Shown here: in pieces, positions 1 to 43,247 of the stretch | How positions within the stretch are numbered: position 1 is the stretch's first letter | Layout of the letters: every line of letters starts with the position of its first letter | Origin: Patescibacteria group bacterium | GTDB taxonomy: Bacteria; Patescibacteriota; UBA1384; 2-12-FULL-50-11 | Assembly: GCA_022843855.1 (NCBI GenBank) | Contig: JALHMV010000005.1 | Coordinates: 1-43,247 of the forward strand | Length of the DNA stretch: 43,247 bases | Direction of reading: 5' to 3' | Made by a program: the position numbers and the translations under genes | The notes under the pieces: generated by a model | Seen by the model: only the letters and a program-made list of their open reading frames with translations | The model's database searches: none | What the model was told of the DNA's origin: nothing

Positions 1-228
1 ACCGCTGCGCTCGCTCGCGACTGGGCAAGAACGATGCGTGAAAACGGCCGAACGGTCGAAGTCTATCCCGACGCAAAGGCTTCTGTCGGCACCCAAATTA
101 AATACGCTGATCGTAAGGGATACCCAACGGTGTATATCGCTTTTCCTGACGAGTGGCAGCAAGGCGAAATCGTTGTCAAAAACCTTGCCACTGGTGAACA
201 GGTAGCCGTCCAGCGGAGCGAGGTGTAA
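1..228 (+). CDS. hisS: Histidyl-tRNA synthetase, C-terminal anticodon-binding domain (5'-truncated by window edge)
   Basis: Frame is open from base 1. ...VGTQIKYADRKGYPTVYIAFPDEWQQGEIVVKNLATGEQ matches the HGTP anticodon-binding domain typical of HisRS. Stop overlaps the ileS start (TAATG). Confidence 0.8.
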   Translation, partial: TAALARDWARTMRENGRTVEVYPDAKASVGTQIKYADRKGYPTVYIAFPDEWQQGEIVVKNLATGEQVAVQRSEV

Positions 229-3107
229 TGCCCCGTTTTCAGTCACCTCGCTTCAACTCGCTCTTTGCGATGGAGGAGTCGATCCTCAAGCGATGGGAAC
301 AGGGGAAGACGTATCAAAAGTCTTTGGAGAAAAATGCTGGCAGCGAGGTCTTTTCGTTTTACGACGGACCGCCGTTTATAACCGGTATGCCGCATTACGC
401 AACGCTACTGCCCTCAATCGTCAAGGACGTTATCCCGCGCTACCAAACGATGCGAGGGAAGCGGGTCAGGAGAATATGGGGCTGGGACGTGCATGGCCTG
501 CCGGCGGAAAACCAAGTCGAGAAAAAGCTCGGTCTCAAAACTAAAAAGGATATCGAAACGCTCGGTGTCGAGAAGTTTATCGCCGCCTGTCGTGAATACG
601 TCGCTGAAACCTCCGGTGCCTGGAAGTGGTACATCGACCACATTGGTCGTTGGGCCGACCTCGAAACTGCGTACCGCACTGACGATCTCAAATATATGGA
701 GACAGTCATGTGGGCGTTTAAGCAGTTATACGACAAGGGGCTCATCTATCGTGGCCGACGAACCTCGCTTTACTGTCCGCGCTGCGCCACACCGCTCTCT
801 AAATTTGAAGTAACGATGGATGAGGGAAGCTATAAGGACGTTACCGATCCCGGAGTGACGGTTGCCTTCCGTCTAAATAACGACGACCTGAGCCTGCTCG
901 CCTGGACAACCACGCCGTGGACGCTGCCAGCTAACTTCGCGCTTGCTATCGATCCCGCAGCCGAGTACGTCAAGGTAACAGATGGGAAGAACACGTATGT
1001 CTTAGCTCACCAGGCTTTGGAGCGCTACCGTGATCTGGATTTTGAAATCATCGAGACGTTTAAGGGTGAGAAAATGATCGGTTGGCAGTACGAACCGCTG
1101 TATACGTTTACGGGCGGTAACGCTGAAGCAGACTTCCGTGTACTCGCAGCCGAGTTCGTGACGATGGAGGACGGTACAGGCATTGTTCATATCGCACCCG
1201 GCTTCGGTGAAGATGATACGAAGCTTGGCGAAGCGCACGGCTTGAGTCTATTCGAGACACTGACGGATGAGGGGCATTTTAGGAGTGAGCTGGGCGACTG
1301 GGCGGGAATGTACTTTAAGAAGGCTGACCCGCTCATTATCGAAGACCTTAGGAATCGCGGCCAGTTAATCAAGGAAGAGACGATCACCCACTCGTACCCC
1401 CACTGTTATCGCTGCGCGACGCCGCTTATCTACAAATCTCAAGTTGCTTGGTACCTGAAGGTTGAGCCGCTGCGGGCGATGCTACTAGCAACGAACGAAA
1501 CTATTAATTGGTTACCCGAGCATTTAGGTACCGGCCGGTTTAAGTATAACCTCGAGACAGCGCCGGATTGGTCGCTCTCACGAACGCGCTATTGGGGCTC
1601 GCCGATCCCGGTCTGGGAAACAGAGGACGGCGAGGTTTTTGTACCAGAATCTATCGAGCAACTCGAAAAAATGAGCGGTCAAAAAGTGACTGATCTTCAC
1701 CGGCCCGCTATCGACGAAGTTGAAGTGACTATGCCCAACGGTAAGCGCGCCAAACGCGTTAAGGAAGTCCTTGATTGCTGGTTTGAATCCGGTGCAATGC
1801 CGTATGCTCAGGATCATTTTCCCTTTCAAAACGAGAAGCTGTTTACCGAGCATTTCCCGGCAGATTTCATCGTTGAATACACCGGCCAGCTGCGCGGCTG
1901 GTTTTATTACCTCCACGTCTTAGGCATAGCGCTCAAAGACTCGATTGCCTTCAAGAACGTGTTGGTTCATGGGGTTGTGCTTGGCAGTGACGGTCGAAAG
2001 ATGAGCAAAAGTTACGGTAACTACCCAGACCCTAAGGCAACGATCGAGAAGTACGGCGCGGAGGCGATTCGACTCTTTTTCATGTCGAGCCCGGTGATGC
2101 GCGGCGACGAAGTGGCCGTCAAAGAAGAAGATATCCGCGATTGCTCACGAGTGCTAAACGTCTTTCACAATTCGTTTCGTTACTTTGTAACGTACGCCGA
2201 GCTTCATGACTGGCAGCCGAGCGGGGTTGCCGGGACTCACGTCCTAGATCGGTGGATCGTCGTTCGATTGCACGAACTGACCGACCAGATTCAAAAAGGG
2301 CTAGACGTGTTTGACGTCAGTAGCGCGACGCGGGCAATTCGACCGTTTATCGAGGATCTCTCCACTTGGTATATTCGTCGGTCTCGCGACCGGTTTGTCT
2401 CTGGCGACTCGGAAGCGCTCCAGACACTTCATGATGTCCTGCTGGGCTTCTCGCTCGCTGTCGCGCCGATTTTACCGTTTACGAGCGAGTTAGTCTTTAC
2501 GACACTCAGTGGCGAAGAGTCGGTTCATTTGGCTGATTTCCCCCGTGTGAACGAACCGCTGATCGCTGAGTCAGCCGCGCTTCTGACGTCGATGGATCAG
2601 GTTCGTCAGATCACTTCAGCGGTCCATAAAATGCGCGCCGATACAGCTCAAAACCTTCGCCAGCCGCTTGCCGCAGTGGCGCTGACTGGCTACCGGGACT
2701 TAGCTAATTCACCAGAGTTCTTAGCGGTTCTTCAAGAGGAGATTAACGTTCGGGCTGTCTTGTTTGACGCGAACGACGTCGCTAACTGGCCAACGGTTGC
2801 CCTGCCGGACGGCGAAGTGCGCTTGGATGTCCAGCTGACGCCCGAGCTTGAGGAAGAAGGGATCGTCCGTGAGATCGTCCGTATCGCTCAAGGTGCTCGA
2901 AAAGAGGCTGGGTTAGCGATTGGGCAGAAGGTCGCGGCTCGTTACTCAGTCGCCGATTCTGTCTGGGGTGACGTTGTGGCGAGAAACCAGAAGAGGATCA
3001 TCGACCAAGTCAGTTTCTCCTCTCTCGATCGCGATGAGCGGGCAACGGACAGCTCGATCGAGTTCTATTTTGTCGAACAGACAACAAAGAAAACCCCCGC
3101 TGGTTGA
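228..3107 (+). CDS. ileS: Isoleucyl-tRNA synthetase, type 2 (IleRS2)
   Basis: Motifs FYDGPPF..G.PHY, GWDVHGLP, WTTTPWTLP (editing), GTGIVHIAP, WSLSRTRYWG and KMSKS. C-terminal L..EG.VREIVR..Q..RK..GL without a zinc finger indicates type 2. Confidence 0.97.
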   Translation: MPRFQSPRFNSLFAMEESILKRWEQGKTYQKSLEKNAGSEVFSFYDGPPFITGMPHYATLLPSIVKDVIPRYQTMRGKRVRRIWGWDVHGLPAENQVEKKLGLKTKKDIETLGVEKFIAACREYVAETSGAWKWYIDHIGRWADLETAYRTDDLKYMETVMWAFKQLYDKGLIYRGRRTSLYCPRCATPLSKFEVTMDEGSYKDVTDPGVTVAFRLNNDDLSLLAWTTTPWTLPANFALAIDPAAEYVKVTDGKNTYVLAHQALERYRDLDFEIIETFKGEKMIGWQYEPLYTFTGGNAEADFRVLAAEFVTMEDGTGIVHIAPGFGEDDTKLGEAHGLSLFETLTDEGHFRSELGDWAGMYFKKADPLIIEDLRNRGQLIKEETITHSYPHCYRCATPLIYKSQVAWYLKVEPLRAMLLATNETINWLPEHLGTGRFKYNLETAPDWSLSRTRYWGSPIPVWETEDGEVFVPESIEQLEKMSGQKVTDLHRPAIDEVEVTMPNGKRAKRVKEVLDCWFESGAMPYAQDHFPFQNEKLFTEHFPADFIVEYTGQLRGWFYYLHVLGIALKDSIAFKNVLVHGVVLGSDGRKMSKSYGNYPDPKATIEKYGAEAIRLFFMSSPVMRGDEVAVKEEDIRDCSRVLNVFHNSFRYFVTYAELHDWQPSGVAGTHVLDRWIVVRLHELTDQIQKGLDVFDVSSATRAIRPFIEDLSTWYIRRSRDRFVSGDSEALQTLHDVLLGFSLAVAPILPFTSELVFTTLSGEESVHLADFPRVNEPLIAESAALLTSMDQVRQITSAVHKMRADTAQNLRQPLAAVALTGYRDLANSPEFLAVLQEEINVRAVLFDANDVANWPTVALPDGEVRLDVQLTPELEEEGIVREIVRIAQGARKEAGLAIGQKVAARYSVADSVWGDVVARNQKRIIDQVSFSSLDRDERATDSSIEFYFVEQTTKKTPAG

Positions 3108-3116
3108 AGCGGGGGT
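3086..3116 (-). terminator. Intrinsic terminator between convergent ileS and lipase genes
   Basis: ACCCCCGCT-ggttga-AGCGGGGGT 9-bp stem with an A-rich run on its left (U-tract on the minus strand). It overlaps the ileS stop. Confidence 0.75.
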
Positions 3117-3127
3117 ATCTGACCCGA

Positions 3128-4903
3128 CTACTGATTGATCCGACCGACGACTGGCGAGCGGATCTGGCCGACGCCGTTGCCTTGACCGGGCGCGCGCGGC
3201 GACCGAACGTTCGGGTCGGCTGGCCAAAGATCTTGGTAGTATTCAGTCAGTCGACTCACGGTCGTCGTTTGCTGGCCGAGCCGTTCGTAGACTAGGGTAT
3301 GTTCGAGCGATCGAGCTCGCATTTCGACCGGCACTTCCTCGATCGTCAGACCGGTGTAACGATTACGATCGGGAACATCACGGATGTAGAGCCGCGCCTC
3401 TTGACCGGGGTCAAGGAAGAGCCCCCACCGGCGGTACTCCGGCGGAAAGAACCTTCCTGGCGGACTGTCCGGATCGTACCATGTCGCTCCGAGCCAGGTA
3501 CCGTTTCGGTTGAACGAGTCAAACGTCAACGTCAACAGCCGTACGGCGGTCGGACCATGGTTGCGAATCCGGATCGTCCAGAACCACCCGTCCGATCTGG
3601 CCTCAACCGGATTGGGCTCGAGCACCATCTCAACCGATCGATCAGAGCGGTGCTCGGCCACAAACTCGAGCAACCGTTCGATCCCAGCAGGAGACTTGAC
3701 CAAGCTGTTATGCCCGGCCGCCAGGTCGGTGTGGCGCGTGACGGTGCCGTTGGTCATCTCCTCCAGCTGCACACCGCGCGCGTGAGCGCTATCACCGTCA
3801 ACGACGAGGTCGAGACCGGCGCTTACCAGGTGGTAGTTGACGTGTCCGCGCTGGCCGTTGGCTTGATTGAGCTCTCGGACGAATCGGCCGGTCGAAGCCA
3901 AGTCCTGGATCGAAGGCGTGCCGAGGCCCAGCAGGCCGCGGTATTCGCCCGTGCCCGGTACATTCAAGGTGAAATTAACCAGGGCGTTGACGAGTCGGCC
4001 GAGATCAGCGATCGCGGTGCCGCGGTGCGGCGAGCAGACGAAGTAGACGTTGTCGATGACGTGTGTCTCGCCAAGCGTCTCGAGGCAATGACGAGTCACC
4101 AAGCCGCCCCACGAGTGAGCGTAGATGTCGACGACCTTGCCACGTCCTCGGTACGGCGTGAGCTGCGTGCGCAAAAGCTCAGCCGCTGACTCGCCGGGTA
4201 GGCGGAAGTCGTACTTGAGCGCGTAGACAGCGCCGTATCGACCGCTTGTCAGGAGGCCGGCGGCGAGTAGCGCAAAATCTTCGTGGCTATCGGAGAAGCC
4301 GTGAACGATCAGCGCCGTTCGACCGCCAACCGCAGCAAACTCAGCCCGACCGGCTAATCGCTCGAGACTCGCTGTTCGATCGAGAGACGGCGGCGGCGGA
4401 AAGATCGCCAGCGCGATGAGACCGAGCGCCCCGGGTCGCTGACTTCGAACCAGCTCGTAAGTATTCGGCGCGATTTTGACCGTTACCGTGTCGTGGGCGG
4501 TCGTGGCGTCGAGCGTCGCCCAGCCGTCTTCGGTTTGATGAACCGCGAGAGTCGTTCCCGGGTCGGCTGGTTTCGGTAGACGAAGTTCGAGGTCCGTCGA
4601 CGGTTGGCTGGTCGAGCGAATTCGAAAGCCGGAGCTGCCGATCCGACTGTGTCGGTTGGGGAGCCGGAATTGATCCGGCCGCCAGCGCTGGACGGTCACC
4701 GTTGTATCGACCGCAAACGCTCCCGCCGGTACGGCGACGGTGGCTTCAGCGACGGTTGCGTTGACCGCTTGGCCGGCGGGGACCTCGATGACGACAGTTG
4801 TGTCCGGTTCGATCGGTGTCGTTTGGCCGCCCGATCCGCCGCAGCCGCCGAGGATCAGTGTAGCCAGAATGACGAGCACGACGAGAAGATTGACTCTTGC
4901 CAT
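3128..4903 (-). CDS. Lipoprotein alpha/beta-hydrolase (lipase/esterase-like), 591 aa
   Basis: Start reassigned to ATG 4903 (SD AAGGA; signal peptide MARVNLLVVLVILATLILGG|C with lipobox). Has HGF oxyanion motif, AHSWGG nucleophile elbow, SPHRGT, and candidate Asp (AGLDLVV) and His (AGHNSL). Confidence 0.85.
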   Translation of the reverse strand: MARVNLLVVLVILATLILGGCGGSGGQTTPIEPDTTVVIEVPAGQAVNATVAEATVAVPAGAFAVDTTVTVQRWRPDQFRLPNRHSRIGSSGFRIRSTSQPSTDLELRLPKPADPGTTLAVHQTEDGWATLDATTAHDTVTVKIAPNTYELVRSQRPGALGLIALAIFPPPPSLDRTASLERLAGRAEFAAVGGRTALIVHGFSDSHEDFALLAAGLLTSGRYGAVYALKYDFRLPGESAAELLRTQLTPYRGRGKVVDIYAHSWGGLVTRHCLETLGETHVIDNVYFVCSPHRGTAIADLGRLVNALVNFTLNVPGTGEYRGLLGLGTPSIQDLASTGRFVRELNQANGQRGHVNYHLVSAGLDLVVDGDSAHARGVQLEEMTNGTVTRHTDLAAGHNSLVKSPAGIERLLEFVAEHRSDRSVEMVLEPNPVEARSDGWFWTIRIRNHGPTAVRLLTLTFDSFNRNGTWLGATWYDPDSPPGRFFPPEYRRWGLFLDPGQEARLYIRDVPDRNRYTGLTIEEVPVEMRARSLEHTLVYERLGQQTTTVSRLTEYYQDLWPADPNVRSPRAPGQGNGVGQIRSPVVGRINQ

Positions 4904-4999
4904 GGTCTTTCCTTGTTGTTCTTGAAAGGAACAAGCTGGCCGTATTGTAGCAGAGCGCCTGGTGGTGATAAACGGCCGTCCCGGGTACAATAACCGTCG

Positions 5000-5650
5000 A
5001 TGGGTTTTGCCATTTTTCAGTTTTTGGCCGCTGCTGTGTCGCTCTTTTTTCTCAAATTGTTTACCCGCCTGGAGATTGAGGGTCGCGAACATCTCACGGA
5101 CCTGCCCCGTCGGTTTATCGCAGTCGCCAATCATGAGAGTCACTTTGATCCGCAGCTGGTTGGCGTGGCCCTCATGAGTCGACCAGGCTTGTTCCCTCTG
5201 CGATACATGGCGAAGAACCCGTTGTTTTATATCCCAGGTCTCAACGTCTTGATTTGGTTACTTGGGGCCTTTCGAGCCCATAAAGGAAAGGGGTTGGAAA
5301 AAGCCTTACAGAGCCCCCTGGCGATCCTTGAGGGGAACGGTGCGGTCATCATGTTTCCAGAAGGCCGAATGATTATCGAACGACCCAAGCTGGGCGAAGG
5401 CAAGCGCGGTGCGGCGGTCTTGGCCCTCAAAACTGGGGCGGCGCTGCTGCCGATGTCGATTCATACCCCCCATGACATGCCGCCGGTCATCCCTCTGACG
5501 CTAGGGCGACCCCGCGTTGTGATCCGTATCGGTGAGCCGTTTTACTTAAATAACGTCGATTATCCAGACCTGAGCGATGATAATACGAAGAAGGCGACAC
5601 AAGAGATCATGCGTCGCATCGCCGATCTCTATTTTCAGCACAAGTATTGA
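5000..5650 (+). CDS. plsC: 1-acyl-sn-glycerol-3-phosphate acyltransferase (lysophospholipid acyltransferase family)
   Basis: NHESHFD (HxxxxD), AK..LF and FPEGR motifs. Confidence 0.9.
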   Translation: MGFAIFQFLAAAVSLFFLKLFTRLEIEGREHLTDLPRRFIAVANHESHFDPQLVGVALMSRPGLFPLRYMAKNPLFYIPGLNVLIWLLGAFRAHKGKGLEKALQSPLAILEGNGAVIMFPEGRMIIERPKLGEGKRGAAVLALKTGAALLPMSIHTPHDMPPVIPLTLGRPRVVIRIGEPFYLNNVDYPDLSDDNTKKATQEIMRRIADLYFQHKY

Positions 5651-5709
5651 GCTCAATAAAAGGCGGAAGATCACTGTGCCGTCCAAAATCGCTTATATCT
5701 CAGCCGAAC

Positions 5710-6095
5710 ATGCCGGACGAAACAATCGTCAACCAAGTCTCGAGCGTCCAAAATGATCGTTTCGATGTCGATCAGATTTTGACCCGATCGAAGCAGTCCC
5801 GTGCTCAATGGCGGCGTCTGGTAGGTCCGCCACTCCTCGCTTTCGGCCACTTTCCTGAATTACCTTTTGGGGGGGTCGCAAGCGGACCCGACAGGCCTAG
5901 AAGAGCAACAACAATCTCTACAACTGGTTGATGAAATATATTATGGACGAAGGCGAGGTCCGCATACCCAAAGATGTTTTCCCTTCGCTCAAAAATATCA
6001 CACCTGAATATATGCAGAGCTTAGTTATGTGGGTTCTTGCGCGACAGAAAGCCAACTTGGTGATCAACGGCGGAGTCGGTTCGGTTGACGGGTAG
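5710..6095 (+). pseudogene. Possible degraded gene remnant (short ORFs in different frames)
   Basis: ORF from ATG 5710 stops at 5931. A second frame (5931-6095) reads MKYIMDEGEVRIPKDVF...VLARQKANLVINGGVGSVDG, weakly like a glycosyltransferase C-terminal 'ADLVI.HGG.G' motif. Confidence 0.25.
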
Positions 6096-6148
6096 CGGCT
6101 TAAAGATCTTCTACAATTTCGTTGAGTAAATAGAAAGTGAGGTTATAG

Positions 6149-6177
6149 AAAAAAGTGGCGGGACATTACGCCCCGCC
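6149..6177 (-). terminator. Intrinsic terminator-like hairpin
   Basis: Minus strand reads GGCGGGGCG-UAA-UGUCCCGCC-AC-UUUUUU. Confidence 0.6.
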
Positions 6178-6284
6178 GGTGACTCTTAGTGCGAGTTCGT
6201 GGCTAACCAAAGACCAGTTTGACCTGTCGGATCCAACAGTTGCCCACATTTCCAACGGCCTCAGCCACTTTTGGTTTTTTCGGT

Positions 6285-6320
6285 AAAGAAATGGAGGTCC
6301 GGGTTTTCCCAGACCTCCAT
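6285..6320 (-). terminator. Terminator of the D-Ala-D-Ala dipeptidase gene
   Basis: ATGGAGGTC...GACCTCCAT stem followed by UUCUUU on the minus strand, 11 nt after the stop. Confidence 0.7.
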
Positions 6321-6331
6321 GGTTGAAAGAG

Positions 6332-7129
6332 TCAGGCCTTCATGAGGTGATCGGCGGCGCCGTAGCGAGCCGGGCCCCCGATAATGCGAGCATGGCGCTG
6401 GTTGCCGAAGTCGAAGTGCCAAATCTCCTCGGGGTAGACTGTGAAGCCACTTCCTAGCATAAACCTTAGAAGCAGTTCTCGGTTCCGCGCCACTTCCGAT
6501 TCTGGAGCGCCGGTTGGCCAATCTCGACTTCCTGGCCGGAGATGGTAGAAGGCACCGGCCTCTGGCTCCATATAGTCGAAGACCACGCCAAGATCGCACG
6601 GTTGTTCGTCGCGATACAACCAGACATCGGCTGAGCCACCCGTTCGATGGTTGGCCGGTCGGGTTGGATCCTCTGAAGGAAAGGCAACGTAGCGGGTGTT
6701 GGCCCGAATCAGATCGCTGCCCAACGTTCCGCCGAGATTGCTCAGCTTGAGCTCGACCTCGTAACGGGCACACAAGCCCTTGAATTGTTCTCCGAACCCC
6801 AGCCGCGGGGCGGTGTAACGAGCAAGATAGTACCAGAAGAGGACGTCTTGGAGCTTGTTGTCGCGATAGCCGTCGTAGAGCCTGATTGAGTAGCCTTCGG
6901 CTTGAGCTTGTTGATCGGCGTCCACTAACATGCCAAGGACGGTGCGACGAAGATGGGCTATTTTAGGACCCATACCGATTTCCGTGAGGTAGTACGGGTG
7001 AAAGAGAGTCGTCGGAACCTCCACCATTGGCTCGCCGGACTCTTTGATGACGATGTCGCTGAGTTCACAGCGCTTCTCAGCTGCTAAGGTGGTTTCGGCA
7101 GCTCGGGCGAGATCGATGACACCGGACAT
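6332..7129 (-). CDS. D-Ala-D-Ala dipeptidase, peptidase M15D (VanX/DdpX-like)
   Basis: Motifs LYDGYR, NHRTGGSADV (SxHxxGxAxD-type zinc motif) and EEIWHFDFG. Confidence 0.88.
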   Translation of the reverse strand: MSGVIDLARAAETTLAAEKRCELSDIVIKESGEPMVEVPTTLFHPYYLTEIGMGPKIAHLRRTVLGMLVDADQQAQAEGYSIRLYDGYRDNKLQDVLFWYYLARYTAPRLGFGEQFKGLCARYEVELKLSNLGGTLGSDLIRANTRYVAFPSEDPTRPANHRTGGSADVWLYRDEQPCDLGVVFDYMEPEAGAFYHLRPGSRDWPTGAPESEVARNRELLLRFMLGSGFTVYPEEIWHFDFGNQRHARIIGGPARYGAADHLMKA

Positions 7130-7156
7130 AACACACCTTATTGTTAAGGTAGCGAC

Positions 7157-7204
7157 ACTGTAGCAGACTTGCCTACTTCCTTCAATGCTCGAGTCAGCTA
7201 TAAT
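7157..7204. promoter_or_regulatory. Divergent sigma70 promoters for the dipeptidase and ddl
   Basis: Minus: TTGAAG-17nt-TACAGT (7185-7157). Plus: TATAAT at 7199-7204. Confidence 0.55.
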
Positions 7205-7227
7205 AAACAGGTTTGAAAGTAAAAATT

Positions 7228-8304
7228 ATGCAGAATCTCGCAATTATTTTTGGTGGTCGATCGGTTGAGCATGAAGTGTCGGTGGCTTCGGCGAAGAATA
7301 TTCTTGAATCTCTGGATCGAGCGAAATATCAACCCTCTCTTATCTTTATTGATAAGAGCGGCAACTGGCACCTGGTCGAAAATTTAAACCAAGAAGCTCT
7401 CGAACGTTCTAATGAAAAAGCACTTCTCGCGGACGTTTCTCGACCTAATTTAGCTTTTCTTGAGGGTATTGATATCGTCTTCCCGGTCCTGCACGGTCCG
7501 TTCGGAGAGGATGGCACCCTCCAAGGATTACTTGAACTTATGAATATACCTTATATCGGGTCGGGAGTCTTGGGTTCAGCTTTAGGGATAGACAAAGATA
7601 TCGCTCGACAGCTGTTAAAATTTCACAACATTCCAGTCGCCAAGTCACAGGTTATTCGACCCAGTCGCCTCCTGACATTTGAGGAAGTAAGACAAGAGCT
7701 TGGCCTGCCATTTTTCCTCAAGCCCGCCCGGCTTGGTTCGTCCATTGGCACTCACAAAGTCAAAACCGAGCCGGATTTCCACGTTGCCCTGAAGGACGCT
7801 TTTTCCTACGACAACAAGGTGCTGGTCGAAGAGTATATCGAAGGTCGAGAAATCGAGTGTGCGGTTCTGGGCAACGAGAATCCTCGCGCCTCGATTCCTG
7901 GAGAAGTTGTCCCTCACGCTGACTTTTATTCCTATGCCTCCAAATACCTTGACGCTAACGGCACCGACCTTATTGTTGATCCCGATCTAAGTGAAGAACA
8001 GGTGGAAAAAGTTCAGGCTTTAGCTGTTCAAAGCTATCAGATTCTTGACTGCGCCGGCCTAGCACGGGTTGATTTTTTCCTGAGTGGCCAGGGGGATCTC
8101 TACGTTAACGAAATAAACACCCTGCCCGGGTTTACCGCAGTTAGTATGTATCCCAAACTTTGGCAGGAAAGTGGCCTCAATTACAGAGAGCTTATTGACG
8201 AATTGGTCGAACTTGCTCTGGAGCGATTTAAGCAAAAAAGTCGACTAAAGACATCCTATCATGACCCCCTAGTTCCCGATAAAAAAGCGGCGGGGCATTT
8301 TTAA
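7228..8304 (+). CDS. ddl: D-alanine--D-alanine ligase (DdlA type)
   Basis: Motifs FGGRSVEHEVS, LHGPFGEDG, KPARLGSSIG, omega loop FYSYASKY and NEINTLPG. ATG 7228 is preferred over TTG 7213. Confidence 0.95.
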   Translation: MQNLAIIFGGRSVEHEVSVASAKNILESLDRAKYQPSLIFIDKSGNWHLVENLNQEALERSNEKALLADVSRPNLAFLEGIDIVFPVLHGPFGEDGTLQGLLELMNIPYIGSGVLGSALGIDKDIARQLLKFHNIPVAKSQVIRPSRLLTFEEVRQELGLPFFLKPARLGSSIGTHKVKTEPDFHVALKDAFSYDNKVLVEEYIEGREIECAVLGNENPRASIPGEVVPHADFYSYASKYLDANGTDLIVDPDLSEEQVEKVQALAVQSYQILDCAGLARVDFFLSGQGDLYVNEINTLPGFTAVSMYPKLWQESGLNYRELIDELVELALERFKQKSRLKTSYHDPLVPDKKAAGHF

Positions 8305-8384
8305 CCGATACCCTGCTGCCGTCTCTTTGGGCTCGGAATTGATTGGGTACTCATCCAGTGTCGATGCGGTCGTTAGCTCAAAGA

Positions 8385-9209
8385 TCAAGGACTTAGCCCT
8401 GATTCTTCTGCGAGTATGAAGGCTTCGTGTCCTATGATCTGTTCTGGTCTAGGGAAGATGATACATGAGTTGGCGGGGGCGATATATTCCTTTCTCCCGT
8501 CCTTGGCGAAAACTGTTCCGGGATCGAGCTTGTCGAAATTCATATACTTCTTGTCGAAATGAAAATTATTTGTTTCCTTTTTGGCAACCATAATGGCTTT
8601 AAGGCGCAACTGTGGTAGTGGTGGCGAAGTGGTTGCTTTTTCTGCTATTCCAAAATAGGCGAGAAAACTAGTAATGGCTTCCATAGCAAATGGGACGTAC
8701 TTTTCGGGTAAATGATTAGAGCCACATTCGAGACAAATACCTATCTTGCCATTCTGATACATGTATACATCTGTCGAACCGGTTGAGACCTCGGAAAGGT
8801 TGGTTATGATTGTACCTGTGCCCAATTCTTTTACGACATCGAGTGAATTACTTTCGCATATAGCAAACGGTCGGTCTTCCTCGCCGTTATACCCATGCAG
8901 GTCCAGTAGTGCGTCACAATCATCTAGGATTAACTTCAACCCCTCGGCCAACTGTTCTTCATAGCTTGCTTTGGGAGCCAGTTGAGGGGTGAAGCATCTG
9001 TTTAAGTTTTTTTCTATAAAACGTACCCCTAATTCAATCGCTTTCGGATTGGCAAATACGAAATGCACCGTCCCTCTCTTCGGCATAAAATCTTCGATAT
9101 ATTTCCGGACCGCAATAATTCCCGCTTTTTCATTTCCATGAACACCGCAAAACACAGCGACTGATGGTCCTGGTATGTCAGAGCGGAATGTATGTATATT
9201 GTTTTGCAT
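8385..9209 (-). CDS. Succinylglutamate desuccinylase/aspartoacylase family (M14) zinc deacylase
   Basis: Motifs GVHGNE, NLNRCF, LLDLH and LECG, plus an AstE-like C-terminal segment (NF..L.PG..FA.DG). Confidence 0.88.
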   Translation of the reverse strand: MQNNIHTFRSDIPGPSVAVFCGVHGNEKAGIIAVRKYIEDFMPKRGTVHFVFANPKAIELGVRFIEKNLNRCFTPQLAPKASYEEQLAEGLKLILDDCDALLDLHGYNGEEDRPFAICESNSLDVVKELGTGTIITNLSEVSTGSTDVYMYQNGKIGICLECGSNHLPEKYVPFAMEAITSFLAYFGIAEKATTSPPLPQLRLKAIMVAKKETNNFHFDKKYMNFDKLDPGTVFAKDGRKEYIAPANSCIIFPRPEQIIGHEAFILAEESGLSP

Positions 9210-9218
9210 TTTGGGTAT

Positions 9219-9245
9219 GGCTGGTCGGGGAGTGCCTGACCAGCC
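9219..9245. other. Intercistronic stem-loop between GNAT and M14 genes
   Basis: GGCTGGTC(GGG)-gagtg-(CCT)GACCAGCC inverted repeat with no U-tract on the coding strand. Confidence 0.55.
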
Positions 9246-9247
9246 AG

Positions 9248-9898
9248 TTAGGATCGCATTCCAATGATGACATATCCGTCCCCTTTGCCGAGCTGGCGAA
9301 AGAGCTGATTGACATCATCGCTTCGGCACGAGATTGAGTCTCCATAGAGGCCATTCCCATATGCCCCCCGGACAATCAGCATCGGGGGATCACTGATTGG
9401 CTTCCCGCCAATTAGCTCAAGGACCTCCGAGGCTGTCTCGAAGATCTCCGTCGGTACTTCCTTGCCATCGACTCCGGGGTAGATTCGGTCAAAGATTCCG
9501 GTGGACCTGATGCCTTGATAGACGCGAGGATTTTGTGTCCTTACGACCATCGCCTCTGAGTCTGCGTGCAGGCACTCGCGGATAAGCCGTTTGTATAGGC
9601 CTTTTCCCTGATGGTTCGGGTCAACGATTGTCCCAACCCGATATGTGATCTTGATCCTCTCAAGGATTAGCTGGCGAATGCCGGCAAATCCTATGATTTT
9701 CTCGTTGTCATCGAAGGCTACGACCAGCTCTTGGTCGGTTTCCGGAAGGCCGAACATGTGATCGGCAGTCTCCTGACGATCGACTCCTTGAAAGACTTGG
9801 CGCACCAGATCGAAGCCACCGTCGAGAAGAGTTTCTCGGCAGTGACCAGTAATATCTGACGCGACGTAACGACGAAGATTGATGTCTGTACTGTTCAT
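9248..9898 (-). CDS. GNAT-family N-acyltransferase
   Basis: Beta strand IIGFAG and acetyl-CoA-binding motif A IVDPNHQGKGLYKRL. Confidence 0.85.
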   Translation of the reverse strand: MNSTDINLRRYVASDITGHCRETLLDGGFDLVRQVFQGVDRQETADHMFGLPETDQELVVAFDDNEKIIGFAGIRQLILERIKITYRVGTIVDPNHQGKGLYKRLIRECLHADSEAMVVRTQNPRVYQGIRSTGIFDRIYPGVDGKEVPTEIFETASEVLELIGGKPISDPPMLIVRGAYGNGLYGDSISCRSDDVNQLFRQLGKGDGYVIIGMRS

Positions 9899-9920
9899 GT
9901 CATCACCGATGTAGGGTACG

Positions 9921-9944
9921 AAAAAACGTCCGGTGACCGGACGT
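9921..9944 (-). terminator. Attenuator terminator in the GNAT leader
   Basis: Minus strand reads ACGUCCGG-UCA-CCGGACGU-UUUUU, 22 nt before the GNAT start. Confidence 0.9.
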
Positions 9945-9969
9945 CTGTGAAATTCACGACAAACCTAGG

Positions 9970-10026
9970 TCACCTGCTGGGACTTGGATTGCGCCACCAC
10001 GCGTTTGCGATGGGTGTGAATTCCAT
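9970..10026 (-). CDS. Trp-attenuator leader peptide MEFTPIANAWWRNPSPSR (TrpL-like, 18 aa)
   Basis: Hand-translated and absent from the ORF track. Tandem TGG TGG followed by Arg. Promoter lies directly upstream; terminator and antiterminator lie directly downstream. Confidence 0.88.
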   Translation of the reverse strand: MEFTPIANAWWRNPSPSR

Positions 10027-10033
10027 ACCTGGA

Positions 10034-10062
10034 ATATTAATACCCAGTGAGTAGGGTGTCAA
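10034..10062 (-). promoter_or_regulatory. Sigma70 promoter of the attenuated operon
   Basis: TTGACA-17nt-TAATAT, 7 nt before the leader peptide ATG (leaderless). Confidence 0.8.
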
Positions 10063-10105
10063 CTGTTTCTTTACGTCAAAGAAGGGGTGAGATAGTCTAA
10101 GGTCA

Positions 10106-10648
10106 ATGTTATTTCTTAAGGCTCGTCCGCGAGTCGAGCGCATTTTAGTCAGTGATGATATTTTCCATAAAGTCGCGCAGATGCGCTATCGAGTGTACTG
10201 CGAGGAAATGGGATTTCTCGAGAAGGACAAATACCCGAAGAAACTTGAGACCGATGAGTACGACGGCAGCTCGATCCATATTGCTGTACTAATTGGCCGT
10301 CGTTTGGCTGGATACGCTCGAGTGATTTTGCCGCGCAATGGGACCCTGCCGATCTTTGAGCACTTTGAGATTCCGCCGGAAGAGGATATTGACGCTTCCT
10401 GTGAGGTATCGCGTTTTATGATTTCTAAGCTTTACCGCCGTAAAACCGAGACGCGTCGGGAGATTTTCCGGCTTTTAGCCGAAGAGATATTGAAGGTTGT
10501 TGAAGAACATCAAGTGAAGAATATCTACGCAGTCGTTGAGGAGTGGCTTCTTAAGAGTCTTCACAAGCGAGGGTATATGTTCGAGGTTGTTGGCGAGGGG
10601 AAGGATTATATGGGCGCGATTACCTATCCGACGAGGCTGGAAAGATAG
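10106..10648 (+). CDS. N-acyl amino acid synthase (FeeM-like) / LuxI-fold acyltransferase
   Basis: QMRYRVYCEEMGF...LETDEYD...GYARVI...LPI...CEVSRF keeps the R, ExDxxD, R and ExSR residues of the LuxI/FeeM superfamily, but has F at the LuxI Trp position. Confidence 0.8.
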   Translation: MLFLKARPRVERILVSDDIFHKVAQMRYRVYCEEMGFLEKDKYPKKLETDEYDGSSIHIAVLIGRRLAGYARVILPRNGTLPIFEHFEIPPEEDIDASCEVSRFMISKLYRRKTETRREIFRLLAEEILKVVEEHQVKNIYAVVEEWLLKSLHKRGYMFEVVGEGKDYMGAITYPTRLER

Positions 10649-10652
10649 ATGG

Positions 10653-10991
10653 ATGGAGGGAATCAATAGCCTAGTCTCTGAAAACATCACCACCGCTAAG
10701 GGATTCGGAGTCATTTACCTCATCACATTTGTGCCAGCATGGGTAGTTGTCTTCATGATAGGGAGAGAGGTTGCTCTTCAGAGAAGCGCTAAGGATCCGC
10801 ATTCGTCAAAGGCAAGGCTACGTAGCCTGATCGCGCTAGAGATTGCAATTCTTGCAGCACCATATATTTATGCCGTTACAGTTGTGCAGAGAGTTCCGTT
10901 CTTGGTTAAAGGCCTCCTGTTCCTACTGCTAATTCTTGTCTTAGTACGTATATACAAGAAGGAAGGGCAAAAGCATCAAGATGTTTTTTAA
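10653..10991 (+). CDS. Small membrane protein (about 3 TM, 112 aa)
   Basis: ATG 4 nt after the synthase stop, three hydrophobic segments, overlaps the next gene start. Confidence 0.7.
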   Translation: MEGINSLVSENITTAKGFGVIYLITFVPAWVVVFMIGREVALQRSAKDPHSSKARLRSLIALEIAILAAPYIYAVTVVQRVPFLVKGLLFLLLILVLVRIYKKEGQKHQDVF

Positions 10992-11688
10992 GAAGTTCCT
11001 CTGGTCAATTTACTCCTTTTGTTACGACGTAATATTGTTTTCGGCACCGCACCGAGCAATGTTCAAGACCATATTGGAGAAGATAGATGGCGAGGGTTCG
11101 TCGTTAGTTCTAGATGTAGGGGCGGGAACGGGGAATCTTGAGTTTCTAGGTAGGAATAGAAGCGTTAAGTTTATTGCCACGGATTTCTCTAGGAGCATGC
11201 TAGCGATTCTTAGGCTTAAGAATCCCAACAGATCGAAAGTTGAGACAATTCTCTGGAACGTAAATTGTGAGCTGCCGGCAGGGGTGGTTCGTGTAGATGC
11301 TATTGTATGCGTTAACGTAATTTTTACGGTAACTGATCTGGAAAGATTTCTTAGGCAAATGTCAAAAACTCTTAAGGAAAGTGGGTCAATATTCATTGTT
11401 TCTCCGCGAAGCAGTTTTTCTATCAGGATGATAGCGAGTGAGCATGTCCGAATGACAATGGCTAGACCTTTCGGGATATTTATCTTGGCCATTCAGATAA
11501 TAGTTTTAGCCATCCCGTTACTGTTGCTGCTAGTGGTTAATCTACTTATCGAGACCCTTTTCTCCAGTGACCAGTACGTATATTTCTCCGAAGGAACCGT
11601 ACAGGACTTACTACAAAAACTTGGCTACTCCGTCACGGTTAACGACGTGCTAGCGGGTCAAGAATACATGGTGATCGGACGCCGCTAA
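10981..11688 (+). CDS. Class I SAM-dependent methyltransferase with a hydrophobic insertion
   Basis: Motifs VLDVGAGTG, ATDFSRSML, DAIVC and LKESG. Hydrophobic stretch IFILAIQIIVLAIPLLLLLVVNLLI. Confidence 0.88.
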   Translation: MFFKKFLWSIYSFCYDVILFSAPHRAMFKTILEKIDGEGSSLVLDVGAGTGNLEFLGRNRSVKFIATDFSRSMLAILRLKNPNRSKVETILWNVNCELPAGVVRVDAIVCVNVIFTVTDLERFLRQMSKTLKESGSIFIVSPRSSFSIRMIASEHVRMTMARPFGIFILAIQIIVLAIPLLLLLVVNLLIETLFSSDQYVYFSEGTVQDLLQKLGYSVTVNDVLAGQEYMVIGRR

Positions 11689-11712
11689 GCGACTCTGTTA
11701 GTATTTATCTAA

Positions 11713-13995
11713 ATGGGAGTTGATTTAGTTGTCTTAGTGCTTTCGAGCGCCCTTGTGCTGACATTGGGAATAACTGCTGTAAGTAATAGGGGTAGTAGCG
11801 CTCATAATCTCTACTTCTTTTTGACAACGTTGTCGATCGTCTTATGGATGGTGACGAACTACGGCGCAAATTCTATTCACGCTTTCACTCTGCTAGTCAA
11901 CAAACTTACTTTTGCTTCAGTTGTTACTGCCGCCTTTTTCCTAACACTGTTTGTACTATCGTTCCCGAAACAGTCAAGTGGCCCGCCTAAGGTGATTAAA
12001 TGGGTCTTTTGCCTGGCCACCATACTCGTACTTGCAGCGGTAGTGAGTACTGATCTCATAGTCAAGAGATACCTAGAAACGCCAACGGGCACAACAATTG
12101 AAACTGGCAAAGGGTTCTGGATTTTCCTCGCATACTTTATACCCGTTATGGTTGGTGCGCTTTCTCACTTAACTTTAAAGCGGAAAGTACTGTCACAGGG
12201 GGAGAGAAAGCAGGTCGATCTGATACTTTTTGGTGTTGGCCTAACGTTCGTGGCAGGGTTAGTCATGAATCTAATTTTGCCCCTTCTCTACGATTCAACT
12301 GTTTTCCTTACCTACACTCCTTACGGAACAGTTTTTTTAGTTGGGGCGATCTTCTATGCCATGATTGCACACGATCTATTTGAGCTTAGAACCTTAGGGG
12401 CTGGCCTCCTCGCATTCGCAATCAACATCGCATTGATTGCTCAAATCTTTGTTTCAAACAGCACCAGCGAGATGGTGCTTAAGATTGGAGTTGAGCTTAT
12501 CGTAGCGATCGGAAGCTACTCCCTTGTTAAGAACATCAATAAAGAAATATCTCGCCGGGAAGAGGTGGAGCGATTGGCGAAGGAGCGTATAGAAACATTG
12601 AAGGAGCTCGAGCAACGCAACAAGAACCTGGCCGCTCTGCAGAAAGTTTCCAAAATGGTTCTCAACCAGATCGAGATGAAGCCGATGATCCAAGCGATTC
12701 TGGACGAGATTCCGAAACAGTTTGATAACTGTACCGGCGCGCTTCTTAATCTTGTCCATGGTGGCCATATGGCTGCCTACGCGATCTCGACGAACGAGTT
12801 TACCAAGAAGGTCACAAGCCTCGTCGGCGACGATCTAGAGAAATACAGCTATCCTATCAAACCCGGCTTCAACCTTTTACACGACACGCTTATTAGCAAG
12901 CAGATTAAGGAGTCGACGAAACTCAGTGACTTCATCTGCCCCCCAATCACCAAGCCGGTGGCGGCGACGATCCAGACGTTAGTCGGAATTAAGTATACTC
13001 TGGCCGTTCCGTTGTTTGCCGGCAAAGAACCGCTCGGTGTGATGCTGTTCTCCTATCGCGTTCCCAAGAGTGAGCTGCTCGAAAAAGATCTTGATATGGC
13101 TGTGGCGATTTCGGACGAAACCAGCTTGGCCATTCAGCGCGCCTACGCCTTCCAGCAGCTTAAAGATGCCAACGAGTACCTGGCTGATCTGGATAAGCTG
13201 AAAGACGAATTTATCTCGATCGCTTCCCACGAACTCAATACACCGTTGGCAGCTGTCGAAGGCTATCTGTCGATGATTCTCGATGAGAACATGGGCAAGG
13301 TCGACGACAAGGCCCGAGTGTATCTAACCCGCGCCTACGACTCGAGTAAACGATTGGCGGAGCTGATTTTGGACTTGCTCAATGTTTCTCGCATCGAACA
13401 AGGCCGAATCAAGATGAAGTTTGCCAAGACTAACCTGTACGATTTGGCAGAGAGCGTTATGCACGAGCTTCAAGTAAAAGTTGACGCCAAGAAGCTGACT
13501 CTGAAACTGGAAGGCGATCGTAAGAGAGTACCGCAGACCTGGTGCGATCCCGATCGGATCCGCGAGGTGATTGTTAACCTGGTTGGTAACGCCATCAAGT
13601 ACACAGAAAAAGGCGGTATCCGAATGCGTATCAGCGAGGATGCCGGCCGTATCAAATTTGAAGTAATCGACACCGGTCGAGGTATCTCGGCCGAGGGCCA
13701 GAAGAAACTCTTCCAAAAGTTCTCTCAAGTTAAGCGAGAGATTGACGAGCAAAAAGGAACGGGCTTAGGCCTCTACATCAGCAAAAACTTTGTCGAACTC
13801 CATAAGGGTCGGATTTGGGTTGAGTCCGAAGAGGATAAGGGATCTGACTTTATCTTTGAGCTGCCGCTCCTGACCGAACCGCCAGAGAAGATCGAAGGGG
13901 CGATCCTGGAAGGGCCGTTGTCGGCGCCGCAGATTGAGCGGCGCAACCCGCTGGAAATACCGACGGCGATCAAAGAATCGGCTAAGAAAAATTAG
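11713..13995 (+). CDS. Sensor histidine kinase: N-terminal 7TM-type membrane domain, GAF, HisKA, HATPase
   Basis: About 270-aa multi-TM N-terminus, GAF (LAVPLF...LGVM), H-box ASHELNTPL, N-box NLVGNAIKYT, DTGRGI and GTGLGL. Confidence 0.93.
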   Translation: MGVDLVVLVLSSALVLTLGITAVSNRGSSAHNLYFFLTTLSIVLWMVTNYGANSIHAFTLLVNKLTFASVVTAAFFLTLFVLSFPKQSSGPPKVIKWVFCLATILVLAAVVSTDLIVKRYLETPTGTTIETGKGFWIFLAYFIPVMVGALSHLTLKRKVLSQGERKQVDLILFGVGLTFVAGLVMNLILPLLYDSTVFLTYTPYGTVFLVGAIFYAMIAHDLFELRTLGAGLLAFAINIALIAQIFVSNSTSEMVLKIGVELIVAIGSYSLVKNINKEISRREEVERLAKERIETLKELEQRNKNLAALQKVSKMVLNQIEMKPMIQAILDEIPKQFDNCTGALLNLVHGGHMAAYAISTNEFTKKVTSLVGDDLEKYSYPIKPGFNLLHDTLISKQIKESTKLSDFICPPITKPVAATIQTLVGIKYTLAVPLFAGKEPLGVMLFSYRVPKSELLEKDLDMAVAISDETSLAIQRAYAFQQLKDANEYLADLDKLKDEFISIASHELNTPLAAVEGYLSMILDENMGKVDDKARVYLTRAYDSSKRLAELILDLLNVSRIEQGRIKMKFAKTNLYDLAESVMHELQVKVDAKKLTLKLEGDRKRVPQTWCDPDRIREVIVNLVGNAIKYTEKGGIRMRISEDAGRIKFEVIDTGRGISAEGQKKLFQKFSQVKREIDEQKGTGLGLYISKNFVELHKGRIWVESEEDKGSDFIFELPLLTEPPEKIEGAILEGPLSAPQIERRNPLEIPTAIKESAKKN

Positions 13996-14064
13996 ACTTA
14001 GCCCTAGTGCCGTTATCGACCATGGCGGCAGCAGAAACTTGTCGTTTAACATAGGTATTTAAGT

Positions 14065-14090
14065 ACGGCCCCGATGCCTATCGGGGCCGT
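14065..14090. terminator. Hairpin between the convergent kinase and microprotein genes
   Basis: ACGGCCCCGAT-gcct-ATCGGGGCCGT perfect 11-bp stem. Confidence 0.7.
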
Positions 14091-14093
14091 GGG

Positions 14094-14204
14094 TCAGTCC
14101 TCTTCTTCAGAGTCTTCGTCAAGCAGACACTCGTCGCTGCCGCAATCATGGTAGCCCAGATCGCAGCGAACGCAATCACACTCGCAGGTTCCTGCTTCTG
14201 CCAA
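14094..14204 (-). CDS. Cys-rich acidic microprotein MAEAGTCECDCVRCDLGYHDCGSDECLLDEDSEEED (36 aa)
   Basis: Hand-translated. GGAGG lies 7 nt before the TTG start, TGgTATAGT extended -10 at 14260-14252, and a hairpin begins 3 nt after the stop. Confidence 0.72.
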   Translation of the reverse strand: MAEAGTCECDCVRCDLGYHDCGSDECLLDEDSEEED

Positions 14205-14267
14205 TCGGTTGCCTCCAGATGGATTAACGGTATTGTCGTACCGCCGCGGCCACTATACCATCACGAT

Positions 14268-14852
14268 ATGTTGCCAATCAATGATCGGCGTTTTATGACA
14301 CTATCCAGCAGAAAGACAGTTCCGTTACTCACGAAAGAAAAAATTCGACTTCTCGAGGCAGCTGATTGTCTGAATAGTATCGAAAAAGTCCGTCTTCTAG
14401 CCATACTGGCAGGCAAGCGTTGGCTGACTGAAGTGAGTATTCGCAAAGACGGAAGCAGCCACAACATTAGCGTGACAGATCTTCTGGATGATCTGGGTCT
14501 GGCCTGGATCGATGAGTGTTATACGAAGAAGGATGGCACAAGAGTCGATTGGATAGAGGTCGGAGCCAACGCAGCGGTGATCGAGTACATTACTCTGAAT
14601 CGCCATACCCTTAGTGTTTTGGAAGCTGGTGTTCTTTATGGCTATCCTGTTACAGCAGTATTGGCCGCCAGTGGCATTCTGAACGAAAAACGGAAGCGTG
14701 TTCGTGAGAAAACTACGGCCCAAAGATGTTTGGGGGGGATCTTCTCAAGCGACAATGAGAAGGATGAGGAGCGTTTCCTAGAAGAGCAGTGGCAGGCTCT
14801 ATCCCGGATCACTAAAGAGATAGTCTCGGAGGCGACGCTTCATTTGGGCTAG
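14268..14852 (+). CDS. Hypothetical protein (about 194 aa)
   Basis: Long ORF. Start moved to ATG 14268 (TACCAT 6 nt upstream), which avoids overlap with the microprotein. Confidence 0.65.
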   Translation: MLPINDRRFMTLSSRKTVPLLTKEKIRLLEAADCLNSIEKVRLLAILAGKRWLTEVSIRKDGSSHNISVTDLLDDLGLAWIDECYTKKDGTRVDWIEVGANAAVIEYITLNRHTLSVLEAGVLYGYPVTAVLAASGILNEKRKRVREKTTAQRCLGGIFSSDNEKDEERFLEEQWQALSRITKEIVSEATLHLG

Positions 14853-15040
14853 TTCATCCGCAGCGTTTATGCTGGACTAGATGAAGCCTGGAATGGTGAT
14901 CTGCTTTACGTCCACAAGCAGTGACGCGAAGCGTTAAACGCTGATGACATTCAGAGCGCATTGAGCTACTTAGTCGGCCAAACAAGCTAACCTCGAAGCT
15001 TTCTTGTATTTTTGTGCTGTTTTGTTACGGTTAACCCATA

Positions 15041-15475
15041 ATGTCTGAATCATTTAAGAGTATCTTGTTAGTTGACGATGACCTGACGCTGCGCGAGATG
15101 TATTCGGAGCGGCTCAAGGCGGAGGGATTTGTGGTCGAGATGGCCAGGGACGGAGAAGAGGCGCTCTCTAAGGCCGCCGAGATGCACCCCAATATTATTC
15201 TTCTCGATATCATGATGCCCAAGATCAACGGGCTCGATGTCTTAAAGAAGCTGCGCGAACAAGAAGAGACAAAAGCGATTCCGGTCATTGTTCTGACGGC
15301 CTTGATCCAGGATCGGGAAAAAATGGAGAGTATTACTCGCGGTGCTGATGACTATATCGTCAAATCTGAGACGATGCCCGGTGAGGTCATCCAAAAAGTC
15401 AAAGATCTCCTCGAGAGAGGTCCGAAACCTTCCGAGGGTACGACGGCCAATCCGCCGTCAGCTGCCGCTGCCTAG
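15041..15475 (+). CDS. Single-domain response regulator (receiver only)
   Basis: ILLVDDD, LLDIMMP (phospho-Asp), VIVLTA and GADDYIVK. No output domain. Confidence 0.92.
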   Translation: MSESFKSILLVDDDLTLREMYSERLKAEGFVVEMARDGEEALSKAAEMHPNIILLDIMMPKINGLDVLKKLREQEETKAIPVIVLTALIQDREKMESITRGADDYIVKSETMPGEVIQKVKDLLERGPKPSEGTTANPPSAAAA

Positions 15476-15502
15476 CTTGTCTTTGTGATACGATATCCGC
15501 AT

Positions 15503-16822
15503 ATGAACGGCTATATTCGTCTCCGAGGCGGCCGGCCGTTAGTCGGGGAGATCGCCCTGCGTGGGGCGAAAAATTCTGTACCAAAGTTAATGGTGGCCGC
15601 GCTTTTGACCGACGAGCCGTGCATCATTCGTGAAGTGCCGAAGATCGAGGATGTCGAAATCATGATGACGTTGTTTAAACGTATAGGAGTCGATGTTCAA
15701 GAATTACGTCCGGGTACTCTCCAGATCACCGCTCAGAAAATGCGTCAATTGGCCGACAGTGACTTGGGCGGAGTGACGGGCAGAAGTCGGATTCCAATCC
15801 TGATGTGCGGACCGCTGCTAACGCGTTTCGGCGAGGCACTCGTCGCGAAAGTCGGCGGCTGCGATATCGGACCGCGTCCAGTCAACTTTCATATTCAGGC
15901 ACTCTCGGAATTGGGCGCACGCTACGAGGAGAAAAACGATCGGGCGTTCTTTCGTGCGAAGAGGCTCAAGGGTGCGGCGGTAACGCTTGAATATCCAAGC
16001 GTCGGAGCGACCGAACAGGTTCTGTTAGCGAGCGTATTAGCCGATGGGGTGACCGAACTGCACAACGCCGCTGTTGAACCGGAGATAATGGATCTTATCT
16101 GTTTTCTTCAGAAGATGGGAGCGATTATTTCGGTAGATACCGATCGAGTGATTACGATCGAAGGAGTAAAGCGCCTCGGCGGGACGATCCATACGGCGAT
16201 TGTCGATCGGATCGAAACGGCATCGTGGGCGTGCGCCGCGCTCGGTACTAACGGAAAGATCTTTGTTCGTAACGCCGCACAGCAGGACATGTTAACGTTT
16301 CTGAATAAGTTCCGCCAGGTTGGCGGCGGTTTTCAAGTCACCCGAGACGGCATTACGTTTTTCCGGCAGCGGGAGAGGCTGGAACCGATCACCATCGAAA
16401 CCGATATCCACCCTGGCTTCATGACTGACTGGCAGCAGCCGTTTGTTGTCGCGCTCACTCAAGCGCACGGAAGTTCGTTGATCCGCGAGACGGTCTACGA
16501 AAGCCGGTTTGGCTACACTGACGCGTTAAACACTATGGGCGCGCAGATAGCGGTCATTAACGAACCGATCGAGGAGATACGGTCTAAATTTGGTCGGCGT
16601 AACTATCGCCAAAGCGCTCGCGTGACCGGACCGACTGCGCTTAGGGGCGCAACGATCAGCGTTCCCGATCTCCGCGCCGGGTTTTCCTACGTCATCGCTG
16701 CTCTCATCGCCGAAGGAGAGAGTCGTATTGAGAACTTTAACGTCCTCTCGCGTGGGTACGAACATCTCACTGCCAAGCTGCAGACACTTGGGGCTGAAGT
16801 ACTCGAAGTAAAGATCGACTAA
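15503..16822 (+). CDS. murA: UDP-N-acetylglucosamine 1-carboxyvinyltransferase
   Basis: Motifs GAKNS, GGCDIGPRP, SVGATE, NAAVEPE, HPGFMTD and PDLRAG. Confidence 0.96.
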   Translation: MNGYIRLRGGRPLVGEIALRGAKNSVPKLMVAALLTDEPCIIREVPKIEDVEIMMTLFKRIGVDVQELRPGTLQITAQKMRQLADSDLGGVTGRSRIPILMCGPLLTRFGEALVAKVGGCDIGPRPVNFHIQALSELGARYEEKNDRAFFRAKRLKGAAVTLEYPSVGATEQVLLASVLADGVTELHNAAVEPEIMDLICFLQKMGAIISVDTDRVITIEGVKRLGGTIHTAIVDRIETASWACAALGTNGKIFVRNAAQQDMLTFLNKFRQVGGGFQVTRDGITFFRQRERLEPITIETDIHPGFMTDWQQPFVVALTQAHGSSLIRETVYESRFGYTDALNTMGAQIAVINEPIEEIRSKFGRRNYRQSARVTGPTALRGATISVPDLRAGFSYVIAALIAEGESRIENFNVLSRGYEHLTAKLQTLGAEVLEVKID

Positions 16823-17496
16823 TCAAAGGGGTTTGACTTGCCGAAATTGCCTTCGGTCTCGATGTTTGGCACAGTTGTGTACGGAGTAAATCTGTTAAAC
16901 AACGCCTCGGCATCGGCGAGGAAGGTCTGTTTACCAGTAAAGGTTTTAGGAGAACTCACTCTTGATGAGGCTTGACCAGTGATCGTTGCCGTCGTTTTCT
17001 CCCCCTCGGTAGTGATATCAATCGCTGTCAGTTGATTCCATCGGCTGAGCGTTCGGAGTTGGACGATCAGTTGTTTGACCTGATCGAAGCTCATCGATCC
17101 GCTGATGGTGAATTTGGTGATAGCGGTCTGACCGGTTCCCTCTTCGCTGACCGGCGCCGAAAGCGGCACTTCAATGGTCGCGGTACTGAGAGAGAGCGAG
17201 GCGAGGAGGCCGTCGAGCTGCAGAATTAAGATCTCTGGCTGAGGCGACATCGGAAGCGAGAGCGTCGCTTTTTGATACAACTCGTCGAGCGTCTCTGGCT
17301 CTTTTTCGATCGAGCCGAGCGTGGCGAGGAACTGCTCGTTTTCGCTCACTTGGGCAGCGAGCTGGATGAGTTCGGCGCGACTGGCGCTGACGGAGCGGAG
17401 CTGAGCGGGGATGACAAGCCAACCGATCCCACCAACCAAACCGAGAAAGACGAGCGTCAATATCCAGAATGTCAAGTTACGACTGAGTCCTCTCAT
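16819..17496 (-). CDS. pilO: Type IV pilus alignment protein, PilO-like
   Basis: N-terminal TM, coiled coil, C-terminal 'GKSNPF' tail; follows pilM-pilN. Confidence 0.65.
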   Translation of the reverse strand: MRGLSRNLTFWILTLVFLGLVGGIGWLVIPAQLRSVSASRAELIQLAAQVSENEQFLATLGSIEKEPETLDELYQKATLSLPMSPQPEILILQLDGLLASLSLSTATIEVPLSAPVSEEGTGQTAITKFTISGSMSFDQVKQLIVQLRTLSRWNQLTAIDITTEGEKTTATITGQASSRVSSPKTFTGKQTFLADAEALFNRFTPYTTVPNIETEGNFGKSNPFD

Positions 17497-18053
17497 TCTT
17501 CCCCCTTAACTGGTGTGTAGGTAGCGCTGAGCGAGAAGCTAAAGACCTTTCGATTATCGACGATTGATTCTGAAAGCGAGAGGATGGTGGCCTTGGTGAT
17601 TGCGTCAGAGGCTTCGAGCTTATCACGGTAGAGGACGATCGAGCGCCGGTCGAATGTTGAGCCGCTGATCGCGATATCGATCGATGCTCCTTGGGCTGTT
17701 GTTGCGACCCGGGTACTGGTCAGAACTGTGTCGGTCGGGGTAGCGCTGGCGATTTCATTTAAAATCGCTTCCCACCGATACTTTTCTTGGGCAGTTGTTG
17801 CAGCTCGAAGACGATCTTCGACAAAACTTGCTTTCGTGACGATCTCGTTTTTGGCGCGCCGTTGCGAGGTCAACTGCTCAATCTGTGATCGCCGGTCGCT
17901 GATGTCGCTCTGTTGCATAAATCCCCAAGTCATCAGTCCGGCTATCGCGAGACCAACTAAAGCGATAACAATGAGGTAGATAACCGCCACGTTGATAAGG
18001 GCGCTGCGAGTACGCCGGGCTTCCTTTAGCTCTGGTGGAAGCAGGCTGAGCAT
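17493..18053 (-). CDS. pilN: Type IV pilus assembly protein PilN
   Basis: N-terminal LSLLP (INLLP-like), TM, coiled coil, IASATP...I.ISG. Confidence 0.8.
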   Translation of the reverse strand: MLSLLPPELKEARRTRSALINVAVIYLIVIALVGLAIAGLMTWGFMQQSDISDRRSQIEQLTSQRRAKNEIVTKASFVEDRLRAATTAQEKYRWEAILNEIASATPTDTVLTSTRVATTAQGASIDIAISGSTFDRRSIVLYRDKLEASDAITKATILSLSESIVDNRKVFSFSLSATYTPVKGEE

Positions 18054-19099
18054 TACGATGTCCTCATCGCTAGGCCAACAGCGTCGGCGAAGGTATGAGA
18101 GAATCGGGTTGAGATCGGGTAATGATGGGTATCAATCAAGCCAAACGGGCTACCGATCCGGCTGGCGAGCCCTGTCTGTTGTTGAAAGACTTCAACAATA
18201 CCAGCGATGTTAGTGCCTGAGCCGGAGAGGATAACCTCCTCTATCCTCACGCCGGGACAGACTCGGTTCTCAAAGAATTTGGTGATATGGACGAGTTCAT
18301 CGAAAACCGGGCTAAACTCTTTTTGGAGCTCGCCTGGACTTGGCTGGGTGTCGAGCAACGCCTTGACCCCCCACGGTACCGTGGATGTGACACGAATACT
18401 CTGGCCCTCAACGATTGATGCGCCGGTGCTGCCGGCACCAAGATCAAGAATGGCACGAGCTTTGTCGTCGTTCTTGCCGATGACCGCCCGGGCGATCGCT
18501 CCTGGTTTGATATCGATACCGTCTAGCTCGAGTCCGGTGTGTTCGACCGTCGCGATCACTGATTCGATCAACGACTTTTTAGCCGCGACGGCAAAAACGG
18601 TTAGTCCATCAACTGATTCCGATTCGTTCACGTTGGTTGCTTCTTTATCAGTTGTCTTGCCAGGTTTTGAGTTGGTTTTAGCGGCGGCTTGATCGATCGC
18701 TTTGGCGTCGAGCGGCTTGCATTTGGTCGTTACGACCTCGTAATCAAAGTAGAAGTCCTCAAGGTTAATCGAGAGTTTCTCAGCCAACTCAAAGGGGATC
18801 GCCTCAGCAAGCTCGCTTTCGCTTAAGAGCGGCATGGAAAACGTTCCTGAAAATATGACTGATTCTGGCAGTGCGATCATTGCCTTACGTCCGGTGATCG
18901 GCGCCGGTTTCGCCAGCCTCAAGGTGTCGGTGATGATCTTCGCGATCTCTTCGCTGTTGGTTAAGGCGTCGGTCTGCCATGAGCTAACAGGAATTGGGGC
19001 GATATTCATCCCCTTAAGCCGCCAGTGCTTGCCTTGCTTAGTGAGGCCGATGACCTTGACGGTCTCGTAGCCGATATCAATACCGATTGTCGTGCTCAC
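18053..19099 (-). CDS. pilM: Type IV pilus assembly protein PilM (actin-like)
   Basis: Motifs IGIDIG, ILDLGAGST, ILSGSG and AVGLAMR. GTG start with GGAGG SD. Confidence 0.88.
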   Translation of the reverse strand: MSTTIGIDIGYETVKVIGLTKQGKHWRLKGMNIAPIPVSSWQTDALTNSEEIAKIITDTLRLAKPAPITGRKAMIALPESVIFSGTFSMPLLSESELAEAIPFELAEKLSINLEDFYFDYEVVTTKCKPLDAKAIDQAAAKTNSKPGKTTDKEATNVNESESVDGLTVFAVAAKKSLIESVIATVEHTGLELDGIDIKPGAIARAVIGKNDDKARAILDLGAGSTGASIVEGQSIRVTSTVPWGVKALLDTQPSPGELQKEFSPVFDELVHITKFFENRVCPGVRIEEVILSGSGTNIAGIVEVFQQQTGLASRIGSPFGLIDTHHYPISTRFSHTFADAVGLAMRTS

Positions 19100-19144
19100 A
19101 TTCCCTCCGTATCCAGGATACCGCAATTTGGCTCAAAAGGTCAG

Positions 19145-20866
19145 CTAGTTGCTAATCTCGCGCCAGGTACCTTTCTTGAACTGCCACCCGGCGCCGGGCC
19201 CGCTGGTGAAATTCATATTGGCGAGTCCGGACTCGTAGGTAACGCTTGAAGAGTTGGATAGTGTGATACCCCAGGCGGTGGCTTCTTTGGCGGTGGCCGA
19301 GTTGGAAAACTGGATCCACGACTTACCGGCGTAATAAATCACTCCGGTGGATGCGTTGGAAACGAAAATTGATGTTTGGCTTTTGGCGTCACGTGCAGTA
19401 AGTAGCAGTATATAACTACCAGTCCCGGCGCCTTGGAAGATAGCCGAGTTAGAGACGGTGATCGTTCCGTCGCTCAGTACCACACCAGAATTGGTGCCGT
19501 AGCCGGGGTCGAGACGCATCGTTGACGAGTTGGAGATATTGATATTGCCGGTTACCCAGAGCGTCCCCGTGATCGTCAGAATCGAGGTATTACTGAGGTT
19601 GAGGTTGCCCTCGATTTTCCTTGGGCCGAGACTGGCTTGAGTTGAACCGCTGAGGTTATAGTCGCCGCTATGGGTGCCGCCGGCAACAGCGTCGTTTTTC
19701 CAGTCGGTTATGACTCCGTCAGAAATCGGCATCGCCTCCGGCGGCGGGTTACTGATAATGCAGGAGGCGTTGGGGCAGTTGGATCCGCCAGCGCTCGTGT
19801 TGATGATCTGATTGGCTCGGGCAATGCCGCCGACCGTCATCCCTTCGATCCGAGTGATGGTACCGCCGAGCCAGACCTGAAAGGCCAGATCGCCGCCGGC
19901 GTTGGTCCAGGTGGGGCTACCGGAACAGCAGTTGCTGGTGTATTTGCCGGTATTGTTGGCGTACGAATCGGTCGAATCTTTGCGCCAGTTCCAGTAATTG
20001 GTTGCCGAGTTGGAGTTGTAATCAAGCACGATCCAATACTTGGTGTTGTTGCTGAGGTTCGGTGGCGATGAAAACGTGACGTCGATCCAAGACGGCGTCA
20101 GTCCGACCGACGCGTGGGCGATGACCGCTGTGGCGAGGCTACTGGTATTGGGGCGGTTGCTGACGTCGGTGGCGATCCGGACGGTGAGATTGGAAGTCGG
20201 ATTGCCGACTTTTCCAAGTAGAACCGACGCTTTTGTGAGGGCAGCCGAGCTAGTAGCGGTAAACGACTGAGCGATATCGCGATTAGTTGAGGCGGTGGCG
20301 AAGAACTGATCGTTGTCTTCAAGCGTCGCGGCCACGCTTGGGGTATCGGACAGGCCGCCGGCAACGGTGGCGTCACCGGTGATCGTGGCGCCGTTGCTGC
20401 CGATGATGTTGCCGTTACTGAAGACGTTACCGTTGACCTGGGAGCTGTTGGTCATAGAGAGGCCACCGCCGTCGACTTGAATGCCGTAAAAGAATTCGAC
20501 GTTATCTGAATCAAGACTCGCCTCGACTCGAATTGTTCGCGTCGAACGAGGAGTAGTATTGTTGGGGACGTAACCGGTTGACTCGATCGTCCGAGTACTG
20601 CCCGTCCCGCTGACTGTCACCGTAAAGGTGCCGTTGCCGAGGGGCGTATTCGTCTCGCCAGCGTAGTTGCCGTTGGTATTGAGTTGGCGGATGGCGTGTT
20701 CGGCGCCGGCTTCAGCAAGATTCAGCGATTGATAGGCGAGATACGATCGATTGGTCGAGGCACCCTCGCGGTGAACGAGCTGGAGCGACACGGTTGTGAG
20801 GGTGAAGAGAATGCCAAGCACCACCAGGGCAAACGCGAGAATGTGACCAGACGATTGTTCCTTCAT
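19145..20866 (-). CDS. PilX-like minor pilin / tip adhesin with large Ser/Thr/Asn/Gly-rich beta domains
   Basis: G|HILAFALVV leader, LAEAGAEHAI PilX motif, beta-helix-like repeats, ends in WREI. Confidence 0.78.
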   Translation of the reverse strand: MKEQSSGHILAFALVVLGILFTLTTVSLQLVHREGASTNRSYLAYQSLNLAEAGAEHAIRQLNTNGNYAGETNTPLGNGTFTVTVSGTGSTRTIESTGYVPNNTTPRSTRTIRVEASLDSDNVEFFYGIQVDGGGLSMTNSSQVNGNVFSNGNIIGSNGATITGDATVAGGLSDTPSVAATLEDNDQFFATASTNRDIAQSFTATSSAALTKASVLLGKVGNPTSNLTVRIATDVSNRPNTSSLATAVIAHASVGLTPSWIDVTFSSPPNLSNNTKYWIVLDYNSNSATNYWNWRKDSTDSYANNTGKYTSNCCSGSPTWTNAGGDLAFQVWLGGTITRIEGMTVGGIARANQIINTSAGGSNCPNASCIISNPPPEAMPISDGVITDWKNDAVAGGTHSGDYNLSGSTQASLGPRKIEGNLNLSNTSILTITGTLWVTGNINISNSSTMRLDPGYGTNSGVVLSDGTITVSNSAIFQGAGTGSYILLLTARDAKSQTSIFVSNASTGVIYYAGKSWIQFSNSATAKEATAWGITLSNSSSVTYESGLANMNFTSGPGAGWQFKKGTWREISN

Positions 20867-21489
20867 ACTGCCTTATTTCGTAGTATAACCGTTGTATCGA
20901 ACGAACGGGTAATTGTTCGGTCGTTGACGATCCGGCGAGAGGTCAGCGTCAGCTTTATTCGTCTCGCAGCCGTGAGGTTGTGAGTCCCGGGCAGCAGCTC
21001 AGCGCCGGCAGCGTTGTAATACTGGATAGCGAGCGCACCGACCTCGCTGTGGACGGTCAGCGGTGAATAGTAATTGGCACGGACGCTGGTTCCGTGAGCG
21101 CTCATTAATCGCAGGAGCGCTGCATTGTCTTTCTCAAAAACGATGTAGTCGTCGCCGGTCACGATGGTACCGCCGCTGTCGATCGGCGGGAGCCGGAGCA
21201 CGAGAGTATCGCTATCCGAAGTGTACGTCGTTGAGTTGATCGTTGTGGCGCTGATAACTGATGACGCACCCCAAATCTGCTTCGTCATCTCGTCGAGACT
21301 GAAGCGAGCGGCTCGCTGCAACTCACCGTATGCCTCATGGGCGACTTGGGCCTTCCAGCCGTCAGCCAGCGACTGGCTAATTACCAGACCAACGCTGATA
21401 GAGATGGCGATGGCTACCAGCGACTCCAGGACGGTGAATCCTGCCTTACGATGAGAGTAGCGAGCCGAGCTCTGATGAGTGAATACCAT
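20863..21489 (-). CDS. Prepilin-type minor pilin (PilW/PulJ-like)
   Basis: RKAG|FTVLESLV class III signal; C-terminal V.LRN. Confidence 0.8.
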   Translation of the reverse strand: MVFTHQSSARYSHRKAGFTVLESLVAIAISISVGLVISQSLADGWKAQVAHEAYGELQRAARFSLDEMTKQIWGASSVISATTINSTTYTSDSDTLVLRLPPIDSGGTIVTGDDYIVFEKDNAALLRLMSAHGTSVRANYYSPLTVHSEVGALAIQYYNAAGAELLPGTHNLTAARRIKLTLTSRRIVNDRTITRSFDTTVILRNKAV

Positions 21490-21493
21490 TTTC

Positions 21494-21880
21494 TTACCCA
21501 GCGATGCCCCCTTGACCGAGCAGGGTGACAAGAGTAATTGCCTCTGACTCTGGTCGATTCTGCCAATAGACTCTGATCGTAATCTGCTTGATTTTATCGT
21601 TGCCGTTGTAGTGGGTAACGTACGTTTTGGTATAGCCGCCGGGCAGCTTAGAAGTTGCTACGGCCGGCGGGTTGGCGTTGAGCGTTGCGTTATCGAAGCC
21701 GGCTAGTCGAATCGCATCGACCGTTTCCTGAGCCAATTGAGCCGCCGCCGTGATATTACGCGAGTGTTGGGTGTAGCGAAACGAAAGCGAGAACATCCCG
21801 AGCACGGTGAGGATGGCTAAGGCAAAGACGGTAGCAGCAACGAGCGTTTCCATGACGGTCATGCCGCGACGCTTGCTCAT
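21494..21880 (-). CDS. Prepilin-type minor pilin (PilV-like)
   Basis: KRRG|MTVMETLVA class III signal. Confidence 0.82.
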   Translation of the reverse strand: MSKRRGMTVMETLVAATVFALAILTVLGMFSLSFRYTQHSRNITAAAQLAQETVDAIRLAGFDNATLNANPPAVATSKLPGGYTKTYVTHYNGNDKIKQITIRVYWQNRPESEAITLVTLLGQGGIAG

Positions 21881-23076
21881 TGAAAGTCGCTTACCAGCTT
21901 GTAGATCGGTCCGAGAACGGATGCGACGATAAACGCCACCCCGATACCCATCACCAGCAACATAATCGGCTCGATCAGGGAAGCGAGGTTTTTGGTAAGG
22001 TTTTCAACCTCGCTGTCGTAGAAGCGGGTTATTTCTTGGAGAACCGATTCGATATTGCCGGACTCCTCGCCAAGGGTGGTTAACTGGCTGACCATCGGCG
22101 GAAACAACGGTTCTTTAGCCATCGCCGCCGAAAGCGGTTTACCGCTTTCGACTTCTTTGACGATGCGATTAAACGCGGCTTCGTAATGTTTGTTATCGAT
22201 GGTTTTTTGAACGATCCGAATCGCTTCGATGATCGGTAGGCTGGCTTTAATGAGCATGCTCATGGTTCGGGAGAACGTTGACATATAAACCTTAGTCGTC
22301 AACATGCCGAAGACTGGGAGTTTGATTTTGAGCTTGTCGTAGACAAGCCGTCCGCGCGGGCGGCCGAACCAAAGCTTAAGAAGATAGAGGAGGCCGATAA
22401 AAATCGGGGCGACGATATAGAAGTAATTTCGTAAAATTTCGCTAGTGGTGAAGAGCAGTTTGGTCGTGGTTGGCAGTTCGGCGCCAAAATCAGCGAAGAC
22501 GGTTTTGAGGCTGGGCAGAACAAAGAAAACGATTAAGAACGCGACGCCGATTAACGCGATAAAGATAATAGCGGGATACATCATCGCGCCTCGGACCTTG
22601 GAGATGAGATCGGCTTGTTTCTCCTGTTGGTCCGCAAGGTTGAAGAGAACGTCGGCGAGCTGGCCGGTCTGTTCGCCGGCTCGGATAACGGCGGTGTAGA
22701 CCTCCGGAAAAACCTTCGGGTACTTCATCATCGTTGTCGAAAGCGGCTGGCCGCCCTTAACCTGAGCGATGAGCTCCAAGATAATTTTCTGAAAATGTTT
22801 ATTGTTGGTTTGGTGGTGCAGCGCTTCGAGCGCTTTGACGGCCGGCAGGCCAGCCTTGATCATGACGGCGAGTTGGCGGGTGAAGATAATCCGCTCCTTG
22901 AGCGGCACTTTGGTCCGTTTAAATAGTGTGAATCCTCCGCTGCCGGCGACGATTCTAATCGGAACAAGTCGACGTTCGCGTAAAATCCGGCCAGCCGACG
23001 AGACGTTATCTGCTTCAATCTGACCGGTCTGTTTTTTGCCTGCCGCGTCTTTGGCGGTATAGGTAAACGTTGGCAT
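21877..23076 (-). CDS. pilC: Type IV pilus platform protein PilC (GspF family)
   Basis: Motifs FTRQLAVMIKAG, AGEQTGQL, AMMYP, GEESG and LIEP. Confidence 0.93.
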   Translation of the reverse strand: MPTFTYTAKDAAGKKQTGQIEADNVSSAGRILRERRLVPIRIVAGSGGFTLFKRTKVPLKERIIFTRQLAVMIKAGLPAVKALEALHHQTNNKHFQKIILELIAQVKGGQPLSTTMMKYPKVFPEVYTAVIRAGEQTGQLADVLFNLADQQEKQADLISKVRGAMMYPAIIFIALIGVAFLIVFFVLPSLKTVFADFGAELPTTTKLLFTTSEILRNYFYIVAPIFIGLLYLLKLWFGRPRGRLVYDKLKIKLPVFGMLTTKVYMSTFSRTMSMLIKASLPIIEAIRIVQKTIDNKHYEAAFNRIVKEVESGKPLSAAMAKEPLFPPMVSQLTTLGEESGNIESVLQEITRFYDSEVENLTKNLASLIEPIMLLVMGIGVAFIVASVLGPIYKLVSDFQ

Positions 23077-24968
23077 CAGTCTTTGGTGACGCGCCAGACT
23101 TCTTCAATCGTGGTTAAGCCGTCGAGCGCCTTCAGAATACCGTCTTGCTTGAGGGTAATTAGTCCGTCCTTTCTGGCCTGAATCATGAGCTCCGAGCTGG
23201 ACGCGCGTTTAATTGTGAGTTGTCTAACTGGTTCGGTTACCGCGAGCACTTCAAAGATTCCGATTCGGCCTTTGTAGCCAGAATTACCACACGCCGCACA
23301 CCCACTCCCGATAAAGAGTTTTCTCTTGGCGTTTGCTTCGCTTTTTTCGGGCTCGGGTAGGGTGTCGATCTCTGCCTTGATGACGGTTAGGTGTTCAGGT
23401 TTCGGGTCGACTTCCTGTTTGCACTTCTCACAGATTTTGCGGCACAATCGTTGGGCGACGATAGCGTTGGTACTTGATGTAATTAGAAACGGCTCGATAC
23501 CCATGTCGAGCAAGCGAGGAAGAGCTCCGGCAGAGTCGTTGGTGTGCAAACTTGACAGAACGACGTGTCCAGTGAGGGCGGCGTTGATAGCGATATCGGC
23601 GGTTTCTTTGTCTCGAATTTCACCAACCATCACGACATCTGGGTCTTGTCGCAAGATTGAGCGCAAACCGCTGGCAAAGGTAAAGTTGATCTTGGAGTTG
23701 ACTTGGCTCTGGTTAACACCGGGCATCCGGTACTCAACTGGATCTTCCATCGTAATAATGTTGATCGCCTCGTCCTTGATCCGATGAATCATCGCGTAGA
23801 GCGTTGTTGATTTACCGGAACCAGTCGGACCAGTGATGAGCGTCATGCCGTGCGCTTTGGTGAGGTTGTCTTCAAGAACCTTTAAAGCCCGTCCGCGAAC
23901 GCCAAGATCGTTGAGGTTTAAGACCCCGCCCGAGTGATCCAGGACACGAGCGACAACTTTTTCGCCGTTAACTGTGGGAAGCGTCGAGATACGAAAATCG
24001 ATCTTGGCGCCGTCAAGCAGGATCTGAATCCGCCCGTCTTGCGGTAGGCGAGTTTCGTCGATCTTGAGGTTGGCGAGAATCTTAACGCGGCTCGTGATGG
24101 CCGCTTGGACGTCTTTCGGAAGCGTCAGAACTTTGCGTAAAACGCCGTCGATGCGAAAACGGACGGTCACGTCTTCTTCTGAGGGCTCGATATGTATATC
24201 TGAGGCTTTCTCTCGAACCGATCGCTTAAGGAGCGTCGTCACAATCTTGGCGGCGGGTGAGGTCTCGGTAATCTCGTCTTGACTGACTCTCTCGGCCTCT
24301 TTAGCTGCCTTCTCTTCGTCCTCCTCCGAAACCTCAACCAGTTCGCCGAGCTCGGATTGCATGCCGGAGTACTGATCGAGGATGTGATTGACGTCCTCGG
24401 CGGTTGAGATAAACGATTTCACGATCTTGCCCGAGGCTTTGCGAATCGCGTTAAAGGCTTCTTCGTTCTCCGGGTCTGTCATACCGATAAAGAGCGTTTT
24501 ATCTTTCAGGGCGAACGGCACTGCCTGGTATTTGCGAGCGATCGGTTCGGGCACGAGGGCGAGGATGTCTTTGGGGATCGTCTTATCAACCAATTCGATA
24601 AATTGGATGTTGGATTCGCGGTTATGAAGATCGGTGACGCGGAATTGCTCATCGACTGGTTCAGTTGTTTTGCCGGCGTTGCTCGAAGCGGTGACTTGAT
24701 CGGTCAGATCTTCGGTCAGATCAAAATCGGGGGTGGTGGTGGCGGCAAGCGTAATATTCTGCCGTTTGCCGCCGAAAGTCGTTGTAATCTTACGTTCTGG
24801 GAGACGGGTGAGCTTGAAGTTACCGAGTCCCTTCAGCTCAACTGGTTCGCCGCCGGCGAGTGTTTCGCCGATAATCTCGGTCAGACCCTTGAGGTAGGCA
24901 CGTACTCTAAAGCCGGGTTGTCCGGTTTTTGTGCTTAATTTTTTGACGATATCGTTGGTGACTGCCAC
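23076..24968 (-). CDS. pilB: Type IV pilus extension ATPase PilB/GspE with an N-terminal HU/IHF-like domain
   Basis: Motifs ASDIHIEP, RLPQDGR, Walker A GPTGSGKST, EDPVE, LRQDPD, GHVVLSSLH and CxxC...CxxC. The first ~92 aa resemble HU. Confidence 0.93.
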   Translation of the reverse strand: MAVTNDIVKKLSTKTGQPGFRVRAYLKGLTEIIGETLAGGEPVELKGLGNFKLTRLPERKITTTFGGKRQNITLAATTTPDFDLTEDLTDQVTASSNAGKTTEPVDEQFRVTDLHNRESNIQFIELVDKTIPKDILALVPEPIARKYQAVPFALKDKTLFIGMTDPENEEAFNAIRKASGKIVKSFISTAEDVNHILDQYSGMQSELGELVEVSEEDEEKAAKEAERVSQDEITETSPAAKIVTTLLKRSVREKASDIHIEPSEEDVTVRFRIDGVLRKVLTLPKDVQAAITSRVKILANLKIDETRLPQDGRIQILLDGAKIDFRISTLPTVNGEKVVARVLDHSGGVLNLNDLGVRGRALKVLEDNLTKAHGMTLITGPTGSGKSTTLYAMIHRIKDEAINIITMEDPVEYRMPGVNQSQVNSKINFTFASGLRSILRQDPDVVMVGEIRDKETADIAINAALTGHVVLSSLHTNDSAGALPRLLDMGIEPFLITSSTNAIVAQRLCRKICEKCKQEVDPKPEHLTVIKAEIDTLPEPEKSEANAKRKLFIGSGCAACGNSGYKGRIGIFEVLAVTEPVRQLTIKRASSSELMIQARKDGLITLKQDGILKALDGLTTIEEVWRVTKD

Positions 24969-25018
24969 GTTCCCTCCTTTTCCATCCTAACAGACCGCTA
25001 GCCAACGAAAAAATGAAC

Positions 25019-25050
25019 AAAAAAATGACCGCGGCAGGGCACCGCGGTCA
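25019..25050 (-). terminator. Terminator of the ECF sigma gene
   Basis: TGACCGCGG-7nt-CCGCGGTCA followed by U7 on the minus strand. Confidence 0.8.
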
Positions 25051-25659
25051 GGGTGGGGGGACGCAACCGTTGCGACCAGCCTTCTCTTGGGTAGGCGACC
25101 ATACAGACGACTTACCAGCCGATTCGGCCAACAGCGCTTGAAGTTGTGCTCGCCCGCGGACCAAGCGACTTTTGACAGCGCTGGGGGTGATCCCCAGCTC
25201 GCTCGCGACGGCTTCAACTTCTCCTCCCTCGAACATAATCAGACTGACCACATCGCGGTTGATCAGCGGTATTTGTCGCGTGAGTCGTTTCGCATCATCT
25301 ATCTCCAGTCGCTGAAGTACCTCGTTCTCGATTTCGTTCGGAGAGATAAGGGCATCGCCCTGTTCGTCGATGGGTAGGACGTGCTTTTGGCGCTTTCGCC
25401 AATCGAGAGCGCTTCTTACGACGGTTGTGCCGATGTATCCAAGTAATTGCCGCTCGTTGTCGTGGCGGATCGTGCCGCTTTGAGCGGCACGCAAGACCTT
25501 GAGGCAGGTCTCACCATACATATCTTCAGCCGCATCTTGGTTGCCCGTATAATGCCAAGCTATCCGAATGAAACGGGACCGAAATTGTGTCAGAAGCCGC
25601 TCGATCGTAGCTCGGACTTGATCCCCTGACGCTGCGGGTGGTGGTTGGAATGTTTTCAT
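25048..25659 (-). CDS. ECF-type RNA polymerase sigma factor
   Basis: Region 2: DAAEDMYGETCLKV...ALDWRKR. Region 4: VASELGITPSAVKSRLVRGR. AAGGAG SD before ATG 25659. Confidence 0.88.
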   Translation of the reverse strand: MKTFQPPPAASGDQVRATIERLLTQFRSRFIRIAWHYTGNQDAAEDMYGETCLKVLRAAQSGTIRHDNERQLLGYIGTTVVRSALDWRKRQKHVLPIDEQGDALISPNEIENEVLQRLEIDDAKRLTRQIPLINRDVVSLIMFEGGEVEAVASELGITPSAVKSRLVRGRAQLQALLAESAGKSSVWSPTQEKAGRNGCVPPP

Positions 25660-25786
25660 GACGCTCCTTGGTAAAAGGTGCAAGTCCCAGGATTGTAATC
25701 AAAAACACTTCGATTGAGAACACGGTACGAACGCAGCCCGCTGAGTCGTGACTTTCTAGGCTGTTCGTGGCAGTATGAGCATCGAC

Positions 25787-27253
25787 ATGTCATCGCTTTA
25801 TCGACAGTATCGGCCGCAACAGTTTAGCGATGTTTTAGGTCAAGATCATATTAGTACAACGCTCCAGGCGGCGCTCAAGGCCGATCGGATTGGTCACGCA
25901 TACCTTTTTTCGGGACCGCGCGGAACCGGTAAGACAACGCTCGCTCGTCTTTTTGCCCGGGCGATCAACTGCCCGAAGCGCCTCAAGAGCGGTGACCCGT
26001 GCGGAAAATGTTCGATCTGTCAGGAGATTGCGGCCGGAAAGGCCGTTGATGTATTTGAGATTGACGCGGCATCTAATCGCGGGATCGACGAGATTCGTGA
26101 GCTCCGTGACCGAATCGCTTTTAGCCCAGTTCAAGCTAAGTACAAGGTCTTTGTTATCGATGAGGTTCATATGCTGACGAAGGAGGCGTTTAATGCCTTG
26201 CTCAAAACCCTCGAAGAGCCGCCGGCTCACGCAGTATTTATCTTAGCTACGACCGAGCTCCACAAGGTGCCTGATACGATCGTTTCGCGCTGCCAGCGGT
26301 TTGCGTTTCATCGAGCTTCGGGGGAGGCGCTGACTAAATTGCTTAGCGAAACTGCTGCGCAGGAGAAGATTGAGATCAACGAAAGCGGTATCGTAGCCGT
26401 TGCCGAACGAGCAGACGGTTCATATCGTGACGCGCTGACCCTGCTCGGCAACATCGCGACGCACACTGGTTTGCTCGACGCAACCAAAGTCCGTGAGCTC
26501 CTCGGGCTGCCGCACACCGAAACCGTCAGCCGAGTTTTGGAGCTGATTCAAACAGGCGGAGCAACCGAACTGGCCGAGGTTCTCCGTACCTATATCGCCG
26601 ACGGCCTTGACTTGCCGTCGCTGGTAAAATCGATCGCCGATGAGTGCAAGAACGCACTTCTGAACGGATCAGCTGCCCACCCGCCGGAAGAATTAGCGCA
26701 ACTGCTCGAGCAGCTCCTCCTGAGTCTGGCTCGTTCGCGCACCTCGACCGATCCGACGGCGCTGTTAAGCGCTCATCTTATCGGCCAAGCGCTTAATCGA
26801 AGTCAAACAGTACCGCCGCCAAGCGCGCCGATCGTACGCGACGTTCGGCCACCTGCGGCGCCTTCAGCCGAACCGCCGACCGTTGACGCCGTCGTTTCTG
26901 CTCCGGCTCCGGCTAAGCCGGTCGCGATGCGAGCCGATACAGCGGCCGACTTTTGGCCGCATTTCCTCGAGGGAATTAAGGGCCACAACCACGCGCTCTA
27001 TATGGTAGTTCGCTCGGCCGCGCTTGAAGGACTCACTGATGACAAGGTCGTCATCGCTGTCAAATTCCGTTTTTACGTTGACCGGTTAACAGAAATTCGC
27101 AATAAGAAGATTATCGAGAACGTTGCCAGCGAGGTTGGCGGTCGCCGGCTGGGGCTAGAGTGCGTTATTCGTCCCGAGCTTACGGTGGTTGCGCCGACTG
27201 ATGATTTGGTTCGAACAGTTGTTGATGTATTTGAAGTAGAGGAGAGCGCATGA
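25787..27253 (+). CDS. dnaX: DNA polymerase III subunit gamma/tau
   Basis: Motifs LYRQYRP, GPRGTGKT, EIDAASN, IDEVHML and SRCQ. Alternative start at 25775. Confidence 0.95.
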   Translation: MSSLYRQYRPQQFSDVLGQDHISTTLQAALKADRIGHAYLFSGPRGTGKTTLARLFARAINCPKRLKSGDPCGKCSICQEIAAGKAVDVFEIDAASNRGIDEIRELRDRIAFSPVQAKYKVFVIDEVHMLTKEAFNALLKTLEEPPAHAVFILATTELHKVPDTIVSRCQRFAFHRASGEALTKLLSETAAQEKIEINESGIVAVAERADGSYRDALTLLGNIATHTGLLDATKVRELLGLPHTETVSRVLELIQTGGATELAEVLRTYIADGLDLPSLVKSIADECKNALLNGSAAHPPEELAQLLEQLLLSLARSRTSTDPTALLSAHLIGQALNRSQTVPPPSAPIVRDVRPPAAPSAEPPTVDAVVSAPAPAKPVAMRADTAADFWPHFLEGIKGHNHALYMVVRSAALEGLTDDKVVIAVKFRFYVDRLTEIRNKKIIENVASEVGGRRLGLECVIRPELTVVAPTDDLVRTVVDVFEVEESA

Positions 27254-28623
27254 GTATCGGTAAATTACCGCCCCAAAATAACGAAGCAGAAGCCGCGGTA
27301 TTGGGGGCAATTCTTGTCAACAAGGATGCGATGGACAAAATCGCCGATGTTATCATCGCGGATGACTTCTACCGACAGGATCATCAAAAGATTTTCCGAG
27401 CGATTTTACGTCTGTTTGAGAAGCGGGCCCCGATCGATCTGGTGACGCTGACCAACGAGCTCGAATCGCTCAAAGAGCTGGATTCGGTCGGCGGCGCTGC
27501 GTACCTCGCAGAACTGGTCAACACCGTCCCGACAGCTTTACATGTTTTACACTACGCCGAGATCGTTAGACACAAAGCAACGCTGCGCCGGGTTCTGAAC
27601 GCCGGACAGAAGATCGCTGAGCTTGGGTACGACGAAGATAAGGAGGTTCAAGAGATCTTGGATGAAGCCGAGTCCGCACTATTCGGCGTTTCGAGACAGC
27701 TCTTGAAAGATAATTTTCAGGTTATTAGCGACATCTTGGCAGCCAGCTTTGATCGAATCGACAAGCTTCATCGGGAGAAGGGCTTGCTGCGCGGCGTCAC
27801 GACTGGTTTTCGAGGGTTGGATAACCTCCTGTCTGGGCTTCAGCCGTCCGACCTCATTATCTTGGCTGCCAGGCCGAGTATGGGTAAAACAACCTTTGCT
27901 TTAAACATCGCCTTAAATGCGGCCGTCAAGGCCAAAGTCCCGGTCGGCTTCTTTAGTCTTGAGCAAAGTAAAGAGCAGATCGTTGACCGTCTTATCTGCG
28001 CTCAGGCGATGGTTGATGGTTGGAAGCTGCGAACCGGCAACCTTAGCGAAGATGATTTTCCGGCTATCGGTATGGCGATGGGAACGCTGGCTGAGGCACC
28101 GATCTATATCGACGATTCACCCAATCTCACCGCGATCGAGATACGAACCAAAGCTCGCCGCCTGAAAGCAGAGCAAAAACTCGGCCTAATCGTTATCGAT
28201 TACCTTCAGCTGCTCGAGGCTTCTCGCCGTGACGGTCGAGATTCGAACCGAGTCCAGGAAGTGTCTGAAATCTCCCGTTCGCTCAAAGCCTTGGCTCGTG
28301 AGCTGGACGTGCCGGTCATCGCACTCTCCCAGCTGTCACGGAATGTTGAGAACCGCGACAAGAAACTACCGCAACTATCCGATCTTCGAGAGTCGGGTTC
28401 GATCGAACAGGACGCTGACGTTGTTATGTTTCTCTATCGTGAGGATTACTACGATCGGGAAACGGAGCGAAAAGGCATTACTGATGTTCTCATTCGTAAG
28501 CATCGAAACGGTCCGATCGGCGAGTGCGAGCTGCACTTCAAGGCCGAGCAGTCTCGATTCTATGATGTGGAACGGCGGGTTAAGCCCGGTGCGGCACCGC
28601 GTCCAGCTCCGAAGGCCCAGTAA
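27250..28623 (+). CDS. dnaB: Replicative DNA helicase
   Basis: Motifs AARPSMGKT, IDYLQL, LSQLSR and DLRESGSIEQDAD. No intein. Confidence 0.97.
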   Translation: MSIGKLPPQNNEAEAAVLGAILVNKDAMDKIADVIIADDFYRQDHQKIFRAILRLFEKRAPIDLVTLTNELESLKELDSVGGAAYLAELVNTVPTALHVLHYAEIVRHKATLRRVLNAGQKIAELGYDEDKEVQEILDEAESALFGVSRQLLKDNFQVISDILAASFDRIDKLHREKGLLRGVTTGFRGLDNLLSGLQPSDLIILAARPSMGKTTFALNIALNAAVKAKVPVGFFSLEQSKEQIVDRLICAQAMVDGWKLRTGNLSEDDFPAIGMAMGTLAEAPIYIDDSPNLTAIEIRTKARRLKAEQKLGLIVIDYLQLLEASRRDGRDSNRVQEVSEISRSLKALARELDVPVIALSQLSRNVENRDKKLPQLSDLRESGSIEQDADVVMFLYREDYYDRETERKGITDVLIRKHRNGPIGECELHFKAEQSRFYDVERRVKPGAAPRPAPKAQ

Positions 28624-30500
28624 TGACAGTCGTGGAGGGGAGAGACACAGTTCTGGAAGGTTTGAATCCGGCTCAAAAGGAAGCGGTACTGGCCACCGAC
28701 GGGCCTGTTTTGATACTCGCTGGTGCGGGGAGCGGCAAAACTAAGTGCTTAACTCATCGACTCGCTCATATTGTGGCAACCAAAAAGGCGGACTTGAACC
28801 AAATCCTCGCGATTACCTTTACGAACAAAGCTGCGCAAGAGTTAGCCGGTCGGATCGCCAAGATCTTGGGCTTGCCCGTCCAGGATCTGCAGCGTAACCC
28901 TGGTCTGTTTATGCGCCGCTATCTGCCGTGGGTCGGCACGTTCCACTCGGTCTGTGTCCGGATTTTGCGGGCCGAGCACGAACAGTTGGGACTGCCCAAG
29001 TCGTTTACGATTTTTGACTCTGACGACTCGCTGTCGCTTGTTCGCGGATTGATTAAGGATCTTGGCTACGATCCAAAGCAGTTCTCGCCCAACGCGGTAC
29101 GCGGAGCGATCTCAAGCGCCAAAAATGAGCTGCTAACTCCTGAGGAGTACGCCAAATACGCCCAAGGGTATTTTCAAGAAATCGTGGTCCAGGTGTACCG
29201 ACGGTATCAGAAGCGCCTCGTTGAGCTAGGCGCGCTCGATTTTGACGATCTCATTATGGCGGTCGTCAAATTGCTGGAGCAGTTTCCGGAAACCAGGCGG
29301 AAGTATCAGGAGCAGTTTCGCTACGTCATGGTTGATGAGTATCAGGACACAAACCACGCTCAGTATCGTTTGACGGGTCTACTAGTTAACTCCCAGACCC
29401 AAAACTTGTGCGTCGTGGGTGACGACTATCAATCGATATATGGCTGGCGCGGCGCTAACTTCCACAACATCCTCAACTTCAATCGGGATTACCCAAAGGC
29501 AACGATCTGCAAGCTGGAGCAGAACTACCGCTCAACGAAAACAATCATTTCCGGTGCCGCCCAGGTGGTGGAACGGATCAAGCGCCGGAGCGATAAGAAG
29601 CTCTGGACCGATAACGAGGAGGGGCCGCCGATTTCGGTCTACGAGGCCAACAACGGCTACGGCGAAGCCGAGTTTATCGCTCGAGAGATCCGCGGGCTGA
29701 AAGTCTACGGCCATTCCTGGGGTGATTTCGCGGTTTTATACCGAACCAACGGTCAGTCCCGGGTGATCGAAGAAATATTTTTAGCGGAGGGCATTCCGTA
29801 CCGGTTAGTCGGTGCTCTGCGATTCTACGAACGCAAGGAGGTGAAGGATCTCTTAGCTTATCTTCGGTACCTCAACAACGAGAGCGATCGTCACGCCTTC
29901 GAACGAGCGATTAACACACCGCCACGCGGTATCGGCCCAAAAACCCTGGAGAAGGGCGGCGAGAAGGTTGAAGCGTTCCAGCGGAGTATGCGAGAAATTC
30001 GCGAACAGCTACCGCTTCTTAAACCAGTCGAAGTCCTCGACAAAGTATTGCACTTCAGTAAGTACAAGGGCTTTGTCGATGATGGGACGCCGGAAGGCGA
30101 GGGAAGAGTCGAAAACGTTGAAGAAATGGTTAACCTCGCCAGCGAGTTCGAATCGCTCGATGATTTTCTTGAGCACGTCACGCTGGTCAGCGATGTCGAT
30201 AACTACGACTCGTCGGCTGATGCGGTGACGTTGATGAGTATGCACGCGTCTAAGGGATTGGAATTCACCGTTGTCTTTCTGGCTGGGTGTGAGGAAGGAC
30301 TTTTCCCTCACATGAGAGCGCTCGACGAAGAGTCGGAGATGGATGAAGAGCGTCGACTCTGCTACGTCGCGATGACCCGCGCGCGAAAGCGGCTGTATCT
30401 GACACTAGCGCGCCAGCGATTGATGCACGGCGGGCTGATTAACACCATCCCCAGCCGCTTTATTCGCGAAATTGACCAAAACCTTCTCGATATGGTTTAG
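28623..30500 (+). CDS. uvrD: UvrD/PcrA SF1 DNA helicase (compact)
   Basis: Motifs AGAGSGKT, VDEYQDTN, VGDDYQSIYGWRGA, NYRS and EERRLCYVAMTRA. Confidence 0.93.
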   Translation: MTVVEGRDTVLEGLNPAQKEAVLATDGPVLILAGAGSGKTKCLTHRLAHIVATKKADLNQILAITFTNKAAQELAGRIAKILGLPVQDLQRNPGLFMRRYLPWVGTFHSVCVRILRAEHEQLGLPKSFTIFDSDDSLSLVRGLIKDLGYDPKQFSPNAVRGAISSAKNELLTPEEYAKYAQGYFQEIVVQVYRRYQKRLVELGALDFDDLIMAVVKLLEQFPETRRKYQEQFRYVMVDEYQDTNHAQYRLTGLLVNSQTQNLCVVGDDYQSIYGWRGANFHNILNFNRDYPKATICKLEQNYRSTKTIISGAAQVVERIKRRSDKKLWTDNEEGPPISVYEANNGYGEAEFIAREIRGLKVYGHSWGDFAVLYRTNGQSRVIEEIFLAEGIPYRLVGALRFYERKEVKDLLAYLRYLNNESDRHAFERAINTPPRGIGPKTLEKGGEKVEAFQRSMREIREQLPLLKPVEVLDKVLHFSKYKGFVDDGTPEGEGRVENVEEMVNLASEFESLDDFLEHVTLVSDVDNYDSSADAVTLMSMHASKGLEFTVVFLAGCEEGLFPHMRALDEESEMDEERRLCYVAMTRARKRLYLTLARQRLMHGGLINTIPSRFIREIDQNLLDMV

Positions 30501-30521
30501 CCCTTGTGGTTTAATACTGGC

Positions 30522-31001
30522 ATGGATCGCGAAACAGCCGAGCTGACAAATCTTCGACAGGAGATACTGGAACGCGTGCGCGGGCTGCACGGGATACTTA
30601 CCGTTTCAAGCTACCTGACGACAGCGTTTCTGATCGCTGGGTTTATTCTGGTAGCCTTTACGCCGGTAATACTGATGTACTGGTATGTCCTCCTTGCTCC
30701 ACTTGTTTTCGTGACGCTGACGTTCAATTATCAGGCCAACCAAATGACGATGGAGGCGGTAGGGGCGTATCTTCGCTCAAAAGAACAAGATTCTGGTTGG
30801 GAAACATTTTACGGCCACCACAAAAAACGGGTGCAATTGACGAGTTTTCTTAAAATAATGCCACTGATGATTCCGCAGTTGCTGCCTGCTATCCTGCTCA
30901 TCTCCAATGCTCCGCTAACAGATGGTCAAGCGATTCTCGCTTCGGTTGATATTGCCCTCTTCCTCCTTGTTGCGGCCAATTTCCGGTATAAATTGTTCTA
31001 G
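30522..31001 (+). CDS. Hypothetical membrane protein (about 4 TM)
   Basis: ORF with hydrophobic segments; ATG 30522 lies 6 nt after TTTAAT. Confidence 0.7.
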   Translation: MDRETAELTNLRQEILERVRGLHGILTVSSYLTTAFLIAGFILVAFTPVILMYWYVLLAPLVFVTLTFNYQANQMTMEAVGAYLRSKEQDSGWETFYGHHKKRVQLTSFLKIMPLMIPQLLPAILLISNAPLTDGQAILASVDIALFLLVAANFRYKLF

Positions 31002-31044
31002 TAACGATTGACTTTTCGCCTCACTCGGCTACGGTAAATCGTAC

Positions 31045-32028
31045 ATGAGGTCGGTTCCGGCACTCGTCACTAGCACTGTTTTTTTGCTGACGCTGGGCAG
31101 TTTATTTTTCCGTTCAACACCCCCAACCGCCGTGCCCGTTGTGGCGGCTGACACGAAGGCAAACCATCCAGAAGAAACATTTACCGCTGACAGTTCGGCC
31201 CGAACGGTGGTTGCGTCTTTTGCCCAAGCAGGACGGCCGTATTACCCCGAGGATAAAGTTGTTGCCTTTCCGGATCCAGCTCTTGGTCTTGGGACGGTTA
31301 TCACTGTTACCCGGGCGATGCCGGTGGTGGTTCAGGACGGGAAAAGAACTACGACGCTTCGAACCTGGCAAAGCACCGTTGAAGGTTTGCTAAACGAGAA
31401 AAAATTAGAATTGGGAGCGGAAGACCGGATCTCACCAACCGGACCAACGTCGCTATCGCCCAATCTTCGCATTGTTATTACTCGCGTCGCTCGAACCCAG
31501 GTAGTTGAAAAAGAAACGATTGTGTTTCAAACAGTCATCGAGAAAGACTACAGTCAGTTTGTCGGTGGTCAGAAGGTGGTTCAGGCGGGTAAGAATGGTG
31601 AGAAAGAAAAAACCTACCTCCTTATTCGAGAAGACGGTGAGCTGATCAGTAAGACACTGCTTTCCAGCGCCACAACCACCCAGCCGCAAACCCAGCGAAT
31701 CCAACAAGGCGGTTTAAATCCGGTTATGGCCAAGTGCGTTCAATATAAGGATTGGGTTGTTGATGCGAGCAAAAAGAACGGCATCGACCCCAACGCGCTG
31801 TTTTACCGACTACAAAAAGAAAGTAGCTGCAACCCCTATGCGGTTGGTTACGGACCAAAAGGCCAGGTCTACGAGGGAATGTTTCAGTATCAAAAAGGCG
31901 AACTGTGGAATACGCTCAGTACTAATGCTGGCTTTGCTGGTAAAAGCGTCTGGGACGCCAAGGCGCAAATCTACGTGACGGCATGGGCATGGGCCAACGG
32001 TCATCGTTCGCGCTGGCCGAGTCCTTAG
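31045..32028 (+). CDS. DUF348/G5-domain protein with a C-terminal lysozyme-like domain (RpfB/YabE-like)
   Basis: N-terminal anchor, TVEGLL..LG..D ubiquitin-like repeat, G5 (VQAGKNGEK), KESSCNP...GMFQY catalytic region; upstream of rsmA. Confidence 0.8.
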   Translation: MRSVPALVTSTVFLLTLGSLFFRSTPPTAVPVVAADTKANHPEETFTADSSARTVVASFAQAGRPYYPEDKVVAFPDPALGLGTVITVTRAMPVVVQDGKRTTTLRTWQSTVEGLLNEKKLELGAEDRISPTGPTSLSPNLRIVITRVARTQVVEKETIVFQTVIEKDYSQFVGGQKVVQAGKNGEKEKTYLLIREDGELISKTLLSSATTTQPQTQRIQQGGLNPVMAKCVQYKDWVVDASKKNGIDPNALFYRLQKESSCNPYAVGYGPKGQVYEGMFQYQKGELWNTLSTNAGFAGKSVWDAKAQIYVTAWAWANGHRSRWPSP

Positions 32029-32147
32029 ACTCGATTTATCTTCTCGCGATCGCTACAATCGACTCTGACCGTAGGACGTATTCTTTGAGCGCACCTGCAC
32101 AACCCAAGACCACATTTAAGACAAGGTTTCAAGGTATAATACGGGCG

Positions 32148-32945
32148 ATGGATCCCCGCGCGATACTTCAAGAACTCCAACGAAAGGCCAAGAAACAATT
32201 TGGCCAGAATTTTTTGATCGATAGCGAGGTACTCGACGATATCGTGGCAGCTGCCGGTCTTACTGCGAACGATACCGTTGTCGAAATCGGTCCCGGTTTG
32301 GGGGCGCTTACCTTCGAGCTAGCCAAACGGATAAAGCGGGTCGTTTCGATTGAAGCCGACTACGACTTAGCCAGCTATCTTCGCCCGAAACTACCGAAGA
32401 ACGTCGACCTGATCGCCGGCGATGCGCTCCAAACCGACTGGCATGTAACGATCGAGGACGACTATAAGATTGTCGCCAATATCCCGTACTCGATCACCTC
32501 ACCGCTCTTACGTAAGATCTATACGCATACCCACCCACCCACGACAGTCGTACTATTGGTTCAGAAAGAATTAGCCGAGCGGATTACCGCCCCAGCGGGT
32601 AGCAGCAATCGGGGCATGCTGACCCTGCTCACCGAGGCGTCTGCCCGTGCTGAGATCGTCCGAACCGTCCCGGCCGTGTCTTTTTACCCAGTACCAAAAG
32701 TCGAGTCGGCAGTGATCCGTCTTGTGCCGAAGCAAAACGAGATGTCGTCGATCTTTTGGCCGGCCGTTGAGGCGGGATTCAGGCACAAGCGCCAAACGCT
32801 GGCTAACTCACTGAAAGATATCCAAGTGAGCAAGGAACAAAGCGAGAAGCTCTTGGCCGAACTCGGCCTCGACCCAATGGTTCGCCCGCAAGTACTCTCG
32901 TTTTCAGATTGGCAGCACCTATCGCTGTTGATCCAGGGAAAGTAA
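32148..32945 (+). CDS. rsmA: 16S rRNA m6,2A1518/1519 dimethyltransferase
   Basis: Motifs KKQFGQNFL, VEIGPGLG, ANIPYSIT and FYPVPKVES. Confidence 0.95.
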   Translation: MDPRAILQELQRKAKKQFGQNFLIDSEVLDDIVAAAGLTANDTVVEIGPGLGALTFELAKRIKRVVSIEADYDLASYLRPKLPKNVDLIAGDALQTDWHVTIEDDYKIVANIPYSITSPLLRKIYTHTHPPTTVVLLVQKELAERITAPAGSSNRGMLTLLTEASARAEIVRTVPAVSFYPVPKVESAVIRLVPKQNEMSSIFWPAVEAGFRHKRQTLANSLKDIQVSKEQSEKLLAELGLDPMVRPQVLSFSDWQHLSLLIQGK

Positions 32946-32986
32946 GCGTCTACAATTCATAGACCGTTTTGTACCGGTGGATTGCA

Positions 32987-33211
32987 ATGAAAGATCGGCT
33001 CGAAAACTTTCTCGGCCTCAGCTATCTGATCGCCCTGGTTGGCCTGACGCTTTTGTGGCTAGCCCTCCTCGTTACGGGAACGGCCTGGCTCTTTACTCGG
33101 ACATGGAGCTGGGAGCTGTTCCGCGGCGCTTTCGGTGTGCTTAGCGTCGCCCTGCTCCTGGTTGGCGCCTACCTTACGTGGATCACCCAAGCGAACGGAC
33201 CGCCGGCGTAG
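32987..33211 (+). CDS. Small 2-TM hypothetical membrane protein
   Basis: 74-aa ORF with two hydrophobic helices. Confidence 0.6.
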   Translation: MKDRLENFLGLSYLIALVGLTLLWLALLVTGTAWLFTRTWSWELFRGAFGVLSVALLLVGAYLTWITQANGPPA

Positions 33212-33242
33212 GCGAAGATCAGACGCACTTCCGTCCCCCTTG

Positions 33243-33264
33243 TGGCCAGCGAGCTCGCTGGCCA
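33243..33264. repeat. Perfect 22-bp palindrome abutting the rsmI -10 element
   Basis: TGGCCAGCGAGCTCGCTGGCCA equals its own reverse complement. Confidence 0.8.
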
Positions 33265-33281
33265 TTATACTTACGCCAATA

Positions 33282-33959
33282 ATGCTTTACCTTGTCGCCA
33301 CCCCAATCGGCAATTTGGCTGACATCACCTTTCGGGCGGTGGAAACGCTCAGAAACGTCGACAGAATTTACTGCGAGGACACCCGTCGGACGCGGATTTT
33401 ACTGGATCACTACAATATTCAGAAACCGCTTGAGAGCTACCATCATCACAGTGACTACAAAATTGGGGCAATTACCAACATGCTCAAAAGCGGTCAGTCG
33501 GTTGCCTACGTGAGCGACGCCGGCACCCCTGGTCTGGCCGATCCTGGCGGCAAGCTAGTTGCCGCCGCTCGAGCAGCCGGTCTGCCAGTTGTACCGATAC
33601 CCGGCCCATCAGCAGTAACAACACTACTATCGGTATCCGGTATGTACGCCAATCAATATTTCTTTGCCGGGTATGTTCCAACTAAGAAGGGTCGCCAAAC
33701 CTTTGTCAAAAGCCTCCTTACCGCTACCGTTCCGACCGTCTTTTTCGAAACAGCGCCACGCTTTCTTAAGCTACTTGGCGAGATCGAAACCCTCGGCGGC
33801 GCCGAGCGCAGGTTGGTTGTCGGTCGCGAGCTGACCAAGCAGTTCGAAGAGATACGCAACGGCACGGTTGTCGATCTGAAGACACATTTCACTAACGATA
33901 AACCGCGAGGCGAACTGGTTATAATCTTGACAAGTATGGGGACTAAGGAGTATAGTTAA
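33282..33959 (+). CDS. rsmI: 16S rRNA C1402 2'-O-methyltransferase
   Basis: Motifs LYLVATPIGNLADIT, CEDTR, SDAGTPG, PIPGPSA and RELTK. Confidence 0.95.
   Translation: MLYLVATPIGNLADITFRAVETLRNVDRIYCEDTRRTRILLDHYNIQKPLESYHHHSDYKIGAITNMLKSGQSVAYVSDAGTPGLADPGGKLVAAARAAGLPVVPIPGPSAVTTLLSVSGMYANQYFFAGYVPTKKGRQTFVKSLLTATVPTVFFETAPRFLKLLGEIETLGGAERRLVVGRELTKQFEEIRNGTVVDLKTHFTNDKPRGELVIILTSMGTKEYS
33927..33956 (+). promoter_or_regulatory. Near-consensus sigma70 promoter inside the rsmI 3' end
   Basis: TTGACA-18nt-TATAGT. Confidence 0.6.
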
Positions 33960-33962
33960 CAA

Positions 33963-34013
33963 AAGTTCTCATTCACCTCCATCTAGGCCGCCCCTTCGGG
34001 GGCGGCCTAAAAA
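33963..34013 (+). ncRNA. Candidate small RNA / structured leader with anti-SD motif and UUCG hairpin
   Basis: UCACCUCC followed by TAGGCCGCCCC-TTCG-GGGGCGGCCTA, immediately after the promoter. Confidence 0.35.
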
Positions 34014-34041
34014 CTTCCCCCGCATCGGGTATACTACCAGG

Positions 34042-35475
34042 GTGAAAAAGCCAATATACATCACTACCTCGATCGCTTACGTTAACGCCGAACCGCATAT
34101 CGGTTTTTTATACGAGCTTCTCGCGGCCGATGTGCTCAAGCGTTACCACCAGTCGATCGGTCACGAAGTGTTTTTGGTGACCGGTACTGATGAGCACGGC
34201 ACCAAAGTCGCTCAGGCGGCCGCAGCCGCCGGCCAGGAGCCGCAAGCGTACGTTGACCAGGTGGCTGAAAACTTTAAGGCCCTCAAGGATTTTGGAACTG
34301 AGTACGACTATTTTATTCGAACAACTAATCTAGAACACCAGCAGTTTGTGCAGGAAAAATGGACGAAGCTTGTCGAGGCGGGTGTGCTGCAAAAGAAGCC
34401 GTACAAGGGCTTCTACTGCTCGGGGTGTGAGGCTTTCAAAAACGAAAGTGAGATCAAGGACGGTAAGTGCGTTATTCACGAACGCGATCTTGAACAGATC
34501 GAAGAGGAGAACTGGTTTTTAATTCTGAGCGACAATCTTAAGTCCGGCATCAAGAAGTTTATTGAGGAGTGCGTCGAACCAGCTACGAGGCGACAAGAAG
34601 TTCTGAACGTACTTGAAAGCGGCGCCTACGACGAGATTTCCGTATCGCGCTCCAGGGAAAAACTAAGTTGGGGCGTGCCGGTACCGAACGACAACACTCA
34701 AACCATGTACGTTTGGGTCGATGCACTCTTCAACTATCTGTCAGCTCTGAAGATAAACAGTAAAGAAAACTACTGGCCGGCTGATATCCAGATTATCGGC
34801 AAGGACATTCTCAAGTTTCACGCGATTATCTGGCCGGCGTTGTTGCTTGCCACTGGTGAAGAATTACCCAAAAAACTCCTCGTTCACGGCTTTATTAATG
34901 TTGACGGCAAAAAGATGTCAAAATCGCTGGGCAACGTCGTAACGCCTGCAGCGCTGAAAGAGCGCTACGGTGTCGAAGCAACACGTTATCTTCTTTTCCG
35001 CCAGCTCAGTTTCTACGACGACTCAAATTTTTCGTGGGACGAATTTGACGCCCTTTATAACGGGGAGTTGGCGAACGGCCTGGGGAATCTGGTTGCTCGG
35101 GTCATAGGATTGGCAAAAGTCATCCCTACGGACGACCTTGCATCGATTCATCAATGGATCGAGGTTCATCGCCGAAAGCAGCAAGCTTTTTTCAGAGAAA
35201 TACTCAAGCGTGACCGAGTAGATTTTCAGAGAGAGGTCGGCGGTTTCGTAGAGGGCGCTGAAGAATCGTTGATCAACAGAGGCGACTCATTCATCACCCG
35301 TAAGCTCTTGTGGCGAGAAACAGAAAAGAAATCGGTCGAGGTTCGGGCGGTCTTTAACCTTGTTCTAGAGCTATCGTTTCGCCTCGAACCGTTCATGCCC
35401 GAGACGGCTAAAGAGATTCGTCGACAACTTGAAACGCTCGAGTCAAAACCGCTCTTCCCCCGACTCCAGAAGTAA
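34042..35475 (+). CDS. metG: Methionyl-tRNA synthetase (short, no C-terminal tRNA-binding appendage)
   Basis: Motifs YVNAEPHIG, TGTDEHG, YVWVDAL, IGKDILKFH and KMSKS. Confidence 0.95.
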   Translation: MKKPIYITTSIAYVNAEPHIGFLYELLAADVLKRYHQSIGHEVFLVTGTDEHGTKVAQAAAAAGQEPQAYVDQVAENFKALKDFGTEYDYFIRTTNLEHQQFVQEKWTKLVEAGVLQKKPYKGFYCSGCEAFKNESEIKDGKCVIHERDLEQIEEENWFLILSDNLKSGIKKFIEECVEPATRRQEVLNVLESGAYDEISVSRSREKLSWGVPVPNDNTQTMYVWVDALFNYLSALKINSKENYWPADIQIIGKDILKFHAIIWPALLLATGEELPKKLLVHGFINVDGKKMSKSLGNVVTPAALKERYGVEATRYLLFRQLSFYDDSNFSWDEFDALYNGELANGLGNLVARVIGLAKVIPTDDLASIHQWIEVHRRKQQAFFREILKRDRVDFQREVGGFVEGAEESLINRGDSFITRKLLWRETEKKSVEVRAVFNLVLELSFRLEPFMPETAKEIRRQLETLESKPLFPRLQK

Positions 35476-35546
35476 TTTGCAAAAGCCTCGAGTAGCCAGC
35501 ATCATAAATGTATGCTTGGTGACGCTCACTTATTCGCAATCGGAGA

Positions 35547-36401
35547 TTGCTGGGGATGATCACTGCGTTTATTTCTGCGATCGGTACCGCTGCCGGATTG
35601 GTTGTCGACAAGATAACACTCTCTCGCGAGCGAATGGCGCTGCGCGTCTACCTACCGCTCGTTTTTACATTTCTATGCGGGTTTACGCTTCTTCTAACGC
35701 CGTTATTGGGTCGCATAGACTTTACGATCGCCTTTCTACCCAACTCACTCTTTCTGCTTCTTCTGATGGTGATCGTAGCGATCGCGTGGAACGTCCTTTT
35801 CTACCAGAGCGTCAAGAAAGAGCGGATCTACGAGCACGAGGTGATCACAATGACGGCACCGCTCATAACGGTTCTGCTCGCTGCTGTTTTTTTCCCGGAA
35901 GAACGCGACACCACGATCTTTGTCCTTGCTCTTGTTGCCAGTATCGCGCTCTTTGTTGCCCGAAGAGAGAAGGCCCGTTTCATTCTTGATCGCGATGGAT
36001 ACAATCTCCTCCTGGGCGTTATTCTTATGTCCGTCGAAAACATTTTGTTCCGCGAGCTTCTTTACTCGTACACCCCTGTCGCCCTCTATGCGGTGCGGAC
36101 ATTTATCTTGGCCTGTTTCTTCATGGCCTACTACTCGCCGCGATATAAACAAGTCTCGATCAGGCATTGGTGGCTGATCGCCGGCAGCGCCCTGATCGGC
36201 GTTATCTCGATGGTGACCAAGCTGTACGCTTTCGCTGAAATCGGGATCATCTACACCACACTGATCGGCTTGCTGACACCGCTGCTAGTTTTCTTCGCAT
36301 CGTGGGAGATATTCCACGAAAAAATCCGGGCACGGATTGTCGTGGCGGGCATCATCATTCTTGCCGCAGTCAGTTGGGCGACGGTGTTAACCTTCTCGTA
36401 G
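35547..36401 (+). CDS. EamA/DMT-family transporter
   Basis: About 10 TM in two repeats, with the typical 'FHEKI' loop. Confidence 0.75.
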   Translation: MLGMITAFISAIGTAAGLVVDKITLSRERMALRVYLPLVFTFLCGFTLLLTPLLGRIDFTIAFLPNSLFLLLLMVIVAIAWNVLFYQSVKKERIYEHEVITMTAPLITVLLAAVFFPEERDTTIFVLALVASIALFVARREKARFILDRDGYNLLLGVILMSVENILFRELLYSYTPVALYAVRTFILACFFMAYYSPRYKQVSIRHWWLIAGSALIGVISMVTKLYAFAEIGIIYTTLIGLLTPLLVFFASWEIFHEKIRARIVVAGIIILAAVSWATVLTFS

Positions 36402-36402
36402 G

Positions 36403-37182
36403 ATGTATCTTGTCGATACGCACGCCCATCTTGACTTTAATGACTTTGACCAAGACCGAGCACGACTGATCAGTGAGCTCTCCGAGGCAAAAATCGCCGT
36501 CATTAACCCAGCGACCACTCGCTCCTCAAACGCCCGGATCGATCAGCTCGCGGGTCAACATCCGCTGATCTGGGGCGCGGTCGGCTTGCATCCAACAGAA
36601 ATTACACCAGAAACGTTAGTCGAACTACCGACGCTTTTGAAAGAATGGGACGAGCGCATGAGTCGAAATCATAAGCTGATTGCAGTCGGCGAGATCGGTC
36701 TCGATTACTTTCATCGCAACCATACGGCGGCTACTCAGAAAGCGGCGCTGCGACAGATGCTGACCTTTGCGCTTGATCGCACTGTGCCTGTGATCTTCCA
36801 CTGCCGCCAGGCCTACGGCGATCTAGTGACTATTCTTGAAAACTATCCCGGTATCCGGGGCGTTGTCCATTGTTTTAGCGGTACGCAGACTCAGGCCGAA
36901 CAGTTCATCGGGCTGGGTCTCCATCTTTCGTTCACCAACAACATCACTTACCCGGCCAACGACCAGCTGCGAGCCGTTGTTCGTTCGATTCCGTTCGATC
37001 GACTCATGCTTGAGACCGATGCTCCGTTCTTGCCGCCACACGAACAGCGGGGTCGGCGCAACGACCCTCGCAACGCTCTTCAAGTCGCTCAAACGGTGGC
37101 GATCCTCACTGAGCGATCGGTTGAGGCGGTGGCTACCCAGACCACCACGACAGCTCAGAAATTGTTTAAGATAGATATATGA
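36403..37182 (+). CDS. tatD: TatD-family nuclease
   Basis: Motifs DTHAHL, GLHP, GEIGLDY, HCR, HCFSG and ETDAPFL. Confidence 0.94.
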   Translation: MYLVDTHAHLDFNDFDQDRARLISELSEAKIAVINPATTRSSNARIDQLAGQHPLIWGAVGLHPTEITPETLVELPTLLKEWDERMSRNHKLIAVGEIGLDYFHRNHTAATQKAALRQMLTFALDRTVPVIFHCRQAYGDLVTILENYPGIRGVVHCFSGTQTQAEQFIGLGLHLSFTNNITYPANDQLRAVVRSIPFDRLMLETDAPFLPPHEQRGRRNDPRNALQVAQTVAILTERSVEAVATQTTTTAQKLFKIDI

Positions 37183-37219
37183 TCGAAGTTCTCCACGACC
37201 AAGAGCGGGAGCGCCCTTT

Positions 37220-38194
37220 ATGAACTGGATCGACGGTGTTATCATCGGTATCTTTATCTTCTACTTGGTAGAGGGAGTACGGCGAGGCTTCATTGAGCAG
37301 TGTCTGGAACTGCTCGGTTTCTTCTTCTCCCTCCTCTTCACCTTCCTCTCGTATCGTCCGGTGGCTGAGTGGTTAGCAGACAGCGCTGGGCTGCAAGCGT
37401 TTGCGGCTAAACCGGTCGCGTTTCTCGGGCTCTGGATTTTCTTTCAAATCATATATTCGTTTATTCTGCAATTGACCTATCCAAAGGTTCCTGCCCTTCT
37501 CCGCCAAGCCAAGCCGAATCGGCTGGCAGGCGTCATACCGGCGTTTGTAAAGGGCTACATCTTTATCTCGGTTCTCCTCACGCTTTTTCTAGCCCTCACC
37601 ATCCCAGCGAAGCTCAAAACGACCATCGATCAGTCGTTAATTGGGAGCCGATTTGTTGCCCAGTCCGGCAACGTCCAGCAGTACCTGAGTCGGCTACTCG
37701 GCCAAGATATCAAAGACACGCTTACCTTCTTGACGGTTCCGCCCCAATCGGAGGAGATCGTCCAGCCTGACGAACGAGTGATGCTAAAGTTCACCGTCAA
37801 CGATGGGGTCATCGACAAACAAGCCGAACAAGAAATGCTTCAGCGGCTGAACGATGAGCGAGTGAAGGCTGGGCTGAAGCCTCTCGTTTGGAACGAGAAA
37901 GCGGCGGTCGTGGCTCGAATGCACTCAAAAGATATGTTCGCTCGGGGCTACTTCTCCCACGAAGATCTTGAAGGACGATCGCCGTTTGATCGGATGAACG
38001 CCGGCGGCGTTACGTTTACCGCTGCCGGAGAAAATCTGGCCTACGCAGCCACTGTTGAGTTGGCCCATAACGGCTTAATGCGCTCACCTGGCCATCGTGC
38101 GAATATCCTCGAGACCGACTACGGGACGGTCGGTATCGGAGTGATTGACGGCGGAATCTACGGCAAGATGTTCACCCAGGTTTTTACCAATTGA
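37220..38194 (+). CDS. CvpA-family membrane domain fused to a CAP/SCP domain
   Basis: N-terminal MNWIDGVI...G.RRGF; C-terminal LNDER, HSKDM..RGYFSH, GENLA and SPGHRANIL. Confidence 0.88.
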   Translation: MNWIDGVIIGIFIFYLVEGVRRGFIEQCLELLGFFFSLLFTFLSYRPVAEWLADSAGLQAFAAKPVAFLGLWIFFQIIYSFILQLTYPKVPALLRQAKPNRLAGVIPAFVKGYIFISVLLTLFLALTIPAKLKTTIDQSLIGSRFVAQSGNVQQYLSRLLGQDIKDTLTFLTVPPQSEEIVQPDERVMLKFTVNDGVIDKQAEQEMLQRLNDERVKAGLKPLVWNEKAAVVARMHSKDMFARGYFSHEDLEGRSPFDRMNAGGVTFTAAGENLAYAATVELAHNGLMRSPGHRANILETDYGTVGIGVIDGGIYGKMFTQVFTN

Positions 38195-38235
38195 GGCTCG
38201 ATTTTGCGCCGAGCCTGCGCTAAAATAGGCCGACA

Positions 38236-39345
38236 ATGAAACGGGTTGTCGTGATGATGAGCGGCGGGGTCGATTCTTCAGTTGCAGCAGCGCTACTGAA
38301 AGATCAGGGCTACGACGTGTCCGGCGTCTACATTTTGGGCTGGACAGGAACAGAAAAGTTTCCGTGCTCGTGGCAGCACGAAGAAGCCGATGCCCGTGCC
38401 GTTGCCGCACAACTGGATATCCCGTTTCAGACAATAAATCTCTCGAAAGAGTACGAACAGCAGGTGGTTGACCAGTTCTTCGCCGGCTATCGAAGGGGGA
38501 TAACTCCCAATCCCGACATTCTTTGCAATAGAGAGATAAAATTTAAGGCGCTGTGGCGAGCGGTTCGGTCTCTGGAGCCGGATTATATCGCGACTGGCCA
38601 CTACGCCAGAATAGAAAACGGCTTACTCAAGAAAGGTCGGGACAGCAACAAGGATCAGAGTTACTTCTTGTGGGGGATCGAGCGGAGGATGCTTTCTAAG
38701 ATTCTTTTTCCGGTCGGTGAGTTAGACAAGGTGGACGTTCGTCGGCGAGCTGAGGCGTTTGGGCTTGCGACAGCCGCAAAGAAGGATAGTCAAGGAATCT
38801 GTTTTATCGGACCGCTGCGAGTACGAGAATTTTTGCGCACTGAGCTGCGACCGATCTCGGGTGATGCCGTGCTCTCGGATGGCCGAGTGATAGGCGCCCA
38901 TGACGGGGCTGTCCTCTACACGATCGGACAACGGCTCGGTGCAGGTTCGGTCAACTGGACCGGTGACGTGCCGCCGTTGTTTGTTCTGGCGAAAGACCTG
39001 GCAACAAACCGATTGGTTGTCGGTCGTGACGCTGAGTGTTACGCCACTCAGGTTGTTGCATGTGGCCCCAATTGGTTGGCGGATCTTCAATTGCCTGTTC
39101 GGGTCAAGGCCAAAAGTCGATACCGGCAGGCCGATGTGATAGCGACCGTTGAAGTCCGTAGCGACGGTCGCCTGCTTGTTACCTTCGACGAGCCGGTTCG
39201 GGCGCTGACTGCTGGTCAGTCGTTGGTGTTCTACGACGACGAAACGCTCCTCGGAGGAGCGATCATCGAGGCTATCCCCGCGCAGGATTTGCTGATAGAA
39301 AAGAGTAATGGGAGAGCTCGAATCAGCGCGCACATCGCATCGTAA
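38236..39345 (+). CDS. mnmA: tRNA 2-thiouridine(34) synthase
   Basis: Motifs MSGGVDSS, TPNPDILCN, ATGHY, KDQSYFL and SQGICF. Confidence 0.96.
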   Translation: MKRVVVMMSGGVDSSVAAALLKDQGYDVSGVYILGWTGTEKFPCSWQHEEADARAVAAQLDIPFQTINLSKEYEQQVVDQFFAGYRRGITPNPDILCNREIKFKALWRAVRSLEPDYIATGHYARIENGLLKKGRDSNKDQSYFLWGIERRMLSKILFPVGELDKVDVRRRAEAFGLATAAKKDSQGICFIGPLRVREFLRTELRPISGDAVLSDGRVIGAHDGAVLYTIGQRLGAGSVNWTGDVPPLFVLAKDLATNRLVVGRDAECYATQVVACGPNWLADLQLPVRVKAKSRYRQADVIATVEVRSDGRLLVTFDEPVRALTAGQSLVFYDDETLLGGAIIEAIPAQDLLIEKSNGRARISAHIAS

Positions 39346-40471
39346 AAACACCGGACGTTTCTTCTTAATTGTCTGCTTACTGTTTGTCTTCGGCACTGGC
39401 TTTCTATTCGGCGCCGGGTATCAGCTCAATCGCGTCCAGCTCAATCTCAACGAGTTTTGGCAAGTCTTTGATCTTGTTGAGCGCGAACATGTTGGGTCGA
39501 TTGACAAGAAGAAGGCGGTTGAAGGGGCGACACGCGGATTTATCGACAGCCTCAACGATCCGTATAGTAGTTTTCTTTCGGCTGAAGAACGCACGAACCT
39601 ATCTGAGGAGCTAAGCGGGTCGTTCGAAGGTATCGGCGCTCGACTCGAGGAGAAGAACGGCCTGATAACTGTCGTTGCGCCGCTCTCCGGATCACCGGCC
39701 GAAAAAGCCGGCCTCAAGCCGCAAGACGTGATCGCTGAAATCAACGGTGAGTCAACGGAGAATATGAGACTTGATCAAGCGGTCGGTAAGATACGTGGCC
39801 AAGAAGGAACGGAAGTATCGTTGGTGATTGTTCGGCCGAAACAAGATAAGCCGATCGACCTCAAGATCGTCCGCCAAGCGATCTTGGTGCCGAGCGTTAC
39901 TTGGAAGATGATCGGCGCGGTTGGTTATATCGAGGTGAGCCAATTCGGCGACGATACCGTTGCGCTCTTTCAGCAGGCAGCGACCGAACTAAAAGACAAA
40001 CAAGCGAGCGCCATCGTTCTTGATCTCCGCAACAATCCCGGTGGGTATCTAAACGACGTCGCACCGATTGCTGGCGCTTTCTTGCCGCCGAGCTCGGTGG
40101 TGACCATCCAGAAATATAAGATCAAACCAAGCGAAGAAATTAAAACCACTACGATCCCCGTTTTTCCCAATACCCGACTGTTTGTCTTGGTTAACGGTGG
40201 GTCGGCGTCGGCCTCTGAGATTCTGGCTGGTGCGCTGAAAGACTACGGCCGTGCTCAGGTAATCGGCCAGAAAACATTTGGCAAGGGCTCGGTTCAGGAT
40301 ATTATTCCGTTGGGGGGCGGTGCAGCGCTGCGATTGACTGTTGCCGAATGGTTAACGCCGAAAGGGACGGTCGTCAACAAAGTCGGCATCGAGCCCGATA
40401 TCGTCGTTGAGGGAGAAAAAGGCGACGCTGATGATCCGATCCTGGAGAAAGCGCTAGAGCTGGCTCGTTAG
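39308..40471 (+). CDS. ctpA: Carboxyl-terminal processing protease (S41A) with PDZ domain
   Basis: Motifs DPYS, FEGIG, LDLRNNPGG, SASASEI and TFGKGSVQ. Confidence 0.93.
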   Translation: MGELESARTSHRKNTGRFFLIVCLLFVFGTGFLFGAGYQLNRVQLNLNEFWQVFDLVEREHVGSIDKKKAVEGATRGFIDSLNDPYSSFLSAEERTNLSEELSGSFEGIGARLEEKNGLITVVAPLSGSPAEKAGLKPQDVIAEINGESTENMRLDQAVGKIRGQEGTEVSLVIVRPKQDKPIDLKIVRQAILVPSVTWKMIGAVGYIEVSQFGDDTVALFQQAATELKDKQASAIVLDLRNNPGGYLNDVAPIAGAFLPPSSVVTIQKYKIKPSEEIKTTTIPVFPNTRLFVLVNGGSASASEILAGALKDYGRAQVIGQKTFGKGSVQDIIPLGGGAALRLTVAEWLTPKGTVVNKVGIEPDIVVEGEKGDADDPILEKALELAR

Positions 40472-40514
40472 CGGCCGTGTTCGCGACTCGGGATTTTTCC
40501 GTCATAATTGTGGC

Positions 40515-40751
40515 ATGGAGCAGCCCAACGCGCTTATCACCGTCGCCGAAGCCGAGGAAGTTATCCAAGTCAAAACCGGCCCATTCAGTGTTCTCCGAAC
40601 ACCGATGATGATTATCCTTGGGCTGGCGATTGTTGCGATCGTCACGCTCCTGATCATGCTCGTTCTCTCGCTCAGAGGTTCTCGAACAGGCATCGAAGCG
40701 GCGGTACCGTTTTTGGACAAAACGACCATCGAAGACTTGCAAGTGCCGTAA
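40515..40751 (+). CDS. Small single-TM hypothetical protein
   Basis: 78-aa ORF with one TM helix; CATAAT 6 nt upstream. Confidence 0.6.
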   Translation: MEQPNALITVAEAEEVIQVKTGPFSVLRTPMMIILGLAIVAIVTLLIMLVLSLRGSRTGIEAAVPFLDKTTIEDLQVP

Positions 40752-40775
40752 TCAAACGAGTACAGTAAGGCCATC

Positions 40776-41330
40776 ATGACAACAACACTTTGGATCATTC
40801 TTGGCGTCGTCGGGGTAATCGTTCTATGGTTTATCGTGACGTACAACTCGCTCGTTACATTAAAGAACCGCGTCGAAGAGGCTTGGAGCGATATCGATGT
40901 TCAACTCAAGCGTCGCTACGACCTAATCCCAAACCTGATTGAAGCGGTCAAAGGCTACGTGAAGCAAGAAAAAGACGTACTAACGCAGGTGACGGCAGCT
41001 CGTACCGCTGCTATGGGTGCGCAAACGCCGCACGATAAAGCGAAGGCCGAGAATATGTTAAGTGAGACTTTGAAGAGCTTGTTTGCGGTTTCGGAGGCGT
41101 ATCCCGACCTTAAATCGTCTACCAATTTCTCCCAACTTCAGACCGAGCTGACCGATACTGAAGATAAGATTCAGGCTTCGCGTCGGTTCTACAACACCAA
41201 TGTTCGCGACCTCAACACCAAGATTGAAACATTTCCTACCAATACAATTGCGGGGATGGTCGGCGCAACGAAGCGAGAGTTCTTCGAAGCAGCCGAAACT
41301 GAGCGCGAAAACGTCAAGGTAAGTTTCTAG
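40776..41330 (+). CDS. lemA: LemA family protein
   Basis: Motifs WSDIDVQLKRRYDLIPNL, EAYPDLK and RRFYN. Confidence 0.95.
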   Translation: MTTTLWIILGVVGVIVLWFIVTYNSLVTLKNRVEEAWSDIDVQLKRRYDLIPNLIEAVKGYVKQEKDVLTQVTAARTAAMGAQTPHDKAKAENMLSETLKSLFAVSEAYPDLKSSTNFSQLQTELTDTEDKIQASRRFYNTNVRDLNTKIETFPTNTIAGMVGATKREFFEAAETERENVKVSF

Positions 41331-41342
41331 TTTAGGTTACGG

Positions 41343-41375
41343 AAAAACAAAGTCGCCTATCCGAAGATAGGCGGC
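41343..41375 (-). terminator. Terminator between convergent lemA and a hypothetical gene
   Basis: Minus strand reads CGCCUAUC-UUCG-GAUAGGCG-AC-UUUGUUUUU. Confidence 0.75.
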
Positions 41376-41393
41376 AGTGGAGTACTCGACTGA

Positions 41394-41642
41394 TTAGCGG
41401 CTTATCGAACCAGCAAGCTCCGTGTCAAGCGGCCCGCAAAGCTGACTATTTGTTACGGTGCCGCTGCCGTCGACAACCACAGTCGCCGATTGAAGGCGAT
41501 ACTCGTCAATGCATGGGTCATCGTTACGAGCAACAATCAGCGTCGAGCCGCCTGGGAAGTGAAGCGTGATGGCCTCACCTGTAGCGGCGACCTCTGAGCG
41601 CGCGTCTGCCTCCGTCTTCTTGTGGCTATCGTAAGTTTTCAT
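41394..41642 (-). CDS. Hypothetical protein (82 aa) inserted between lemA and htpX
   Basis: GGAG SD before ATG 41642, with its own terminator downstream. Confidence 0.55.
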   Translation of the reverse strand: MKTYDSHKKTEADARSEVAATGEAITLHFPGGSTLIVARNDDPCIDEYRLQSATVVVDGSGTVTNSQLCGPLDTELAGSISR

Positions 41643-41733
41643 GGGGCGTCTCCGAGAGGTAATTATCTCATCGTGAGGCTGTCGGATCAATAACAACATG
41701 GAAAAAAGGAGCAGGTTATCTTAGAATACGCCT

Positions 41734-42624
41734 ATGTACAAAGAGATCGCTGCTAACAAACGCCGGACGTTTTATATATTCTTTGTTTTTGCCCTACTGA
41801 TGATCGCCATCGGCTGGGCGCTGTCGTATCTCTATGGTAATGTGATGATCTTGTATATCGCAGTTGGTATCGCGGTAATCCAAGCCTGGATCAGCTACTA
41901 TTTTTCCGACAAGGTTGCCCTAGCCAGTACTGGTGCCAAAGAGGCCTCCAAGGAGCAATACGGCGATCTTCATCGGTTGGTCGAGAACCTGGCGATTACC
42001 GCCGGTCTGCCGAAGCCCCGCCTGTACGTCATCGACGATCCATCGCCAAACGCCTTTGCGACCGGTCGTGACCCACAACATGCGGCGATCGCCGTCACGA
42101 CGGGGTTACTCGACGTCATGGAGAAACGCGAGCTGGAAGGGGTGCTGGCCCACGAACTTGCCCACGTCGGCAATCGCGATATTTTAGTCATGACGGTGGC
42201 AGTCACGCTTGTCGGAGCGGTTGTTCTTATCTCCGATATACTCTTACGTTCTTGGTTCTGGAGAAGTCGTGACGATAACGATAGCAAGTCGAGCGGGGCT
42301 GTTATGCTCATCGCTATCGCTTTAGCAATCCTTGCGCCGCTGTTTGCTCAGCTCATCCAGCTCGCCGTTTCAAGGAAGCGTGAGTATCTGGCGGACGCTA
42401 CCGGTTCGATGCTGACGCGCTTTCCGGAGGGGTTGGCCTCCGCGCTCGAAAAGATTGAGCGCTACGAACGACCGATGGCGAAAGCGAATCGAGCGACCGC
42501 TCATCTCTTCATTAACGAACCGTTCGGCATCGAAGAGAAGAAGTCACGTTCGTGGTTGGCGACCGTTTTTTCGACTCACCCACCGATTCCCGATCGCGTC
42601 AGCAAACTGCGCGCTATGCTGTAA
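41734..42624 (+). CDS. htpX: M48 zinc metalloprotease HtpX
   Basis: Motifs PNAFATG, AHELAH, SRKREYLAD and FSTHPP. Confidence 0.94.
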   Translation: MYKEIAANKRRTFYIFFVFALLMIAIGWALSYLYGNVMILYIAVGIAVIQAWISYYFSDKVALASTGAKEASKEQYGDLHRLVENLAITAGLPKPRLYVIDDPSPNAFATGRDPQHAAIAVTTGLLDVMEKRELEGVLAHELAHVGNRDILVMTVAVTLVGAVVLISDILLRSWFWRSRDDNDSKSSGAVMLIAIALAILAPLFAQLIQLAVSRKREYLADATGSMLTRFPEGLASALEKIERYERPMAKANRATAHLFINEPFGIEEKKSRSWLATVFSTHPPIPDRVSKLRAML

Positions 42625-43247
42625 ATGGCCGGTACTGTTCCAGCTGAACGGATCAAGCGTCTTGAGGAACTGATCAAACGGTTACGACAAGACTATTACG
42701 AACACGATAATCCATCTGTCAGCGACGCGGTCTACGATTCGCTCCTGGATGAGCTCCGACGTCTGGCGAAGGATTTCCCGGGGGAAGTCAGCCAGGAGTT
42801 GATCGGTGAGCAAGTCGGCGGTACGCCGTCGCCCAAGTTTGTGAAAGTGACGCATCGAGAGCCGATGCTCTCGCTCTCTGACGTAAAAAACGAAGAGGAC
42901 TTCCAGGGGTGGGTTGCTCGCATGAACAAGCTTCTTGGCGAATCGCTCGGAGCTTTCTTCGCTGAACTGAAAGTTGATGGGTTAGCGATATCGCTTCATT
43001 ACGAAAAGGGGTTACTGGTTCAAGCCGCAACTCGTGGTGACGGGCGGGTCGGTGAGGATGTGACGCGGAACGCACTAACAATTGAGACGATTCCCGTCCA
43101 GCTGCCTATCCTTAAAGACTTGCCCGACGAGATCGAAGTTCGGGGCGAGATTTACATGCCGCTCAAAGATTTTCAACAGATGAACGATGAACGCTCCGCT
43201 CGCGGGGAGCCGCTCTTTGCCAACCCTCGCAACGCCTCGGCGGGAGC
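42625..43247 (+). CDS. ligA: NAD-dependent DNA ligase (3'-truncated by window edge)
   Basis: Hand-translated: YYEHDNPSVSDAVYD, PMLSL, ELKVDG, TRGDG..GEDVT, EVRGE and FANPRNASAG. Confidence 0.95.
   Translation, partial: MAGTVPAERIKRLEELIKRLRQDYYEHDNPSVSDAVYDSLLDELRRLAKDFPGEVSQELIGEQVGGTPSPKFVKVTHREPMLSLSDVKNEEDFQGWVARMNKLLGESLGAFFAELKVDGLAISLHYEKGLLVQAATRGDGRVGEDVTRNALTIETIPVQLPILKDLPDEIEVRGEIYMPLKDFQQMNDERSARGEPLFANPRNASAG

Follow-up and report, generated by a model that had tools for sequence, protein, structure and literature searches.

A putative make-and-sense locus combining a LuxI/FeeM-fold synthase, a methyltransferase and a 7TM histidine kinase in a Patescibacteria genome

On balance, we lean toward the reading that the + strand genes listed in Table 1 constitute an autoinducer-like make-and-sense module, of a kind widespread in Patescibacteria. 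These genes lie in the window, namely the whole stretch of 43,247 nucleotides analyzed here, which belongs to a tiny parasitic bacterium, an epibiont. They encode, in this order, a LuxI/FeeM-fold acyltransferase (hereafter the synthase), a 3-TM protein, a SAM methyltransferase, and a 7TM-GAF histidine kinase, with intergenic distances of 4, −11, and 24 nt. The tightly packed operon of a preliminary description was thus confirmed in its ORFs and domains, as were the receiver-only regulator about 1 kb downstream and the absence of LuxR, no LuxR-type Autoind_bind domain being found in the 95%-complete genome. Two details required correction: the 3-TM gene, previously placed with its start inside the synthase gene, begins with the ATG at 10653, and an ORF of 234 aa separates the kinase from the regulator. 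This ORF matched no Pfam or NCBIfam family (Atlas best score 0.83), and was missing from the corresponding site of a genome of the same genus (G009), a site occupied by PheST in G008; it probably lies outside the module.

Table 1. Features of the locus (positions within the window)
Feature	Position	Strand	Remarks
AstE/AspA-family zinc deacylase	8385..9209	-	274 aa; AstE_AspA_cat 79.2 bits and hybrid domain 25.6 bits
GNAT acetyltransferase, first gene of the attenuated operon	9248..9898	-	216 aa; Acetyltransf_7/1
Intrinsic terminator	9918..9946	-	10-bp stem, 3-nt loop, U-run
Leader peptide	9970..10026	-	18 codons, tandem Trp at codons 10-11
Sigma-70-type promoter of the divergent operon	10034..10062	-	TTGACA-17-TAATAT
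LuxI/FeeM-fold N-acyltransferase (synthase)	10106..10648	+	180 aa; Pfam/NCBIfam matches, AF2 model, fold search
3-TM membrane protein	10653..10991	+	112 aa; methyltransferase partner; three hydrophobic segments
Class I SAM-dependent methyltransferase	10981..11688	+	Pfam Methyltransf_25/11/23; hydrophobic helix at residues 168-186
Sensor histidine kinase	11713..13995	+	HisKA_7TM aa 8-225, GAF_3 aa 411-476, HisKA 497-564, HATPase_c 612-719
7TM sensor domain of the kinase	11734..12387	+	hypervariable; replaced together with the upstream enzymes
ORF, 234 aa	14148..14852	+	between kinase and regulator; no Pfam/NCBIfam match
Stand-alone CheY-like receiver, presumed kinase partner	15041..15475	+	Pfam Response_reg only

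Conserved association of synthase, kinase and receiver

A survey of gene neighborhoods, which the preliminary description had proposed, placed a kinase within two genes of the synthase in 25 of 28 loci distributed over many Patescibacteria families. Among the genomes of the class, 8 of the 9 synthase loci had this arrangement with both genes on the same strand, and so did 17 of 19 in the 401-genome sample of the phylum, where 16 of the kinases matched the Pfam HisKA_7TM domain and one (L037) did not, the remaining two loci being one at a contig end (L040) and one with no kinase nearby (L052). At 13 loci the third gene was ThiF-like, and at 7 it encoded a methyltransferase, which in one case was fused to the synthase. 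The link between synthase and kinase is well supported. Two observations count against the make-and-sense reading. In one genome (G006) the genes are divided between two contigs, one with the synthase and a 3TM::methyltransferase gene, the other with the kinase and a ThiF-like gene. The genome of the window, moreover, has just one other histidine kinase, and homologues of the present one were detected in 91 of the 162 genomes of the class and in 17 of the 18 of the family, against 7 of the 162 for the A1-type synthase, indicating that the kinase is not tied to a single chemistry and works without such a synthase in most relatives.

The kinase, having both HisKA and HATPase_c domains, and the receiver, having a conserved synteny, have the makeup of a two-component system. 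The receiver gene directly follows the kinase gene in L011, L014, L015, L020, L025, L026, L042, L044, L046, and L048, and in the family of the window it always precedes murA and lies near pil genes. Based on this synteny, the kinase is predicted to phosphorylate the receiver. Since no response regulator with a DNA-binding domain was found in this genome, we propose that the receiver would act through protein contacts; as it lacks an output domain, no regulated target can be named.

A synthase gene beside that of a polytopic sensor kinase feeding a receiver is likewise characteristic of the CqsA/CqsS and LuxM/LuxN circuits, and sister genomes even carry a CqsA-family enzyme on the same kinase chassis. 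The adjacency is shared with those circuits, whereas the response of the present kinase to the product is a prediction; moreover, the sensor differs in being HisKA_7TM plus GAF, the kinase is non-hybrid, and no relay downstream of the receiver is known. The earlier view that the system is undescribed was not supported, since 18 LuxI and 51 CqsA homologues encoded beside sensory kinases have been reported in silico from CPR genomes and proposed to form complete quorum-sensing systems (Bernard et al., 2020, mSystems; PMC7567580). The synthase family of the window is likely the same as the LuxI homologues of that paper, in the passages of which considered here there is no mention of a methyltransferase or ThiF third gene, of fusions, of a shared kinase chassis, or of cassette swapping.

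Fold and predicted chemistry of the synthase and methyltransferase

The best Pfam match of the synthase was Acetyltransf_5 (PF13444; 46.7 bits), a family that includes OlsB as well. It reached the cut-off for FeeM (PF21926; 31.7 bits against 27) and fell below the gathering cut-off for Autoind_synth (PF00765; 17.8 bits against 24), which two of its relatives passed (L039, 43.2; L020, 39.8). Its strongest family match was TIGR03694, at 98.5 bits below the cut-off of 111.95, and this cut-off was exceeded by two relatives adjoining a 7TM kinase (L014, 122.8; L015, 116.8). The AF2 model (pLDDT 92.9) retrieved from the PDB the acyl-homoserine lactone (AHL) synthases BjaI, TofI, RpaI, and LasI together with MesI as the best specific matches (TM 0.71-0.76), led by BjaI (E 3e-10, TM 0.76), whereas the FeeM structure appeared only at rank 25 (TM 0.62). 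BjaI was also the best match of the A1 profile of the synthase among PDB sequences (6e-6). R27, Y31, F37, D50, D53, R72, E100, and R103 of the synthase were invariant or nearly so and aligned with BjaI, and S102 was also conserved. These residues correspond to the LuxI hallmarks (an N-terminal Arg, an aromatic residue, Asp-x-x-Asp, Arg, and Glu-x-x-Arg), whose R, D, D, R, E, and SR positions were kept in sets of 22 and 16 sequences. The two LuxI aromatic positions are occupied by Y and F rather than F and W, and the CPR LuxI homologues have been described as carrying aromatic substitutions at F29 and W35 (PMC7567580).

The enzyme shares its fold and its aligned R, D, D, R, and E-x-SR positions with the LuxI-type AHL synthases, especially the CoA-dependent BjaI and RpaI, but it is shorter than these, scores below the Autoind_synth cut-off, and is accompanied by a membrane kinase in place of LuxR. 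[quoted passage not shown] FeeM uses ACP, whereas searches of the 95%-complete genome detected neither ACP (PP-binding domain), an AMP-binding ligase, nor CoaE, leaving the usual acyl donors, including those of a CoA route as in the AHL synthases, without a visible source, a further point against the make-and-sense reading. SAM could be supplied by MetK, which is present.

The fold and the conserved residues suggest that the synthase would N-acylate either a free amino acid or SAM as its amino-acid-type acceptor. The proposal that this acceptor is Trp was not substantiated, the neighboring attenuator being its sole pointer.

The methyltransferase model (pLDDT 89.6) displayed a long helix at residues 165-193, and the fold search with it returned generic class I methyltransferases. 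Its subfamily adjoins synthases in L001, L012, L037, L038, and L040, and in L041 (6743-8047) a methyltransferase of the same subfamily is fused to a synthase. The 3-TM protein, with invariant residues G17, F18, Y22, T25, P70, Y71, and Y73, was found to be homologous to the N-terminal TM domain of a fused 3TM::methyltransferase (L012:10160-11188; BLASTP 9e-7) and also to a small ORF between the synthase and kinase genes of L035. The membrane-anchored methyltransferase and the 3-TM protein would methylate the lipophilic product at the membrane, most plausibly on a free carboxylate to give a neutral ester, and the co-transcribed kinase may then sense this product in or at the membrane through its 7TM domain, as the conserved adjacency and the joint replacement of enzymes and sensor suggest. 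A comparable circuit is PhcB/PhcS of Ralstonia, in which, as described, the SAM methyltransferase PhcB produces a fatty-acid methyl ester, a neutral lipophilic signal, which is sensed by the kinase PhcS encoded with it; the methyltransferase of the window differs in following an N-acyltransferase and in being membrane-anchored.

Alternatively, the operon could remodel envelope lipids, producing an OlsB/OlsG-like (methylated) aminolipid for the cell's own membrane, with the 7TM kinase monitoring membrane state and signaling to cell-wall or pilus functions in the absence of any diffusible signal. Such a role would be consistent with PF13444 being the best Pfam match, with the weak OlsB matches of a relative, the L014 synthase (21.8 and 20.3 bits), with the TM helix and 3-TM partner of the methyltransferase, with the presence at 5000-5650, a distance of 5 kb, of the single PlsC-type acyltransferase of the genome (another adjoins the L048 synthase), with the constant murA and pil surroundings of the regulator, and with the occurrence of the kinase without a synthase in most genomes. 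The OlsB scores, however, lay far below the cut-offs of 320-350 for these models, and a synthase of just 180 aa is structurally nearest to AHL synthases. Since, in addition, the other enzymes found upstream of the kinase resemble those of small-molecule synthesis and export, and their joint strain-level replacement with the sensor would be unexpected for a housekeeping lipid (both described below), we regard lipid remodeling as unlikely.

Joint exchange of upstream enzymes and the 7TM sensor

Cassette comparison and phylogenetic trees of 16 kinases of the window's family revealed that the kinase core and the regulator are constant, while the upstream enzymes and the 7TM sensor are exchanged jointly. 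The slot upstream of the kinase was occupied by LuxI-type enzymes, by BioF/Kbl/CqsA-family alpha-oxoamine synthases, the family of a known autoinducer synthase, by a PaaK-like enzyme with ThiF and a nitroreductase, or by another methyltransferase; the LuxI/FeeM-type enzymes were accompanied by a methyltransferase or by a ThiF-like adenylase, and MFS and SemiSWEET-like transporters were present in sister cassettes. The kinases of the window's genome (G000) and G009 were only 21% identical in the 7TM domain against 89% in DHp+CA, and those of G012 and G013 22% against 98%, whereas kinases from different genera linked to the same enzyme type had closer 7TM domains (G009-G008, 53%; G012-G018, 47%). 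Accordingly, the two trees were incongruent with support of 98-100: the 7TM tree contained ((G000,G010),(G009,G008)) at 98/98, (G012,G018) at 99/99, and (G013,G016) at 100/99, and the core tree united (G000,G009) at 100/99 and the four g8 genomes at 100/99. The correspondence was not uniform, as the 7TM domains linked to alpha-oxoamine synthases in G001 and G014 were separate from the other two, and in the phylum-wide 7TM tree the methyltransferase-linked kinases were unclustered (3 changes, a value as low being obtained in 98 of 500 shuffles).

This co-inheritance of sensor and enzyme type suggests that the kinase reads the product of the neighboring enzymes, although the co-transfer of the 7TM domain with the upstream genes could partly be a product of physical linkage alone. 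Together with the occurrence of these genes far beyond the present genome and with the L041 and L012 fusions, it supports the earlier claim of a single functional module made up of synthase, methyltransferase, 7TM kinase, and receiver. It has to be weighed against the notion that the region upstream of the kinase is simply an integration site whose occupants are functionally unrelated to the kinase. Many unrelated enzyme types do occur in the slot, and G+C is 0.42-0.45 across 10600-12600 against approximately 0.50-0.55 alongside, a comparison confounded by membrane-protein codon usage. A mere recombination hot spot would nevertheless hardly account for the adjacency of synthase and 7TM kinase across many families of the phylum, nor for a replaced segment that repeatedly takes in the 5′ portion of the kinase gene, which encodes the sensor, and we consider it very improbable.

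It is also conceivable, albeit improbable, that the product is a secreted bioactive metabolite, an N-acyl amino acid or its ester serving as an antibiotic, a surfactant, or a host-directed effector, and that the kinase monitors cues from the host or the environment, or for self-protection the compound itself, rather than cell density. The transporters of the sister cassettes fit such a role, as does the reported change in biofilm composition caused by N-acyl tyrosines from NAS genes (PMC7293339); the operon of the window, however, includes neither an exporter nor an immunity gene, and the tight co-inheritance of sensor domain and enzyme type speaks against it.

Under the favored make-and-sense interpretation, the kinase core, the regulator, and murA would represent a fixed chassis, and the upstream enzymes with the 7TM domain an exchangeable specificity cassette. 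Such cassette swapping appears to be new. The agr and comQXP pherotype loci of Firmicutes, which employ peptide signals, similarly carry hypervariable genes for making or modifying the signal, together with the sensor part of the kinase, between conserved flanks; here, in contrast, whole enzyme classes are exchanged rather than alleles of one. More tentatively, and with considerable doubt, the locus might be a plug-in communication locus of Saccharibacteria and other Patescibacteria, in which cassettes are swapped between strains with the matching 7TM domain and acyl groups are supplied by the host, as the lack of a detected ACP or CoA pathway in the cell would require. If so, the exchange would create private chemical channels analogous to pherotypes.

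The divergent Trp-attenuated operon

The − strand genes GNAT and astE are transcribed divergently from the synthase operon, and their sequence makes a convincing case for a trp-type attenuator. A promoter, a tandem-Trp leader peptide, and a terminator with a U-run precede the GNAT gene, and the 5′ arm and loop of the terminator can pair alternatively with 9968-9974 to form an antiterminator. When the RNA was masked as by a ribosome stalled at the Trp codons, the antiterminator was formed, and when masked at the stop codon, the terminator. The short leader, terminator, and mutually exclusive antiterminator are the same as in known trp-type attenuators, but the element controls GNAT and a deacylase rather than trp biosynthesis, no Rfam model matched at the gathering score anywhere in the window, and, as the ATG follows the end of the −10 hexamer by 7 nt, the leader mRNA is probably leaderless. 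The attenuator is known from two sequences only, identical to each other: in the sister genome (G010) the leader peptide region is 100% identical and the −35 hexamer is kept, with a different promoter spacer.

The catalytic and hybrid-barrel domains of AstE both exceeded the Pfam cut-off of 25 bits, and all NCBIfam equivalogs were far below their cut-offs. The preliminary description had joined both operons into a single circuit, in which an N-acyl-Trp signal is made, methylated, and sensed, and is hydrolyzed by the GNAT and AstE arm to recover Trp when Trp is scarce. The divergent arrangement in G000 and G010, the convincing attenuator, and the family annotation of AstE/AspA enzymes as N-acyl amino acid hydrolases are in keeping with this circuit. 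The distribution of the genes, however, is not: GNAT was present in 2 and AstE in 13 of the 162 class genomes, AstE occurred without the synthase in G001, G013, and G016 and went undetected in 4 of the 7 genomes that have the synthase (G006, G008, G051, and G102), and outside the window's genome the two arms were syntenic only in G010. In G009, approximately 5 kb separate the AstE gene from that of the synthase and approximately 7 kb from that of the kinase, and no Trp leader was found upstream of it. With nothing naming Trp as the acceptor, we consider this combined circuit highly improbable. The GNAT and AstE genes would rather represent a separate, recently acquired unit that answers to Trp-tRNA supply and lies outside the make-and-sense module. 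The GNAT itself had only 3 relatives among 5.8 billion clusters.

Operon architecture and earlier reports

The source genome (G000) belongs to the Saccharibacteria (Patescibacteria/CPR) and measures 855 kb at 95% completeness. As summarized in the table below, domain and ORF reading confirmed the layout noticed in the preliminary description, namely a packed operon of synthase, 3-TM protein, methyltransferase and 7TM-GAF kinase (intergenic gaps of 4, -11 and 24 nt) followed by a receiver-only regulator; a LuxR-type autoinducer-binding domain was not found in the source genome. An Rfam scan over the entire window gave zero matches.

Features of the synthase-kinase locus on contig C5 of the source genome
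Feature	Position	Strand	Remarks
Acyltransferase (synthase), 180 aa	10106-10648	+	Acetyltransf_5 46.7, FeeM 31.7, Autoind_synth 17.8 (below cut-off), TIGR03694 98.5 bits (below cut-off of 111.95)
3-TM protein, 112 aa	10653-10991	+	ATG at 10653; three hydrophobic segments
Class I SAM methyltransferase	10981-11688	+	hydrophobic helix present
Sensor kinase, 760 aa	11713-13995	+	HisKA_7TM, GAF, HisKA and HATPase_c domains
234-aa ORF without family	14148-14852		between kinase and regulator; best atlas-search score 0.83, a lead at most
Receiver-only regulator	15041-15475	+	nine bases 5' of murA

The locus had been called undescribed, a claim that found no support. LuxI-kinase adjacency in CPR is already present in Bernard et al. 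2020 (PMC7567580), which gives 36 HMM-level LuxI homologues in CPR, 18 of them adjoining a putative sensory kinase, as well as 51 CqsA homologues beside CqsS-like kinases, and which proposes these LuxI/CqsA-kinase pairs as complete quorum-sensing systems. The 18 LuxI/kinase pairs likely represent the synthase family found here. A search of the open-access literature returned no account of third genes, fusions, a shared kinase chassis or cassette exchange, and by title and abstract none of the open-access papers on Saccharibacteria histidine kinases or response regulators dealt with this kinase. According to a 2024 paper (PMC11580390), candidate synthase genes for the compounds that it treats had yet to be found. 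New here is the putative cassette of synthase and sensor, exchangeable on a kinase chassis that is conserved.

The G+C content was 0.42-0.45 across the 3-TM, methyltransferase and 7TM-coding part (10600-12600) and rose to 0.50-0.52 where the kinase's cytoplasmic part is encoded, which fits a foreign cassette and is confounded by membrane-protein codon usage. Contigs from four wastewater runs of one study, labelled RNA-Seq and judged to be probably DNA, matched 8385-10638 and 13305-15475 at 95-100% identity; 10640-12600 was uncovered at an identity of at least 95%, a gap that carries no evidential weight. One such contig (X3, record 18) diverged from the window at 10638, ten bases 5' of the synthase stop. 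The interval between kinase and receiver is an insertion site, holding the family-less ORF in G000, pheS-pheT in the family genome G008 (L013:13413-16410) and nothing in G009.

The synthase family and its neighbourhoods

An AlphaFold model of the synthase, built with 22 relatives, reached a pLDDT of 92.9, and its closest solved structures were the AHL synthases BjaI (E 3e-10, TM 0.76), TofI, RpaI, LasI and MesI, with FeeM at rank 25 (TM 0.62). Likewise, the family profile matched BjaI at 6e-6 among solved structures and left FeeM unmatched at E <= 1. The BjaI alignment matched the invariant or near-invariant residues R27, Y31, F37, D50, D53, R72, E100, S102 and R103, which we take to be the LuxI signature. 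The strongest curated-family match was to TIGR03694, a family of N-acyl amino acid synthases tied to PEP-CTERM systems, whose cut-off was passed by two relatives (L014 and L015); an exosortase was not found in the source genome. These structural matches, the BjaI profile hit, the conserved residues and the TIGR03694 match place the predicted fold and catalytic layout in the LuxI/FeeM group. Sequence cannot separate SAM from a free amino acid as the acceptor, and the earlier suggestion that Trp is acylated found no support.

A profile of the family (A1) detected the synthase in 7 of the 162 genomes sampled from the class, and two further divergent copies (L020 and L021) were found by Pfam during annotation of the kinase loci. 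At 8 of the 9 class loci, a same-strand kinase homologous to that of the window lay no more than two genes away; only G006 differed, its synthase and a fused 3TM::methyltransferase occupying one contig and its kinase another. With the broader profile A3, members of the family were detected in 21 of the 401 Patescibacteria genomes sampled, and at 16 of the 19 loci not already counted in the class a HisKA_7TM-matching ORF stood within two genes of the synthase. As for the remainder, L037 has an adjoining GAF-HisKA-HATPase kinase without a HisKA_7TM match, the contig of L040 stops 1.2 kb past the synthase, and L052, a weak partial match, has no kinase nearby. Of all 28 loci, 13 had a ThiF-like adenylyltransferase as the third gene and 7 had a class I methyltransferase; the other 8 had neither. 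The neighbourhood survey bore out the expectation that synthase, methyltransferase, kinase and receiver co-occur elsewhere. A scan of genome contigs yielded one locus with the single synthase protein and three with A1; five loci from metagenome contigs scanned with A1 (four below 3 kb, one with its match 860 nt from the contig end) were kept out of all counts.

Fusion was observed in L041, where methyltransferase and synthase form a single 434-aa protein; longer, fused forms sought with A3 were absent among 8000 candidates, which is weak evidence. Among eight aligned methyltransferases, five had in common an N-terminal motif and an identically placed hydrophobic helix. Homology of the 3-TM protein extended to the TM domain of the fused methyltransferase at L012 (G006) and, in L035, to a small ORF that separates synthase from kinase. 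A fold search with the methyltransferase returned only generic class I enzymes (CysG/BelI C-methyltransferases, CmoM and PE N-methyltransferase), matches that do not discriminate which atom is methylated.

Several further features of these neighbourhoods were noted. The last ~15 residues of the synthase (10600-10648; alignment A1) take two forms, 'YMGA.TYP' occurring with a methyltransferase (window, G010 and G006) and 'YMNT.NYP' with ThiF (G009 and G008), over five loci with a known third gene. The G006 pair is flanked by radical SAM proteins (L012:7039-8420 and 11355-12665). SemiSWEET-like (MtN3_slv) membrane ORFs of 88-95 aa, two of which share 45% identity, lie by ThiF or synthase genes (L014:8427-8708, L022:7948-8214 and L012:9220-9507) and may be exporters or importers. 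In L035:7554-8943 (genome G329), two stand-alone HisKA_7TM-only ORFs of 225 and 236 aa precede the synthase, besides a full 940-aa kinase. Aromatic aminoacyl-tRNA synthetase genes adjoin the synthase in three lineages (L011:10291-11307, L013:7456-8679 and L015:5230-6465), read from motifs only as a TrpRS paralogue for G009, with 36% identity to the TrpRS of G000 itself (contig C31), and as TyrRS-like for both G008 and G102; they may reflect coincidence or hint at the substrate. Decarboxylase-type genes, namely AdoMet_dc, an Orn/DAP decarboxylase and a LOG/Lys-decarboxylase-like gene, adjoin the synthase in three phylum-level loci (L044:7767-8228, L049:5630-6772 and L051:5163-6005), which hints that some versions acylate an amine instead of an amino acid.

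The kinase chassis and its putatively exchangeable upstream genes

The kinase was far more widespread than the synthase, with homologues of its N-terminal 480 residues in 91 of the 162 class genomes and in 17 of the 18 genomes of the window's family. A PrsK-like identity was considered and dropped, since these 480 residues gave no family against NCBIfam. The co-oriented genes just 5' of 16 family kinases fell into the sets listed below.

Genes immediately upstream of the kinase in 16 genomes of the family
Upstream set	Genomes
LuxI/FeeM + 3TM + methyltransferase	G000, G010
LuxI/FeeM + ThiF-like	G009, G008, G005
ThiF-like alone	G006
Alpha-oxoamine synthase (BioF/Kbl/CqsA family)	G001, G012, G014, G018
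Methyltransf_20 protein	G002, G003
PaaK-like ligase + ThiF-like + Acg-type nitroreductase	G013, G016
No recognised type	G007
Contig begins at kinase	G011

Where these sets differed, identity of the 7TM sensor domain was ~20%, even with the remainder of the kinase nearly the same. Within one genus, pairs with different sets were 21% identical in the 7TM domain versus 89% in the kinase core, DHp+CA (G000-G009), or 22% versus 98% (G012-G013); between genera, pairs listed with the same set were 53% versus 73% identical (G009-G008) or 47% versus 74% (G012-G018). The maximum-likelihood tree of the 7TM domain recovered ((G000,G010),(G009,G008)) at 98/98, (G012,G018) at 99/99 and (G013,G016) at 100/99, while that of DHp+CA grouped (G000,G009) and the four genomes of genus g8, each at 100/99. 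Compared with its sister G010, G000 showed identities of 95% for the GNAT of the divergent operon, 87% for the synthase, 30% for the 3-TM protein, 36% for the methyltransferase, 69% for 7TM and 91% for GAF.

These identities and discordant trees suggest that enzyme set and sensor domain were swapped as one block with a breakpoint within the kinase gene. The kinase's 5' part could also travel with its neighbours through physical linkage alone. On the contrary side, the two alpha-oxoamine-synthase-linked 7TM domains from G001 and G014 stood apart from the other two such domains in the 7TM tree. In a 23-row phylum-wide 7TM tree, methyltransferase-linked kinases did not cluster (98 of 500 shuffles as low), and ThiF-linked ones clustered weakly (14 of 500 shuffles), a result confounded by kinship. 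Comparative support for an enzyme-sensor pairing is unusually strong, and were the cassette swapping real, signal and receptor specificity would evolve by whole-module exchange.

Related kinases carry other upstream genes as well. In five other Saccharimonadia loci (L016:3589-8926, L017, L018, L019 and L029), a ThiF-like gene, an MFS transporter and a ~515-aa distant PaaK/F390-synthetase-like ligase precede the same kinase family as a recurrent four-gene unit without a FeeM-like gene. In L058:1738-5493 and L060:466-5488, the genes immediately 5' of the kinase encode a PaaK-like ligase along with a ThiF-like protein and an Acg-type FMN nitroreductase, the latter two matching the Rv1355c family in its N-terminal and C-terminal halves, respectively; the trio looks like a split Rv1355c-like enzyme.

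Proposed pathway and the divergent Trp-attenuated operon

CPR bacteria live as obligate epibionts and have minimal genomes; to our knowledge, their means of sensing one another or a host are largely unexplained, and we know of no identified CPR signal molecule. The best-supported reading of the locus, with moderate confidence, is a signal-making synthase and a tailoring enzyme paired with a cognate membrane kinase. The synthase would make an N-acylated amino-acid-type compound, which the membrane-bound methyltransferase and its 3-TM partner would modify. ThiF-like enzymes adenylate carboxylates, and since methyltransferase and ThiF-like enzyme alternate at the same position, a free carboxylate would be the favoured common target, giving a neutral, membrane-soluble product. 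PhcB/PhcS offers a precedent in which a kinase senses an ester produced by a methyltransferase. Sensing of the product would here fall to the 7TM domain, and phosphate would pass from the kinase to the stand-alone receiver. The source genome has just two histidine kinases, and no DNA-binding response regulator was seen in it; all three of its receivers, the other two being C1:47794-48141 and C27:5302-5637, are short (132-146 aa) and consist of the receiver domain only, so that output would have to run via protein contacts. Conserved neighbours of the module are murA and pilus assembly genes.

The supply of acyl donor to a LuxI/FeeM-group acyltransferase poses a metabolic puzzle in this cell. 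Searches of the 95%-complete genome detected neither a PP-binding (ACP) domain nor an AMP-binding ligase nor CoaE, and the donor may therefore be host-derived; MetK and one PlsC-type acyltransferase (5000-5650, 5 kb upstream of the synthase) are present. With four genes and a receiver, the locus offers a compact, testable system.

In the preliminary description, signalling by synthase, methyltransferase and cognate kinase, which gained strong comparative support here, was coupled to a Trp-gated eraser arm, the divergent (-) operon of GNAT and AstE deacylase. The operon itself proved real and neatly organised, with a convincing Trp attenuator. Its promoter (TTGACA-17-TAATAT) stops 7 nt short of the ATG of a leader of 18 codons, two neighbouring ones of which specify Trp, and a 10-bp terminator hairpin with a U-run lies 5' of the GNAT gene. 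RNA folding masked as for a ribosome stalled at the Trp codons gave an antiterminator, in which 9968-9974 pairs with 9932-9938, whereas masking as for a ribosome at the stop codon gave the terminator. The leader-to-GNAT stretch is 100% identical in G010, with a different promoter spacer; with only two, identical, sequences, covariation cannot be tested.

Judged by the criterion set in the preliminary description, the link of this arm to the signalling module was not upheld. GNAT occurred in 2 of the 162 class genomes and had three relatives only among 5.8 billion clusters, an atlas search giving generic GNAT clusters only. AstE occurred in 13 of the 162, including three family genomes without the synthase, and was not found in 4 of the 7 synthase-positive genomes; by eye, neither the AstE homologue nor the TrpRS paralogue of G009 was seen to have a Trp leader on its 5' side. 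Only copies of the G000 and G010 loci yielded the leader motif. The arm is read as a separate recent acquisition responsive to Trp supply. Just upstream of its AstE gene, mutually divergent genes for a VanX-like D-Ala-D-Ala dipeptidase (M15) and a D-Ala-D-Ala ligase were observed at 6332-8304.

Follow-up and report, generated by a model that had tools for sequence, protein, structure and literature searches.

A candidate trpL-type tryptophan attenuator upstream of a GNAT acyltransferase and deacylase operon in a Patescibacteria genome

Leader-peptide attenuation is a textbook form of control for amino-acid biosynthesis, and the TrpL peptide of Escherichia coli carries the residues Trp-Trp-Arg (WWR). 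For Streptomyces, the available sections of one report describe classical Trp attenuators located upstream of trpS (Seliverstov et al. 2005, PMC1262725). The leader-peptide mRNA of ilvBNC in Corynebacterium glutamicum is leaderless, and its start-region hairpin is described in the accessible part of the source as an anti-antiterminator that can also block initiation (PMC11857589). According to the portion of the source at hand, the Chlamydia Trp-salvage operon trpRBA is regulated by TrpR together with attenuation involving YtgR (PMC7755916).

Here we examine a stretch of 43,247 nucleotides from a Patescibacteria group bacterium (contig JALHMV010000005.1; "the window"), for which a preliminary description had proposed a trpL-like Trp attenuator on the minus strand. 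Homologous leaders containing Trp and constraint folding both support this proposal. We consider it probable (roughly 0.8) that the leader is a trpL-type ribosome-mediated attenuator that senses charged tRNA-Trp and controls an operon of two genes, one for a GNAT acyltransferase and one for an AstE/AspA-type deacylase. The leader would thus be a further member of the trpL-type class, and it appears to mark an uncharacterised Trp-starvation operon.

The features shared with the enterobacterial trpL element (Rfam Trp_leader) are a short open reading frame (ORF) in which an Arg codon comes after tandem Trp codons, four segments that form an anti-antiterminator, an antiterminator and a terminator, a stop codon near or inside segment 2, and termination of the intrinsic type. 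Unlike that element, the leader has no match to Rfam Trp_leader and is predicted to be leaderless, and the genes downstream are not trp biosynthetic genes but those for a GNAT and an AstE/AspA deacylase in a host without detected trpB or trpE. As with the Streptomyces trpS attenuators in the sections cited above, a leader with Trp codons precedes a non-biosynthetic gene of Trp use, and in one homologous locus (L027) tRNA-Trp(CCA) and trpS lie directly 3' of the GNAT-deacylase operon. The difference is that GNAT and deacylase enzymes are controlled here, whereas trpS of the window genome has no leader peptide. The predicted leaderless mRNA and the use of a first hairpin in the start region as anti-antiterminator recall what is described for C. 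glutamicum ilvBNC, but that system senses branched-chain amino acids and serves a biosynthetic operon in a prototroph. The parallel with what is described for Chlamydia trpRBA lies in Trp-responsive control of salvage in a reduced genome, and also in a TrpR-family gene that is divergent from the operon in one gammaproteobacterial genome (G163). However, the Chlamydia salvage enzymes are TrpBA and its attenuation involves YtgR, whereas no TrpR was found in the Saccharibacteria genome of the window.

The promoter claimed previously, TTGACA-17-TAATAT, was found on the minus strand both by reading the sequence directly and by a promoter scan, with its -35 hexamer at 10057..10062 and its -10 hexamer at 10034..10039. 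In a genome of the same genus (G002), the leader is identical from its ATG to the GNAT gene and the promoter spacer differs, with the hexamers retained (the -10 hexamer is TAACAT, at unchanged spacing). TTGACA is kept in G002 and in strain X2 despite this variable spacer. Promoter-like hexamers per se were not enriched in the scan (8 observed versus 9.7 expected). Because the -10 hexamer ends only 7 nt 5' of the leader ATG (position 10026), the transcript is predicted to be leaderless, and transcription probably begins at or beside the AUG. A -10-like hexamer ends 7-9 nt 5' of the ATG in all eight leaders examined. Likewise, -10-like hexamers show a genome-wide peak 6-11 nt 5' of the ATG (499 long ORFs), and leaderless starts appear to be common in the window genome.

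The expected leader peptide with tandem Trp residues is present. Its ORF (9970..10026, minus strand) encodes MEFTPIANAWWRNPSPSR in 18 codons followed by TGA at 9972-9970. Codons 10-11 (9994..9999, minus strand; leader nt 28-33) are UGG UGG and constitute the proposed stall site. Trp accounts for 1.17% of the window proteome. We surveyed the whole 855-kb genome for ATG ORFs of 8-40 codons that encode WW and are followed within 110 nt by a terminator with a perfect stem. WW is present in 39 of the 7,238 ORFs in this size range, and this leader is the only one of the 39 that has such a terminator. The reading frame also continues without a stop as far upstream as an ATG at 10143, which would permit a 57-aa ORF. 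This extended form was rejected because its start would precede the promoter and because it is not conserved in G002, where a stop 66 nt upstream of the leader closes the frame and no ATG in this frame is found ahead of the leader start.

Ahead of the GNAT ATG (position 9898) lies the claimed intrinsic terminator, ACGTCCGG-TCA-CCGGACGT followed by T6 (about 9944-9921, minus strand). The whole element spans 9921..9946 (minus strand), in which the stem-loop takes up leader nt 81-103 and the U tract takes up nt 101-106. Its GC-rich stem of 8-10 bp and U6 tract are situated 22 nt upstream of the GNAT ATG, and the hairpin forms a 10-bp stem in every fold computed with ViennaRNA. A scan for terminators omitted this hairpin, and inspection suggests that this is because the stem can be extended into the T run, which leaves too few T residues for the rule of the scan.

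Two further helices complete the predicted switch. The 5' arm of the anti-antiterminator (10016..10025, minus strand; leader nt 2-11) pairs with a 3' arm (9948..9957, minus strand; nt 70-79), and the resulting 10-bp helix, GGAAUUCAC:GUGAAUUUC, is part of the minimum free energy (MFE) structure; its 5' arm is also paired in this way in the 15 best suboptimal folds. This helix is the main part of the "protector" in the preliminary description, whereas the second part proposed there, GCAAAC:GUUUGU, can form but lies outside the MFE structure. By constrained folding, the 5' arm of the antiterminator (9959..9974, minus strand; nt 53-68) consists of GGUGACC (the UGA stop lies within it) followed by UAG and GUUUGU. 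Its 3' arm (9932..9948, minus strand; nt 79-95) overlaps the terminator 5' arm, the loop and 2 nt of the terminator 3' arm. The antiterminator pairings named earlier, GGUGACC:GGUCACC and GUUUGU:ACAGAC, do exist and give -17.2 kcal/mol, compared to -14.8 kcal/mol for the terminator.

Constraint folding also reproduced the claimed dependence on ribosome position. The unmasked leader folds at an MFE of -42.1 kcal/mol into the 2-11:70-79 helix plus the terminator. When nt 1-43, 1-46 or 1-49 are masked to represent a ribosome at the Trp codons, the antiterminator becomes the MFE structure (-23.6 to -24.8 kcal/mol), whereas masking through nt 67, 69 or 72 to represent a ribosome at the stop codon yields the terminator. 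Thus, the MFE structure changes with the part that is masked, and in silico the antiterminator is mutually exclusive with the terminator and likewise with the anti-antiterminator. The last Trp codon ends at nt 33, the antiterminator arm begins at nt 53 and the UGA occupies nt 55-57 inside that arm, so a terminating ribosome would mask the arm. The 135-nt fold has a z score of -2.68, with 1 of 200 shuffled sequences equally stable.

These structures suggest how the leader might operate. If charged tRNA-Trp were scarce, a ribosome would stall at codons 10-11 and cover the 5' part of the leader. During this stall, nt 53-68 would be free to pair with nt 79-95, no terminator would form, and transcription would proceed into the genes for the GNAT and the deacylase. 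If Trp were plentiful, the ribosome would reach the UGA, the antiterminator 5' arm would be masked, the terminator would form and transcription would end. In a leader that is not translated, nt 2-11 would pair with nt 70-79, which would block the antiterminator and again favor termination. Both stalling at the tandem Trp codons and dependence on Trp are inferred from the leader sequence and its predicted folds. With regard to the 5' helix, nt 2-11 may sit just beyond the footprint of a ribosome stalled at the Trp codons, and perhaps a queued second ribosome is therefore required to block this helix.

Trp leaders upstream of homologous GNAT genes, which the preliminary description had anticipated, were found in three lineages: Saccharibacteria, a second class of Patescibacteria, and metagenome-assembled genomes (MAGs) of small-genome Gammaproteobacteria. 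A leader ORF with W, WW or WWW and a terminator is present at 12 of the 23 inspected GNAT-family loci, in nine distinct peptide versions. At the remaining 11 loci no Trp leader was seen, some of these having been judged by eye on 330 nt of sequence. A single metagenome scan for homologous loci yielded one locus (L027). A GNAT with 45% identity (P0004) was not located in a search of genome contigs, the G255 GNAT matched only itself when used as a query, and the order around G162 provided no additional carriers (3 of 127).

Trp is the sole residue common to all nine versions, and the rest of the peptide drifts. Among the 150 leader codons of seven versions, 13 encode Trp, compared to 1.17% in the proteome (binomial p = 3e-8); the enrichment is still apparent on five lineages, which are not fully independent (p = 4e-5). 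The segments from Trp onward include WWRNPSPSR, WRTVST, WWTPSD, WWKGNQ and WWWNSH. Arg was rejected as the sensed residue because it follows Trp only in leaders of the Saccharibacteria type, its place being taken elsewhere by Thr, Lys, Gln or Asn. Three of the nine versions (L027, G016 and G763) have a single Trp codon, and for these the case is weaker than for classical tandem codons.

The leader architecture also recurs. In L027, whose GNAT is 44% identical, the leader peptide MESSTNHSWRTVST is accompanied by a 5'-end helix, an antiterminator arm with its UAA stop inside, and a terminator, and the G016 leader (MIQLAVTNWRRHFSAFQGATADFDLD) is likewise associated with an antiterminator and a terminator. 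The gammaproteobacterial leaders end in LVWWTPSD (G162) or IGWWTPSS (G163/G164), have unrelated N-terminal halves, and are followed in both cases by a strong terminator. No antiterminator comes near these terminators of 16-17 bp in stability (antiterminators give -18 to -20 kcal/mol at the stage preceding synthesis of segment 4), and only a kinetic argument works there.

Leaders of the second Patescibacteria class have WW (G255 and G778/G767), WWW (G232) or a single W (G763). Across the 14 pairs of their antiterminator, pairing amounts to 98.6%, compared to 33-53% in slid controls. With respect to stem covariation, which had been put forward as a further check, one pair has changed on both sides from CG to UA, but the shuffle control was not significant (156 of 500; five sequences, with the structure taken from one aligned sequence) and covariation is thin.

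Natural variation in strain X2 offers another view of the element. Leader nt 51-113 are unchanged, compared to 14 changes in a 199-nt stretch of the GNAT gene (9700-9898). Beside the tandem Trp codons there is a synonymous CGC to CGU change. A U7 to C change places an uncompensated C.A mismatch midway along the 5' helix.

The first regulated gene (9248..9898, minus strand) encodes a 216-aa GNAT acyltransferase of a rare, uncharacterised subfamily that scores above the cut-offs for Pfam Acetyltransf_7 and Acetyltransf_1. Its AF2 model (pLDDT 93.4) has a generic GNAT fold with at least 500 GNAT matches in Foldseek at E <= 0.001; among PDB structures, Foldseek returned only generic GNATs (TM about 0.4-0.5), and the protein sequence had no PDB match at E <= 0.1. 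Only three close relatives were found among 5.8 billion clusters, and the ESM Atlas matches are GNAT clusters without names. By our own reading, the residues QGKG may represent the CoA motif.

The second gene (8385..9209, minus strand) encodes a 274-aa protein of the AstE/AspA family (succinylglutamate desuccinylase/aspartoacylase type) in which both Pfam domains (PF24827, 3.9e-22; PF04952) exceed their cut-offs. It scores far under each cut-off for the NCBIfam equivalogs AstE, aspartoacylase and MpaA, and sequence matches in the PDB are distant AstE proteins and aspartoacylases only. By these profiles, we assign it to the AstE/AspA family with no named equivalog. The two targets proposed previously were a GNAT, which is upheld, and an "M14 deacylase", which Pfam places in the AstE/AspA family; we take this family to have an M14-like fold. 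The deacylase partner is of AstE/AspA type in six loci and of the M20 ArgE/DapE type in G162 and G163, which we read as a non-homologous replacement with like chemistry. A divergent FeeM-like gene was considered as part of the unit, but this is not supported, since the gene is missing from L027, G016 and other loci.

The genomic setting provides further information on Trp. In G163, the divergent TrpR-family gene (PF01371, 2e-18; TIGR01321) is accompanied by an inverted repeat, ATGTACTA-6-TAGTACAT, that overlaps the promoter and presumably resembles TrpR operators. No trpB was found above the cut-off in any of the six carrier genomes, and neither trpE nor TrpR was found in a search of the window genome (855 kb, 95%-complete). 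The earlier inference of an auxotrophic lineage thus holds as far as it was checked. Because neither trpB nor trpE was found, the attenuator cannot serve to control Trp synthesis. We infer that the operon responds to Trp starvation and that its most likely role, in organisms apparently unable to synthesize Trp, is to recover this amino acid from an N-acylated form.

Other regulators were weighed against charged tRNA-Trp as the signal. A T-box riboswitch that senses tRNA-Trp was rejected because Rfam gave no match in the window or in seven homologous loci (searches at E <= 10 for window positions 9000-11000 and at E <= 1 for the seven loci). Perhaps the attenuator instead senses inhibition of translation, by a TrpRS inhibitor or a ribosome antibiotic from neighboring bacteria, with the GNAT acting as a stall-induced drug-modifying enzyme. 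We regard this as unlikely. To judge from the model, the GNAT fold is as similar to aminoglycoside and phosphinothricin acetyltransferases as to any GNAT, and the effect of a TrpRS inhibitor would likewise be exerted at these Trp codons, so evidence from the cis element cannot separate this possibility from sensing of Trp supply. There is also precedent in antibiotic-responsive leader-peptide attenuators such as that of BmrCD, as described in the part of the source available (PMC4191407). However, the context is physiological, in that the neighbors include a gene of the TrpR family as well as tRNA-Trp and trpS and the carriers are without trpB. In addition, a conserved deacylase partner would be superfluous for plain drug acetylation, and Trp in all nine leader versions is more than a sensor of antibiotics in general would require.

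It is considerably less probable that the peptide is a TnaC-like arrest peptide sensing a small molecule in the exit tunnel rather than charged tRNA-Trp. The tna system is Rho-dependent and TnaC-type peptides have a conserved motif beyond Trp, whereas the leaders described here carry an intrinsic terminator and an antiterminator and share only Trp between lineages, with different residues following it. The unrelated N-terminal halves of the gammaproteobacterial leaders also argue against arrest by a specific peptide. A Trp residue is essential in TnaC as well, according to the text available from that study (PMC8429421), and a segment after Trp that ends in GDC is conserved within the second Patescibacteria class. 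But the arm UUGGUGAUUGU of the antiterminator occupies this very block, and the conservation is therefore accounted for by RNA pairing.

Least probable of all, by a small further step, is that the mini-ORF arose by chance and that the hairpin is a constitutive or a protein- or ligand-controlled terminator, or that the transcript is an independent small RNA. Such readings could draw on the frame that remains open as a 57-aa ORF to ATG 10143, on the lack of enrichment of promoter-like hexamers alone and, for a small RNA, on the ability of released attenuator RNAs to act in trans, as described for rnTrpL in the available part of that report (PMC6614838). Yet ORFs with Trp recur in nine sequence-distinct leaders with conserved spacing from promoter to ATG, the 57-aa form is unconserved in G002, and no Rfam family matches. 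Furthermore, the terminator has no other gene to serve, since the gene upstream is divergent.

If the trpL-type reading is correct, the locus would provide a concrete case of cis-RNA amino-acid sensing in bacteria of the candidate phyla radiation (CPR)/Patescibacteria, a subject on which our literature search found no publication. It would also attach the regulatory label "induced when tRNA-Trp is uncharged" to this rare subfamily of GNATs and to the deacylase paired with it, and the search for their biochemical substrates would thereby be narrowed to Trp derivatives. The gammaproteobacterial MAGs provide an independent cross-check, since a like operon is flanked there by a TrpR-family gene. 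A broader proposal, which in our judgment is evenly balanced between right and wrong, is that the GNAT-deacylase pair is an unrecognised Trp-starvation module, most likely for salvage of N-acylated or otherwise masked Trp, that is common to Trp-auxotrophic bacteria with reduced genomes from unrelated phyla and is governed by leader attenuators everywhere, with the addition of TrpR in Gammaproteobacteria. In this module the deacylase would have been exchanged for a non-homologous one (AstE/AspA versus M20 type), with the GNAT and the Trp leader retained. If this broader proposal is right, the attenuator would be a marker from which two enzyme families gain a physiological role, and it would indicate that episymbiotic CPR bacteria sense and answer the shortage of a single amino acid. 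The locus could also reveal how obligate episymbionts gain or spare Trp derived from their hosts.

On the minus strand, we located every element of the order proposed in the preliminary description, namely promoter, leader open reading frame (ORF), terminator and GNAT gene. The promoter (TTGACA, 17-nt spacer, TAATAT) runs from position 10062 downward and ends 7 nt before the ATG (10026) of an 18-codon leader ORF encoding MEFTPIANAWWRNPSPSR, whose TGA occupies 9972-9970. An intrinsic terminator, formed by a GC-rich hairpin with a T6 tail, follows at about 9946-9921, and 22 nt past it begins the GNAT (216 aa, ATG at 9898), which is followed after 38 nt by an AstE/AspA-family deacylase (274 aa, 8385-9209). 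Because the gene upstream of the leader is divergent from the leader promoter, the terminator serves no gene but the GNAT operon. That upstream gene (10106-10648, plus strand) encodes a FeeM-like N-acyl amino acid synthase/exosortase-associated acyltransferase-like GNAT; it was not found beside the operon in L027 (a metagenome locus), in G016 (another leader-carrying genome) or at the other loci, and its adjacency is probably incidental. Just downstream of the operon, a D-Ala-D-Ala ligase gene (7213-8304, plus) adjoins an M15 D-Ala-D-Ala dipeptidase-like gene (6332-7129, minus) that scores below the cut-offs of the VanX and DdpX models. The plus strand also carries genes for a class I SAM methyltransferase (10981-11688) and then a 7TM-GAF histidine kinase (11713-13995).

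When the 112-nt leader was folded from its AUG (nt 1), the minimum free energy (MFE) structure (-42.1 kcal/mol) comprised a 10-bp helix (nt 2-11 with nt 70-79), two local hairpins and the terminator, and these features recur in the 15 best suboptimal folds. A 135-nt fold of this region has a z-score of -2.68, with 1 of 200 shuffles folding equally well. Masking nt 1-43, 1-46 or 1-49 left a remainder whose MFE structure is an antiterminator (-23.6 to -24.8 kcal/mol) that pairs nt 53-59 with nt 89-95 and nt 63-68 with nt 79-84, and masking to nt 67-72 brought the terminator back. A ribosome stalled at UGG UGG (nt 28-33) would cover the 5′ leader as the shorter masks do and would yield the antiterminator; one positioned on the UGA (nt 55-57) would correspond to the longer mask and yield the terminator. 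The switch proposed earlier is thus reproduced in silico by masked folding. The helices originally proposed evaluate to -17.2 (antiterminator), -14.8 (terminator) and -10.95 kcal/mol (protector). As for the protector, its 10-bp helix is part of the MFE structure and its second helix, GCAAAC:GUUUGU, is absent from it.

The window genome contains 7238 ATG ORFs of 8-40 codons, 39 of them with WW, and genome-wide only in 1 of these 39, the window leader, does a perfect-stem terminator lie no more than 110 nt past the stop. Promoter-like sites on their own are not enriched. Every defining trpL-type feature that can be assessed in silico is found in this leader, which is predicted to work mechanistically like trpL, and we put the probability that it is a Trp-sensing attenuator at about 0.8.

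The preliminary description had suggested searching for WW leaders upstream of homologous GNATs. The GNAT is rare, with 3 close relatives among 5.8 billion clusters and 166 representatives at E <= 0.001 among 1.84 billion; it is present in 2 of 162 genomes of the window's class, 8 of 401 in a phylum sample and 6 of 146 in the class of G255, a second class of Patescibacteria. The labels of G255 disagree, since it was deposited as Candidatus Saccharibacteria and is placed in a class other than the window's. The search was positive: a W-containing mini-ORF and an intrinsic terminator directly precede the GNAT at 12 of 23 inspected loci, in nine distinct peptide versions. These are MEFTPIANAWWRNPSPSR in the window and the same-genus genome G002, MESSTNHSWRTVST in L027, MIQLAVTNWRRHFSAFQGATADFDLD in G016, MNRSLERNAHYPLVWWTPSD in G162 and MLHDCPKQKTEGLIGWWTPSS in G163 and G164 (three small-genome Gammaproteobacteria MAGs), and, in the second Patescibacteria class, MLVNHSQILFSWWKGNQPLGDCPGFAVIR in G255, MLFKPQTTIFAWWWNSHSFGDC in G232, MSSQQVKQLAPWRHNHQLGDCQGFAMSN in G763 and MSQQKNLTSIFAWWQGNQPFGDCQVFAISR in G778 and G767. 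A W leader is absent at the other 11 loci, which are G204, G180, G308 and, as judged by reading 330 nt upstream, a Uhrbacteria MAG, Arenimonas, Frateuria and five archaeal loci. The 23 loci exclude G681, where the contig ends, and the weak matches G415 and G361. No leader was found before AstE homologues that occur without the GNAT (G005, G009 and G001).

Tryptophan is the sole residue common to all nine versions, and only in the Saccharibacteria-type leaders and in G763 does an Arg follow it. In seven of the versions, 13 of 150 codons encode W, compared to 1.17% W in the proteome (binomial p = 3e-8, or 4e-5 with one leader per lineage, values that are optimistic owing to relatedness). The two Gammaproteobacteria leaders share length, promoter spacing and a WWTPS end and have unrelated N-terminal halves, as expected if what matters is translation and the W codons alone.

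The window's architecture is repeated in L027 with different sequence. There, the pairing partner of the 5′ end (nt 3-8) lies downstream of the stop, the UGG sits in an inner helix, and masking the first 35-39 nt gives the antiterminator as MFE structure, with the UAA stop inside its 5′ arm. The antiterminator of G016 is long, and codons 16-25 contain its 5′ arm. Among five aligned leaders of the G255 class, an invariant block, UUGGUGAUUGU, pairs with the 5′ arm and loop of the terminator; 98.6% of 70 cells are paired, compared to 33-53% in slid registers. Both partners change in one pair (CG to UA), and a single partner changes in four. Because a column-shuffle control on these leaders was not significant (156/500) and the structure was derived from one of the five aligned sequences, this pairing lends modest support to antiterminator conservation. 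In the Gammaproteobacteria leaders, the 16-17 bp terminator always wins thermodynamically, and the antiterminator (-18.3 kcal/mol) forms only while segment 4 has yet to be made; the case for an attenuator there is a kinetic one, and weaker.

Among close relatives, G002 matches the window exactly between the ATG and the beginning of the GNAT, and its promoter differs in the spacer while retaining TTGACA-17-TAACAT-7-ATG. Contigs from four public runs were compared to window positions 9700-10200; one (X4) has the G002-type promoter, and another (X2) represents a third strain, for which 22 differences are listed, 14 of them in 199 nt of GNAT coding sequence. Its leader ORF carries three changes, U7>C (F3L), C36>U (a synonymous Arg codon beside WW) and G50>A (S17N), and nt 51-113, which hold the antiterminator and terminator, carry none. 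The U7>C change produces an uncompensated C·A mismatch in the 5′ helix and counts against its strict conservation.

The predicted start position suggests that the window leader mRNA is leaderless. In all eight leaders examined, 7-9 nt separate the end of a -10-like hexamer from the ATG, and none has a visible Shine-Dalgarno sequence. Upstream of the first ATG of 499 long ORFs of this genome, such hexamers peak at 6-11 nt (14, 6, 15, 14, 5 and 10 counts versus a background of ~4), which suggests that roughly a tenth of its genes are leaderless; trpS (C31:1995-2963) looks leaderless as well. By eye, a 5′ UTR of ~20-36 nt seems to be present in G763, G778 and G767, so leaderlessness would not be universal among these leaders. 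According to PMC11857589, the C. glutamicum ilvBNC attenuator is leaderless, and its first hairpin includes the start region.

Neither the window leader (at E <= 10) nor seven homologous loci (at E <= 1) match the curated Rfam family Trp_leader. Nor are the genes under this leader Trp biosynthesis genes; they encode a GNAT and a deacylase. PMC1262725 describes Streptomyces attenuators before trpS, a non-biosynthetic Trp gene. Our full-text literature search found no such element for Saccharibacteria or before a GNAT. The kind of regulator is already known, and we judge its regulon to be novel.

Other features of these loci also involve Trp. Downstream of the operon in L027 come tRNA-Trp(CCA) and then the N-terminal part of trpS (TIGR00233, 4e-28), where the contig ends. 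No trpB scored over the cut-off in six genomes (the window genome, G016, G162, G163, G232 and G255), although absence in MAGs is not proof, and neither trpE nor TrpR was found in the window genome (855 kb, 95% complete), whose nearest deposited relative is labeled Candidatus Saccharibacteria. In G163, a Trp_repressor-family gene (PF01371, 2e-18; TIGR01321, 1.2e-14, below cut-off) is divergent from the operon, and the DNA upstream in G162, translated by eye, appears to encode a similar TrpR-like protein. A perfect inverted repeat in G163, ATGTACTA-6-TAGTACAT (L087:5649-5670), overlaps the -10 box as well as the beginning of the WW leader; we take it to resemble TrpR operators and consider it a candidate operator. 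No equivalent was found in G162. The E. coli trp operon is under dual control by TrpR and attenuation, and if the repeat is a TrpR operator, the G163 operon would be as well.

The GNAT yields a confident predicted model (pLDDT 93.4) with generic structural neighbors. Across eight genomes or loci, its operon partner is of the AstE/AspA type in the window, G002, L027, G016, G255 and G232 and of the M20 ArgE/DapE type in G162 and G163. A radical SAM protein gene (L024:5518-6903) follows the pair in G016. Two contigs from DPANN archaea (Nanoarchaeota MAGs L035 and L063) carry a distant GNAT homologue (31-33% identity) adjoining an AstE-like gene, so the pair either predates the bacterial attenuator or is more mobile than it. 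That one GNAT family is paired with two unrelated deacylase families argues for an acylation/deacylation pathway. Since aminoacylases, which release the amino acid from an N-acyl amino acid, occur in both the AstE/AspA and the M20 families, our best guess, which leaves the GNAT's part unexplained, is that the operon salvages Trp from an N-acylated form.

What the first reader, a model, noticed from the sequence alone, without database searches (positions are those of the whole stretch)
24693..24968. HU/IHF-like nucleoid-protein domain fused to the pilus ATPase PilB
Seen: residues 1-92 (DIVKKLSTKTG...LTEIIGETLAGGEPVELKGLGNFKLTRLPER...ITLAATTTPDFDLTEDLTDQV) follow the HU pattern, in frame with PilB and with no stop between. 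The intercalating arm Pro (RNP) is absent and the normally basic final strand/helix is acidic. Inference: it may tether the pilus motor to the nucleoid or incoming DNA, or heterodimerise with HU, linking pilus assembly to DNA uptake or the cell cycle.
Basis: partly seen in the sequence, partly recalled or inferred. Interest (0 to 1): 0.7.

Follow-up and report, generated by a model that had tools for sequence, protein, structure and literature searches.

The report
HU-fold domain fused to PilB motor
A pilus-assembly motor protein in a tiny Berkelbacteria-like bacterium really does begin with a domain shaped like the DNA-clasping nucleoid protein HU, an old and widespread fusion in that lineage that I did not find described and that may tie the pilus motor to DNA.

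Summary
The ORF at 23076-24968 (-) encodes 630 aa. It has a GTG start behind an AAGGAGGG Shine-Dalgarno site. Its domains are HU/IHF (Pfam PF00216, 34 bits against a cut-off of 22.4, aa 5-92), a roughly 25-aa low-confidence linker, MshEN, and an intact PilB-type ATPase. An AlphaFold model has HU topology, and the listed Foldseek matches at E <= 0.001 are HU/IHF-family chains.

The fusion is not a one-off. It occurs in 17 of 18 other genomes of the same family. At least 72 of 162 genomes of the class hold an HU match in a long frame. Relatives' records are titled Candidatus Berkelbacteria. Of 30 such long frames sampled, 29 are HU+MshEN+T2SSE. The HU trees do not reject a single origin.

However, the basic arm is the best-conserved part of the domain. 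The acidic C-terminal helix is not conserved.

The best reading (about 45%) is a flexibly tethered nucleic-acid clasp, dimeric like other HU folds, that couples the motor to DNA. The main rival is a DNA-free pairing or partner-binding module. No DNA binding was tested. No paper describing the fusion was found.

The parts
23076..24968 (-). Whole gene: HU-MshEN-PilB extension ATPase, 630 aa, GTG start
   Evidence: ORF list and translation; Pfam domains
24973..24977 (-). Shine-Dalgarno GGAGG (within AAGGAGGG), 4 nt before the GTG
   Evidence: Read from the sequence. Equivalent GGAGG-type sites sit before the HU domain in many of the related loci examined
24693..24968 (-). HU/IHF-fold domain, aa 1-92: two helices, sheet, beta-hairpin arm (about aa 52-76, tip F65-G66-G67-K68), C-terminal helix
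   Evidence: PF00216 34 bits against cut-off 22.4; PDB HU hits; AF2 model and Foldseek
24615..24692 (-). Linker aa 93-118, predicted with low confidence
   Evidence: pLDDT < 50 for residues 96-109. The HU-to-MshEN spacing varies from about 17 to over 300 residues among relatives
24354..24611 (-). MshEN (GSPII/N1) domain, aa 120-205
   Evidence: PF05157 55.1 bits
23091..24269 (-). T2SSE ATPase core, aa 234-626, with Walker A GPTGSGKS (380), Walker B DPDVVMVGEIR (442), His box (466) and two CxxC pairs (513, 557)
   Evidence: PF00437 434.7 bits; motif scan
21877..23076 (-). pilC (T2SSF platform protein); its start touches the pilB stop
   Evidence: PF00482 216 bits. pilC lies directly downstream in 35 of 36 related loci
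19145..21880 (-). Three ORFs (128, 222 and 573 aa). The first two have prepilin-like N-termini (G/MTVMETLVA, G/FTVLESLVA). The third has an N-terminal hydrophobic helix
   Evidence: Translations; no Pfam hit; the prepilin motif is my reading of the sequence
16819..19126 (-). pilM (18053-19126), pilN (17493-18053) and a 225-aa PilO-like membrane ORF (16819-17496)
   Evidence: PF11104 78.7 bits and PF05137 33 bits; the PilO-like label is inferred from position only
25026..25050 (-). Terminator-like hairpin plus T-run between the upstream sigma-factor gene (25048-25683, -) and pilB
   Evidence: Consensus scan; pattern match only

Best explanation
The gene encodes one of three PilB-type pilus extension ATPases of a small (0.86 Mb) Berkelbacteria-like genome. 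Its first 92 residues are a genuine, translated HU/IHF-fold domain, joined to the usual MshEN + ATPase body by a short linker predicted with low confidence. SHOWN: the fold; the in-frame fusion; an intact ATPase; a pilus operon (pilC, prepilin-like ORFs, pilM, pilN); wide and apparently old conservation of the fusion across the class; and strong conservation of the basic beta-arm within this family. INFERRED: like other HU folds, the domain pairs with a second copy. That would give up to three pairs per PilB hexamer, or bridges between hexamers. Its basic arms would then clasp nucleic acid, so the cytoplasmic pilus motor is physically tied to DNA, either the nucleoid or DNA entering next to the pilus base. 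In this family the tip proline is replaced by a hydrophobic-Gly-Gly tip (F/L/I-G/N-G), and the basic residues around F82 are lost. Binding is therefore probably weaker or less bending than in canonical HU.
For: Fold and fusion. Intact Walker A, Walker B, His box and CxxC pairs. Operon. Conservation: 12 of 12 near-length hits to aa 1-115 carry PF00216+PF05157+PF00437. 17 of 18 other genomes of the family have the domain; 16 are in frames of 632-683 aa and one is cut by a contig end. At least 72 of 162 genomes of the class, the window's own included, have an HU match in a long frame. Of 30 such frames sampled, 29 are MshEN+T2SSE (9 of 10; 20 of 20). 70 of 70 long proteins found with the domain profile have the three-domain set. 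Origin: 35 of 37 fused domains group together (SH-aLRT 90), and forcing all 37 into one clade is not rejected (p-AU 0.589). Ligand-binding arm: within the family the arm (aa 52-76) has 84% mean pairwise identity, against 69% for the whole HU domain, 37% for the C-helix and 87% for the ATPase. R55, P57, R59, K60, F65, G66, G67 and K68 are invariant in 12 sequences. Arm net charge is +5 and pI 11.7; the domain pI is 9.1. Fused domains of 8 of the 9 non-f1-type rows in A2 keep a proline near the arm tip, and most are net +6 to +11. Tethering: linker length varies from about 17 to over 300 residues. The genome also has ComEC and DprA. A contig of one public run bridges 23558-25100 with one differing letter. 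That run may be the source sample.
Against: No DNA binding was measured or modelled. The columns nearly invariant across the whole class are G49, F51, I33, V43, P57, L74 and F82, all core or arm-base positions rather than classic DNA contacts. The window's family lacks the tip proline, and acidic or neutral residues replace the basic ones that flank F82 in other families. The window's own domain is only net +2, with a -5 C-helix. The fused domains of family f3 are net -8 to -10 with shortened arms, so the domain is kept where DNA binding looks unlikely. PilB relatives without HU exist in sister families: f2 has 43-45% identity starting at residues 115-124, and f5 has 56% identity starting at residue 111. 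One genome of the window's own family gave no HU-PilB match. Non-DNA-binding HU folds are proposed in print (HU-CCDC81, HU-HIG; PMC5499826, passages read).
Confidence: 0.45

Rival explanations
1. A DNA-free pairing or protein-binding module. The HU fold is used only to pair PilB N-termini (stabilising or clustering hexamers) or to dock on another protein of the pilus platform. DNA binding has been lost, at least in this family.
For: Class-wide conserved columns are core positions. The tip proline and the basic residues next to F82 are lost in this family. The f3 variants are acidic with short arms. Five fusions in other families have lost Walker A, Walker B and the His box but keep HU and MshEN, which suggests a scaffold role independent of catalysis. 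HU clades proposed not to bind DNA are in print (PMC5499826).
Against: The solvent-exposed arm is the best-conserved part of the domain in this family and is strongly basic. Most fused domains elsewhere are net +6 to +11 with a proline near the tip. No partner is identified.
Confidence: 0.3
2. The fused domain pairs with the free 71-aa armless HU-like protein of the same genome, giving a one-armed heterodimer that recruits or regulates the motor.
For: The only other PF00216 match in this 95%-complete genome is the armless ORF, which matches model positions 1-56, the helical pairing part. No genome of the family reaches the PF00216 scores of the canonical free HUs of other families: best E 1e-8 to 1e-13 against mostly 1e-21 to 1e-32. 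Heterodimers of an anchored HU with a free HU were proposed for HU-CCDC81 proteins (PMC5499826).
Against: The two genes are on different contigs and are not operonic. There is no detectable pairwise similarity. No test of the pair was run. In other families the fusion coexists with a normal free HU, and some genomes show only the fused match.
Confidence: 0.08
3. A regulatory sensor. Nucleic-acid binding by the domain switches ATPase activity or sequesters the motor, for instance parked on the nucleoid when inactive. Alternatively the protein moonlights as a DNA-structuring factor at the divergent dnaX-pilB promoter region.
For: dnaX lies divergently upstream of the fusion gene in 30 of 36 related loci. 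N-terminal domains of PilB are known regulatory sites for c-di-GMP, PilZ and FimX (review PMC11656802, passages).
Against: Synteny may simply be inherited. In the window a sigma-factor gene and a terminator-like hairpin lie between dnaX and pilB. A variable linker of up to about 300 residues argues against tight allosteric coupling.
Confidence: 0.12
4. An artefact: a wrong start codon, a chimeric assembly, or a decaying remnant of a neighbouring hup gene read through by chance.
For: None found. The GTG start is less common than ATG.
Against: A strong Shine-Dalgarno site sits before the HU domain here and in many of the related loci examined. The fusion appears in dozens of independent assemblies, including complete genomes. 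There is amino-acid-level conservation with invariant arm residues. A contig in a public run bridges the junction.
Confidence: 0.02

Closest known systems
Canonical HU/IHF nucleoid proteins (Pfam PF00216; e.g. Lactococcus HU 5lvt, Bacillus anthracis HU 3rhi, Anabaena HU-DNA 1p71)
   Same: Same fold order (two helices, sheet, long beta-hairpin arm, C-terminal helix), the GxGxF core motif and a basic arm. The Pfam score is above the cut-off. Foldseek TM on target is 0.77-0.86 for the top hits.
   Different: It is not a free protein of about 90 aa but the N-terminus of a 630-aa ATPase. There is no R-N-P tip proline. Pro is invariant at the arm base (P57, part of a [YL]-P motif shared by nearly all fused domains but absent from the free HUs of the same class). 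The C-helix is acidic and variable. Sequence identity to solved HUs is only 20-30% in the top Foldseek hits.
PilB / GspE / MshE-type extension ATPases with N-terminal MshEN (GSPII) domains
   Same: MshEN + T2SSE body with Walker A, Walker B, His box and a tetracysteine motif. The gene sits in an operon with pilC, pilM, pilN and prepilin-like genes.
   Different: An extra HU-fold domain precedes MshEN. In one search, the best-matching PilBs from other phyla (L060 onward) align only from about residue 47-193 onward. The 2024 review of PilB and its cofactors (PMC11656802, term search) has no occurrence of 'DNA-binding' or 'Patescibacteria'. The two other PilB paralogues in this genome lack HU.
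Anchored HU-fold proteins described by Burroughs et al. 2017 (PMC5499826): bacterial HU-CCDC81 + TM + SPOR/LysM, proposed nucleoid-to-envelope tethers; eukaryotic HU-CCDC81 fused to dynein-VII
   Same: An HU fold is attached through a disordered segment to a membrane-associated or motor protein, with a proposed tethering or cargo role and possible pairing with a free HU (passages read).
   Different: The clade differs: HU-HIG scores 17-21 bits against a cut-off of 26.2, and no HU-CCDC81 model matches the fused domain at E <= 1. The partner (a PilB ATPase) and the lineage (Berkelbacteria) also differ. That paper's main text has no occurrence of pilus, PilB, secretion or ATPase. Its supplements were not read.
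Bacillus subtilis ComGA (recalled, not from any call)
   Same: A PilB-family ATPase of a competence pilus that gathers DNA-handling proteins at the uptake site. This is a functional analogy for coupling the motor to DNA.
   Different: As far as I recall, ComGA has no DNA-binding domain of its own. The comparison is from memory only.

Membership tests
HU/IHF superfamily (PF00216 Bac_DNA_binding) | Profile match above the curated cut-off | tested here: met
   34.0 bits (whole protein) and 38.4 bits (aa 1-100) against 22.4; 37.6 bits in the genome scan
HU/IHF superfamily (PF00216 Bac_DNA_binding) | [quoted passage not shown] | tested here: met
   AF2 model element order. The listed Foldseek matches at E <= 0.001 are HU, IHF or HU-like histone-like chains, with TM on target up to 0.86
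HU/IHF superfamily (PF00216 Bac_DNA_binding) | Intercalating proline at the arm tip (R-N-P motif) | tested here: not met
   The tip is T-T-F-G-G-K here and [TN]-[FLI]-[GN]-G-[KQ] across the family. Fused domains of 8 of the 9 non-f1-type rows in A2 do have a proline near the tip
HU/IHF superfamily (PF00216 Bac_DNA_binding) | Basic residues along the arm | tested here: met
   R55, R59, K60 and K68 are invariant in 12 sequences, and position 69 is K in 11 of 12 (R in the window); arm net charge +5, pI 11.7
HU/IHF superfamily (PF00216 Bac_DNA_binding) | Obligate dimer | not testable with these tools
   Needs SEC-MALS, crosslinking or a structure. Inferred only from the fold (PMC5499826 introduction)
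HU/IHF superfamily (PF00216 Bac_DNA_binding) | Binds and bends DNA | not testable with these tools
   No DNA-docking or binding assay is available here
PilB-type type IV pilus extension ATPase (PF00437 T2SSE with PF05157 MshEN) | T2SSE core with Walker A, Walker B, His box and a tetracysteine motif | tested here: met
   434.7 bits; GPTGSGKS at 380, DPDVVMVGEIR at 442, TGHVVLSSLH at 466, CxxC at 513 and 557
PilB-type type IV pilus extension ATPase (PF00437 T2SSE with PF05157 MshEN) | N-terminal GSPII/MshEN domain, and a gene neighbourhood with pilC, pilM, pilN and pilins | tested here: met
   MshEN 55.1 bits; pilC, pilM and pilN by Pfam; prepilin-like N-termini; pilC downstream in 35 of 36 related loci
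HU-HIG (PF18291) / HU-CCDC81 clades | Profile match above the curated cut-off | tested here: not met
   HU-HIG scores 17.4 and 20.9 bits against 26.2. No HU-CCDC81 model is listed for the fused domain at E <= 1

The most novel reading that the evidence does not exclude
In Berkelbacteria the type IV pilus extension motor is physically coupled to DNA through its own HU clasp. Either it receives or organises DNA arriving beside the pilus base (these genomes carry ComEC and DprA), or it uses the nucleoid as the matrix that positions and partitions pilus machines in ultra-small cells. The clasp matters enough that some lineages keep HU-PilB even after the ATPase site has decayed, as a nucleoid-to-pilus-platform adaptor.
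Probability: 0.3. Interest if true: 0.8.

Novelty: new variant of a known kind. Interest (0 to 1): 0.6.

Why it matters
PilB N-terminal regions are known as docking sites for c-di-GMP and protein cofactors. A built-in nucleoid-protein fold would be a different kind of input. Candidate-phyla-radiation bacteria depend on pili for host contact, and pili are thought to serve DNA scavenging as well. A motor that holds DNA directly would give a concrete, testable link between pilus machinery and DNA handling or chromosome organisation in cells with very few regulatory parts. The domain is small, soluble and conserved, so binding, pairing and ATPase assays are straightforward. The natural series offers ready-made comparisons: proline-tipped, proline-less, acidic and dead-ATPase forms.

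Tried and rejected
1. Complex prediction with two copies of aa 1-115 and alignment A2 gave the verdict 'no answer' (score 0.40, mark 0.42). It is not used for or against pairing.
2. The look-up of sequencing runs listed no RNA holder. The four 'RNA-Seq cDNA' runs are flagged as probably DNA, so nothing can be said about expression.
3. The protein-atlas search on aa 1-240 returned only MshEN clusters at scores of 0.82-0.84, under the 0.9 lead level. It is uninformative for the fusion.
4. The search for related loci with aa 1-115 alone found no confirmed locus. The second scan, with alignment A1, worked.
5. The search of protein representatives with aa 1-115 gave 28 hits at E <= 0.001. The closest were fragments of the same fusion (246, 130, 328 and 64 aa). 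The library's 50% clustering hides most full-length fusions.
6. BLASTP of the fused domain against the 71-aa armless HU-like ORF gave no alignment.
8. Literature searches found no paper describing an HU-PilB fusion (term look-ups in PMC5499826, PMC6744442, PMC12206443, PMC11656802 and PMC9530719). Only passages were read. Supplements were not opened, and the supplementary architecture lists of PMC5499826 could bear on the novelty claim. Subscription journals are not in the library.
9. Rejected: a downstream true start, because of the Shine-Dalgarno site and the conservation of the domain.
10. Rejected: membership of the HU-HIG or HU-CCDC81 clades, because the scores are below the cut-offs.
Full report
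OBSERVATION. The finding's coordinates (24693-24968, minus strand) are exactly residues 1-92 of a 630-aa ORF at 23076-24968. The ORF starts with GTG, 4 nt after AAGGAGGG. No stop separates the N-terminal part from the rest. Pfam finds three domains above their curated cut-offs. These are Bac_DNA_binding (PF00216) on aa 5-92 at 34.0 bits (cut-off 22.4; 38.4 bits when aa 1-100 are scanned alone), MshEN on aa 120-205 at 55.1 bits, and T2SSE on aa 234-626 at 434.7 bits. phmmer against PDB sequences returns 23 sequences named HU, IHF or phage TF1 (best E 7e-5).

An AlphaFold2 model of aa 1-115 was built on a 25-row alignment of fused domains (A2). Its mean pLDDT is 74.5, and residues 96-109 are below 50. 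The element order is helix 3-15, helix 19-38, then strands 43-45, 49-56, 59-65, 68-74 and 77-84, then helix 86-96. The listed Foldseek matches at E <= 0.001 are HU, IHF or HU-like histone-like chains (5lvt E 9e-7, TM on target 0.79; 3rhi 0.82; the HU-DNA complex 1p71 0.77).

ANATOMY AND CONTEXT. The ATPase part is intact. It has Walker A GPTGSGKS (380), Walker B DPDVVMVGEIR (442), a His box (466) and two CxxC pairs. The gene heads a pilus operon on the minus strand:
- pilC (21877-23076), whose start touches the pilB stop;
- two ORFs with prepilin-like N-termini (21494-21880 and 20863-21531) and a 573-aa ORF with an N-terminal hydrophobic helix;
- pilM, pilN and a PilO-like ORF.

Upstream on the same strand lies an ECF-like sigma-factor gene (25048-25683), followed by a terminator-like hairpin (25050-25026). 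dnaX, dnaB and a UvrD-like helicase ORF then run the other way. I named those three from their translations, not from a family search.

The window belongs to a genome of 855 kb in 39 contigs, 95% complete. That genome has four T2SSE ATPases: this one, an 890-aa PilB with two MshEN stretches next to a PilT, and a 588-aa MshEN+T2SSE protein. Only this one carries HU. ComEC and DprA are present.

DISTRIBUTION. A word-indexed search with aa 1-115 found 12 near-length proteins, including the window's own. They share 54-99% identity with the query in that region, and all 12 carry PF00216+PF05157+PF00437.

Whole-genome search of the order (22 genomes, G000 included):
- 17 of 18 other genomes of the window's family (f1) have the domain.
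- 16 of these are in open frames of 632-683 aa, and one is cut by a contig end.
- 0 of 3 genomes of the sister family f2 have it.

Search of the class (162 genomes) with PF00216:
- 127 genomes match.
- The common pattern is two matches per genome: a free HU of about 90-130 aa (mostly 80-112 bits) and a second match inside a frame of 618-944 aa.

I counted the rows shown. At least 72 of 162 genomes, G000 included, have an HU match in a long frame. This is a lower bound, because one search left 90 matches unlisted.

I fetched 30 of these long frames from 12 families other than f1.
- Nine of the first 10 are HU+MshEN+T2SSE. The exception, L023, is HU plus about 400 residues with no Pfam hit.
- All 20 of the next set are MshEN+T2SSE. 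Nineteen of them have PF00216 at E <= 1e-6. The exception is an acidic f3 form.

A profile of the fused domain was searched against proteins of 203-2000 aa. It found 70 proteins, and all 70 carry the three-domain set. The source names that are given read 'GspE', 'PilB', 'TadA', 'ATPase, T2SS/T4P/T4SS family' or 'hypothetical protein'. None of them mentions HU.

Related records are titled Candidatus Berkelbacteria, Patescibacteria group bacterium or, probably by automatic labelling, uncultured Candidatus Saccharibacteria. In the same scan, the best-matching PilBs from other phyla (L060 onward) align only from about residue 47-193 onward.

A phylum sample of 401 genomes was searched with the A2 profile. 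Among the 150 rows listed, all 9 long-frame matches lie in genomes of the window's class. The other 248 matches were not listed.

Synteny is conserved. pilC follows the gene in 35 of 36 related loci, and dnaX lies divergently upstream in 30 of 36. The misses are mostly at contig ends.

ORIGIN. A tree was built from 37 fused domains, 16 free HUs of the class and 4 free HUs from other classes (99 columns, so resolution is low). It puts 35 of the 37 fused domains in one group (SH-aLRT 90). The family f1 clade has 99% support on a long stem (1.39 changes per column). Forcing all 37 fused domains into one clade gives a slightly better likelihood and is not rejected (p-AU 0.589). A single old fusion followed by vertical descent and some losses is therefore compatible with the data, but it is not proven.

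Losses or absences are real:
- f2 PilBs match only from residues 115-124 onward, at 43-45% identity.
- One f5 PilB matches from residue 111 at 56% identity, in a 577-aa frame.
- One f1 genome (94% complete) gave only the 891-aa paralogue as its best match.

FEATURES THAT BEAR ON FUNCTION.
1. Within the window's family (12 sequences, A1) the arm (aa 52-76) is the best-conserved part of the HU domain. Its mean pairwise identity is 84%. The whole domain has 69%, the C-terminal helix 37%, MshEN 83% and the ATPase 87%. R55, L56, P57, E58, R59, K60, F65, G66, G67 and K68 are invariant. A solvent-exposed hairpin held this tightly points to a ligand.
2. The arm is basic (net +5, pI 11.7) and the domain has pI 9.1.
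3. The tip proline is indeed missing in the family. The tip is hydrophobic-Gly-Gly (F/L/I-G/N-G). Fused domains of 8 of the 9 non-f1-type rows in A2 keep a proline near the tip (VRNP, NPRDP, NHP, DPP) and basic residues around the conserved Phe (K-F-R-P-S). The ninth (L018, family f3) has a shortened arm with no tip proline. The non-f3 forms have net charges of +6 to +11.
4. Across the whole class the nearly invariant columns are G49, F51, I33, V43, P57, L74 and F82. These are core positions plus a proline at the arm base that the free HUs lack.
5. The f3 fused domains are net -8 to -10, with shortened arms.
6. The spacing from HU to MshEN ranges from about 17 residues to over 300, and the window's linker is modelled with pLDDT below 50. 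The domain therefore looks like a flexibly tethered module rather than a rigid part of the motor.
7. Five fusions in other families lack Walker A, Walker B and the His box yet keep HU, MshEN and both CxxC pairs. They are L015, L022, L129 and L143 in f38, and L132 in f11.

MECHANISM. What is shown: a real HU-fold domain on an intact PilB in a pilus operon, conserved widely, with a conserved basic arm. What is inferred:
- The HU fold is described as an obligate dimer whose hairpins clasp DNA (PMC5499826 introduction). The N-termini of PilB subunits would therefore pair up, and the arms would hold nucleic acid, tying the motor to the nucleoid or to DNA near the pilus base. I give this about 45%.
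- In the window's family the loss of the tip proline and of the basic residues next to F82 suggests weaker or non-bending binding. A hydrophobic tip residue might act as the wedge. That last point is speculation.
- The main rival (about 30%) is that the fold now serves only for pairing or partner binding. It is supported by points 4, 5 and 7 and by published non-DNA-binding HU clades.
- Two smaller rivals are pairing with the free armless HU-like protein (about 8%) and a regulatory role at the motor or at the dnaX-pilB region (about 12%).
- An artefact is very unlikely (about 2%).

COMPARISON AND NOVELTY. The domain passes the profile, fold and basic-arm tests for the HU/IHF superfamily and fails the tip-proline test. 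Pairing and DNA binding could not be tested. It does not reach the cut-offs of the HU-HIG or HU-CCDC81 models. The body is an ordinary PilB.

The nearest published ideas are the anchored HU-CCDC81 proteins and the HU-CCDC81-dynein fusion of Burroughs et al. 2017, which were proposed as tethers or cargo binders. That paper's main text has no occurrence of pilus, PilB, secretion or ATPase. A 2024 review of PilB cofactors has no occurrence of 'DNA-binding' or 'Patescibacteria'. Papers on candidate-phyla-radiation pili mention PilB only in general terms. Six full-text searches found no description of the fusion.

The architecture is visible in public databases as precomputed Pfam hits, so it is not hidden, only undescribed as far as I could search. 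I did not read supplements or subscription journals. I rate it a new variant of a known kind, with interest 0.6.

LIMITS. No binding, pairing or expression evidence was obtained. Family and class labels are the tool's anonymous codes. Related genomes are not independent samples.

Noticed in passing
G000 contig C12; locus L001 1450-1662 (-): The only other PF00216 match in the window's genome is a 71-aa ORF that matches only model positions 1-56 (47.6 bits). It has the helices and first strands but no beta-arm. No genome of family f1 reaches the PF00216 scores of the canonical free HUs of other families (best E 1e-8 to 1e-13 against mostly 1e-21 to 1e-32). The family therefore appears to lack a canonical free HU, and the PilB-fused copy is its only armed HU fold.
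   Followed up: partly
L015 299-2344 (+), L022 532-2601 (-), L129 494-2554 (-), L132 66-1946 (+), L143 62-2215 (+): Five HU-PilB fusions in other Berkelbacteria families have weak T2SSE scores (112-225 bits against about 430). They lack Walker A, Walker B and the His box but keep HU, MshEN and both CxxC pairs. They are probably pseudo-ATPases that retain the HU domain.
   Followed up: partly
L016, L017, L018, L137 (family f3): The fused HU domains of this family are strongly acidic (net -8 to -10 for L016-L018), and some have shortened arms. This is the opposite of what a DNA binder should look like.
   Followed up: no
L023 343-1860 (+) (G112, family f36): A 506-aa ORF has an N-terminal HU domain (38.6 bits) followed by about 400 residues with no Pfam hit. 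This is a different, unexplained HU fusion.
   Followed up: no
window 25775-27253 (+) and related loci L024-L059: dnaX lies divergently upstream of the HU-pilB gene in 30 of 36 related loci across families. In the window an ECF-like sigma-factor gene (25048-25683, -) is inserted between them.
   Followed up: partly
window 25026-25050 (-): A terminator-like hairpin (11 pairs, then a T-run) lies right after the sigma-factor gene, about 55 nt before the pilB start. pilB may therefore have its own promoter in a very short gap.
   Followed up: no
G000 contigs C10 (L103 1813-4482 -, 721-1785 -) and C13 (L104 1071-2834 -): There are two further PilB paralogues. One is 890 aa with two MshEN stretches and sits next to a 355-aa PilT. 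The other is 588 aa and has about 110 N-terminal residues without any Pfam hit.
   Followed up: partly
window 11713-13995 (+), 15041-15475 (+): A histidine kinase with a 7TM sensor region and a GAF domain, and a lone receiver-domain protein, lie a few kb from the distal (pilM/pilN/PilO-like) end of the pilus operon.
   Followed up: no
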